64,000 bases of DNA from Hemiscyllium ocellatum (Eukaryota): NCBI RefSeq assembly GCF_020745735.1, contig NC_083405.1:53534345-53598344 (forward strand). Direction: 5' to 3'. This document shows, piece after piece, positions 1 to 64,000 of the stretch (the stretch's first letter is position 1; every line of letters starts with the position of its first letter). Position numbers and translations under genes: made by a program. Below the pieces are notes generated by a model that worked only from the letters and a program-made list of their open reading frames with translations, did no database searches and was not told the origin of the DNA.

Positions 1-389
1 ACAGATACTATGGAGCTAATCAAGAGATAGGTAAATATTTGATGGGTAACCAAACATATCCATAGAACAATGAGCTAAAGGAGAAAAAATAATAGCCTCT
101 CCATCATCTTTAGCATATGCCTGTCTACAGTAGTAGTAGTTTTCTAATACATTTCTGGCAAATATTAACAGTGCATGAAAAATATATTCAAAATAAACAT
201 CATGAAGTTTGAAAGCTGCCTGAAATAGTCCAAAAAAAGGCAGGTTATGCAATAATTTACTTCAGCGCAACGAGCAAAGAAATGCTTGAAAGGATAGGTT
301 AAAAAAAGTTTGAAAGACTAATAAGAAGTATAAGAGAATTAACATGCAAATCATCATGAGTAAAAATCCAGGGTCAGGCAACATTAAGT

Positions 390-709
390 GGGCGGCACGG
401 TGACACAGTGGTTAGCACTGCTGCCTCACAGTGCCAGAGATCCAGGTTCAATTCCCGACTCAGGCGACTGACTGTGTGGAGTTTGCACATTCTCCCCGTG
501 TCTGCGTGGGTTTCCTCCGGGTGCTCCGGTTTCCTCTCACAGTCCAAAAATGTGCAGGTTAGGTGAATTGGCCATGCTAAATTGCACGTAGTGTTAGGTG
601 AAGGGATAAAGGTAGGGGAATGGGCCTACCCTGGGTGGGTTGCACTTGGGCGGATCGGTGTGGACTTGTTGGGCCTAAGGGCCTGTTTCCACACTGTAAG
701 TAATCTAAT
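390..709 (+). mobile_element. HE1-type V-SINE, full length
   Basis: tRNA-like head (tgacacagtggtt A box, ggttcaattcc B box), V-domain tgtgtggagtttgcacattctccccgtgtctgcgtggg, CR1-derived tail gggcctgtttccacactgtaagtaatcta. Confidence 0.92.
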
Positions 710-999
710 TAGAACAAAAGGGTGTTCTTGCTGTCTCCTATTTGGATTAGTTAAATTTTGCATTTTAATTTTTCAGCAGAGATAGAAAAAAAAGGAATGG
801 CAATAATTAAAGGTATATTTAAAGCCATTAAAAAGCATTTGATTAAGTCGAGTCAGAAATAATGCGGAAATATGCTATAAACCACTGATAATTCAAAATA
901 AATACAGGAAGTTTGCAGGTAATTTTGAAATGTTTTTAGCAGCAACAGACTTGAACAATCCTATGTGGAAAAATTCAAAATGTTAATGATATCTAGAAA

Positions 1000-1256
1000 T
1001 TTGTTTTTAATTCACTCATGGGATGTGGGTGGTCACTGGCTAAGCTGTCTTCTTGAACCTCTGCAGTACATGTGCTGCAAGTTGACCTACAATGCCCTGA
1101 GGGAGGATTTTGACCCAGCGACAGTGAAGGAACTGCAATATATTTCCAAGTCAGGAAGGTGAGGGGAACTACACAGCAGTAGTCATGTGTTTGGAAGGTG
1201 CTGTCTAAGGATGTTTGGTGAATTTCTGCAGTACATCTTGTGGATAGTACACACTG
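1000..1256 (-). mobile_element. 3' fragment of the CR1/L2-group LINE (tRNA-headed family)
   Basis: attcactcatgggatgtggg...ttcttgaacc...caagtcagga matches the 3' ends at 7436, 20745, 23455 and 25560. Confidence 0.75.
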
Positions 1257-2320
1257 CGATCAAAGATTGTTTCTGTAAGTACCTGTATGAACTATGTTGT
1301 ATGTCCAACAAAGAAGGATGCATAGTTGTATTTGGTTAAATAATGAAATAGAAGAAAGAAAGGCAGCCAACAGTCCAAAAAATACTGATGAAAATTTAAT
1401 CAAGTTCACACTAAAGAAAGACAAAATTCCTTGAAGTTCTTTTCCCTTGATAAATATCCCAGGTCCTGAGAAAGCTTCATAGAATCATAATTTCTCTGAA
1501 TCTACAAATCCCACCAGATAAGGGCATAAATTGAGCCATTCTGAAATGCAGGTTTCTAAAAACACTACCAAACCGACTGCCCGATGCAGAATTCTCCTGG
1601 GTCTCTGTAACAAATGTAACCGTCTCCTTTAGCTTTCCCTATTCCCACCACTGAAGGCTTTTGCTGCCACAATATCTCTATGAAATGAAAGTAAGTAATT
1701 TTCAAGTTTTGTTTTATAAAATGTCTAAGTTTTGAACAGTGGTTGCATAACCAACACCACCAGGAAAGCTGATTGAAATACTACTGTATTGGAGAGGAAC
1801 AGCAATTGTGAAATCAGGTATTTCTTTGTGTATTTCCTGGGCAATAATGTAGTGGGGCAGATTGCCCATCTGTTATAGACCATCCAACACACCCTGAAAC
1901 ATGTCAATGGAATATAAGACCTGCATGTTCAACATCTGACAAGCTGTTCCCAATTACATTCCCAGAATTGAAGACACAAATTGGTAACCATGTTTTCCTC
2001 TTCTCCATCAACTCTGTCTTTATCTACTCCAGAGTGAACATGGTAGTATAGTTTCAGGAAACTGAATTTCGACCCTTGAAGACTTTTTTTAAACTGACGC
2101 CTGCAACTTCAAATCCTGTATTTTTACAACTTTCTAACAGCAAAGTGGTATTGCGCATTGCCTTATTCTTAGCAACAGTAATTTCTCCCAGTGATTGCAC
2201 AAGAGAGATATTGTTCATTTTTGACAGGTAAAATCTATTCAATGACCATCGGTGTTAGAATGATCTTGGTGTAACTAATTTGCACTCTGTGGTGTATAGA
2301 TGGTTACCTCAGCATGCTTA

Positions 2321-2671
<351 letters not shown>

Positions 2672-5099
2672 CTAGAACAAAAATGAACATCGCTAGGTCA
2701 TTATTATAATAACAACACCAGGAACTTTAATGCTCATTTTTCAACACAAGTCAAAATTAGAAATTCTTCATGACCAAAAATGCAAAAGTGAACATACACA
2801 GTACACCTTGAAGTAGAATAGCTCTCAAAAGCCCAACATGTCAAATTAGGATGTTATATTTGCTGTCAGAGATATTAAACCTGTCTTCACATTTTTGTCT
2901 TAAGATTTGTACAGAAATAGGACCAAAACAGATTGCACTGAAAGCCAAACTGTATCCATTTGTCTTACATTATAATGATATTTTACTGAAAACCACAAAC
3001 CAATGTTATTATACCTGATGGGATCTCAAATAAACACATGCTCAAAAAGTGCCTCAAATAATACAATCCCTTCAGATTACCGAATACTTCAAGACACTTC
3101 ATTTGAAATTAAATCTTGTCTTTTCCTTTGATCTGCTGGTTAATGTGTTCATCACTGGGGATACTATTGTAAATAACTCATCTACAAACTTAGGGCTTTA
3201 CTCTTTAGATACATTTATGACTACTAATTTATCACACTAAGGCCTTCAAAAGGTCTCAGATATGCACTTTATCATAAATGTTTAACCTCACGTAAAAGCT
3301 AAGTGATAAACTATACAGCTACTCTCAAAACTCAACATGATCCATACATGATCTATACAACAATTTCATAAGGAACCAGAGCAATATCACCATGACAATC
3401 AATATCATTCATAACACAGTAAGTTCCATTTGACACTGTTTAGGTAATATTAGAGGGTTTTCAATTTTATATATTTTCTTAAGGGAACTGTATACCATGG
3501 GATATGGTGATTAACTGCAGCAATTCAGTTTTGTTGCTGTAAAATGCTTATGAATCAATGAAGGAGATTTAGAAACCATTGTTGCCCAAACTGAAATATA
3601 ACTTAGTTACAAAACATCTCCTGAAAAGGAAGGCAGTTCGTACTGCAGACCCACAGCCTCCATCTCAGCTGTTATCCTTAAGAACTTTTGGTACCTCCTT
3701 GCTTGCAATACTCATTGAGAAGCAATTTTTTAGCATATATAAATATTAGCACAAACATTGTGTTGCATCTCATTCAAAGATGTTTGGATAAACCAAGTAC
3801 TATATTAAAATAAATTAAGACCTCCATTCAATCAAGGCCCGAATACCCAGTTAAGTGCTGCTAAATGAACTGGTGCCTTAAACACTCCACTAATAAAAGG
3901 ATATCTCCATTAGAAGAAAATAACTGAGCAAGTTATAAATCCATTCCTCCAATTCTGTTGGCACTGCCATCAACAGCAGCCAAAGTCAAACCATCACAGG
4001 CATTGCAATTTCCAGAATCAGCCCCAGAGGGCAGAAGTGGTTTATCATTTAAATGTAAACCATGTTTATCATTGGGGTAAAAACGCAACAAATCCCTTTG
4101 ATTAGAAAAACATGACAGAGTGGGAAGGGATGTGTAGTTACTCAAAATTGTTCAATATAGAGAGGGAGGTTGAGAAACTCTGATAGATAATGTATACTGT
4201 ACATAAGATATATAAATCTGGCTTGTCTCATTTTACTGTGTTAGCACAGGCTTAACATCTTAAATCATTCAAATTCATCAAAGCTGAAAAGGTAGAGGTT
4301 GTCATTAAAGTACATATATTGGCAAAACAAAATAATCCTTTCACAACTGGAGAATTTGCACCTCCCCTACTCCCTGCTCCCCCATTGCCTAGTAAAGGTT
4401 CCTGCATCAACTAATTTAAATAATATTTAATGTTATGAATATTGTAGTATACAGTATCAGACTGGAAGTACTAGGGAAGCCGCTTACAATACTTGGGTTG
4501 CTTTTGTTTACAACATAGAGTTGCTGTTGAGGTGATTTTCATCCGTTTCTTTTATTGTCCTTACAGTGATGGGTTGAGGGAAGGTTGGGCTGGGACACAC
4601 CAGAGCACATCTTCAATGTCTTACCACAACCAGTAAAATTTACCTGTCAGCCAACAGGGCAGGGAACACATAGGAAACAGTGGCCTGCCAACTGATAGCC
4701 ATTTTTCGAAGCATAAATTGTCCGTGCATCTCATTGGTTCCAAAAAGTGTTAGAAATACACAGTAAAAATAAGCAAAAATTCAGCAACAGCTTAATGTTG
4801 ACTGGAAGTAAGTACCAGTTGTTCAGTACAGCTGCAGTATCAACAGGCAATCTGACATTAGATAAGCAAAACTTCATACGTCTGGAATGATTGCAGAATG
4901 CATGCCCACTGCATCAAGTGCAGACAGTATAATGCGATTGGGGAAGCACTGCATCGTGCAAGTATCAAATCTCAATAGATACTCTTCAAGCAGAGCTTGT
5001 GTCCCCCAATGAAAGCTAAGGAAGCAGCCAAATAGACCATGACTGGACATTTTAAAGGAGCACAGCATGATCAAGCTACTCTAGGAAAAGGCTATGCGA

Positions 5100-5530
5100 A
5101 ATGACAAGATTCACTGAAGATTTATCCAGATGAAAGGGTTTACAAAGGTTTTACTTCACAGAGATGGTGTAGCATCAGTGTGTGATGTAACCCCATCTGT
5201 CCAGGCAGGGGTTAACATATGTTTCTGGAATCCCAAAGGAGTTAAGACAAATTGATGGCTCCCATAGCTGTGGCAATGAAGGCAACCATGGGTTTAACTT
5301 CTCCACCTCAGGATCATTTCAGGGATTGCCTGGAGACATTTTGGGATCCCAGCCCATCACTGCATCGAACAAGATACAGATGTCATTTACTAGAAGACAG
5401 AATAATACATGGCGTACCACATTTAGATCAACCAGGCTAACCGGGTAATGGTTGATCAGGGAATCACTGGATTTCCTCAGGTTTGGGAGTGCAGTCGAAT
5501 GCATGCATGTGGCCTTAAATGCTCCCACAT
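5100..5530 (+). mobile_element. PIF/Harbinger transposase relic, N-terminal part
   Basis: Frameshifted translation gives AVAMKATMG/NFSTSGSFQG and TGFPQVW/SAVECMHVALNAP, matching HARBI1-type motifs (ASGSFQ; GFP.V.GAIDCTHV...AP). Confidence 0.7.
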
Positions 5531-5989
5531 AGAAGTCAGAATCCTTGTAAAAAGGAAGAGCTGCCAGATAATGGTCAAACAGTCTGGAACCACCACAAAA
5601 GAAATTTCAGATGTGTGCAAGATTTCTGAGAAGCTGCCATAAAGAATATATCTGGAGACAGTCCCAGCTGCCTCAGCTGTGCAGGCCGCCCTTGATGGAT
5701 AAATTCTGGGTCTCAAGGGATATTTACTAAAGACGTGACAGCTTACACCTGCATAAACCCCAACACAAAGTCACAAAAACCTATAACAGTTGGCATGGGA
5801 TTACCAAAGTGGCAACTGTGCTTCTGAAAATGCAGTTCCAATAATTTAGCAGATCTGAGCAAACCGTGTCATATACCCCATAAAGAATCTCTCATTTCAT
5901 GGCAGAAACAATTCAGTCATCTCTCTGAGGTAAAGCAGATTCTGGAAGTGTAAACAAAAAATGATGGAAAAACTCAGGTTGTGGCCTCA

Positions 5990-6765
5990 AAGTCATACAA
6001 TATAGAAGCCCTTTAGCCCATTGCCAAAAAATTACTAACACCTACACTAGTGTTGAATGTTATGACACTAAGTGCTGATCCAAAAATTATGAAGTTTCTT
6101 GCCTCAAATACCTTCCCAGGCTGTGAATTCCAGATCTCCACCACCCTCTGGGTGAAAAGGTGTCTCCTCAATTACCGCCTAAACCTCCTGCCCCTGTCAT
6201 AGAGTCATACAACATGGAAACAGACCCTTGGGACCAAGCAGTCTCTGCCAACCAGAATTCCAAACTAAACTAATCCCACCTGCCTGTGCCTGGCCCACAT
6301 CCTATCCCCGCTCCCCCCGCCCCACCAAACATTTCCTATTTATGTGCTTATCCAAATGTCATTTAAATGGCACAACTGTAGCCCCATCCACCATTTCCTC
6401 TGGAAGTTCTTTCTACACATGAACCACTCTGTGTAAAAGAAACTGTCCCTCATTTAAACCTTTCTCTTCTCACCTTAAAAAAAAAAGAACCCCTAGTCTT
6501 GAAATTCCCCCACCCTAGGGAAACAATACCTGCCATTCACCTTATCTACACTCCTCATTATTTTATGAACCCCTATAAGGTCAACTCTCCTACCAACCAC
6601 CCACCCTCCAGTGATAAAAGTCCCAGCCTATCCAGCCTCTCTTATAACTCAAACCCTCCATTCCTGGCAACATACTGATAGATCTCTCTAACATAGTAAT
6701 ACCCTTCCTTTAAGAGGGAAATCAAAACTGAATATTGTACTCCAGAAGTGGTCTCCCAACGTCTT
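5990..6765 (-). mobile_element. Two nested or adjacent CR1 3' fragments
   Basis: Tails agtcatacaatatagaag and gtcatagagtcatacaacatggaaacagaccc, followed by antisense RT C-terminus similar to 13616-14946. Confidence 0.8.
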
Positions 6766-8153
6766 GTTGGGCAGCAGCTATGCAGGGAGAACAAAGTTAA
6801 CATTTCAGGTAAATACTTTTGTTTTAAACATAAAAATTCTCAGCAACTGAGTATTTCCAATATTTTCTATTTCATTCCTTAATGATATCCTTGGCAGCTT
6901 TTTATGAAATGCCCCAGTTATTACATTCAGGAGCTACATTCAGCACTGCAATCATTCCTTGCGGAGTTTATCATCCCGAAGTCTCAAAATCTAGAAATGA
7001 CCAACTTCTGCAGAAATGTGCAAACAAGCCTCTAAGTATAATTCCAAGAACTTGACCTTTGTTAATTGTTTAATGCTACAGTATTGAACAAGAAATGTCA
7101 CTCAGTGAGACTCCAAGTACCTGAGGCAGCATTTACACTAATATTTGGTGTGCCTACAACTTCTCCTGCAACTACAGATAAACCAGTGACACTTGTTTCA
7201 CTGGGCAGCTGTGCTAATCAGAATGTGACACTTTAAACATTCACCATCACACTACTGAGAGGATCAGTGCAATTGGTTATTCAGCTTCATCAATGCAGCA
7301 AATACTCCTGATTGATCATGGGTTTGCTGCATAAGATAATGCGGTATCTCACTATGGACATTGGTCTTTGGACATACCTGAGGCTACCTTGCTTCACATC
7401 TCTTGGATCCCACTGACTGTGAACTTACAGATATGCTTTATTCATCCATGGGATGTGAGCATCATTGTCTGGTCCAGCTTTTATTGCCCATTCCTAGTTG
7501 CCATTGAGAAGCTGGTAGTAAGATGGTGCCTTTAACCACTGCAGCTCATGTGCTGTAAGTAGACCCACAATTCTGGTGGGAAGGGAGTTCAAGAATTTTG
7601 ATCCAAGGCCAATGATGGAATGGTGAGATATTTCCAAGTTAGGATGGGTAGTGACTTGAAGGTGAACTAGAAAATGATATTTTTCCCATGCATCTGCTGC
7701 CCTTGTCCTTCTAGCTGGAACTGGTCTCTTATTTGATAGGTGCTGTCTAAAAATATTTGGCAAATTTCTGTAGTGCATCTTGTAGATTTGATAGAGAAAG
7801 TGAATATTTCAGATGTAGTGCTAGTCAAGTGGTCTACTTTGTCCTGGATGGTGTCGAGCTTCTTGTGTGTGATAGATCTTCACTCATCCACCAGTGAGGA
7901 TTACTCTATCACATGCCTGACTTGTGCCTTAAAAATGGTGGACAGACTGTGGGGATTCACGACATTAATGTGTCACCACAGGATTTCTAGCCTGTGACCT
8001 GTGGCTGCGCCCACAGTATTTATATGGGTAGTCCAGTTCTGTTTCAGGATGTTGATAAGTGTGGGATTCACTGATGCTTTCACATATGAAGGAGTAATGA
8101 CTGGATTCATTTTTATTGCAGATGGTCATTGCCTGGCACTTGAGTGGAACAAA

Positions 8154-8475
8154 GGGGTGGCACAGTGGCTCAGTAGCACTGCTGCCTCACTGTGCCAGGG
8201 ACCCGGGTTCAATTCACGCCTCGGGAAACTGTCTGTGTGGAGTTTGCACATTCTCCCAGTGTCTGCATGGGTTTCTTCCGGGTGTTCCGTTTCCCTCCCA
8301 CAGTCCAAAGCTGTGCAGCTTAGGTGAATCGGCCATGGTAAATTGGCTGTAGTGTTAGCTGCATTAGTCAGGGTTAAATGTAGGAAAATGGTTCTGGGTG
8401 GATTGCTCTTCAGAGGGTCGGTGTGGACTTGTTGGGCTGAAGGGCCTCTTTCCACACTGTATGGAATCTAATCTA
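8154..8475 (+). mobile_element. HE1-type V-SINE nested in LINE
   Basis: Same head, V-domain and tail as 390-709. Confidence 0.9.
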
Positions 8476-9039
8476 CTTTCCATTTAACAACCCAAGCCTG
8501 CACAGTATTCGGGTCTTGCTGCATGACTGTTTCAGTATCTGAGGAATCATAAATGGCGCTCAATTGCATGCAAACATCTCCACTTCTGGCCTTATTATGC
8601 AAGGAAGGTCATTGATGAAGCAGCTGAAAACGGCTGGACCTCAGACACTGCAAAGACACTCTGCAGCTAAGATGACTGACCTGCAACAATCACAACCTTC
8701 TTCCTATGTGCCAGGTATGACTCTAACCAGTGGAAACTTTTTCCCTTATCCCATTAACTTGAAATCTGTAGTCACTCTCACCTCACTCTGGAACTCAGCT
8801 CTTTTGCCTATGCTTAGGTCAAGTTTGTAATGAGGCCAGTAGCTGAGCGGCCCTGGCAGAACCCAAACTGTGCCTGCTTTCTGATGCCATGTCTGAGCAG
8901 GTGCTGTTTGTTAGCGTTATTGATGACACCTTCCATCACTTTACTGATGAAGAATAGTAAACTGATTAGGTGATAATTGGCTGGTTTGGATTTGTCCTGC
9001 TTTGTGTATACAGTACATTCCTGGGCAATTTCCACATTG

Positions 9040-10126
9040 GAAGAAAGTGAGGAACTGCAGATGCTGGAGTACCAGAGTTGAAAAATGTGGTGCTGGAAAA
9101 ACACAGCAGGCCAAGCAGCACCCGAGGAGCAGGAGAATCGACGTTTTGGGTATAAGCCCTTCTTCAGAAATGAGGCTGGTGTGCCAAGCGGGCTGAGATA
9201 AAAGGTGGGGGGAGGGGCGCTGGGAATACGATAGGCGGAAGGGGGTGAGGGTGAGGGTGGTAGGCCGGAGAGGGGGTGGGGGCGGAGAGGTCGGGAAGAA
9301 GATTGCAGGTCAAGAGGGCAGTGCTGAATACAGGGGTTGGGACTGAGATAAGGTGGGGGGAGGGGAAATGAAAAAGCTGGAGAAATCTACATTCATCCCA
9401 TGTGGTTGGAGGGTTCCTAAGCGGAAGATGAGGCGCTCTTCCTCCAGGCGTCATGTGGCCAGGGTCTGGCGATGGAGGAGGCCAAGGACCTGCATGTCAT
9501 TGGCAGAGTGGGACAGGGAGTTAAAGATTTCAGCCACGGGGCGGTTGAATTGGTTGGTGCGGGTGTCCCAGAGATGGTCCCTGAAACGCTCCGCAAGTAG
9601 GCGGCCTGTCTCCCCAATGTAGAGGAGACCACATCAGGTGCAGCAGATACAGTAAATGATGTGTGTGGAGGTGCAGGTGAATTTGCGACGGATATAGAAG
9701 GATCCCATTGGGGCCTTGGAGGGAGGTGAGGGGGGAGGTGTGGGCGCAAGTTTTGCACTTCTTGCGGTTGCAGGAGAAGGTGCCGGGAGTGGAGGTTGGG
9801 TTGGTGGAGGGTGTGGACCTGACAAGGGTGTCGTGAAGGGAGTGGTCTCTCCTGCATGTTGATAGGGGTGGAGAGGGAAATATATCCCTGGTGGTGGGGT
9901 CTGTCTGGAGGTGGCGGAAAAGACGGAGGATGATACGATGTATCCGGAGGTTGGTGGGGTGGAAGGTGAGGATCAGTGGGGTTCTGTCCTGGTGGCGATT
10001 GGAGGGGCAGGTTCAAGGGCAGAGGTGCGGGAAGTGGAGGCGATGTGGTGGAGAGCGTCATCGACCACGTTGGAGGGGAAATTGCGGTCTTTGAAGAAGG
10101 AGGCCATTTGAGTTGTTCGGGAGTGG
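9040..10126 (-). mobile_element. Penelope-like element, 5'-truncated (GIY-YIG endonuclease plus terminal region)
   Basis: Peptides FTCTSTHIIYCICCT followed by GLLYIGETGR..AERFR.HL (GIY-YIG) and QMASFFKDRNFPSNVV. GC-rich. Flanked by aatttccaca(t/c)tg direct repeats at 9027-9039 and 10127-10139. Confidence 0.9.
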
Positions 10127-11996
10127 AATTTCCACACTGTCAGGTAGATTGCAGAATTGTAACTGTACTGGAAGAACTTGGCTAGGAGTGCAATAAGTTC
10201 CGGAGCACAAGTCTTCAAATGTTATTGCTAGAGTGTTGTCACGACCTTTGCCGTATCCATTGCCTCTAAGCATATATTGATATCACATGGAGTGAATTGA
10301 ATTGACTGAAGACCAGCATTTCTGATCTCGAGGAAACTGAGAAGTTTTATCCAGTCCATACTCTGTCTGAACATTGTTGTAGATTCTTCAGCCTTCTCTT
10401 TTGCGACGATATGTGGTCTCCCACGTCATTGCAAATGGGGATATTTGAGGAGCCTCCACTTCCTCCACTGACTTGTTTAATAGTCCACCAACAATCACAA
10501 CTGGATGTGGTAGGACAGTAGAGCATAGATCTGATCGGTTGTCTGTGGAATCACTTTGCTTTGTCTATCACAAGCTACTTATGCTGCCTGGCAAACATTC
10601 TGCTTTGTTGCTTCACTAAGTCAACAGTTTTTAAGTATGCCTGGTGCTGCTCCTAGCATGCTTTCCTGCACTCTCCATTGTCCCAGGGCTGATATCCCAG
10701 CTTGATGGTGATGGTAGAGTGGGGGATATGCCAAGGCATGAGATTGAAGATTATATTCATACAGTTCTGCTGCTGATGCCCACATTGCCTCATGGATGGC
10801 TAATCTTGCTGTGATGGATTTGTTTGAAGTCTATGCCATTGAGCATGTTGTTAGTACCAAACAATAGATGGAGGTTATACTCAATATTTAGATAGGGCTT
10901 CATCACCACAGGGTCTGTGTTCAATCTTACCAATATGGTGTGGACAGATGAATCTTTGGCAGACATATGGAGGACGAGTTCAGATACATTTTTCCCTCAT
11001 GTTGGTTTCCTTACCAGCTGCAGCAGACCCCAGTCTAACAACAATACCTTTAGCATTTGACTTAAATTATGAGTGCCCATCATTCTGTTAGACTACACCA
11101 GATCAGAATCACTTCCAGTATTGCAGTCAGGTTTGTGCAGCCTGAAGCTGGCCTTCTATGTGATGTTTACAGATCGTCAGCTCCTGCCCAGTGAGAACTG
11201 CAACTTTCTAAGTTCACTTGATGCTTACAGAAATACCTCCATGAATATGCCTTTCAACCATGGAGCTACTGTTCCTCTGACTCCAGTCAACTCTCTACCC
11301 CTCCCTATTGATTACCACTTTCAATGCCCACAGTGCGCACTGCCTAGATCAGGGTGGCAGATTGGCCTATAAATCTGGCACTGTGCTGGCAGCACTACCT
11401 CCTGTCTGCCAGTCATATTGACGGTCTTCCCCAGGTACCAAGTATTAATTGGCTAGATGGAATTGTTGCAATACTTGCACAGCCAGCCGTCTGTGTATGA
11501 CCTCATTGGGGTTTCCTGTCATCAGGCAAAAAGGATCTTTTTGTGTCTAATTTTTCATCCAGTAATCTGCTTAGCTGTTTTACAATGAAGGAATTTGACT
11601 GCTGTTTTAACCTAAATAGGTCTTTTTCCCTTTGGTTTGACAAGGAAGATGAGTAGATTTCTGGATGTATATCATCCAGATTTGGCTTATGTGCATTTGA
11701 AAACTTCAAAAGAAATGTGGAAGCCTGGACAAACAAGACTTATAATGTTATTGCTCTTACAATGTTGTTGATCTGTCAGATCCAAATCATTCCTGCAGTT
11801 GTAAGGTTTTAGACATCATCCTATATTTTGAGGAAAACAGACAGAGAAAAGGAACCAAATAATAGTTGGAAGCAAATTATTTGACAAAGACACAGCCAAG
11901 GATTTATTGTACAAGATAGCAATAAGAGATGACATATGGCATGACCTATCCACATCATTTGGTTGCCCAGAGGTAATCAAGTCAAGGTTTTCAGCT

Positions 11997-12102
11997 GGAG
12001 CTCTTGGGATGCAGTGGTAGTTCCTTACCTCTAGCACTGGAGATGTGGATTCAAGTCCTACCTGCTCCAGAAGGGGCTCATAATATGGTTGATTAGAAAA
12101 TA
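11997..12102 (+). mobile_element. Short (~110 bp) tRNA-derived SINE
   Basis: gatgcagtggtag A box and ggattcaagtcc B box, ending ggttgattagaaaata; homologous to the copies at 30886-31397. Confidence 0.7.
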
Positions 12103-12309
12103 AAATATCATGTGGAGGGCACGATTGAAAGAGTTTAATGGATATTTAAGTCAACAGGAGACCAGATAAACTTGATGGACAATTACACAGAAAGATCACT
12201 TACTAAATCAAGATTGGAGGAACGGTATTAAACAAATCCACCTGAATGGAAGAATAACAGCACAATGAAACTATCCCTTTAAAATGCATTGATGACAACT
12301 TCCTTCTTG

Positions 12310-13610
12310 AACCACAGAAAGAGGCCATTCAGCTCATTGTGCCTGCACTGGCTAAATAAAATAGCCACCCACACTCATCCCAGTTTCCATCACTGGACTG
12401 TAGTGTTCCAGGTGCAGGTCCAGGTTCCTTTCAAATGATTTGATGGTTTTTGCTTCAACCACCAAATTGGGCAGCAATGCCAACTACCACCTTCTGGATG
12501 AAAACATTTTCCTTGTGTTTATGTCAATTCTTCCACCAATTGCCTTAAATTTGTTAACTGTCCTCTTTTCCCTGCTCACGCTATCCAAGCACATCACTAT
12601 TTTGTACACCTCAATCAAGTCACCCCTCAACCTCGTCTGCTCGAAGGAAAACATCCTAACTTATCCACTCTTTACTCATGCCTGGCAACATTCTTGTAAA
12701 TCACCTTTACACTTTCTCGAGATCGATTAGATCCTTCCTGTTCACAAAACTCCAGCTGTGGCCTAACCAGTGTCTTATACAGTTTTAGCATTACATCTCT
12801 TCTTATGTATTCAATGACTCACTCAATGAAGGAAGGCATCTCACATACCTTGCTTACCAACTTATCTGCCTGTCGTGCAACCTTCAAGGACTTGTGGACA
12901 TGCACTCCAAAATGTCTAAGTTTCTTTATTCCTTATCAGCCTTATTTTTCACTCAAAGCCACGTTTTCAAGCATACCAATAGGAGATCCACTGGATCCTT
13001 GAACCTACTGCTTATGCTATTACCTTAAATATTTTGACAAGATCACCACTCATTCTTCTAAACTCCAATGGATATAGGTCCAACTTGTCATTATTAGATT
13101 ATCACTCTAATCTCAGGAAACAGTGAGTGAACCTTCTCTGAACTACTTATATTGTAATTAGGTCTTTTCTAAATTAAGGAGACAGAGACTGTACTCATTA
13201 CTCCAGATGTAATCTAATCAACAATGCCCAATACAACTGTAGCAAAACATTCCTAATTTAGTATTTGACTCCCTTGCAATAAATATTCCATTTGTATTCC
13301 ACATCATATGCTGTGCTGCATACTAACATGTGATTCATGTTCCAGGATTCCTAAATCCTCTGTACCACAATTCTGAAATCTCACTCAATTAAATAGTGTG
13401 CTGCTTTTCTTCCTGTCACAGTGCACAAGTTCACATTTACCGACATTTTACTCTATCTGCCAAACCTCTGCCCATTCACCTAAACCTATCTACATCTCTT
13501 TGCAGACTTCTTATGACTTTATAAATTGCTCACTGTTCACTCATTCCTTTCGTTCAAAGCATTAATGCAAATTTGAAATAGTTAAGGCACCAGCACTGAT
13601 TCCAGGGTAC
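12310..13610 (-). mobile_element. Old CR1 fragments (at least two)
   Basis: Tail gaggccattcagctcattgtgcctg and antisense RT C-terminus (cctggcaacattcttgtaaat; ttcacatttaccgacatt...ccattcacctaaacctatc). Confidence 0.7.
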
Positions 13611-13615
13611 TCATT

Positions 13616-14946
13616 AGAGTCATAGAGATGTACAGCATGAAAACAGACCCTTCAGTCCAACCCATCCATGCTGACCAGATATCTCAACCCAATTTAGTCC
13701 CACCTGCCAGCACCCGACCCATATCCTCCAAATCCTTCCTATTCATATACCCATCCAAATGCCTCTTAAATGTTGCAATTGTACCAGCCTCCACCACATC
13801 CTCTGGCAGCTGATTCCATACATGTACCACCCTCTGCGTGAAAAAGTTACCCCTTAGGTCTCTTTTATATCTTTCTCCTCTCACCCTAAACCTATGCCCT
13901 CTAGTCGGGACTCTCCGACCCCAGGGAAAAGACTTTGTCTATCTACCCTATCCAATTTTGTAAACCTCTATAAGGTCACCCCTCAGCCTCCGACGCTCCA
14001 GAGAAAACAGCCCCAGCCTGTTCAGCCTCTCCCTATAGCTCAGATCCTCCAACCCTGGCAACATTCTTGTAAATCTTTTCTGAACCCTTTCAAGTTTCAC
14101 AACATCTTTCCGACAGGAAGGAGACTAGAATTGCACGCAATATTTCAACAGTGGCCTAACCAATGTCTTGTACAGCCACAACATGACCTCCCAAATCCTG
14201 TACTCTATACTCTGACCAATAAAGGAAAGCAGACCAAACGCCTTCTTCACTATCCTATCTACCTGCGACTCCACTTTCAAGGAGCTATGAACCTGCGCTC
14301 CAAGATCTCTTTTTTCAGCAACACTCCCTAGGACCTTACCATTAAGTGTAGAAGTCCTGCTAAGATTTGCTTTCCCAAAATGCAGCACCTCGCACTTATC
14401 TGAATTAAACTCCATCTATCACTTCTCAGCCCATTGACCCATCTGATCTAGATCCTGTTATAATCTGAGATAACCCTTTTCGCTGTCCACTACACCTCTG
14501 ACTTTGGTGTCATCTGCAAACTTACTAACTGTATCTCTTATGCTCGCATCCAAATCATTTATGTAAATGACAAAAGGTAGAGGGCCCAGCACCGATTCTT
14601 GTGGCACTCCACTAGTCACAGGCCTCTGTCTTCTACCTTTGAGCCAGTTCAGTATTCAAATGGCTAGTTCTCCCTGTATTCCACAAGATCTAACCTTGCT
14701 AATCAGTCTCCCATGGGGAATCTTGTCGAATGCCTTACTGAAGTCCATATAGATCACATCTACTGCTCTGCCCTCATCAATCTTCTTTGTTATTTCTTCA
14801 AAAAACTCAATCAAGTTTGTGAGACATGATTTCCCACGCACAAAGCCATGTTGATTATCCCAAATCAGTTCTTGCCTTTCCAAATACGTGTACATCCTGT
14901 CCCTCAGGATTCCCCCCAACAACTTGCCCACCACCGAGGTCAGGCT
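13616..14946 (-). mobile_element. HER1/CR1 LINE, 5'-truncated, relatively young
   Basis: ORFs QHGFVRGKSCLTNLIEFFEE...VDVIYMDFSKAFDKIPH, MEFNSDKCEVLHFG and GNFFTQRVVHVWN; tail agagtcatagagatgtacagcatg. Confidence 0.93.
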
Positions 14947-17265
14947 CTTTTTCAAACTCAATACTGACCAATCTAACCCTCTCCGACCCCTACTAGCTAA
15001 CCAATTCTCTATCCAATATTAGCCTCTTTATTTTGAACTCTTATTTGAGAACTACGTTTGAGAACTGGTGAAGTGTTACTGAGTTTTGTTTCTGTGTAAC
15101 AGTTTTTCACAACTCCCAACAAGGGTAGGACCAAACCTATCAAGCATTTATTGGAAAATGATACAGGCAGCTTGAAATATTTGTAAACAATTTTCAAATC
15201 TCTTATATCACAGCCCTCCAAATATGTTGCTGCTTTTTAACAACAGATCGTGCTGTAATAGCACTTCATGCCAATCTAAAATATGTTACTGGTGCCAGTT
15301 CAACCTAAGCTTTACCAATTCTATCATACATCCACTTGTGCAAAAAGCAAAACTTGCCTGATCTTCTGTCCACCGATTTCTCATCAAGACCAAACAAAAT
15401 AGCTAGCTCCTGTTCTCGTATCTCACTCTGCATAAATGTTAACATGCGTATACAAATCATTCTTCCTCGACCATGGTAGAAGTATCCCATTTAGACCACC
15501 ACAACTATGCCATTAAACATGTTCATTGATCTCTTCTGCTGTTTTGATGTGAACTGTTTTCCCCATTGTCCGCCATCAACTGGATCAAGCACATGCAAAT
15601 GCAATTTTGGATCAAAAGTGGTTCCAGTGACTTTTAGAATCAAATCTTGCAACCTTTAAGGGCTTAGTTAAGTACATTTAACTACATACTCGTTCATGAG
15701 ATCCTAGTTACGCTTTTAAAATTATGCAGAGACTGTCTATTCAATGGGATGTTCATTCTTCTACAATTACATTTCAGTAAGCAATGATCTGTACAACCAA
15801 TAATGAATGACTGTTTCCAAAACAAACAAACCTAATTCATTTAAGGAATGTGTTCTCATATAAGCTACTAATCTCCACAACTGACTGGCATTCTTTCAAA
15901 ACAAACCAGAAACAAATACACAACCTGGAGATCTAAAACATTATAAATAAATCTTGCAACAATCTATAGCAACAGCAAAAAAAATCCTTAAATGGCAACA
16001 ACAGATAATTTCAGTGAGACTGCAAGTGACCAAGTAAAATAGATCTCCTTTAACTTCAAACACCTGTATGGCTTCTTAGATTTAAACAGTTACACTGGAT
16101 CTTTAACTTAGAACTCAGGCTATTATCTTTTTTTACAAAAGCACGGAGACACTAACTCTGACGTTTTAAGTACATGAAGTAGTCAATGTGCAGAATCAAA
16201 TGCAATTGTGAATTAGTTAAAGCTGGTACAGTAAGCACACATCTGAAATGGTCAGTGTCCTAAAAGCCCGCATGCAGTGTCACTTAAGTGAAATAGAATT
16301 TCAATGTATGCTATATTTAAAGAGAATGTTTCCTGTTTAATTCTATTGCTATAACTGAGAAAATATATTCCTACAAATATAATATTTTTAATGAAAGGCA
16401 TCTTTTAGAAGAAATAAGTGACTTTTAATTTATGAATTCTTATAATTGATGCAATTGTCACCTAAAGCTTGTACAAAATGGTTAATTAAATACGTGTAAA
16501 AAGTTTAACTGTAACTTTGCCCAAGTTAGAGACAGAAATACTAAGGATATCCTTACTCATCCAGCAGCAGCTATGATGACATTTAGAAGCAGGACTTTCA
16601 GGTCTTTTCAAAGTTGGGAACTGAGCTAGAAGGAACCCAAATATACCAATGTCAGCCTGTCTGCTGGTTTCTAGATATCATTCCCAGTATCAGCCTCTTT
16701 AGTCAGAAACCCATCAGCTGTGTCCTCATTCCTAAGGAGGGCAGCCAATTAAGGTTTGTTAAGGGCCTAAGTTTGGTAAACCAGGACATTGAGAATTTTC
16801 CAGTTAGCCTCCAGTTTTTTTGATGTAACAGGGCACTCCAAGTGCCTTTAGGCAGGTATCCAGCAGCAGGTTAGAGTGCCAGTGCTTTTGGGAAACCAAC
16901 AGGCTCTCCTCCAGGCTGAACACAGTCAAGATTGAAAAGTGACTCACCATCTTCTATAATGGCAGCCGGGTTGCTTTTGCCTGTTTTCACAACTACATTT
17001 TGAAATTTAGTGAGAGTGTGTGCTTCCATGTAGATTGTGAAACACTTACCTATGTTCCTCTCAAACCGGATGGCCACTAATTGATATAGAGAACATAGCC
17101 ACTGCCCTTAATTGGGATGGAAACATAGTTTGCAGGCACACCAATCAAAGTATCAACATTGATTGTTTATTCCGGGGGAGGTTTGGAACCTGGAAATGAT
17201 TCCATCCTCAACCAAACATTCAGCTCCAGGTCGCCCTGTTTGGGCAAGTGACCATAATGTTACAG

Positions 17266-18402
17266 TCACACAGTCATAGAAATGTACAGGACAGAAACAG
17301 ACCCCTCAGTCCAATTTGTCCATGCTGACCAGATATCCCAACTCAATCTAGTCCCACCTGCCAGCATCCGGCCTATGTCCCCCTAAACCCTTCCTATTCA
17401 TATACCCAACCAGATGCCTTTTAAATGTTGCAATTGTACCAGCCGCCACCACTTACTCTGGCAGCCCATTCTACACATGCACCACCCTCTGCGCAAAAAA
17501 GTTGCCCTTTCCCCCTCACCCTAAACCTATGCCCTCTAGTTCTGGACTCCCTGACCCCAGGGAAAAGACTTTGTCTATTTGCCCTATCCATGCCCCTCAT
17601 GATTTTATAAACCTCTACAAGGTCACCTCTCAGCCTCCGACGCTCCAGGGAAAACAGCCCCAGCCTATTCAACGTCTCCCTATAGCTCAAATCCTCGAAC
17701 CCTGGCAACATCCTTGTAAATCTTTTCTGAACCCTTCCAAGTTTCACAACATCTTTCTGATGGGAAGACGACTAGAACTGCACGTAATATTCCAAAAGTG
17801 GCCTAACCAATGTGCTGTACAGCCACAACATGACCTCCTGACTCCTGTACGCAATAGTCTGACTAATAAAGGAAAGCATTCCAAACGCTTCTTCACTATC
17901 CTATCTAGCTGTAACTCTACTTTCAAGGAGCTATGAACCTGCACTCTAAAGGTCTCTTTGTTCAGCAACACTCCCTAGGACCATACCATTAAGTGTACAA
18001 GTCGCTGCTAAGATTTGCTTTCCCAAAACGCAGCACCTAGTATTTATCTAAATTAAACTCTGCCACTCCTCAGCCCACTGGCCCATCTGATCGAAATCCC
18101 ATTGTAATCAGAGGTAACCTTCTTTGCTGTCCGCTACACCTCCAATTTTGTTGTCATCTGCAAACTTACTAATTATACCCCTTATGCACACATCAGCACC
18201 AACCCCTTGTGGCACTCCACTGATCACAGGCCTTCACTCTGAAAAAGAACCCTCCACCACCACCCTCTGTCTTCTACCTTTGAGCCGGTTCTGTACACAA
18301 ATGGCTAGTTTTCCCTGTATTCCATGAGATCTAACTTTGCTAACTAGTCTCCCATGGGGAACTTTGTTGAACACCTTACTGAAATCAATATAGATCATGT
18401 CT
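17266..18402 (-). mobile_element. HER1/CR1 LINE, 5'-truncated
   Basis: ORF RVQKRFTRMLPG...LGLFSLERRRLRGDLVEVYKIM; collinear with 13616-14946. Confidence 0.93.
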
Positions 18403-19058
18403 ACACTGTTCATGTATAGAGATCAGTCATAGGAGGGCTTGCAGTTCAAGATCATTAGCAAACAGATCAATGAAGATAAAAAGTATCTTTGAGCAGTGCT
18501 TGCATTGATTAAATTAGACATTTTCCAAATGACCCATTCCACCAAGGATGTGTTTTTGTGGAGGCTGATTACACAGCAGGAAATGTCCTCAGAACAAAGA
18601 CAGCAAACAACATGAGCTGTCTCAAGAATTCACCATCAAAATTTGCTATATTTGTGACATTACCTAACTCCGAATGTATAGTGTGTGCAGGCACTTTGAG
18701 AAGTAGCACTTCAAGTTGCTTCAGAAAATCGGGGGAGTAGACATTCCTTGCTCAAGCAAGGAAACAGCTTTGGTTGGATTTTCCTCTGCAGCTTTAGTTA
18801 TGCAAAGGTTGCTGGAGCATAAAAGTGAAACAGAAAGATTTCCTCCAAATCTAGGCAGACAAAATTTTCCTCTCATCGTTCCCACTGTCACTGAAGCAGC
18901 CTACATAACTGCATGCAGAATTTTGGTCTTTTCTGACAATTCCTTCAATTTTTGCCTGGTTCTTCCAATTGCTCTAACTAATATAAACATAGGAAGTAGA
19001 AGTGGAAGTAGGCTCTTCAACCCATTCAATAAGATCATGGCTGATCTGTTAGTGTTCT

Positions 19059-19291
19059 TGAAATAACTCCATACAGGCGGTATCCATCACCAAGTCGCCC
19101 TTTATTTACACGTGGAAAGTCCTTGACACTGATCCAGCTCCCTCAGAGCCAGCTGTCTAAGTGAACGGAACGTCTGATACTCCTCTTCGTATCTATCAGA
19201 CAAGGCTTCCAGATTGGGGCTGTTAATCTGGTCCAGTCAGGGAACTCATTCTATGAAGTCCACCCAGCTGATCTCATTACAATAATTCCCA
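19059..19291 (-). mobile_element. Short solo LTR inserted in a CR1 3' fragment
   Basis: TG...CA-bounded ~230 bp block with minus-strand aataaa near its end. It interrupts a CR1 tail (18987-19058, resuming about 19292). No clean TSD. Confidence 0.6.
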
Positions 19292-19714
19292 AATTTCACA
19301 TTCCAGTCTGTCTCCGAGAATATTTGATTTCATTGCCTAACAAAAATCTAACTCCATCTGCCTTGGCGTGGGAAGTGACTTACTGGAATTCTATTGTTCC
19401 TGTGCTTTGAAGTTGAGTACATGTTGAACCATGGATAAAAGCTAGAAGAGTTTGACAATACTTATCAGTTAACACCCAAACAGTTGATTGTAGTTCTGGA
19501 GGATGTAGAGACCATGGGGGTTACATAAAGGCTTCTTCAGCTGAGTATAAGGTTCATCTGCTGTGCTCCTGCAAATGTGTTTGATGGATTTGCTGTTCAA
19601 GCAGAGCTGTGCACAAACTACCTCCCACCACAGTGCCTAGGGTTTCTTCTTGAACAAAATCATTTCAGTTGTTTGCTCCACTGAATCTTTTCAGAATATT
19701 GGGGCCTCAATGCT

Positions 19715-20008
19715 GATTAGATTAGTTTCCCTACAGTGTAGAAACAGGTCCTTCGACCCAACAAGTCTACACCGACCCACCGAAGAATAACCCACCCAGA
19801 CCCATTTCCCACTGACTAACGCACCTAACACTATGCCAATGTAGCATGATCAACTCACCTGACCTGCACATACTTGGACTTGGGTGGAAACCCACGCAGG
19901 CAAAGGGAGAATGCGCAAAGTCCACACAGTTGTCCACGGCAGGAATCGAACCCGGGTCCCTGGTGCTTTGAGGCAACAGTGCTAACCACAGAACCACCAT
20001 GCTGCCCC
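19715..20008 (-). mobile_element. HE1-type V-SINE
   Basis: Reverse complement of the HE1 head, V-domain and tail, with a small internal deletion. Confidence 0.88.
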
Positions 20009-20744
20009 ACTTTTGTTCTTTGCAACCTCATATGCTAGCAAACACAGAATTAGATCATGTTCTATGTACCTCGCCTTTAAACTACAACATCCTTTTAATT
20101 GCTATAGATAAACTCAGCAGTTGGCAATCTGGAGTGGGACATTTACCTTAGACCGGTTTTACATATAAAATTAGGGCCTTTCTCCCAAATAAAATACTAT
20201 CTGGTAGTGGTGGGGGTAGAGTCATAAGGACATACAGATTCACAACTGATCATATTTCCACCAAACCTTAGCAGCTTCTCAATTACTAGAACAAATTTAT
20301 TCCACAACCTGTTCATTCTGGTCCATACCATCTGGAAGATTCCACTCTGTAGTAGCCCAGGTTTCTTTTACACAGTCATAATTTCAACCAGGTACATATT
20401 TTGACACTTGAATGTCAGAAAAATTATGTTGGACATTCATGGACAACTAATGCTAATCACACTAAGTCAAGAGTAGTGACATATCTCCAAGTGAACAGTA
20501 TCTACTCTCCAAATTGTTATTAATGCCATCTTATTTGTGAAGTAGACACAGCACAAGCGAACACATTTAAAGGTGACCTGTATCTTTGCAATTGGTTTGA
20601 TATTATCGGAAGGTACTCATATTCTTATGCAAAATTCATCCCAATTATTAAAGTACAATGATAATTTTATTTTTCCTTATGGGAATTATGAATTTATTAT
20701 GGGGTTTGTTATTACCATTATGTAGATCCTGAACCCAACTTCCA

Positions 20745-21040
20745 TTTTTACTTGTTCATGGAGAATGCGTACCCATGTCAGGCCAGTATTTATTGCCCAT
20801 CCCTAATTTGATCTGGAAAAGGTGGTGGTGAGTTGCCTTCTTGAAGCACCACAATCTGCTTCAGCCATAGATCCAGCCCACAGTGTTGCTCAGCAGTAAG
20901 TTCCAGAATTCTGACTCAACCAAACTAAAGTTACAGCGATACAATTCTAAGTCTAGAATGGTGTGGGGCTTGGAGTGGAACTTGGAAGTGGTGTTGTCCC
21001 AATGCAACTGCTGCCCTTGTCCTTCAAGGTTATCAGGTTT
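20745..21040 (-). mobile_element. 3' fragment of the CR1/L2-group LINE
   Basis: ggccagtatttattgcccatccctaatt...aaggtggtggtgagttgccttcttgaa. Confidence 0.8.
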
Positions 21041-22101
21041 GGCATAGTGTTACATGCATTATAAAAGTGAATGTATTTGCATTACTATAAAAATCATGGG
21101 ACTAAACATATGAGGAAAGTACAATGAGGAAAAACAAAAAAAAAAATTTAAAAAGGTTAAAGAGAAGCCAAAACAAAAAGACAATTTAAAAACTGCTTAT
21201 ACACTCTTTCCCAATTGAAGTCAGCATTTTTAACTTTTACCAGAGGTCTGTTTGCTGATACACGAGGGATACATGACTGCACTAATTTCTAAGCGCATCT
21301 TTGTTTTCTAAGTATTGATAGAAGATTGAAAGCTAGCATGGAAAAATCCACCAACCATAACACCCAAGCTACATGCAGAGGAAAATGTTCCGCATGGATG
21401 GTAAATCATTCATTAATTTGCTTACCTAGTAGTCTTCATGGAGAAAAGATTATGTCATGGTCACCCAAATAGATTGAATAAATGGTCATCGTCATGCGAT
21501 CAGTGCAATAACAAGCATCTTAAAAAACATTCATACTAATTAAAAAACAAAAAGGGAATGATGTAATCAAATTAATGATGTCACCACTGAGATTTAATTT
21601 TCCCAATAAGGTTCTAACAAGATCCAGGTCCCTGCGGAAAAACACAACCTCACAAGTGACTGAGTTAATCTGTGCCAAATATTCTCGTAACACTGCACTA
21701 TCTGGGTCTTTGAACTCATGCTATAAAATCATTGCCACTACTTAACCATCAACATTTCTAAGAGAAATGAAGATACCACCAAAGTATTAAGTGCATGCAT
21801 TCAAAACTATATAAACATGGCATTCATCACTAAAATAGTGAGATGTTTCGACCGTTGGATAACTCATCTTGCAAGCTCATAATACAACTGGAAAAAGTGG
21901 GTGAAGCATACAGCAATCAGTTGACAAAATATAACATGTGACTTGTGAAAATGAGTCTGAAGAAGGCTTCTTACTACAAAACATCGTCCTTCAAACAAAA
22001 GCATTCATGTGCATTTGCACATTTTCCTATTCTTTTTAGAATCATGGCTTTGGTTATATATGTTGTCATTTATTTGCTCTGAAGACTAGGCTTGCACTTA
22101 C

Positions 22102-22254
22102 CCTTGAGGGTTCTTCCCTTTCACCACTGTCTTTAATAAACATTCGTTCTATTTCTTGATTTATGCCTTCAACACTGTTCTGGACCCGTGAAATTGCGGA
22201 TTTTGAAAGGGTAATGTTTAATGCCGGACCAGGGATAAACCTTGTAGCAGAGGC
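22102..22254 (-). CDS. GLCCI1: GLCCI1 internal coding exon (153 nt, phase 0 to 0)
   Basis: Minus strand: ttcatcttgatag|GCC...TCAAGG|gtaagt. Translates ASATRFIPGPALNITLSKSAISRVQNSVEGINQEIERMFIKDSGEREEPSR, the GLCCI1/FAM117 'VEGI..E.E..FIK' segment. Splices in frame to 2461-2671. Confidence 0.93.
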
Positions 22255-22539
22255 CTATCAAGATGAAAAACAATTTGAAAAATACTTAACAATATTAGCA
22301 TGAACATTCACACAGCAATAATGGTACATTCCTACAAGCTGGAGGATAAAAAGCTGACGATGTGTATATCACAAAAAAAAATACTAATGAAGCAGAGTGT
22401 CTAGAATAAAGTTTGAAACATCTTTCTTCAATATTCACTCCATCCCACTTGCAATAAAGAACAACATTGCATTATCTTTCTCAAATTATTCATTGTGGCT
22501 GAATGCTGATCTTTGAGATTCGTATACATGTATATGCAG

Positions 22540-23170
22540 ATATTCTTGCACTATAGTATTCTGCAGTCAGTCCTTTTAAATAACATTCAGCATTTAGACA
22601 TTTCCTTGTGAAACTGATAACCTCACATTTTCTCATTGTGCTCCATCTGCCAAATTTGCCACACTATTATCTGCACCACCAACATCATGAGCTCTTGTCT
22701 TATGCAACAATCTTTTAGTGGCACCTGACTGAATGGCTTTTGGACATTCAACAAATACCACGTCGACTGGTTCCCCCATCTACCCTGCTTATATGCTCCG
22801 CATTTCCCCTTCTGTAAATTATATTGATTTTAAAGGTAATTTTTTTTTTTTAAAAATTGCCCCGCTCCTGTCTCCTTTCTTTTTGAAATATGGTGTGACA
22901 TTCAGTTTTCCCACCCGAGTGAGATATTTGCAAAATCTGGGGATTGTCAGAAGAATGATATTGATCCATCCACTATCGCTGCAGCCACTTTAAGACTTCA
23001 GGATGCAGGCCATGATATCCACAAGATCTGTGAGCATTTAGTCCCATTCCTATTAACAGTACATGCCCTAATTAACATGATTGTTTTAAGTTCCTACCTC
23101 TTGCCTTTTTATTTTCTACTGTTCTTGGATCGATTGAAAACATATAGGAAATACTTGCTGAAAGACTGCC
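22540..23170 (-). mobile_element. Old CR1 RT fragment
   Basis: gtggcacctgactgaatggctttttggacattc corresponds to antisense of the DF.KAF..VP motif; ggatgcaggccatgatatcc corresponds to antisense G.HP.VLK. Confidence 0.6.
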
Positions 23171-23454
23171 AATTCTTTGTATCTCATCAATTCACTGGAT
23201 ACTACTCCTGAACAAAGGAGAGTGCAAGGTGAGAATTACAAGATCAGGAAACTTGCCATTTGGGTTTTTTTCAAAAGTCCTACCAAATGTTGTTAGGATC
23301 TAACCTGTTTGTGTTTCTTGGTTACAGCTCACCAGATAGATGGATTGACTGGCTGCTGAGGGGATAGACAGGAATAGACAGCAGCTCCTGGGGTGAGAAG
23401 GGTGAGGAAGGTTGGAGTCCAAACTCAGGAAGATTTAAGACACTATTTGGAGAT

Positions 23455-23690
23455 TGGAATTTTATCCATTCTTGGAATGTGATTGTCACTGGCTAGGTCA
23501 ATTTATAATATTCATCCCTCATTTTCCCGAAGAAGGTGGTGGTGGTTAGTTGTCTTCTTGAATTGCTGTAGTCCCTGTGATGTGGGACATCCACAGTGCC
23601 TTTAGAGAGAGTTCCATGAGCTTGACTCACTAACAGTGGAAGAATAGAACTATAGCTCCAAGTCAGGAATAATCTATGGATTGTGGGGGG
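23455..23690 (-). mobile_element. 3' fragment of the CR1/L2-group LINE
   Basis: tttatccattcttggaatgtgattgtcactggctagg...gaaggtggtggtg...ccaagtcagga. Confidence 0.7.
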
Positions 23691-24194
23691 TGGATGTACA
23701 AGAGAAAGGGAGAAAGAAGAGTCTGAAGTCTCGTACTAGGCAATTGGCCATGTGCGATACCCTCAGCCCTATACTGTGTCTAACCAGAAGCGGGCAGATT
23801 GGGGTTGGAAGGTGTATTGCTAACATTAACTTCCTTGAAGTTTAAATATTTCAACTCTACATGTCACCAACTTGGCTCTTTTTGAATCAGAATAGTTTTG
23901 ACTACTTAGTTTAAGATATTCTGACAAGGTTGCCAGGAGCTATCAGTGATCAATCATACAATAATGACACGGATGGAGGCTTATCTCTTAAAATCATTCC
24001 TGGCAATAAACTTGAAATTTAGTGCACATCAAAGAATCTTTAACATTAACAACACGGATTGCAGGCACTTCTACCAATTGTTCTGAGCATTTAATTAGGT
24101 CCCTAGAAGTATGTTAGAAAGCAAATGGTTAATTGCATTGTCATCTGTGTTAGAAACTGAAATCGTACAGTGGAGAAAAACTGCACTAAGATTT

Positions 24195-24372
24195 AGTAAA
24201 AATTGAAAATGCTGGAGAAACTCAGCAGATCTGGCAGTATCTATAGAGAGGAAAATACATAGCTGATGTTTCAAGTCCAACGACTCTTCTTTGGAGCAGT
24301 TTCTCTCACCACAGATGTTGCCAGACATTGAGTTTCTCCAGCACTCTTTGCTTTTATTTCAGATTTCCAGTA
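24195..24372. mobile_element. Palindromic Penelope-terminus-derived short element
   Basis: Inverted arms tgctggagaaactcagcagatctggcagtatct (24210-24242) and agatgttgccagacattgagtttctccagca (24313-24343); related to the terminus at 9055-9120. Confidence 0.75.
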
Positions 24373-25559
24373 CCAATATTAGTTGTATTTGAGTGAACTA
24401 AGGTCTAACTCCAAATGAGGCTGACACGGAATCTTTCATGTTGATAAACTTGTTACCATGGAGAAAGTTAGCATTTTGAATTGAATATGACTGTTTTGAA
24501 AATAAAAATATAAAATGTGCTTCTCTCTCCACAGATGCTGTAGGACTTACTGAGTATTTCCTGCTTACAATACTATAAAGCTCTAATATAGCTGACCAAA
24601 GTTAACATCTGTATGACTGAGTCTATCTGAGCAGAGCAAATTGTGTTTATTGAAAATTACTTGAAATACTATGTTGAAGAAACAGATGGGAAATGTGATC
24701 ATACACTTGAAGGACTGCAGCAGCATTTTTCCATTACATGCAAACAATCACACTGGTCAGAACTTTTAAATGTAATACTAGAATACTAACTTGCTACACC
24801 TTTTTCTTTGGATATCTTCGAATCAAACTGAGGAAGAGTTATTTGCAAGAAATAAGATCACTCTGCTTCCATCTTGCCTTGTGCTACCTCCCTCCAAGCC
24901 TCCAAAAGCATTGAAAAACATCTCTTCAAATATACTTTTTACATATAATCCCAACTAATTTCATGTTTGGATTTGCTTTTTGCAAAAAGCAAGAAATTTG
25001 TGGCAATAGCAGAAAATCCAAAGATTTCCTTGGTCTTTTAATCTGCTTATCCTTGCACTGAAGTTGGTTGCGAAACTAGGTACTTAAACACAAAAAAGCT
25101 TGAGGAATAGGAGGAATAAGTGACAGTAACAAGGGAATTGGGTCATTATCTAAAGAAAGCTTTGTAGAGTTACAGGTATAAAAAGCAGAGGAGTAGCACT
25201 GGGTGAGTTCCTCTTGCAGAAATTGGCATAAAAGCAATGAGCCAAATGACCTCCTTATGTGTGGTAATAATTATATGATTCTATTTTCCTCCTCCAGCTT
25301 GGTCCACCATTCAAAAATGATCATGGATGATCTTTGACATCAACCCCACTTTTCTGCCTGTTCCACACATTCCTCAATTTCCAGAGCCTCAACCACATTC
25401 AATAATCATTCTCAACCCTCTAAGTTCACCTCCAATGATTCACACTGAGTAAATACAGTTACAATCTCAATCCAAACGATTGGGCCCATAACATACAGCT
25501 GTGTCTGCATATTCCAATGATCCCAGGGAGGGGAACAAATCTCTTTGTGACTACCCAGC

Positions 25560-28345
25560 TTTTTAATGCAGTCACAGAAAATGGGTGTCACTGGCTAGCA
25601 TTTATTGGCCATTTCTAATTGCCGATCCCTGATTTCCCTCAAGAAAATAGCAATGAGTTGACTGCTTGAACTGCTGCAGTCCTTGGGGATGTAGGATCAC
25701 CCACAGTAATGATAGGGAGGGAGTTTCAGAGTTTTCACCCAGCAACACTGAAGAAAGACAATATACTCCAAGTCAGGATAGCAAGTGGCTTTGAGGGAAA
25801 CTTGCAGTTGATGTTGTTTCCATGCATCTGCAGCCTCCTTTTTGATAGTAGAGGTGGGAGGCTTGGAAAGCATTGCCTAAGGAGCATTGGTGAGTGGGTG
25901 CAATGCGCCTTGTCGATGATATACATTGCAACTCCTGTTCATTAGTGATGGAGGTACTGAAAAGTTAAAGGTGTTGGATGGAATGCCTATCAATTAGACT
26001 ATGTTGTCATTGATGGCAATATAGTTTCCTGAGAGTTGTTGGAGCTGTACTCATTCAAGTCCGTAGAGAGATTAATCTATCTCTCTCCTAATTTGTGCTG
26101 AGTAGATGGTGAACAGGCTTCAAACAGTCAGGATGCAAGTTCCTTGCCATTGAATTCTCAGTTTGTGATCTGCTCTGGTAATCACAGTATGTATATGGCT
26201 TGTCACTTCAGTTCTTAGTTAATGATAGCCCCTGAGTTATTAATAGTGGAGGATTCAGTGATGGTGAATGTTAACAAACAAAGATTGGATTCTCTCTTGA
26301 TGGAAATGGTCAATGTCTGGCTTTGTAAGGTACAAATGTTAATTGCCACTTATCAGTCCAAGGCACAATGTTGTTCAGGTCTTACTGTATTTGGATACAG
26401 ACTGCTTCAGTATCTGAGGAATCACAATGATGCAAAACATCATGTGGTCATCAGTGGTTATTGCCATTCTGACTTTAGGATGGAGTGGATGTCATCGATG
26501 AAGCAGTTGAAGATGATTGGGTTTAGGATGCTGCCTTAAGAACACCTGCAGTGATGTCCTGCTGCTAAAATGATTGACTTCCAACAATTATATCTATCTC
26601 CCTTTGTACTATGTATGACTGCAATCAGCAGACAGTAAACCCTTCCCTGATTCCAAATAATTGTAGTTTTAGTAGGGATCCTTGATGTAAAATGTAGTCT
26701 TGATGTCAATGGCAGTCATCCCTTACTTCCCTTTTGGAATTCAGCTCTTTTGTCCATGTTGGTACCATTGAGGTCAGAAACTAAGTGAGCCTGTGGAGCT
26801 CAAACTGAGCATCAGTGAACAGGTTATTGGTGAATAATTGCCAATAGATAACACTGTTGACATCACCTTAGTGATGACAAAGTTGACTGATAGGGCAGTA
26901 ATTGGCCCACTTGGATTTGTCCTGCTTTTTGTACATAGGTCGGACCTGGGCACTTTGTTCACATATCACAACTGTTTTGTAAAAGTTTAGATGGGGCTAC
27001 AGCTAGTTCTGGGACATAAGCCTTCAATTCAGAATGTTGGCAGGACCCATAGCCCTTGCAGTATCCAGCACCTTCAGCCATATCTTGACACACAGTGTAT
27101 CGAGTTGCTTGAAGGCTGGTATTAGATGTCGGGAACCTCAGGAGGAGGCAGAGATGGTTTGTACACTTGACATTCCTACCTAACAGAGGCTGTAAATGCG
27201 CCAGCCTCACCTTTTGCACTTCTGTGCCAGGCTGCCTTATCATTGAGGATAAGTAATTTGTAGAGTCTCCTCCTTCAGTGAATTATTTGATTGTCCACCA
27301 CCATTCACAACCAATGTGACAAGACTTCAAAGCTTAAGTCAGATTTGTTTATCACTTAGCTGCATTTATCATTTGTTGCTTATGCTATTTATCAAACTAG
27401 TAGTCATGTGTTATAGCTTCATGAGGATGACACCTCATGTTTAGGTATGTCCGGTGTTGCTCCTGTACTGTCCATTGAACCAAGTCCCTGGTTTGAGGTA
27501 GAGTCGAAAATATGCCAGGTCATGAGGCAACAGATTGCGGTTGAATACAATTTGGCTATTGCTAACAGTCAACAGTGCCTCATGGATGCAGAGCTGAGTT
27601 GCTAGATTTGGTCAAAATCCATTTCATTTGGCATGGTGATGATGCTACACATCACAAAGAAGGGCAGAAGGTGGTAATTAGAAAGTGGTTTATTTGTCCA
27701 TGTTCAAACTCTTACAATGGGTCTGAAGTCAAATATATGACTCCCAGTGCAACCCCTTCCTGACTCTGCTGCCATCTCTGGTAAGTTTGTATTCCCATAG
27801 GACAGGACATACGCAAGGACATCAATGGGAATGGTGGTGTTTGGGACATTGTCTGTCAAGTGTCATTTCACATGAACTTCAGGTCCAGATTATGTCAGGC
27901 TATTGCTTGACTAGACTGTGGGAGAGCTCTCTAGACTTCTCTCTCCAAAGCACTCTAAGCCCCAAGATACAAGAGAGAAGATTTTGCAGGATCGACAGGG
28001 CTGCTTGTGGTTCATCTAATGGTGTTCCTTTTGCCAGACTCTGCAGCAGCTAAATACAACAGAGTGATTTACTGGGTTACTTTAGACAGCGTTTAGACAT
28101 TAACCAGTTGCTGTGGATCTGGAAGCTAGACCAGATGAGGATGATATGTTTTACTTCTCTAAAGGATATCTGAATCAAATGGGTTTTACAAGAATTGGTT
28201 TCATTAGACTGGCTTTTAATTCCAGATATATTAATTGACTTCAACTTTCATCATGTCTTCATTGTGGGACTCATACTAATGTCCACCAAAGCAGTAGTCT
28301 GGGTCTCTGGATCACAGTCCAGTGACACTACTACCTCATCACTTC
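25560..28345 (-). mobile_element. Near end-to-end decayed CR1/L2-group LINE with tRNA-like 5' head
   Basis: Reading the minus strand: SINE-like head 28345-28100, linker, endonuclease start ELSHSLVKQ*PDII (about 27930-27888), RT region (aggacaaatccaagtgggccaattactgccctatcagtc), 3' tail at 25560-25620. Confidence 0.8.
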
Positions 28346-29419
28346 CTCTTGCTGTAGCTAATGCATCCTGAGCTTCATTATTGGCAATGACTTTGATATC
28401 TATCATCGAATCAACTGTTTCTGTTTCAGGTATTTCCAATCTTGATTCTTTCATTGCAAATTTAAACTTGAAAGTTGATCTTTGCCTTATTCATTCTGAA
28501 AGACCTTTTTTTTTGAGTAGCCCTGCAGTCACTTGCTCATCCTTTGTTCTAGCAATGAGTGTGATCTCATGAGCATACCTGATATTCTATATACAATAAG
28601 CCTCAAATGACACTGTTACTATACCTTTCTGGTTAATTTTTCTTGCACCAACATATCATCTTCTCTCAGCTTCAAACAGGAAGGGTGACAGAACACACTG
28701 CACTCCAGTGACCACTAAACCTTTGTGGGCAGCACTTTCATTTCAAAGATGAACCCAAGCACTATTTCTTCACTGCTAACAGGATAATCTTTTAGGCTGA
28801 TAAATCTTCACTGAACCTTTCAATGGCTCTGATATCTTTCCAACACAGTGGTGCAGAATTGTGTGCAATGCATTAGCTTAGTTGTTTTGATGCCTTTAAT
28901 TTTAAGGCACTTGTCAGGTAAATTGCCTTCGGTTTTCTCGATCTTTAAGTTCCAAAACAAAAAGCAAATCACACTGTCGCAATGCTTGTGGCAGAAAGGA
29001 CGATTATTTGTCCATTGTTAAGCATGCATTTGTTTAGATGCTGACAGCTAGTCAACAGTTGAGTCTTTATGCACTGATAAAAGAAGGCTTCCTATTTACT
29101 GAAGCATGGAATGCTGCAACACAAGGATTGGGGGGACAAGCTGAGGCATGTCGATGCCATCCAATGTCAAACTAACAAATTTATCAGAACCTTTTGTACA
29201 AGTTACAGGGTCTTGTTCATTTCCTTTTGCAAATTTCGATATGTGATGTTGTTTCAGCTGATACTAACCTCGCAATACTATCTAGTTCTTTAAAAAGAAT
29301 GAGTGAATTAAAGAGATTCTGCACTATATATATTTTAAAGTCATAAATTTCCTTACACATGCATGTGCAATATGTAGCTAGAACTTAAGAAAATCCTGAA
29401 CCAGGACTTCCATGTCCCT

Positions 29420-30075
29420 TTTTTACTTCAGATTTCTGAACTTTCCATTTAAAAAATAGTTTATGCTTCTATACTTTCTACCAAAATGTATAATCTCACA
29501 CATTGTATGCCATCTGCCACTTGTTTTCCCACTCATTTAGATTAGACACTTAGTGTGGAAACAGCCCCTTCGGCCCAACAAGTCCACACCAACCCGCAAC
29601 CCATCCCTCTACATTTACCCCTTCACCTAACACTACAGGCAATTTAGCAAGGCCAATTCACCTAATCTGCACATTTTTGGATTGTGGGAAGACACCGGAG
29701 CACCCGGAGGAAACCCACGCAGACACGGGGAGAAGGTGCAAACTCCACACAGAGTCGCCTGAGGCGGGAATTGAACCCAGGTCTCTGGCGCTGTGAGGCA
29801 GCAGTGCGAACTACTGTGCCACCATGCCACCCTAGTGAAAGTCCTTCTGTAGCCTCCCTTCTTCCTCAACACTAACATTCCCTCGCCTATCTTTGTGTCA
29901 TCTACAAATGTAGTGACATGCCTGCAGTTCCTTCATCCCGATCGTTAACTTATCATGTGAATAGTTGTGGTCCTAATACTAACCCCTGCAGAACTCCACT
30001 TGTCACGAGCTGCCATCCTGAAAAAGACTCCTTTCTCCCTACTCTCTGCCTTCTGTCAGTCAGCCAATCTCCTCT
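29420..30075 (-). mobile_element. CR1 RT fragment interrupted by HE1 SINE
   Basis: tatctttgtgtcatctacaaat is antisense of the FADD-type motif; gtggtcctaatactaacccctgcagaactcc is antisense GV.QG.VLGP. Confidence 0.8.
29537..29832 (-). mobile_element. HE1-type V-SINE
   Basis: Full reverse-complement match to 390-709. Confidence 0.92.
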
Positions 30076-30885
30076 CATTCTTCGAAACTCTCACAAATAT
30101 GAGCTCAGTTTGCTTAATCTGTCTTCACAGAATATTCACACCAACATGGGAAGAGGTTTGGAAGAACAAACAAAGATTCTTTATTCACTCTCCCTCTGTA
30201 ATAGCTATTTATCGACAAATACACACATTATAGAAGGTGGTTAGAAAATAGGAGTTCTCACAACGGAAACTATTATTAGGACAAAAGCAATAGATATTTT
30301 TCTAAGGCCTATTTGATAGTTAATTAAAAAAAATCAAGGGTGCAGCGAGTGGAATTAGATAAGTGTCATATGGATACAGCAGTGCAGATTAAATAGGTTG
30401 TACAGCTCACTTCTATTCTGTAACTGAGTTACAGATAATTTGCTTGTGAATGGTAGTTTGGAAAAATGCAGTAACACACTGCTTTATAGATGATCAATAA
30501 AAGCTTAGGCAACACTTACAAGAAACAAAAGTAGACAATTGGAAGATGGTGATTTTAATGCATTAGAATCTGCTGGACATTGGTTTCTATTTCCACTTGA
30601 GAGTTGGGTTGAATGGGTAATTTCAAAATGTATCAATCAAGTGCTGCATGTCTCTTCTGAGCTTGTTACCCGCCCCCCCCACCATCCTCCAACAGATTCT
30701 TGTATAAATGTAGCCAGATTTGTCCTGATGACTCCACGTGCATTTTGTAAGAGAAAGCTGCTAAATTTGGGCAAGTTGACTTGACTGCCCAATGATAAAG
30801 GAATTGTAGCTTGCAAAACCTAAGAAGCTTAAATTTGATAACAACTATAAATGGGAACAACAACTGCAATTCACCGTTATCCATA

Positions 30886-31397
30886 GGGCTGTTAAGGTGC
30901 AGTAGTAGTGTCCCTACTTCAGAGCTAGATACTCGGGTTCAAGTCCCATTTGCTTCAGAGGGATGTCATAACATCTCTGAACAGGTTAATTAAAAAATAT
31001 CTTTATCATTACCACATCCATTAATTGTATGCAAGCAACATTCCAGCTGAGGGCCCTTGTGGTATAGTGGTAGGGTCATGACCTCTGGGCCAGAAGATCC
31101 AGGTTCAAGTTCCACTTACGTCAGGTATATGTAATAACACACTTGAACAGGTTTATTTAGGAAATTAGAGCCAAATCCAGCTTCATACTCTTTAATAAAT
31201 TGAATGAGTCTAATACTCATCGGGAATAAACAAGCCTCTGATTGATTGGAAGAATCTGAATGGGTCCAATATTTAGAGCCATCTCACTTAAAGCTAGCTT
31301 CTATTGCTGACAACTAACTAACACCATTTAAAGAGTAATGCATTGCTACTCCAAAGATGTGTAACATCATCTTTGAACAGTTTGGTTAAAAAAAAAC
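30886..31397 (+). mobile_element. Cluster of three short tRNA-derived SINE copies (30886-31000, 31051-31165, partial 31347-31397)
   Basis: Two copies carry ggt(gc/at)agt(a/g)gtag A box and ggttcaagt(c/t)cc B box; all three share a taaca..tgaacag(g/t)tt ending. Confidence 0.75.
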
Positions 31398-32989
31398 TAA
31401 GTGGCAAATCTTAGTGGTTTGGTGCAAAAGAAAGACTGAAGACAGAAGATCTTCGGGAAACAGAACAGGTCTGTGTCCAATTAACCAGTGTTGTAAACTG
31501 GCAGCCCAAAGGAGAATGGATGAAAGGCACCACTGGTATTAAGTATTATTTTCTTTGAACTTACAATTAAACACCCATTGAACCCTTGTTCACTTTCCAC
31601 TGGTGGCTCTAGATTGTACTGATGGCACATTCTGCGGGCTTTCAACCATAGTATTGACTTCCAAACTGCATCATATTCGGACACCGTTCCCTCTTACAAG
31701 ACAGGTTTGTGTACAATTGGCAGCAGAACTTAATTGGACGGGGTCAGGTGCACCTTCACATCCTAAACCCTATAGAGGAGATGATGCCGGTCATCACAAG
31801 GACACCTATTTCCGAGGATGTGACTAGCAGCAGGGCTGAAACCACTGAAGATGATGGCATCACACTATTCTTTCATTATTGTTGCCTCTCATTCCGCACA
31901 CTTCAGATTTTAAAGCTAGATGATGCAAGTACGTTCCTCCTTCTCTCCCTTCTCCACACTACAATCTTACTTCGTACATTTCTCCTTCAGCTACCCAAAT
32001 ACATCCTGACAAGGCAAGGCAACAACAAGAATACATTATCACTCAATTTCCTGCTTGTAGCTGAGCTCAGACACTCATACAAGTCCAATTTTAGAGAGTA
32101 GATAGGATTTGTATGTGACAGACACCAGCCATGAGTGACATGCATCAAGGCTGGGGCAATGATAGAGCAGGCACCAGTATGCTCAAGAATAAGGTTGCTC
32201 ATCAGTCCTTCTTCAATTGGCTGTGATGAGGACTTTAGAGGACTAGCCTACAGAGGAATGCTGATAGATATGTACAATGAAGAAGGGCTTGGTAAATTGG
32301 GAAGTTAGCAACATTCAGTAAAGGATATGCAGGCATCCGACAGTAGTTTGACACAGGGCTTTGGACAGAACTTGAAGCCCATTCTTTCAACCGTGGACAT
32401 GATGGCCAATTATGTTCACACATTTATCCATCCAATAGCGATGCAGTGTGTTTCCATTGCAGCACAAGCAGTCTTCCTCAAACATCTGGGTGCTGCAGTA
32501 GAAACTAGACTGCAATCTATTGCCTTGATAACAGGTGCTTGCCAAGGGGCTTGCACAGTCTCATTGCAGAACAGCAGTCTTTCTTCCAAACGAATATTCG
32601 GATTCCGGAGGTGACACCCCACAATGTGGCATGTGTATCATGGAATCCAACATGCTTTTCCCTCCCCTCTTATTTTTTCTCTCTCTCTCTCTCTTAGCAA
32701 AGCTGCATTTACTCTTTCATTACTCCAGTTCTGTATCCTTGCTGAACCAGACAACTGTTGCCCATGTAACAATAGTCCAATGATCAGTTAGACTTTCTAC
32801 TACTACTAGAGTATCAATCACCAAGGCCATCTGCAGGCAGCCCCATTGAAAATCAGCAACATTTCATCAGTTATGTTACAGACACTGGAATAGAATTGCA
32901 TAGGACAAGCAAAGGCACTAAGAAAACAAGTACAAAGGGAATAAATGTGGGTAATTTTCTGAAATTTGTATATATTTCAGAATTATTCA

Positions 32990-33260
32990 TTTTATTACTT
33001 TGGTAGGGAACATGCATTTTTGAAATCAATGTGATAGTCATGACAGCGTTGTGGAGAATTATGCAAAGGGAACTAAAGCAATGTGAAACATGCAAGAAAC
33101 CCAACAACCTTGATATCTGATCTGCTAAGTCCTGCCAAACTCCTCATGAGCAGTTCAAGCAGCAAAGGTTGTGCTGTCATACTGGAAGTATGGATTTCAT
33201 TATATATATAGATATATATGTTGTGTCCATGTGCATAGGTTGCACACCAGGAAATCATTT
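32990..33260 (-). mobile_element. Possible Harbinger transposase relic
   Basis: Minus-strand FPGVQ and CIILHN motifs, much closer together than in an intact transposase. Confidence 0.4.
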
Positions 33261-33542
33261 GCCACATTTTCTATGGATAGCTCCTGTTGCTCAGTGGCTT
33301 CCACATGTTTACCATGGTAGTGCAAGTGTAACTGGGTAACAGAATAAAGGCATTAGGATAGCTGCCAGAATATCTGGAACTGGCCTGCATGATTTGCTAT
33401 GGTCACACTAAGATTCAAAGATTTATTTGAACTTTAATTGTAAGATCTAAGTCAACTTTAATTCAGGCTCGAGTTTGTGAGAACCACCCTAAAAGTTTAC
33501 TGATCTTGAAGTATGGATTTCATTATATATATAGATATATAT
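33185..33542 (+). repeat. 35-bp exact direct duplication (33185-33219 and 33508-33542)
   Basis: gaagtatggatttcattatatatatagatatatat occurs twice. Confidence 0.93.
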
Positions 33543-34804
33543 CTGTTGCCTTGAAATAGATCCATCCAAATACAAAGCTTTACAGAATATATTACATTTA
33601 CGTAACAAGTACATAAGAAATAACACTTCATAAGACCAGCAACTTTTCAGTCAATCCTCTCTGGGATGCCAGTTGGCTTCACTGAATAACTGAGCATGGG
33701 TCTCCTGTTCTGTTGACTGAAAATCATTTTTGGCCTATCTTCTTGTATCTGAACCACTAAGAATTATAACCTATTTATTATCCCTTGGTAGCTACTACCT
33801 CCTGAGCACAATCAGAGACATCCTGATCTCTACTTGGTATGAATAGTTCACGGTTAATCTTGGATTGGTCTACCCAATTCTTGTTTTGTTTCTTTAACAA
33901 TGATGGTCATCTTCACAACATAATTCTTACTGCCTCCTTGGTCATCCTTTGACATGTCAATCACCGTATAGGATCATCCCTTTCATAATACCTTGTACCT
34001 TTCAACTTACCAACTCCATAGACCTTACCAAGATAATGTAGGACCAATGAAGAATGTGTGTGTCTGCTTAGAATATCCTTCCAGTGACTAACTATAATCC
34101 CAAATGTCCCAATTGATACATCTAAATCTCTAAAAATCTAACAATATCATTTGAATAAAAGAACTATGTGAGACTCTATAATACTGTAGTCTAAAACAAA
34201 TTCACTGGTTATTTCTCAAAGAGCATAAAGACTAGACCTATTATGCACTTTATTACAAACCTAAACAATTCTAAAACACATATACAGGTATGTATTCTAG
34301 TCAGCAGCAGCTTATTTCAGAGAGTGAATTAGGCACAGAAAAGGAGAAACGGATTTTCATCTAGTCCGATATGTCTTCCTGAGATGAGGGCCTGGAATTC
34401 AGTTGCAGTTGCCCATTAATACCTCTAAATTAATGGTGTTCAATTTAATGCTGCATTCTCCTATTGACAAAAATACAGATTGCTAGAGGTTAATTGCATA
34501 CATTTCTATTTCAAGACAACAGATATAAATTGATGCAATGTCAACAGAAGTTGTACATATTAATAATGAGTAATGACTAATGTTAAAAGCTATGTCAAGT
34601 ATTGACTATACCACATGGTATTGGACTATCTTTAGAAGTTCGAGTACATTGAACTAGGAGTGCCACTTCGTTCATAGTTTGATTGTTTTGAATATCATTG
34701 CTACTGGAAAGCAGCATTATGAAGAATTGGAGCAACACTAACCTGCCCTCTTCTAACCTTTGGAATTAGCCATAATTTAATCATGCAGCTCCATTGTTTA
34801 ACTG

Positions 34805-36590
34805 GCTGATGATGAGGTCGATATCAAGGAGGATCTCCAGGAGGTGAAGAGCCAGCAAGCCACACTCTTTGCCTCTGAGGCCTCCAAAATAATCTTGCAG
34901 TCTAGAGATCGCTCCATGGATGAGTGCTCATGTTCTTCTTCCAGAATGTACACATGGAGAGGTTTGTGCTCAGCAATTTGGAGGAAGAAGATTGCTCTGT
35001 AACATCACCTCGGCCTGACATACTGAGGATCAGCAAATCCTCTTATGCCAGTCTGTGACATAAAGCCCACAGACAGCGTGGTCCCCCAATCATTCCTGTC
35101 CTCTATCATGGAGGTCTTACATAACAGCACACGGGACAGAATGGACCATCTGTTATCTCTAGATGAGCTGAAGCGCCTCAAGTCCTTAGAAAAGAATAAA
35201 ACTGCCAGAGGAAACAGCTTACCAGCAAGTTGTATTCAGCTCTGTGGGACTTGACTGGCCAGGACCTGCTGGCCGTGTATGACAGTATGATTCTGTCAGG
35301 TAGCATGTGTGAATCCTCATCTACAAGCAGAAGGGGGACAGGGAGATAATTTGGAATTGGCAACCAGTCTCATTGGTGACCAAAATCCTGTCTAAGGTCG
35401 TCGTCATCTGGATCAGGTCTGCTCTGGGATCAGTGATTCACCCTGGGCAAACCTATGCTGTACCAGGCAGAACAACCTACGAGAGCCTCGCGTTCCACAG
35501 AGATATGATTGCCTACATGCAGAATGGAGGGGTGGATACCTGCCTCATCAGCCTGGAACAGAAGACGACTTTTGACAGGACATCCCATACCTACATGTAG
35601 GACATACTCTCCAAAATGGGCTCAGGGGAGGAAATCTGCAATTGGATTCATCTGCTCTACACCAACATCATTAGTGCACTCTCAATCAATGGATGGGAAT
35701 CAGAAAGTTTCCCGATCAGATCCAGAGTCAGGCAGGACTGCCTTCTCCAACCTGCCTTGCTTTTGTATTGCATAGAGCCTTTTGTTGAATCCATCAGGAA
35801 GGATGCAAGCCTGAGAGGAGTGACTATTCCAGATCAAAGACTCCCTGTACATGGATGACATCACCATTGTCTGCTCAGATCTGCTGTCAGTGGCCTTGGG
35901 AGTCACGGTAAATCAAGGCAAGAGCAAGGCCATGTTCTTTGACAACTGAACCAACCAATCCTTTATCCCCTTCACTGCCAGGACAGATTACCTGAAACTG
36001 TCACACACCTCTTGCTGGGAAGTGCCTTTGCAAAGTAATACTGGAGAAAGAAGCTGTAGTTTTTAATCAAGGTTCATCCTGAGCAGCTCCATGACACAGA
36101 ACTCTATGCTCTATGGTCTGTTCCATGGGATATACACTAAGACAAACATTGACTGCACCTGGAGGACCATCAATTTGGTGAAAGTTGCTCTTGGGTCCGC
36201 CCAAAACTTGTTGGTCTCGCAGAACAAGTTGGTCTCAATCGAGTGTTTGCAGGCTGGAACATTCCAAAGTCTAGACTATGTGCTGAAGGATGCACTAAAG
36301 CATGGGAAAACTGTCACCAAGGTGCAGTGGGGAAAGACCACTGTCTGCGGTATTCCTGCTAAAGTTAATGGAGGGTCCACTCAGTTATTGGACCTTCCTG
36401 GTGCCTCAATGCATATAAATATATCTTGAATATGTAAAAGATGCCTTTGGTTGGTTGGGATAGAGTCAAACTCAAATGTTTGTTTGTTTACTTGATGTGC
36501 TATTCTACCAAACCAAACTGCATTCGTGACAAGGTATATATACAAACAGGTTTTTTATGAAAACATATATTTTTGAAATTTTAAAAAACT
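34805..36590 (+). mobile_element. Tx1/L1-clade LINE, 5'-truncated and decayed
   Basis: KILSKV...SALGSVIHPGQTYAVPGR...LISLEQKTTFDRTSH, NWIHLLY...INGWESESFPIRSRVRQDC..P and a YMDD codon run at about 35848; A/T-rich 3' end. Confidence 0.88.
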
Positions 36591-38145
36591 TAGCTTAAGG
36601 TAATACTCTCTTTAAATTTTGTTTCCTCATTTTCCTATATAGATCACTCCATGTAACACAGACAGTTGAGCAGGATGGCCAGCTGTTTATCATTCTTGGA
36701 GAAGTCCTAAACTCAGCACCTGGTAATAAATCTAAGTGGAGACACTGAATATCTACAGTCTAGTACCATGCTGTGAAAACCAACATTAATCCAAGGAACA
36801 CAACTCCATAATGGCATGCACTCGCTCCACCAAGAAAGATGGTTTTGATGATAGGATACCAGCTTCTGTGAAGTCATTTCACAGTCCATTGTGGGTCGAC
36901 CCACAATGCCTTTAGGAAGAGCACTTGGTTTCCTTCCAACTTTCAAAACAGTTAATAATGATGTACATCTCTTCTGAATTTACACAATACAAACTTATAG
37001 AAAAAATAATTGTGGTTGATATCAATTTTTTGATGCTCAGAAGGTAAGACTTTGTTTTTGTGATGCAATAAAATGGTTACCAAATTGTGCACTTGGATAT
37101 TCTGTAATGTGAAACCACCAGCCTAGTAACTCCCATTTAATTGAGTAGTGATTATATCTGAAATTTTGATCTTTCTCCAGCTCTTTCATAACCAGGGCAG
37201 CAGGCTTAAGTTGTTTACATGCACGAAATGCTCATTAAAGCACAAATTGATCAGCACATGAATTATACTCTACTTGCACATTTCATCAAAAATCTGATCT
37301 CCTACTCTAGAAATTAAATTATTAATATGCAATTCAAGATGCAGGTTGCTATTCTTGGAAGATAAATTTCAAAACCCATGTGCTTTATCATTCAACAAAT
37401 TTCTATAACTTTTTTATACTGTTTTGCAAAAATGGTCCAAATGTAGATCAGTGAAATATATATTTATACTGCATTTCTTCTGAGGATAACCACCATTTCC
37501 TCTCTCTCTCTCCACAGGTCACGAGACTCCTTAGAAGACATGAGGCACAGAGAGCTCTCAGGCTGCTGTGGTTTTATCTGGGCAAATTACATGTTTTTCT
37601 TGTTGCAACCTTGAAAATAAGTACCTCATTTTCAACTGTAAAGGAAGCCAAGGGAGCTGAGCTACTTAACGTGAAAATAAAATATGGATAGTTAGACTTG
37701 AGACAATGCTGTAAAACTCAACAAGTTGGCTTGGAAAGCCAAAACTGCTTGCCTCTGAAGTTACCTTTGTCTTTAAAAAAAAAGTGAATAATATATTCTC
37801 ATATCAATGTTAAAAAATAGAACCAATCAGCTGTGACAACTTGACATTCAGGAATACAAGTACAGAGATTACAAAAGAAAACGTGCAAATGCTACAAATC
37901 CAAAATAGAAAATGCTGCAAATTGTACAGCATCTGAAAAAAAACAACCGGTTAGAAATTTCAGATGGAATAATTCATCAGAATTGATGAAAGCTCACACG
38001 CAGAATATACCAAAGTCATCACCACCAACCTATTTACTGACCAGGTCTAATTGCTTCTATCTTACTTTTATGTTGGTATGAAAATTTCACTGTGATGGAA
38101 AACACCTAGTAATACATTGATACCACCTAATGATCATACCTGCTA

Positions 38146-38319
<174 letters not shown>

Positions 38320-38464
38320 CTATAATTGAATACAAATAAAGCAAAGTAAGAATTTATAAGCAGATAAAATAACTTAAATGTTGGTAATAATTTAACTGGC
38401 AATAATTCCCATGACATATCCCATTCACTTCTGCAATAAAAACAATGCAACTTAGAGAGAAAAA

Positions 38465-38812
38465 GGTTGAGAGATGACTTAATTGAGACATGTAAGATAA
38501 ATCAGAGAATTAGATGGGGTGGAAAATGAGAGTCTTTTTCCTCGGATGGTGATGGCTAGCATGAGGAGATATAGCTTTAACTTGAGGGTTGATAGATTAG
38601 GACAGATATCAGAGGTAGTTTCTTTACTCAGAGTAGTAGGGACAGGGAATGCACTGCCTGCAGCAGTAGGAGACTTGCCAACTTTAAGGGCATTTAAATG
38701 GTCATTGGATAAACATATAGATGAAAATGGAATAGTGTAGGTTAGATGGGCTTCAGATTGGTTCCACAGATCAGTGCAAAGGGCCTGAACTACGCTATAA
38801 TACTCTATGTTT
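38465..38812 (+). mobile_element. CR1 3' fragment
   Basis: RLRDDLIETCKI..., RVVGTGNALP...FKWSLDKH; tail gggcctgaactacgctataatactctatgtt. Confidence 0.85.
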
Positions 38813-38969
38813 CTAAATGCCCAGGCCACTCTTCCAAATGGAAATAGCTGGATATTCCACAATTGTAATTTGTTTATATAAAAGGCATAAAAGTAGAATT
38901 ATGGTCAAGCCAAAATAATTTAACTTTTTGATAGTTTCAATAAAGATGAATAGAAGGACAATAGAAAGA

Positions 38970-39140
38970 GGGAGGTGATGGCTTTGTGGGTACTTTTTAT
39001 TGTTGGACTGTTAATGCAGAGACCCAGGTAATGTTCTAGGATTCTGGATTAGAATCCCACAATGGCAGCTAGTGGAATTTGAATGCAATAAAAAAAAAGT
39101 CTGGAATTAAGAGTCTAATGATAACCACTGTTGATTGTTA
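38970..39140 (+). mobile_element. 5' part of the tRNA-headed SINE/LINE family
   Basis: ggaggtgatggc...gttaatgcagagacccagg...gaatcccacaatggcagctagtggaatttgaat...ctggaattaagagtctaatgat matches 49537 onward. Confidence 0.8.
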
Positions 39141-40792
39141 GCATACATGCTAGCTCTTTGCAAGAGTAATTCACCTAGCTACTGCTCTCTGGCCTTTCTT
39201 CATAACCCTTTAGAATTTCCTTTTCAGATAATGAAAAATGCAAGGTTAGGTTGACTCTATTAATGCACACATGCAGACATCAGACTCCTGATGCAAACTC
39301 AATAGATATCTCAACTGAAAAGTCAGCAAGAAAACTGAAGCAATTAAGTTTGATTCAACAGTAAGACTTTATTACCCCCAGTGCTCAATAGCATATAGTT
39401 AAAGCACAATTTTTCAAACCTTCTATCCTTTACATCAATAAACATCTTTACTTGGTTCAAGATCAGAAAGGCATGCAATATATTACTAGGTCTCAGAAAT
39501 GTCACTCTCTAGATAGAAAATGCACTTCCAACCATCTATTCCCATTTCAGAAAAGCACTTTATTTCAGCTTGGTTTCCACCCTCATCAACTGAAATTTCC
39601 AACGTAAGATACAAAGAAATCCAAAGCCTACAGTTTTCCATTTGCTCTGACTAACAGTAAAATAAATACACATTAGTCCATCTATAAACATTTGACTGAT
39701 TACAGAGAAACTAATTCTTAAAAATAACAATTTAGACTAATTTTCAATACACCAGATAAAATTGTGACATCTGTAAGTATTAAATCAGCCTTTAACAGTA
39801 ATTAATGCAATAACAGACCCACACTGGGTATACAATAGAAATAGGATAGATGACATAGTACAAACAGCAATAGCTTAACATAATACAACTAATTTAATCA
39901 GCAGGATTCAAAACATAATGCTCAGTTCCCAAGAGCCACTCTGAGTGGTTCCAGTTTAATTGAAATCTAATACATTATTTTTGAGCAGATGCCATGTTAG
40001 AAGCGACCACTGAAGCACAAAGAAATTAAAAATACATTTATTGGGGGTGGAAGAATTGAGGCAGAACAGTTTGATAAATTCAGAGAGTTAACCTAAGCTT
40101 GCTGAATCTAGATTACTGCAGCATTAGTCAAGACATAGTAAATTTAAGCTGTTGACTTATGACAGTACAATTCCTCAAGTTTTTCTTTGCTTGTATTAAT
40201 AATAAGCTAGCCAGATCAAATTCATGTGACAACAGTGTCTACAGCAGGTGTCTTATGCTGTACTTATGCTTATACACCATCAGGAAAAACGAAGGGCCAC
40301 AATTACATGAATTCTGCTCCTGTCCTGCAAATTGTGACTTCAGTCTACTTCAGAGAAGGAGAACAGCAGTGTTCCTTGCATGTTCTAACTTGCAGGAAAC
40401 ATATTCGTATCTACAGTTTACTGACCACAGCAGAGGATCACAATACTGAGAGAAGGCTAACTCTATATCTCGAGCTATTCTGGCCAGGGAGATACTGAAA
40501 GAGGTTGTGTGACCTTCAACGGGGAAAGACAACTGAGATTGAGCACAGGAAAATGTCTGTTTCTTAGTTTTGAATGTAACTAATAACCAGTTATTTGGAG
40601 TCCAAAATAAGCAATAGGTAAATAACTGGATTGTGCATCAATTTCACTGTTCTGGGAGAAATTTTAAGTTAAGACATTATTTTAACAATTTCAACTAGCG
40701 AAGTTTATTAATAGCATTACTCTGCAGCTAAGAATAGTCAGTTGTTAAACATATCATACAATAACAACTATTTACATATAGCTTTTAATGTA

Positions 40793-41011
40793 CAGGTCAT
40801 TCTCTTGTAACATGCATTTTGTTAATGCGAATTCACTATAACAAAATTGAAGGATTGGAGACACTGTTTCTGAAGTGCGAACTTTTAAAGCGTGTACTGG
40901 TTATAAAGCGATTCTGGTCCCATTAGTTTAAATGGAGTTGTTATTATGTGATTTTCTTATAACACGAGATTGCATGAGAACAGAATTACCACATTATAGC
41001 AGAACTGACTG
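40793..41011. mobile_element. Tc1/mariner (Tigger-like) MITE
   Basis: TA|caggtcattctcttgtaac ... ttatagcagaactgactg|TA: imperfect terminal inverted repeats with TA flanks. Confidence 0.72.
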
Positions 41012-41790
41012 TAAAAAAAAATCTGAGATGTACTAGGCCACAGGCTGAGAAGAGAACAAGTTGTGTCAGTGGGCATGTGAGATTACAGTTATGGGCAGCA
41101 GCTGGTGACCATGGAGTTGAAAGCAGCTAAGTTTGCTAGATGTGTTGGAAACATTCCTGCTTCTCCTAGTCGAACAAACAAACTTATGGAATTGGCCTTT
41201 CTCACCTCATTTCATCTGCTATGTTTCCAAGGATGAGTTAAAATGAAGAAGTGTTTATATATGTTGAAGCTTCCTAACAGTGAATGGTTTCTCCATCCTC
41301 ATCCCATTTTCAACAAAACAGGAAATAGACAGACTTGTTTACTGGATTGGGTTTGAATGCTTTACAAGTTTTAGATTCGCACCCAAGTCTAGCCCACCAA
41401 TCCTTCAGAGTTAAAATTACACACCCAACCCCTCTAACAAAATTACTTGAATGTTTGGAATTACTATTTAATTGATCCACCCTGAATGGTTATGAAATAC
41501 ATACTTCAGAGACAAACCTTGCAGGGGAACTCTCCAAGGACTTTGACAGCATCATGTCTGCTCAATATTAATATTTGTAAAGAATGTAATCATTTTGAAA
41601 TTTTACAGAATGCTTTACTGAATTCACTTTCAGGAAATGCAGATAACATGTACAAATATTCAAGGTGACCTTTATACCCAATAACATGCTTCTTTACCCA
41701 CAATATGAGACAACACCACAAATCTGGATCAGGAAAACCTTCAAATTCTATAAGACCAATGTAGCAGACACACGCAACCATGTATACATA

Positions 41791-42760
41791 GTGAGGAGAT
41801 GGCCAAGGTGCAATGTTTCTGAACAAGACAGACAGACTTCCAGATAACATTTTGGGAACCCTGGGTGTGATCCCACCATGGCAGATGGTGGAATTTGAAA
41901 TCAATAAAATCTGGAATTCAAAGTCTAATGACGAATATAATGACGATTATTAGAAAAATCTGGTTCACTAATGGCCTTTAGGGAATGAAAAACTGCAATC
42001 CATATCTGGTCTGGCCTACATGTGACTCCAGACCAGAACATTGTGGTTGACCCTAAACAGAAATCAGGAGTGGTCTAGCAAACAGTCAGTTGTATCTAGT
42101 TGCTACAAAATCTCAAAAAAAAAACAAATGAAACCAGATGAATAATCTGGCATTGGCAAAGGTACCAGAAATGACAACAACAAACCCAGCCCTGTCAGTC
42201 CTGCAAAGGTCTCTTCATTAACATCTGGGGGCTTGTGCCAAAATGGGAAGATTTGTCTTGTAGACAAGTTAAGCAACAGCCTGACATAGTCATACTCACG
42301 GAATCATTCATCACAATTTCCTAGACAACCTCATCACCATCCCAGAGTATGTCTTGTCTCACAGTTAGCACATGTGGAGAACAGTGATATACATTTGGGA
42401 GGGAGTTGCCTTGGGAGTATTCAACATGACTCCAGAAACTATGAAGTCTCATGGTGTCAGGTCAAACATGGGCAGCTGAAACACTGGTATCTGCCCAGAT
42501 ATGTCCAATCTGGCCATTTACTGTCCTGTCAGTGCCTCCTCCCCTCGGCCCCTACACGACTCTTGATCGTCAGTAAAGTATTATGAAATATCAACAATAG
42601 TGTTATTAGTCAGCACTTGCTTGGCAATAACGTGCTCATTGATGTTCAGTTTGTATTTCACCAGGGCCACTCAGTTCCAGAGCTCATTATAGCGTTGGTT
42701 AGAACATAGACAAAAGTGATGATAGCCAGGGGTGAGGTGAGAGTGACTGCATCAAGGCCA
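41791..42760 (+). mobile_element. 5' portion of the tRNA-headed LINE (head, endonuclease N-terminus, RT fragment)
   Basis: Head homologous to SINE 49537-49820; 42220-42309 translates NIWGLVPKWEDLSCRQVKQQPDIVILTESF; 42600-42750 gives QHLLGNNVLIDVQFVFHQGHSVPELI. Confidence 0.85.
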
Positions 42761-43423
42761 CAATTGTCTGAGAGTATATGCATGGCTATTTTCTGATTGA
42801 AACCAGCTAATCCACAGTTTGGGAAGGTTTGAAGAAAACACAATACAAAAGGTAACACAGAAAACAGATGAAAAGAAAAAGGACAATAAGATGACAGAAG
42901 TTAATTTTGTCCAGAATTTTTGGATCTTTGAGACATAGGGTTCCTGAAATATTTTGGGTTGAAAGGCAAGAAATGACTAAGAACATCCCGATCAATTACA
43001 TTTCATTTGAAAATTGTGTTTTGTAGAAATGGAGACGACACTTCTATGTTCTTCTGTTAAAGATACAGTGATACAGTAGAAAGTGGAGTAGCTGTTTTTA
43101 TGGTGCTAGATTTGAAATACAGCAGAGGACTAAAGTACCATAACAAAAATCATTTTAGTGTTCTAGACAATCACTCAAGAAAAGTTAAGTCCCTTATTTT
43201 GTTGTGATAACTCTTCCCAGTCACTTTTAAATTGAGGTTCCATCTCATTTTGTAAACTAATGCAGTTTTTTTTATCTTCATGCAAACTCACCTATGACAA
43301 CGTTCATTAAGATCATGTTTTAAGTTATCGATTTTTTTTCTGCACACTGGATGCTCCAGCAATAGGTTTTCAACTTGCTTTAAAGCTTGCAGCAATCTGC
43401 ATCAGCCATCTCCTTTACTCATG

Positions 43424-43596
43424 TACCGTTCATTCTGTTATACTGTACATTTTGTCAAAGCAAATTCACTGTAACGTGAACTTTTAAAACATGTGTTGGC
43501 TGTAATGGCTTTGAACACCATTTCTAAAGCACGATTTTTCTGTAACACGGAGTTGCATAAGAACACAACTATCATGTTATAGAAGAACTGGCTGCA
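43424..43596. mobile_element. Second copy of the MITE, more decayed
   Basis: Shares cattctgttata...aattcactgtaac...gaacttttaaa...ttgcataagaac...ttatagaagaactggctg with 40793-41011. Confidence 0.65.
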
Positions 43597-43724
43597 CCTG
43601 TATGCCTTTGTGTACGCAAACTGATTTTTGAAGACCAGTTTTCCCCTTGCTACCCTTCCATCAGTGGCTATTCAATTAGCCCAGTCATTAGAAATATTTT
43701 TCCAACCATATCATAAAACTCTGT

Positions 43725-44240
43725 ACAGGTGTAGGCAACCCCTCGAGCCTGCTCTACAATTTCACACAATGATGGCTGACTCCATCTTGGCTTCAGATCC
43801 ACTTTCCTGCCAGCTGTCCATAACCCTTAAACCCATTACTAATTAAAAATCCTAAGTTTAGTCAATGTCCCAGCATTCACACACTCTGGGGTAGTGAATT
43901 CCATGGATTCATGGCCTTCTGAGAAAAGTAATTACTTCTCTTTATCTAAATCTGTTACCCCTGAACTTAAAACTATAACTCTCATTCCAGACTGCCCCAC
44001 AAGATGAAACATTGTCTCTACGTCGACTATGGCAATCCCCTTTAGTATTTTATATATGTCAATTAGATCTCTTATTTTTTTGATTTCCAGAGAATATAGG
44101 CCTAAACTGCTCAAATTCTCTTCATAAGACTATCCCTTCATCTCTGCAATTAATCTAGTGCGCCTCCTCTGAACTGCCTCCAATACAACTACATTCCTCA
44201 AGTAAGGGGACAAAATTATACATAATTCTCCAGGTATCTG
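43725..44240 (-). mobile_element. CR1 3' fragment
   Basis: ORFs LGLYSLE...DLIDIYKILKG and LEAVQRRRTRLIAEMKG. Confidence 0.85.
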
Positions 44241-44489
44241 CTTGATAATGTTCTTTCCCATTCCAAAATAGGCTCCTTCAACCACCTTAAATTTGAGATT
44301 GCATTTGCCTGCCAAACTGCTAAGCCCCCTTCCCTTCCCTTGAATTCCTGACCACTCTGTATGCTCTCTGCTCAGATTCCTCTAATCCATTTCAAAATGG
44401 GTTACAGGAAGTAAGGAACATTATACATACATTAATATGGTTGTAAGTTGTTTGGTGGGGCAGTGTTGTGCAACAAGTCATCAGGTATG

Positions 44490-44642
44490 GATCAAAAACA
44501 GACAATGTAGCAGAAACTCAGCAGGTCTGGCAGCATCTATGTCGAAGAAGTCATATTAGTCTCAAAATGTTAATTCAGCTTCTGTCTGTACAGATCAGAG
44601 TTTCTCTAGCATTTTCAGTTTGTGTTTTAGATTTCCAGCATT
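44490..44642. mobile_element. Palindromic Penelope-terminus-derived short element
   Basis: gaaactcagcaggtctggcagcatct ... gagtttctctagcattttcag...agatttccagca; same family as 24195-24372. Confidence 0.7.
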
Positions 44643-45039
44643 CTTTTACTTTTACATCAGTCATGAGTGTCTAGAATACAAAATGATCATTCTCCAAAGC
44701 AATGGGATTAGTTGAATAGCTCTTTCAAAGACCTAGCACAAATGTGCTAAGTCAAAAGACCTCCATCTAAGATGCAAGATTTCAAGAAGTTAAACAGCAC
44801 CATTAAATCTGTTAATAGCATCCATAGACAAAAGTTAGAAAAATAAACATAACACCAGAATAAATTGTCACCATCTAGTAACCATCAGAAATTGTAGCCC
44901 TTAAAGTATATTGACAAACACATTCCAAACAAAGTATATGACTAATGACGATTCCTTTTCGCAGTGTAGTTGGAAAACAACTTATACAACATTTGAAAAT
45001 CTGAACTGACACTTCATAATCATAATAGTTCCAGAAGGC

Positions 45040-46085
45040 ATTTAATGAAGTGAGTGAAGATTAGCGCAGAAAATAGAAGCTCATACTGTACCAGGTAGCA
45101 TATTAGCATGGATAGATTGTTAGTTAGCTAACAGAAAGCAGAGAGTAGGCATAAAGTCTGTTCCAGGTTAACAAAATATAGGAATGATGAATCTGAGGAT
45201 GGATGCAGGTATCTCAACAGTTTATAAAATTGACTTGGATAAAGAACAGAAAGTACGGTTGCTAAATTGTTCGATACTACAAAGAAAAGTAGGAAACAAA
45301 GTTAAATGGATGGGCAAGAGCTAGCAAATAATGTATAATATGGAGAAATGTAAAATTGTCCATTTTGGAAAGAAGAATAAGAAAGCAAATTATCTAAAAT
45401 GTAAGGCAGAGCTTTATTGTGTATGGGGATTTGGACTTTCCAGTTCATAAATCACACAACGTTAGTATGCAGATAGAGCAATTAGGAAACTGAATGTTAT
45501 TATTCATCATGAGAGGAATTGAATACAGAAATAGGAAGCTTATGCTAAGTTTTGCACAGCAATGGGCACCTTATATCAGGAAGGATATAAATGCACTGGA
45601 AATAGTTCAGAGAGGGTTTACCAGACTAACAACTAGGAATGGGAAGGCTGTCTCTCAGAGGAAAGGTTAGAGAGGCTTGGCTTGTATCCACAGGAGTTTA
45701 GAAGAATAAGAAGCCATTTGATTGAAATACATAAAAGTCCTGAGGGGTCCTGGATTGTATGAAGAGAAGATCTAGAAGAGAATACTCTAACGAGAATCTA
45801 AAATTAGGTGTCACTGTTGAAAAAAGAACAGGGGACACCCAGGTAAAACAGAGAGGAGATAATTTATTTCTTGCTGCAAGGATCATGAGTCTTTGGAATT
45901 CTTCCTAAAAAGGTGTGCAAGCAATACCTTGACTTTGATTAAGGCAGAGGTAGATAGATTTTTTTTTATTTTCAGGGGTAGGAAGGAATGGGGATTTGAA
46001 AATACAACCAGATCATCTATGATCTTATTAAATGGTGGAAACAGTTTAAGGAGTTGAATGGCATATTCCTATTCCTTGTTTGTAT
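45040..46085 (+). mobile_element. CR1 RT and 3' fragment
   Basis: Degenerate WL.NRKQRV, KCKIVHFG, LEIVQRGFTRL and LERLGLY motifs; tail ttgaatggcatattcctattccttg. Confidence 0.82.
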
Positions 46086-49000
46086 GTTTGGACTATTAGA
46101 TTTAAGCAAAGATTTAACTAAATCTTTTCAGGTGCCAGTTAAATATAAAAAAAAGATATCTTGAATGCATTGCCATGCCTGTTTTAAACAAACATCCCAA
46201 GATATCTAAATCAAAGTCCTTTATCCTTCCTAGTGACAGACTCGTGTATAAGTTCATCCGCTTAATAAAGTAACTGAGAACATTAATGAAGTGTATACTC
46301 ATTCTTGCTAAATAGCTAGATGAGAAAATCAAATTCAATTCAGTCTTAATTCATCTTTATCAATCTTGCCAGATCATCTGATAAACCATTAATCTGTAGA
46401 ATGTTGATTTTACCATATATCTGAAGTGAAATTTAAATATAACCAAGTCCAACAAACTATATTTTTTAAAATGTATTTCAACTTGCCTTACATAGATAGT
46501 AAGAAATATACAATTAAAAATCTATCATATTAATGTTTTAGTCCAATATTATAGCAGGTAATACAAAACAACGGTGATCTAAGATGCACTCTGCATTGCA
46601 GCTTGCATTGTCAATCCAATCTATTGGTTTACCATCAATGCCACAGTTGCAATGCAATTGCAACCTGCTTCCAGCATTCGAACCCAGCTAAAAACAAGTC
46701 CTGCGAGAAAAGCCATTTTACCACAATGGCAAAATTGGCAATTCAATAAAACCGACAGATTATTTCTCAGCATTAGTAGTCAGCATGTGCCAATAACCTG
46801 CAGCACAGCATGGCCAGGGAACAGTGACTGCTGAAGAAAACAAAAAAAAAGCTGCACCACCAAACCTCAATTCAGAATTTGAAACTGTGGACTGAATTTT
46901 CTCATTTTTTGGTGAAGTGTTACTTTTGGGTGAGATTCCTATCAGGCAGCCTGCCATGGCCCACATCAACTCTTCTCATGGTAATCTTTTGTTTATCAGC
47001 TCATTAAACATGTAATCAGGTTCTCCAGTACCCACCTCACTGAATCATGCTTCTGGAGAAGTGTTTACTGCTGCCAACACTCTGTAATGTACATTGCTGA
47101 TGTCACATTTTAAAACCCAGCTACTTCAAACACTGCCAGCCAGGAACTACCCTTCACAATGTGATCCTGATAAGTTATCCCAAAGGAAATGGTGCAGACA
47201 GGCAAATTTGTTCCTCTGTTTGCCAACACGGTTGAGTTGGCAGAGAGGACAGCAGTGCTTTTACCTTCTGACTGGCAAAGGAAATCATACCTATTAGACT
47301 CCGCCAGCCTGAACAGAAATAGAGCCCAGGTGCTGGGTGAAACACAGTGCACAGCAACACAGGGAGAAAGTTAATAATCTTTTGTGTTGTGCAAGAGTAA
47401 GTGCCATCACCTCTTCCCTGTTACTGCAAATTCACAGGGCCACGATACACTCTAACTCTTGTCACTGTACACTCATCCCACCAAGACTATCCAAGCATCA
47501 TGTCTACTCAACAACTCTCATTGACCTCATTCATCCAAAGTAAGCCTTCCTGCTCTCTGTAGTTCATACTCACACACTGCAGGAAACAACAGGCCACTTC
47601 TTGGGCTGGAATCAGATCATTTCTTGACTGCCTGTGACAGTGGTTTGCTTGAATCAATTAGATACTGTGTGACTAACACAAATGGCTATATGGTTAAAGC
47701 ACATGCAGCTTGTTTGCTGCATAAGCCATTTACACATTCTGTAGGTGTGAAATTGACTACAGCACAGCAATATGCCCAACCTCTTGACTGTTCATTGCTT
47801 CAAACCATGAAATGTTGCATGCCTCTCCCTCTGTGCAAAAAAGCTATGCTGGACACTGATGTTGTCAATCTCCAAATAAAAAGTATGTCAGCAAATAAGG
47901 TAACAGCTATAAGATGCATCCTGTGTTGATTACAGAGATACATGTGGCTGCCTCTATGTGCCAAGCAACCTGACATTCATATGCATCCATGTGCTCCATG
48001 TGAACTCCTGAAGGACTAAACTAATTTGAGAGTTGATACGAAATCAACAACAACGATACTGTGGGGCTGGAGGTTTGGCATCACCCATTTGTGTGGATAA
48101 AGAGTTGAAGGGAATGGTGGCCCTGGAACATGTAAGGACATTGTTGTGAAGGAAGAATTGGATGAAGGTCCAGACAAGCCAGATAATCTGCCCTTCATGT
48201 CATGAATTGGCATCATCCATTTTGTCAGGGAAGATTCCCCAGCTTGTTACAGTTCCAGATGGCTGAGGGGTCAATCCTCTCAGTATCTCTTCTTGTTCCA
48301 TCTCTCCCTGTTGGCATTTCCCTGATGCTTTATGGGTGTGATGTCCCATAGGCTTTGTAAGAGACGTTGCCAGGCTCTGATTTGACATCCAGAAAACCTT
48401 TCAGTACCAAAGCTCTTTCTAAAAAAAAGGCTGAAATTGAATGTAATAAGAAGGTGCAAATACATGAAAATAAGGTAATTGCTCATTAAGAATCCTCAGA
48501 ACTCACAGCTAAAACCCTAAGGGGGAGAACCAGAATTCCTTTCCTCAATTTTAAGAATCAAATTTTTCTATGTTTTCTCAACTTTCTTGCTATTGCCCAT
48601 GCCACTCAAGGAGCAGGATATTCTGCTATGTGCCTCGAAAACTTGTCTGAACACGAAAACACAAACTTCAACTTTACATGAAGAACTCTTGCTGTTAGAA
48701 GTCAAAATATTATTAAAAATAAAGCAACTGAAACATGGCAAGCCACTTTGTAGCGAACTCCTCTTTCATTACTAGGTTACTCAAATTTGGCTTTAAGAAG
48801 AGAAAATTGCAAATTAAAATCACCCTACAAATCTTATTTTAATTCCATTTTGAATATCAGTTAAAACTTCCTCTTTCATTATTAAACTGAGTTGACACTG
48901 AGCAACTGGGCTTGCAGTTTCACTATTAATTACTGCTGTTCAAAATGGACATTCTTCTCCTTTGGCAGCCTTCCATTTTGTGCTGATGATTGTGCATAAG

Positions 49001-49536
49001 GAGTCAACTTTAAACATCTGGAGCACCACTCCTGCACAGAAGTGTCTGCAACCTTTACTGCACAATAAGTCAGTTGGATGAGAAGATGCAAGATTCACTG
49101 GCCTTTGTTTTGACTCCTGATGAAGCAAACCAATTCAGGTAATTGTCTCATTATATATAATATGGGTAATCTGTTATTACTCTTGCCATGAGAGAAGGTA
49201 TTTTCACTTTATGCAATTATGTGAAGACAAAATACCTAAAATCACTCTCTTGATATGTAAAATGTTATGAGTCAGCAGTTACTTTAGCTTCAATTTTGGA
49301 CCCTCTCCATTGCTATATTGGCCTTTAATTTTTTTTCAGGTAGAATTGATTAATAACGCATTTCTTCTTAATCAGTCTTCCCTCCCATTTAAGCTAGATA
49401 CATTAGTTAGCAGCTTCTTATTTCTCTCACAGTAGTGTTTACTGGTCCAGGTACTTGAGTTGCCACAATTTTCTTTCCTGCTAAGAAAGCTTGCTTATAT
49501 AGTGTGACGATGTTATGGGTGTCACTGGGTCACCAT

Positions 49537-49882
49537 GGTGAGATGATGGCCTACTGGTATTGTCCAGAGTTAATCCAGAGACGTAGATATTGTTCTGGGG
49601 ATACAGGTTCTAATCCAGCCACAGAAGATGATGGAATTTGAAATCAATTATTAAAACTATGGAATTATGAGTCTAATGATGACCAAGTCGATCGTTGTCC
49701 ATTGTTAGAAAAAACCCATCTGATTCACTAATGTCTGTTAAGGAAGGAAACAGGCATTCTTACCTGGTCTAGCCTATATCTGACTCCAGACCCACAGAAA
49801 TGTGGCTGACTCTTAACTAGGGCTTATGGATGAGCAATAAGTGCTGGACTAGCCAGCAATGCCCTCATCCCATGACTGAATT
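49537..49882 (+). mobile_element. Full-length tRNA-derived SINE: LINE head plus LINE tail
   Basis: A box tggcctactgg, B box ggttctaatcc, body shared with 41791-42056, and last ~60 nt shared with the LINE 3' tails. Confidence 0.85.
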
Positions 49883-50399
49883 TATATATATTATATACAT
49901 ATTCATCTTGTAACAGTTCAAAAGGATAATGAGAAAAGTTTTCTCATATTGATAAAAATAATGAGAATGCCTGAAAAGTTGGTATTTCAACTAATCGATA
50001 ACAGAAGTTAATGACTCTTATACATCTAAGAAAATAGCAATAATTGCTCTTACTCAAAATAAAGCATCAGACAAAATTAATCCCAAAAATCTGCAAAGGA
50101 TTAGTCACTGTACTTATTTTTATTACAGAATTGAAGTAAAGTAATTGTATTTATAGAATGCTTTTCAAATTTCAAACAAATTTAAATAAGGATTTCATAC
50201 AAAGTGCTGCACACCTCACTGGAGTCACAGGCCAATCGTTTGCAAGATCTGAGGCCGCAATGGCAACAATCGAGAGAAAACTCCAGCCAAGAAATGATTT
50301 TTATTTCCCTGAAAGTTTGGAAACTGGCAGAGTTCTTAGCTACTTTGATTGGCTAACCTGGCACTTACCTTGGGCTTCACTATAGAAATAAATGTACCA

Positions 50400-50602
50400 T
50401 CACCATAGACCCACTGGACCATAGGGCTGCTCTCTCATTAGACAGACATAGATAACTGGTGGTGGTTTAAGCAGAGCTGAGGGGCAAAATTGAGAAGGTA
50501 AGACTTTCCTAGTAACTTTAGACAGTGAGGGAATTGGACCCATGCTGTTGGTGTCACTCTGCAACACAAACCAGCCATCCAGCCAAATGAGTGAACTGAC
50601 CA
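50400..50602 (-). mobile_element. tRNA-derived SINE (third family)
   Basis: Minus-strand head cagttcactcatttggctggatggctggtttgtgttgcagagtgacaccaacagcatgggtccaattcc (A- and B-box-like), ending agagagcagccctatggtcc. Confidence 0.65.
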
Positions 50603-50881
50603 TGCGCTAGATTACCTTTGAAGCATTTAGAAGGACCCACAGTTAGAAAACATGTGGGAAGCACTGCTTTAAATAATTACATGATCAAAGACAATTTGAT
50701 TTAGCATTTAGTGACCACACCCTCAGAAATAATTCATTCTTTTCAGTAAAAATTCATTCATTCCACAAGGCGAACCAGTCTGACTGTTGTAGCAAGCTTA
50801 ATTCAGAACTTGCGCCTACAAAGAATTTTTCATATCCACCAGGTATCGTAAAGCATTTGATGACCAAAAAACCATTTGATG

Positions 50882-51133
50882 ATTCAATTCCCGACTCAGG
50901 CGACTGACTGTGTGGAGTTTGCACGTTCTCCCCGTGTCTGCGTGGGTTTCCTCCGGGTGTTCCGGTTTCCTCCCACAGTCACAAAGATGTGCGGGTCAGG
51001 TGAATTGGCCAAGCTAAATTGCCCGTAGTGTTAGGGAAGGGGTAAATGTAGGGGTATGGGTGGGTTGCGCTTCGGCGGGTCGGTGTGGACTTGTTGGGCC
51101 GAAGGGCCTGTTTCCACACTGTAAGTCTAATCT
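50882..51133 (+). mobile_element. HE1-type V-SINE, 5'-truncated, young
   Basis: Starts at the B box; close match to 390-709 with CpGs retained. Confidence 0.92.
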
Positions 51134-51216
51134 TAAAAAAAAATTCCCAAGATGAAAGTCTGGGCAGGTATCTGGCAGCTCCAGGTTGCAGCTTGCTCAT
51201 CTGGGTCTCTGTCTTG

Positions 51217-51876
51217 TGTTATGAACCAGACTGAACCTCCCTCAAGGTATATCAGGGAGATTGGCTAGACCCCAACTTTTGTCTTATTAAAGGAAAGTGT
51301 AAAGTGCTGTGTTCCAGATGCAATTTAATTGGTCAAACTACTAGGTTTTAAGCAAAACACACTTTATTCTTGCACCACAGTTAAAACACAAACAAAATAA
51401 AAAGAATTAGCACAACTATAACTCTATTGAAATACTTCAAAAAAATATTATTTAGCTAGTATTCATCATCTGTTCCAATTTAGCACCATCCCATAAAGAC
51501 ACCCCTGTCAAAGGCAAATTCAGCAAAACAGATTTGCTCATGTGTTATTTCCAGTCCAGGAGAAAGGGAAACCTGATAGGATGATTCCTGCAGCAGAGAG
51601 AGGAAGTTCAAACCTTTTGCAGCAGCAGAGAGAGAGCTGTATCTAACAGCTTCAACTTCAAAAACCCCAACTTCAACAACTGAAAGCAAAACTAAAACCC
51701 TGTGTCCATGTGAGCCTCACTCCAACCACACTTGCTTCTTTTGTCTAATTTTTTTAAAATCCCAAAGCTATTTACTCTGCTTTCCATAGAGCAGACACCT
51801 CACTACCAAACTTAAAACATTCCTCTTCAAGAGAAGCAGGACGGAGTAAATCCTCCTAAAGACAAATTTTATCACA
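51217..51876. mobile_element. Solo LTR (Gypsy-like), 660 bp
   Basis: cttg|TGTTATGA...TTATCACA|cttg: TG...CA termini with short inverted ends and an exact 4-bp TSD. Confidence 0.8.
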
Positions 51877-52094
51877 CTTGGACAACGGTCACCAAATATC
51901 TCAGCAGCAGCTGCCTGCAGCCCCAGTCACAAAGGTTGGCATTACACATGCATCAGCATCACTACATCCTCATGGTATGTCTCTGACTCACTCCAAGATC
52001 CAACTATGCACTTCAATACTGCTGTACTTTGTAGCACACAAGCACCTTTGCTTGTAATGCTGCTGCCAAACCATTTTGTAAACAGAGACAAATG

Positions 52095-52300
52095 TAGAGA
52101 CATAGTAGATAGGAATAGGTGTAGGCCATTTGGTCCTTTGAGCCTGCTCTACAATTTAATTGATCATGGCTGGTCATGCAATTCAGTACCCTATTCCCAC
52201 TTTCTCCTTATATCCTTTGACCCATTTAGCACTAAGAACTATATCTACCTCTTTCTTGAAAATATTCAATGTTTTGGTCACAATCATTTTCCATGGCAAT
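52095..52300 (-). mobile_element. CR1 3' tail fragment
   Basis: taggaataggtgtaggccatttggtcctttgagcctgctct...gatcatggctg. Confidence 0.75.
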
Positions 52301-53199
52301 TACCCATGTCATGGACTAGACCAGGGTGCAACTTGGGACTCGTTGATTGTTTTTTGTGCTCACCAACTTTGTATCTAGTTGATGCTCACTACATCTCTGT
52401 CTTTCCATTTTGCCCTTTTCCAACTCATTCTAAACTTAAAGGCTCAAAGTGCATTTATCTTGGCAGGCCTTTTAGCACAAACAAAGCTAGGAGGCTTGTC
52501 ATAATTGTCAGCAATGATCAGTCAAGGGTTTGGAAATGTCGCCGTTGGGGTGCTGTCAATGTCACAACTACAGTGTGTGCCAGCAGCTTATGCAATGAAC
52601 TGCATGCTTCAGCCAAATTGCCATGTTTCAAAGTCCTCAGTCAAGTCAAGGGTTTTCACCACAATCAGTCAAGGATAATCTCAGTCCAGTGACTTGAACA
52701 CAGTCAGCAAGCCGCATGGGCTGATCAGGTTCAGGGGATCTGGAGCACTACAGGAGATAGGGGGTGGGCCACTATCAATCCTGCAGAACCAATGCAAACA
52801 CTACGTTGAATTGGGATTAGTCAGTCAGAGAGCTACACAGAGATCAGATATCAGTCAGGCTCATCCATGTTAGTTAGAGGACTGGCTCACGGTTGGACCG
52901 AGGCCTACTGTGGTCATTGACAGTCACAACCATGCTGGCTTTGAATTGTGTAGCATCATGGTTTGCATGGCTAAGCTTTAGGACTGAGGCTCAGGGATAA
53001 TGTGGGAAATGATGATTTAAATGAAAGAGTTGGGTGGAGGCACATGGAGATTCTGTACTGATGGAGTCAATGAAGAGTGCAAGGAAGAAAAGACATGCAG
53101 AATCATCATTGCTTTTCAAACTAATTCAAATTGCAAATGCACCATATAACAATGCACCAGATTTCATCAATATTAAAACATTCCATTCCATCAATGTAT

Positions 53200-53570
53200 C
53201 ATTTGTATGTGCTTACTGATGCCATATCTTAGAAGTCTGAGCCAGGTACCTTAGAAGTTATATGGTGTCTACTTCTTTGAGAATTCCCATGTTTCTGCTT
53301 CATTTCAAGAGGCAGATATTTTACAAGGATGGTCACTGAGAAGGAGAGAAGGGCTACCATCTGCAACTATGGCTGATGACTCCTTCTGACTGAGGCTAAG
53401 CGTAGATGTAACGTAGCCTATTCTTCAACTAGGGTCATTATGGAGCATAAATCAAATTTGAGGTTTCATTGCTTGGATCAGTCTAGGAGCAGTGGTGCAA
53501 TACAGTACAGACAGAGAGAACTGCATAAAACCTTGCATGCTGTGCATTGCACAAATGGAATGGGGGAAAG
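53200..53570 (+). mobile_element. PIF/Harbinger transposase relic, C-terminal part
   Basis: Frameshifted GWSL/GEKGYHLQLWLMTP, LRFHCLDQS/GAVVQYSTDR and CCALH correspond to HARBI1-type GW.LGD.GY.L..WLMTP, RFRCLD.SGG.LQYSP and CC.LHN. Confidence 0.75.
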
Positions 53571-54269
53571 GGGATATGATGAATGCTGAAGTGATGGGAC
53601 AGCAGCAACAGTCTTCTGAGGAGGAGAATAAGGACACTAAGCAGCATTGCTTCCAACAGGATAGAGCAATGCAGTATCCAGTGCAATAGGCCAGACAGGC
53701 GTTGAGTTAGGCGATGCCCACTTCCAACAGATGTGAACTGGGTCAGTGATCACTCATTGATTGCATATTTGCTGTTGCTTGAATGCCAAGCTGCCCTCAT
53801 TATTCTCAAGATGCAAATGCTGATTTTGGTCATTTTTCCTTCACTTTTGCTGTTGTTCAATAGAAGTTATGCTTTCAACTGTCTGAAGGCTTTCGAGCGT
53901 GTCATGCACCATGTTGATCATGAGTAGATGTTGTGTGATGCTGAACATTAGACAAAGAGTAGTCTATGATGGTATGGTATTCAGGTCAAGTAACCTGTGT
54001 CACTTGATTCTTCTTGCTGCAATTACAATGATAACCAGAAAGGACAACAAAGTGTTACCTATGCCATTCAGATGCCTTCAGTAGACTTTCTTTTGCATTC
54101 CCTTCTCACTGCATTCTGCAAAGGGCAGCTCCCACCTGGTAGTACGTAACCTGGTGCAAAATTAGTCTTCGTATATAAAACCAATCATCCTGGCAGTGGC
54201 AAGTACTTCTCCTGTTGGTGAGCTCACAATAGTATTGAGCAGGCACCATGCAGGCACGGTGCACATATA

Positions 54270-55003
54270 CGAACGTAAGAACAAGGAGTGGGAGTAGGCA
54301 ATTCAACCCCTCGAGCTTGCTCCATCATTTGACAAAATCATGGCTTATCTCATCTCAGCATCAACTCGACTTTCTTGCCTGTTCTCCATAAGCTTCCAAT
54401 CAATTACTAATTAAAAGTCTATTTCCTCCTTACATTTCCTGAATGTTCCAGCATCCACTTTACTCTGGGGTAGTTAATTCAAGAGGTCTGTTTTAAATGT
54501 GCTACTCCTATCTTAAAACTATGATCACTTGCTCTAGATTGCTCAGATACAAAAACATATTTTCTATGTGTATTCCATCAATCCCCTTTAGCAATTTGTA
54601 TTCTTCAATTAGATCTCCTTTCATTGTTCTAAACTGCAGAGTATAGACCTAAACTGCTTATTCTCTTCATTGAACCTCCTCATTGAACTGTCTTCAAAAC
54701 ATCTGTATTCCTCCTTAAGTGAGGGGACCAAAATTGGATGCAACACTCCAGGTGCAGTCTCAATAAGGCCTTGTACTGTTGCATCAACATTTCCCCACTT
54801 TTGCGATCTTTTCCTTTCACAATAAATGCCAAAATTCCATTTGCTTTTGTCTTTACCTGCTGAACCTGTGTACTGGGCTTCTAGATTCATGCATGGAGAT
54901 AGCTAAGCACTGCACCAAAGCACTCTGAAGTTTCTCTCCATTTAGGGAAAAAGTTGTTCTAGTCCTCTGACCAAAATGTATAACCTTACCACTTATCCAC
55001 GTT
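54270..55003 (-). mobile_element. CR1 3' fragment
   Basis: Tail aacgtaagaacaaggagtgggagtaggcaattcaacccctcgagc; antisense RT C-terminus up to KVIHFG. Confidence 0.85.
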
Positions 55004-56365
55004 AACAAGGTGAGCAGTGCAGAATGGAGATAAACCTCACTAGATCTGATTGAGAGAAATGCCCCCATGAAACTCCCTGACATTGATACTTAGCTGACAG
55101 TTTCTCCAAACTATCCACATAACTGAAGTTCCTCACAACTGCAACTTATGGCTAGTAACCATATGTAACTGAGCAATATTGAGTTTTCTTCCTTCAGCGC
55201 AATTTTAATAGCTTTGCAGAATTAATTACCGGACGTCAATACACTCGAGTCCAACAGGTTCACCTACACCATTCAGACATGTACAGACATGCTCTGCTCT
55301 TGCCAATCACTTCTACAGTTTAAAAAAATGCAGCCTTATATAAACAATATTAAATACCCTTCCAGAATTCTGCAATTGTTTTGATATCACATGTTGACAT
55401 TGATCTTAACTCGAGATACCAAAAGAAAATAATTAACCTTCCCTACAAAGAATGTATACAGTCTGTTCTGTTTTCACATCTTGCAAAACGTGTTTGAATT
55501 TGCTTTGATGTTTAATACGTTACATATAATTTAATGAAACTGGTCTCAAGTCAAGGCTGCATTCACTTTGACTGGGGAAAACTCCACAAAAAAATAGAGA
55601 ACTAGAGCAATTAGAGAAATAACCAGAAAATTCTTGTCTAACTGCTGCAGGTGATTGAAACTAGTTTAGGGGGTCTCATTTGCTTTCGTTTGTATCACAG
55701 AATGCCGAACTTTTGTCAGAAGTGACCTTTGACTCTACTAGAATGTATTCATGGTATCAATCAGGAAATTGGGGATGTGTATAATAAGGGTAAAACAGGG
55801 ACTTCAATCCACATACAAACTGAGTAAGGCCAATTAACTTTAATCTTGTGCAAGATGCATTCTTGGAATGTATTGTATAATTTAAGAATACTCTCATTGG
55901 TTTCTCCCAGTATCTTAAGTAACCAAACAGAACTGCAGAATATTTCTTCAATGGTGAGGGATTAGGAAGCATTGAAATCTAAAGATGCCTAGATGTCCTT
56001 GCTCATGAGTCAAAGAAAGCTAACATGTAGGGACAGAAAGCAATTTGGAAGGCAAATGGTAATGGTGGAATTTACAACTACATGATTTAAGTAAAAGAGG
56101 AAAGATGTCTTCCTACAATTGTATAAAGCTTTAGCAAGACCACCTAGTTCAATGTAAAGCAAGTTCAAAGTGCCAAATGGTCCATCCCTGCTCTTATTTC
56201 CAAAATTCCATGAAACAAATTCATCTTTCTACAATAAATGCAGCCTAATAGTCCTCTGACCAAAATGTATAACCTTACCACTTATCCACGTTAACAAGGT
56301 GAGCAGTGCAGAATGGAGATAAATCTCACTAGATCTGATTGAGAGAAATGCCCCCATGAAACTCC
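54960..56365 (+). repeat. 117-bp direct duplication (54960-55076 and 56249-56365)
   Basis: tagtcctctgaccaaaatg...gcccccatgaaactcc occurs twice with one mismatch. Confidence 0.95.
55850..56200 (+). mobile_element. Old CR1 fragment
   Basis: agatgcctagatgtccttgctcatgagtcaaagaaagc...ggaaggcaaatgg...ttgtataaagctttagcaagaccacct. Confidence 0.6.
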
Positions 56366-57660
56366 TAACTTACACTGACTTCTTAACAATCATGGGGTGG
56401 AAGATAAGAGACAAATAACACAGGTCTGCACAGACAATAACTACTTGCAAATGTCACAGCCCACTATCAGTGCTATACAACTATTTGAACTAAAAGTCTC
56501 AGAAGTGTGGGCCTCAGCAAGTTTTGACAGGAACCTGTGGGAGTACCCAGAAAAGGTCATGTTAAATATTAAATGTTACACTTCTGAGGAATCTATGTGG
56601 ACCCAGATGAGGTCAGTTGCAAACTATTTCCATAGTTTAACATCTTGAGCCCAATCATTATTCCAGGAAGCTACACTACAACGCCTTCTGAGATTAATGT
56701 TCTTTCCTGTGGCACAATAATCCAAATTTTTTTAAAAATCCATTGATCTCTCCCCATGTCCATTATCAAGGTGGTTTTCTCAAACAAAACTGAAGTAAAT
56801 TAGGCGAATTGGACCAATCCAACAGAAGTTGCTCAAGTCCTCAAGTTATCTAACACCAATCATCAGTTCTAGTCACTTCCCACAGCTAAGGGGTCAGTTT
56901 TTTTTCTCATCTCTCTCTCTCGCTCCCACTTTTAAAATAATACTTACATTTGCAATTTTCCAATCTAACGGGATTAATGCCTAATTCATGTGCTATTTCC
57001 TCAAGTATTTCTTGTTTCTGGAGATTTGTCAATCATAAATTCCATTACTTTTCTCGTTAGCCTTTTGTTACTTTCACATCCTGTATTAACATGAGGTACC
57101 CTGCCCACCTTTGACTAATGTTTAGTTCCATTAAATTCCAGAATGCTGTTCTCAACCTCTACTCTAAGAAGGCTTATGAAATATTTGTTTAACAAAGTTA
57201 ATGTTTCCTTATTTTCCATTGTAGTATCATAGTATCTATCTAATGGGTTAACATTTGTCCTTACTATTGTCTCATGATACATTTTATGACCAAATGGCCA
57301 ATAGCCTTAGCAACTAGGCCCAACATAAAATTGGTTAAGCAGTTTCTGCAAGTAAGGTCTGATGGAATGTAAAAAGGCCACGGTTACCACAGATTAAAAG
57401 CAAACAATGAACAGCCCAGATCTGCCATATGTGTTGAATAGAAGTACTCGACCTTAACAATGGGAAAGTTGCTCTGACCTGATGCTCAAGGAGAAGTATT
57501 CAGCCAAAACAATAAGGAGAGACATTATATTTGTGTATTTCCAGTGCCAGACTGACCCCTTGGCATGGTAGAGTAGTCACATCTTGGAAAGGGTATGGGT
57601 ACACCTTAGCCTAACTACATTAGATGTTATGACCCTTATCCTGTGGCCCCATTGGCTGAA

Positions 57661-57802
57661 TCATAGAATCCCTAGTGCATGAGGCCATTTGGCCCATCAT
57701 GTCTGCACCTTCCCTCTAAAGAGCATCCCACATCTAAACCCTATAACCCACCTATCCTGCACCTCTCTGGACTGTAGAACAATTTAGCATGGCCAATGCA
57801 CC
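57661..57802 (-). mobile_element. HE1-related SINE 3' fragment
   Basis: catagaatccctagtg...gaggccatttggcccatc...caatttagcatggccaat. Confidence 0.65.
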
Positions 57803-60800
57803 ATTTCAGAAGGGCTCAGAAAGGAAGAATAAGAAGCGACTGCTAGCAGCCATTCCCTCAGCAAAGACACAGCCAGTGAATACACTGTGTCAGACCCACC
57901 TTCTTTTTAAGAAGACCCTGAGTGCATTTTTCAAAAACATTATCCTATTTTGGGGAAATTTAACTTAATTTGCATAAGAGGTGTTTTCTTTAATAAGTTG
58001 AATCACAGTCTTTTGTTTGTCTCACACAGTAAGAACACCGGGTGAATGCGTTTTGAGTAATAAACTGGTCAAACTATCTGTATAAGAATATTTCACAGGC
58101 AACAATTTATAAGGCTTTTATTGTCTGTTTCAATATCCTTTGTAAGTTGCTTCGATTGCCTCATACTTGCTGCTGTTGGTCTTGGAAGGATTGGTAAAGA
58201 GCAACGCCATGATGAAAATTGGGAGATGGATGAAGATTAAAAACAAGTATGTGTTTGGTTCAGAAATAGCAGGAAGCATGGGGCTGAATTAGTTTTGTTC
58301 TTTTTATTCAAGGTAGGATGTAGCAGTTGCACACAGAGGGGACAGTGGAATATTTATGCCTTTTGATGGGATACGCTAGATACTGACTCTAGCAATGATG
58401 AGATCAATTTCTTCAGCAATTGCAAGAAACCTTGTAGGTATTTTCCCAACTCCCCAAATGTGCCACAATCCAAACATTGGATTGGTAGTAACACAGGTGT
58501 ATGTTGAATCACAAAATAAAAGCATCACCAAGTTCTTATGCTGGAAAACTACTTAATTCAAAAAAGCAAAAGTTAAATCCCTCACTTATCAATACCAGCT
58601 TTTTGTCAAGAGTAAGGAATGACAGAGCAGCTCAGGAAGCAGCAATGACATTTTTATGGAAGCAATCTACTCTAGATGTTCACAACATGTTATTGGAGGA
58701 AATCCATGCAGAGACACCTGCAGGTACTTAATACAACTGCATCCTCTCGGGTGTAGTTGGGTAAAAACATCAGAAAAGCCAAAGGAAATTTCGAAGCAAC
58801 AATAAGTATTCAAGAAAAACAGACTTGAGAAAATCATTAATGTTCATTTTCTCCAATGCTGTTTTTTAAAAAAAACGGTTCTATTTGGAACAGGGAAGGA
58901 GAAAATCTGCCCTTTGAACTTAAATATACACTATCTCAAATTATATAAACTGCTAGCACCTTGTCTTTAAAGGGTAAAATAAAAAAGGAATAAGTTGTTA
59001 TAAAGTGCACTATTGTAATACAGAACCCATCTCTAAATATTAAAATTATTTCAGGCAGTTATTTCTCCACAGCAGTTAGGGATAGGCAATAAGTATTGGC
59101 CTCGGTTAGCAATACCCCGACTTTATCAAAGAAAATCAAAACACATAATACAAAAAAATGATACTGTGATTACTGTGTTCCCTGCCTGAATACTAAACAT
59201 GTACTGGCAATGAAATAAAATTTGTTATTTGCATACACTATTAATAAGCTCAAACAATTTCAACAACAATTGTACCTACTCTGTGCCTTTAAATTAGAAA
59301 GGCACTCCAAAACACTTAACAGAGTTATAAGGATTGAAGCCAAATTATATTGTACGGCAAGATCTGAATAATTATATAGCAACTGCTACAATACTGAGTT
59401 AGTCTCATAAACAGTATAGTTCAAGGAACTGGCTGCCAAACTGACTTCTGTTTAGCCATAAGAATTCAGAAGCATGCATTCCAAAGAAAGAGAGGGCATG
59501 ATGCTTAGTGTCCACAACAACAACTAACTGCCACCAAACCATCCAAGGGTCAACAAGCAATTTGTCAAGTAAATTTATGGGTGGTGTTCAATAGAGAATA
59601 TATTAAGTCACCACAATCACAGTAATAAAAATAAAAGCACATGCATTATACTTATCTCCCCAGCAAGGATAAATGGTAAATTTCAACTTCCTTCATATGA
59701 CGGAAAGCAGGGACTCAGGGTAATGAAAATTAAGTTGGAGACTTACCCTCCGGTTTCCCACAATAATCCTGATGTTTGCTGCACACATGAAAACATCCAC
59801 ACAAAGACAATGGGGTATTTCTATAAAGAATGGAGATTGGGTCCCAACAAAATGTTTAGTTTATTACTGGCCTGAGCAATGAAGCACTGGAACATTCCAA
59901 GCAGACTGAAGCTTGTTAAAGGATTAATTGGAAAAGAAGCTTCTTGATGAAGTATACTTCTTGACAGTCTATTCCTTCACCTTCTGGAGCTATTAAAATT
60001 GTGTTCCTCCAAGCTCCACAAAAAATTGCTTTCCTCCTTCAACTCCTATTCACCCATTTTCTTCACAGCCAAGCCAATTGCCTTTTTCCCATACATAGAC
60101 CCTGTCTTTCCTTATCACATACCCATGCCACCCCTTTACACCGCCTTCCCGCAAAGTCCACCTCATTATGCTACATCATACCCACTCCACACCCTGTTCT
60201 TCTCAATCCTCACTCACTCATCCCTCCTTAACCAACTGTTAATCTCTCTCAAACCTCTGAATTGAATTAGTCAGATATTAACAGCCACTTCCAATCCATT
60301 TTCTGATTGTCCATCATTGGCGGATTAATGTTATCTGGGAATAAAAGTCCCTAGGGTTTTTTCTGATCCATTCCTATAAAGATTCCCAAATGTAAAAGTC
60401 TTGAATTCAAATGTTGCCTGCTCACATAAAGGGAAATTCCTGTAATTTGGCAAAACAATTCTCTGAAGATCTAGCAACAGCAATGTGACAGCCATTATAT
60501 TCTGAAGAACAGACAGTGGTAATCCTGTTGCTGAAGCACAGTCAGAGAGGAACTATCTGCTCAGCAGAGACAATTATGTCCAAGAGAATAAACCTTGGCA
60601 GGAACTGGCAAATCAGCTGAATGTGGGCTCCAGTGATCTGCAAATGTGAAACAATATAGCAGATTAAGCCTATCAGCAATGGCATTTAAAGGCTATTTCA
60701 CTCACTATGCATTGCAGCAAATCCATTGTTCAACCCCAACTCTAAACACCCATGTTGTCTCCTACTTTCCATGGACATTGTTTTGGTTGCAATTTACTTT

Positions 60801-62784
60801 ATAGCTCCTTTATGTCTAGTATTATCAATACAAAGTCTTGTTGATCTCTTCCATGTTGGACACTTTTATTTTGGTTAAACCTGCAGAGACTTTAGAGATG
60901 TGACCAGCTACTAATGCAAACTATTCATTGTAAGCCTATTTTTGCAGAAGGTAGCACACAAGAGAACACGGATGGAATGAGGCACTGTCAAATTATATTT
61001 TCCCTCTCTTTTTAAGGTGCACAAGGGCAGATGATGCATAATCAGAACAACAATGAACTGCAAGGGTTTTCATATTAAAGCTCACTCTTGGTTACAGGAG
61101 TACATTGGTCCTACATGAATGACATCAAACAACCTCTGGAACTTTAGAAATATAACACATTTGGGATTCATACCTTCATTCAATATAATGGGTCAAATTG
61201 CTTTAAAAAAAGCTACATAACATAAGTTATAATAAGAAAAGTTAACCTCTACATCATGTAGTAACAACTTTTGGTTTTAGAAAAGTAGAGCTGCATTTCA
61301 ACATGAGTAGTATACAACATTAGAAAATTTTAGTTCACTGCACGAGGAGTTTCCAAGCAGAACACCACCTTAAAAGTAAACAAGTAAACATTTGAACTAA
61401 TTCCAAAATCTGACATCTCCTTGTGATACAATGTGGGAATTGCAAGATGAGATCATTTTAAAAACAGGTATTATGTAGTCAACAAGTTGAGATATGGTTA
61501 TATACCAGCAACACTTCAGACACCAGAATGACATCATACATGGTCAAAACTCAAGAGGTAAAAAAACAATCTGAATCCCAGAGCATTGTAGTTTGGAATA
61601 AACCTTTGTATTGTCAGAACAGAGTTTGTTATACTTATCAAAGCTTTCCCATGGGATGCCTTAACAGAATCATATCTTTCCATCATCTCCACTAATCAAC
61701 ACCACTAATCAGGTTAGTGGTGGTTTATTCTATGTAGCGATGTACTTTACTTTAATAGGGCAAGCGTTTTGCAGCACTAATTCATGGACATAACGAAAAT
61801 CCAGGTTGTCTTTTAGATTTCCATTTCATGATGACTTAACATTCGTACTTGTTGAACAATCAACTCTATTCTATGCACTTCTGTATGCTGTAGTCACAGC
61901 TGAGTCCCTTCAAAAGAGCTGAAGCAACCATTTGTAACACTATGACATAGCTTCTTAATCAACTGCATGGCCATAGGAAAGCATGAACTGAGGCCATGCT
62001 AACAGAGGTTGACTGGATGGAAAGGAAGTCTTAGCCTGATTTAGAGCAACAATAACAATGTTGTCTCTCATCTGTCCTTGTGAAGAAGCATGAAGCAAGA
62101 TGCATAGTTCAGCAAGGAAATAGGGCCAAAAGATTATTGGCAACAAATATAAGACCCTGTTCTTCAAGAGACAGCTTGAATTGAGGCATTTCTATCAACA
62201 TACAAGCACATAATAGTGACAGGCAGCAAAATACCGGTTGATTCATTAAACCTGCCCACCCCCATGATGCCTGGAGCATCACAACTAGATACTGCAAGCA
62301 CACCTGAAGCCATGTAATCTCCTGGTATAGGTAAAAACAGAAAATCAGAGCCAATATGAGAAAAGGAATTAGAAAATTCCTCCATGAAGCCACAAGTGAT
62401 TGAAACCAGTCTAGGAGATCTAGTCATCACATGGGCTGTAACTGTTTTACACTTACATTCTATATACCATCTCTGCCCCAGTCAAGAACCGGCTCAGCTT
62501 CCTCTTGAAGACATGCACAGTCAGCACACATTACGCAAGCCAGCATTCCAGAAGTTCGCTATTCTCTGGGAAAAGAAAAAACCTTTAACAACTAGCCTAT
62601 TCCTATTTCTACACAATTTAAATGTATGTCCTCGATTCCTCTTTCTACGTCAAACTGAAATGATCTTTCACTAAGGAATGCAAATCCAGCCCTTTTCTTA
62701 CGTTATACAAGCCCTGCACCTAATTCTACACAACTATAAAGTTAATAAATGCTGCTTTTGAAGCCTGAGTAGCTGATGTTATTT

Positions 62785-64000
62785 AAATCGTAAGCATTCC
62801 TATTGTGCTCCGCTGAACCTTTTCTGAGACTATCATATCACAACATGGGACTGGGATATCATAATTACAGAAACATGGCTCAGGGATAGACAGGACTGGC
62901 AGCTTAATGTTCGAGGATACAAATGCTACAGAAAGGACAGAAAGGCAGGCAAGCCAGAAGGAGGAGTAGCATTTTTGATAAGGGATAGCATTACAGCTGT
63001 ACTGAGGGAGGATATTCCCGGAAATACATCCAGGGAAGTTATTTGAACTGAGAAACAAGAAAGGGAATTGTATTATGGACCCCCTAATATTCAGAGGGAA
63101 ATTGAGAAACAAATTTGTAAGATCTCAGCTATCTGTAAGAATAATAGGCTGATTATAGTGGGGGATTTTAACTTTTTAAACATAGACTGGGATTGCCATA
63201 GTGTTAAGAGTTTAGATGGACAGAAATTTGTTAAGTGTGTACAAGAAAATGTTCTGATTCTTGTAGGTACATCTGATGTGGATGTACCTACAAGAGAAGG
63301 TGCAAAACCTGACCTACTCTTGTGAAATAAGGCAGGGCAGGTGACTGAGGTGTCACTTTGGGGCCAGTGACCATAATTCTATTAGTTTTAAAATAGTGAT
63401 GAAAAACAATAGACCAGATCTAAAAGTTGAACTCCTAATTTGGAGAAAGGCCAATTTTGACGTATTAGGCAAGAACTTTTGGAAGCTGATTGGAGGCAGA
63501 TGTTCGCAGGTAAAGGGACGGCTGGAAAATAGGAAGCCTTCAGAAATGAGAAAACGAGAGTCCAGAGACAGTATGTTTCTGTTAGGGTGAAAGGAAAGGC
63601 TGGTGGGTATAGGGAATGCTGGATGTCTAAAAAAAGTTTTTTAAAAAGGAAGCATATGTCAGGTATAGACAGAATAGATCAAGTGAATCCTTAGAAGATT
63701 ATAAAGGCAGTAGGAGTATACTTAAGATAGAAATCAGGAGGGTAAAAAGGGGAAATGCAATAGCTTTGGCAAATAGAGTTAAGGAGAATCCAAAAGGTTT
63801 TTACAAATACATTAAAGGACAAAAGGGTAACTAGTGAGCGAATAGGGCCCCTGGAAGATTACCAAGGCGGCCCTTGTGTGGAGCTGCAGGAGATGGGGGA
63901 GATACTAAACAAGTACTTTGCATCAGTATTTACTGTGGAAAAGGATATAGAAGATATAGACTGTAGGGGAATAGATGGTGACATCTTGAAAAAAGGCCAT
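62785..64000 (+). mobile_element. CR1 LINE ORF2 endonuclease region, running off the window end
   Basis: WDIIITETWL, IIVGDFNFLNIDW, FVKCVQEN, PTREGAKPDLLL, SDHN and KENPKGFYKYIK motifs with frameshifts. Confidence 0.92.

What the first reader, a model, noticed from the sequence alone, without database searches (positions are those of the whole stretch)
41791..42760. LINE that starts with a tRNA-like Pol III head and appears to lack ORF1
Seen: a ~270-nt SINE-type head with A- and B-box-like positions (41791-42056) is followed after only ~165 nt by the first motifs of an APE endonuclease (NIWGL...PDIVILTES, 42220-42309) and then RT sequence of the same family as 7436-11080. Known: CR1/L2 LINEs usually have a Pol II 5' UTR and an ORF1, whereas tRNA-derived heads on autonomous LINEs are described mainly for Ingi/Vingi-type elements. 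Inference: this is a single-ORF CR1/L2-group LINE that captured a tRNA or SINE head as its 5' end. That raises the question of how a multi-kb coding RNA is transcribed and translated. It may already be catalogued in repeat libraries.
Basis: partly seen in the sequence, partly recalled or inferred. Interest (0 to 1): 0.72.

Follow-up and report, generated by a model that had tools for sequence, protein, structure and literature searches.

The report
Shark LINE with SINE-type front end
This is a dead copy of a shark jumping gene (a LINE) whose whole untranslated front end is the tRNA-like head and body of the local SINE, so SINE and LINE share both ends; it bears on where conserved SINE bodies come from and on whether a protein-coding element can be driven by a tRNA-type promoter.

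Summary
Observation confirmed. Window 41791-42776 is a dead, rearranged copy of a ~3.2-kb single-ORF endonuclease/reverse-transcriptase LINE. Its whole 5'UTR (~430 nt) is the tRNA-related head plus Deu-type body of the local SINE.

All four copies that reach the endonuclease start (two in this window, two in the shark Heptranchias perlo) run upstream through the same ~160-nt linker into the same body. Three reach the head and one is truncated inside the body. Upstream flanks are unrelated, and there is no ORF1.

Contigs from two studies of the window's species, and from two related species, bridge the body-linker-endonuclease junction.

The SINE equals the LINE's 5' ~290-307 nt joined to its stop codon plus 54-nt 3'UTR.

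In H. perlo every T4+ run on the LINE sense strand is private to one copy (0.35/kb, against 3.5/kb in other LINE families nearby). This fits Pol III transcription but does not prove it. No conserved in-frame AUG was found.

I found no paper describing this layout. Kojima 2018 lists only RTE and Vingi LINEs as donors of SINE bodies. This scan has noted the same layout at eight or more other places in this genome. The direction (SINE from LINE, or capture) and the polymerase remain open.

The parts
41791..41885 (+). Copy A: tRNA-related head (A-box-like 41798-41808, B-box-like 41863-41873), decayed
   Evidence: Aligns with the heads of SINE copies and of LINE copies B and L003 (A1, A3). No tRNA call by ARAGORN or Rfam. 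Read consensus of the family gives a good B box across 41870 (table 7).
41886..41955 (+). Copy A: A/T-rich spacer between head and conserved core
   Evidence: Alignment A3, poorly conserved columns 120-200.
41956..42056 (+). Copy A: conserved Deu-type core shared with the SINE
   Evidence: Best-conserved block of A3. 70-79% identity to H. perlo LINE and SINE copies. Summed contig depth ~10,000-20,000 times the flanks.
42057..42219 (+). Copy A: distal 5'UTR ('linker'). In the loci sampled, found past its first ~35 nt only in LINE copies
   Evidence: Conserved between window copies A and B and H. perlo L002 and L003 (A3; nhmmer). Single-copy contigs 42007/42009-42291 bridge it in four runs of three species (table 8).
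42220..42481 (+). Copy A: APE endonuclease N-terminal remnant (NIWGL...PDIVILTES), with stop and frameshifts
   Evidence: Translation. Matches reference positions up to 558 of the H. perlo LINE, whose endonuclease hits PF14529 and PF03372.
42482..42494 (.). Copy A: internal deletion junction (~1.18 kb of the element missing)
   Evidence: nhmmer: reference 22-558 maps to 41958-42480 and 1736-1978 to 42495-42776.
42495..42776 (+). Copy A: RT remnant (N-terminal RT motifs). The element ends here, without its 3' ~1.1 kb
   Evidence: nhmmer E 7e-23, blastn to copy C, translation.
25584..28345 (-). Copy B: independent near-full copy with the same order (head, core, linker, EN, RT, 3' tail). Internal ~350-nt deletion
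   Evidence: Sequence, alignment A1, nhmmer reference 15-588 and 935-3072.
49513..49885 (+). Free SINE: head plus core, joined after the core to the LINE's last ~60 nt
   Evidence: Sequence, alignments, 3' ends.
7455..11052 (-). Copy C: same LINE family, 5'-truncated inside the endonuclease, with two later insertions
   Evidence: nhmmer reference 744-3075 in three pieces, translation.
38967..39141 (+). Head-only fragment of the SINE/LINE 5' end
   Evidence: nhmmer E 4e-15, sequence.
20777..21035 (-). 3'-tail fragment of the LINE family. Further tail fragments at 23485-23686 and 1019-1262, both minus strand
   Evidence: nhmmer, 3' ends.

Best explanation
Copy A is a dead, internally deleted and 3'-truncated copy of a shark LINE family.

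Shown:
- The family is ~3.2 kb long. It has a ~431-nt 5'UTR, one ORF of ~917 codons (APE endonuclease plus reverse transcriptase) and a 54-nt 3'UTR ending in ...ATGAACGAAT(A)n.
- The 5'UTR is collinear with the local tRNA-headed, Deu-type SINE (SacSINE1-like): head, A/T-rich spacer, conserved core, then a distal part.
- The SINE consists only of the LINE's first ~290-307 nt joined to its stop codon and 3'UTR.

Inferred:
- LINE and SINE are one system sharing both ends. The shared 3' hairpin tail lets the LINE's protein copy both RNAs. The shared head acts as an internal promoter, so both RNAs start at the same nucleotide.
- The SINE subfamilies are most simply ORF-less (bipartite) derivatives of the LINE, made more than once.

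Working hypothesis, about even odds: the head drives Pol III transcription through the whole 3.2 kb, which selection has kept free of T4 terminators. Translation would then start without a conserved AUG.
For: 1. Junction. All 4 copies that reach the EN start continue into the same linker and core: window A and B, and H. perlo L002 9100-12189 and L003 8855-11189. Three reach the head, and L002 is 5'-truncated inside the core as expected for one retrotransposed unit. About 25 other copies are truncated further 3'.
2. The 1.5-kb upstream flanks of the three head-bearing copies share nothing. The 5'UTR has stops in all frames.
3. Single-copy contigs bridge core, linker and EN in two studies of the window's species and in two related species.
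4. The H. perlo ORF pieces hit PF14529, PF03372 and PF00078. One stop-free piece of 526 aa covers most of the EN and the start of the RT.
5. The SINE tail equals the stop codon plus the whole 3'UTR, and the junction differs among four SINE copies.
6. LINE and SINE copies begin within 1-2 nt of each other in both species (A3).
7. In H. perlo the LINE cores are 93-94% identical to one SINE copy, above the LINE-LINE value of 88%.
8. T4+ runs number 5 in 14.2 kb, and each is private to one copy. Other LINE families in the same loci have 95 in 27.1 kb. A4+ runs are not depleted beyond composition.
9. A conserved predicted hairpin lies in the tail.
Against: - Only four 5'-complete copies were seen. 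Two of the loci were picked because their gene models extended towards the endonuclease.
- No intact full-length ORF of the family exists in the protein collections searched, so autonomy is inferred from domains.
- tRNA models score the head weakly (Rfam 14.8 bits, E 3.7, below the cut-off of 29; ARAGORN none).
- T4 avoidance is modest against composition-based nulls (P ~0.02-0.1). The control LINE families are of unknown age and are more A/T-rich.
- The 3'UTR holds AATAAA, which also fits Pol II.
- Pol III is not known to make 3-kb coding RNAs in nature (my knowledge).
- The Deu core is far older than sharks and occurs with other heads and tails (PMC4824008). This favours capture of a SINE by the LINE over SINE-from-LINE.
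Confidence: 0.72

Rival explanations
1. Passenger head, Pol II element. A SINE RNA or copy was fused once to the 5' end of an L2/CR1-type LINE, by template switching or by recombination. The chimera became the master copy. The LINE is transcribed by Pol II from signals in the body or linker, and only the SINE uses the tRNA-type promoter.
For: - The Deu core is ancient and combines with several heads and tails in other animals (PMC4824008; PMC7245038), so it need not originate from this LINE.
- AATAAA is present in the 3'UTR.
- Exapted Deu elements act as enhancers (cited in PMC5786205).
- LINEs are normally Pol II transcripts (PMC5786205).
Against: - The head has been kept at the very 5' end in two shark lineages, and LINE and SINE copies start at the same base. 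A Pol II start would have to coincide with that base.
- T4 runs are tenfold rarer than in neighbouring LINE families.
- No SINE tail remains between body and linker, as a simple end-to-end switch onto a complete SINE RNA would leave.
Confidence: 0.25
2. Chance juxtaposition. A SINE happened to insert just upstream of a 5'-truncated LINE at this locus, or the assembly joined the two.
For: SINE cores are extremely abundant in this genome (depth table), so nested and adjacent insertions are common.
Against: - The same linker and junction occur in 4 of 4 copies from two species.
- No SINE tail or A-run lies between core and linker.
- Contigs of four runs bridge the junction at single-copy depth.
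Confidence: 0.01
3. Larger element. The SINE-like stretch is an internal spacer of a longer LINE that has a 5'UTR and ORF1 further upstream, lost from the copies seen.
For: CR1-type LINEs usually have an ORF1 (my knowledge). Few 5'-complete copies were sampled.
Against: - Three copies end at the same base as the SINE, and their upstream DNA is unrelated.
- One copy is truncated inside the core.
- No shared ORF lies upstream.
Confidence: 0.02

Closest known systems
SacSINE1 / DeuSINE superfamily with its L2-type partner (Nishihara 2006; Luchetti 2017, PMC5499810)
   Same: A cartilaginous-fish SINE with a tRNA-related head, a Deu body, and a 3' tail homologous to the 3' end of an L2 LINE (L2-2_CM). 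The SINE copies here have that build and share their tail with the LINE.
   Different: The literature reports only tail homology between the SINE and the LINE. Here the LINE also carries the SINE's head and body as its 5'UTR. I could not align to the published SacSINE1, Deu or L2-2_CM consensus sequences because they were not available as text.
SINEs whose bodies derive from LINE 5' parts; bipartite non-autonomous LINEs (Kojima 2018, PMC5786205; Bov-tA/Bov-B; hagfish SINE2-9/10_EBu, PMC7245038)
   Same: The SINE is made of the 5'UTR part plus the 3'UTR of its partner LINE. The model is that ORF-less LINE derivatives seed SINE bodies.
   Different: In that survey only RTE and Vingi LINEs were donors, and the small-RNA head sits on the SINE only. 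Here the LINE is of the CR1/L2 group, the autonomous-type element itself carries the tRNA-related head, and the body is a conserved superfamily domain (Deu) whose origin is listed there as unknown.
Single-ORF L2 LINEs with stringent 3'-tail recognition (UnaL2, ZfL2-2; my knowledge, not checked here)
   Same: A compact element with one EN+RT ORF, no ORF1, and a conserved 3' stem-loop tail shared with a partner SINE.
   Different: Those elements are not reported to begin with a tRNA-derived head or a SINE body.
R2 and other LINEs made from non-Pol II transcripts (HDV-like ribozyme processing and AUG-independent initiation; cited in PMC5786205, otherwise my knowledge)
   Same: A coding LINE RNA that may lack a cap and a conserved AUG start.
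   Different: R2 is co-transcribed with rRNA and cut out by a ribozyme. No ribozyme was found here (Rfam). The proposed driver is an internal tRNA-type promoter.

Membership tests
APE-type non-LTR retrotransposon (LINE), CR1/L2 group | APE endonuclease N-terminal to a reverse transcriptase in one ORF | tested here: met
   H. perlo copy L002: PF14529 (1.2e-13) and PF03372 (1.1e-05) on the 526-aa piece, PF00078 (2.7e-19) on the next piece. Window copy A keeps the EN N-terminus and an RT piece.
APE-type non-LTR retrotransposon (LINE), CR1/L2 group | Common 3' end with variable 5' truncation among copies | tested here: met
   About 25 copies end at the same ...ATGAACGAAT(A)n and start at scattered reference positions.
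APE-type non-LTR retrotransposon (LINE), CR1/L2 group | RT phylogeny placing it inside the L2 or the CR1 clade | not tested
   No clade-labelled reference RTs were at hand. The only link is the literature statement that the SacSINE1 tail matches L2-2_CM.
CR1 clade in the strict sense | ORF1 upstream of ORF2 | tested here: not met
   The 5'UTR is ~431 nt with stops in all three frames. Flanks upstream of the head are unrelated.
DeuSINE / SacSINE1 (for the head and body) | tRNA-derived head with A and B boxes | tested here: inconclusive
   ARAGORN found none. Rfam tRNA scored 14.8 bits, E 3.7, on an H. perlo SINE head. An A-box-like motif lies 8 nt from the start in L003, and a B box appears in the read consensus.
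DeuSINE / SacSINE1 (for the head and body) | Body homologous to the published Deu-domain consensus | not testable with these tools
   No reference consensus was available. The assignment rests on my recollection of the core motif and on the match in taxon and architecture to SacSINE1.
DeuSINE / SacSINE1 (for the head and body) | 3' tail shared with an L2-type LINE | tested here: met
   SINE tails equal the stop codon plus 3'UTR of this LINE in both species.
SINE built from a bipartite LINE derivative (Kojima 2018 model) | SINE body collinear with the LINE 5'UTR, and SINE tail with the LINE 3'UTR | tested here: met
   A3 alignment. The SINEs hold no sequence absent from the LINE, and the junctions differ between SINE copies.
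SINE built from a bipartite LINE derivative (Kojima 2018 model) | Head present on the SINE only, added to a headless LINE derivative | tested here: not met
   The three 5'-complete LINE copies carry the head themselves.
Pol III type-2 transcription unit | No T4+ terminator inside the transcribed region | tested here: met
   All 5 T4+ runs in 14.2 kb of H. perlo copies are private, so the ancestor had none in ~3.1 kb. The rate is 0.35/kb against 3.51/kb in other LINE families. Composition-based nulls give P ~0.02-0.1.
Pol III type-2 transcription unit | Transcripts made by Pol III starting at the head | not testable with these tools
   No RNA run held the stretch. Only contigs were available, and they cannot show RNA ends.

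The most novel reading that the evidence does not exclude
[quoted passage not shown] In addition, the long vertebrate Deu-domain (330 bp) is simply the 5'UTR of this L2-like LINE lineage. DeuSINEs, including the ones exapted as vertebrate enhancers, would then be ORF-less descendants of a LINE.
Probability: 0.22. Interest if true: 0.88.

Novelty: new variant of a known kind. Interest (0 to 1): 0.7.

Why it matters
The origin of the conserved 'bodies' of SINE superfamilies (CORE, V, Deu, Meta) is a long-standing open question. The one systematic survey found LINE 5' parts in SINE bodies only for RTE and Vingi, and left Deu unexplained (PMC5786205).

A CR1/L2-group LINE whose 5'UTR is the head plus Deu-type body of its partner SINE gives that question a concrete object to test:
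- It links a SINE superfamily domain to a LINE UTR.
- It shows SINE and LINE sharing both termini and the same first base.
- It offers a natural case in which a 3-kb coding retroelement may depend on a tRNA-type promoter.

It also matters for annotation. Repeat libraries that stop the LINE consensus at the endonuclease will split these elements into 'SINE + LINE'. Several shark gene models already contain pieces of this LINE.

Tried and rejected
- tRNA detection: ARAGORN on the window and on six loci found nothing. Rfam on copy A and on L003 gave no tRNA hit, and only a sub-threshold hit on one H. perlo SINE.
- My first blastn self-search missed copy B because it is too diverged.
- Word search with a 68-aa RT piece returned one whale-shark fragment. 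The exhaustive representative search with that fragment found only short shark fragments and distant full-length relatives (amphioxus, moth, metagenomes), so no intact shark ORF2.
- Whale-shark models have no DNA on record. Heterodontus and Cetorhinus loci could not be fetched because the files are too large.
- An alignment of decayed EN fragments on distant backbones (A2) was too poor to use as a query.
- A metagenome scan for a 25-nt EN-start pattern found nothing.
- The conserved ATG inside the Deu core as ORF start: it is out of frame with the endonuclease in both H. perlo copies, and L002 has an early stop. An in-frame ATG exists in L002 only, followed by a stop, and an ATG in copy A sits in a different frame. 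Neither is conserved. The start codon is left open.
- Mononucleotide, Markov-1 and codon-order shuffles give only weak significance for T4 avoidance. The comparison with other LINE families is stronger but is confounded by their age and composition.
- Published SacSINE1, Deu and L2-2_CM sequences could not be obtained as text.
- I built no consensus and repaired no frame. Copies were only compared.

Full report
**The observation**

It has these parts, in order:
- From 41791, a ~95-nt head with A-box-like (41798-41808) and B-box-like (41863-41873) motifs.
- An A/T-rich spacer.
- A well-conserved core (41956-42056).
- A 163-nt linker (42057-42219).
- The endonuclease N-terminus NIWGL...PDIVILTES (42220-42306).
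- Further endonuclease sequence to ~42481.
- After a deletion junction, an RT piece at 42495-42776.

ARAGORN finds no tRNA in the window, and Rfam gives no tRNA hit on this decayed head. The head's tRNA ancestry therefore cannot be shown from this copy alone.

**Copies in the window**

A profile of the 5' region finds four head-bearing copies:
- Copy A.
- Copy B on the minus strand (28345-25584). A note of this scan pointed me to it after my blastn had missed it.
- A free SINE at 49513-49885.
- A head fragment at 38967-39141.

Copy B has the same order as copy A: head, core, linker, endonuclease, RT, 3' tail (A1). The SINE shares head and core, then jumps to the LINE's last ~60 nt.

**A second species**

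Protein searches found no intact shark ORF2 of this family, only fragments in whale-shark and Heptranchias perlo gene models. Through those models I fetched six H. perlo loci, 216 kb in all.

H. perlo copies are much better kept, at ~90-95% identity to each other. One has a 526-aa stop-free piece covering most of the endonuclease and the start of the RT. The pieces hit PF14529, PF03372 and PF00078.

In L003 the LINE starts with the head at 8855 and runs through core and linker into the endonuclease. In L002 it starts inside the core at ~9100 and runs 3.09 kb to the 3' end. All seven window copies are far more decayed than any H. perlo copy, so the window comes from another shark.

**Census**

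About 29 copies of this LINE family lie in 280 kb. Only four reach the endonuclease start, and all four continue into the same linker and core. Three reach the head, and one is truncated within the core. No copy has another 5' sequence.

The 1.5-kb upstream flanks of the three head-bearing copies share no similarity. The ~431-nt 5'UTR has stops in all frames. The head is therefore the element's 5' end, and there is no ORF1.

L002 and L003 were chosen because their gene models reached towards the endonuclease, not because of any head.

**Independent reads**

Contigs of two studies of the window's species cover 42007/42009-42291 without a difference. Contigs of two related species cover 42009-42291 with 10-12 differences. 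All of these are at single-copy depth. The junction is therefore not an assembly artefact, and the insertion predates the split of those species.

Summed contig depth over the core is ~25-50 times that over the endonuclease and RT parts. This fits many more SINE than LINE copies in that genome, though the tool warns that depth is not a copy number.

**Anatomy of the family**

- The ORF ends ...KGN-stop. The 3'UTR is 54 nt, holds AATAAA and a predicted hairpin, and ends ...ATGAACGAAT followed in most copies by a short A-run.
- The SINE tail begins at or a few bases before the LINE's stop codon and runs to the end of the 3'UTR.
- The SINE's 5' part stops at different points (reference positions ~290-307) in different copies, and it is joined to slightly different tail positions.
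- The SINEs therefore contain nothing that the LINE lacks.
- In H. perlo one SINE copy is 93-94% identical to the LINE cores, more than the two LINE copies are to each other.
- LINE and SINE copies begin within 1-2 nt of each other in both species.

**Transcription and translation: inference only**

In 14.2 kb of H. perlo copies there are five T4+ runs on the sense strand. Each is private to one copy, so the ancestor had none in ~3.1 kb. Nulls and controls:
- Composition-based nulls expect 2.2-4 runs (P ~0.02-0.1).
- Other LINE families in the same loci have 3.51 runs per kb, against 0.35 here.
- A4+ runs follow composition.

This fits selection against Pol III terminators, but the controls are of unknown age. 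No in-frame AUG is conserved between the head and the endonuclease, and the conserved ATG of the core is out of frame. No RNA run held the stretch.

**What is known**

- Luchetti 2017 describes SacSINE1 in sharks, chimaera and coelacanth as a tRNA head plus Deu body plus a tail homologous to L2-2_CM. It notes only the tail homology with the LINE.
- Kojima 2018 found LINE 5' parts in SINE bodies only for RTE and Vingi. It lists Deu among bodies of unknown origin, and proposes that ORF-less LINE derivatives seed SINE bodies.
- Nishihara 2016 gives the vertebrate Deu-domain as 330 bp. That is about the length of this 5'UTR downstream of the head, so the 'linker' may be distal Deu. I could not test this.
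- Searches for a description of a head-bearing LINE found none. Repbase and Dfam could not be consulted.
- This scan has noted the same layout at eight or more other places of this genome.

**Verdict**

The SINE-LINE relation is best read as one system sharing both UTRs. The direction of descent, the polymerase and the start codon are open.

Noticed in passing
window 9047-10126 (minus strand), inside LINE copy C: A ~1.08-kb insertion interrupts copy C. One stop-free piece (9454-9633) has a weak GIY-YIG hit (PF01541, E 0.049, below cut-off), suggesting a Penelope-like element.
   Followed up: partly
window 8141-8454 (minus strand), inside LINE copy C: A second ~315-nt insertion in copy C. It looks like a different tRNA-derived SINE family, judged by eye from its translation and not tested.
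   Followed up: no
window 41500-43000: Two related species (coded organisms B and C) hold the orthologous locus at ~95-96% identity, including copy A. Organism C has a 16-nt deletion at 41631 and a 17-nt insertion behind 42491.
   Followed up: partly
L001-L006 (H. perlo) versus window: The SINE:LINE balance differs. In 216 kb of H. perlo, about 21 LINE fragments but only 3 SINEs. In the window's species, contig depth over the core is 25-50 times that over the LINE ORF.
   Followed up: partly
L003 9039-9284; L002 homologous region: The conserved ATG of the core opens a 60-codon frame in L003 that ends exactly at the endonuclease motif, one base out of frame. It is cut short by a stop in L002, so it is probably not coding.
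   Followed up: partly
Proteins P0223, P0028, P0181, P0216 (NCBI shark gene models): Annotated host genes carry exons made of this LINE, which is likely annotation contamination. Examples: aldo-keto reductase-like, CSL4 isoform X1, MDFI-domain isoform X2, DMBT1-like.
   Followed up: no
L002 12175-12200: This LINE copy ends in ...GAAT followed by a run of nine T instead of the usual A-run. Directly downstream (12508 onward) another LINE family begins with an M-initiated endonuclease.
   Followed up: no
L001 about 21745-21755 (minus strand): One H. perlo SINE copy has an 8-T run in the A/T-rich spacer that the other copies lack. If that copy were transcribed by Pol III it would terminate there.
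   Followed up: no
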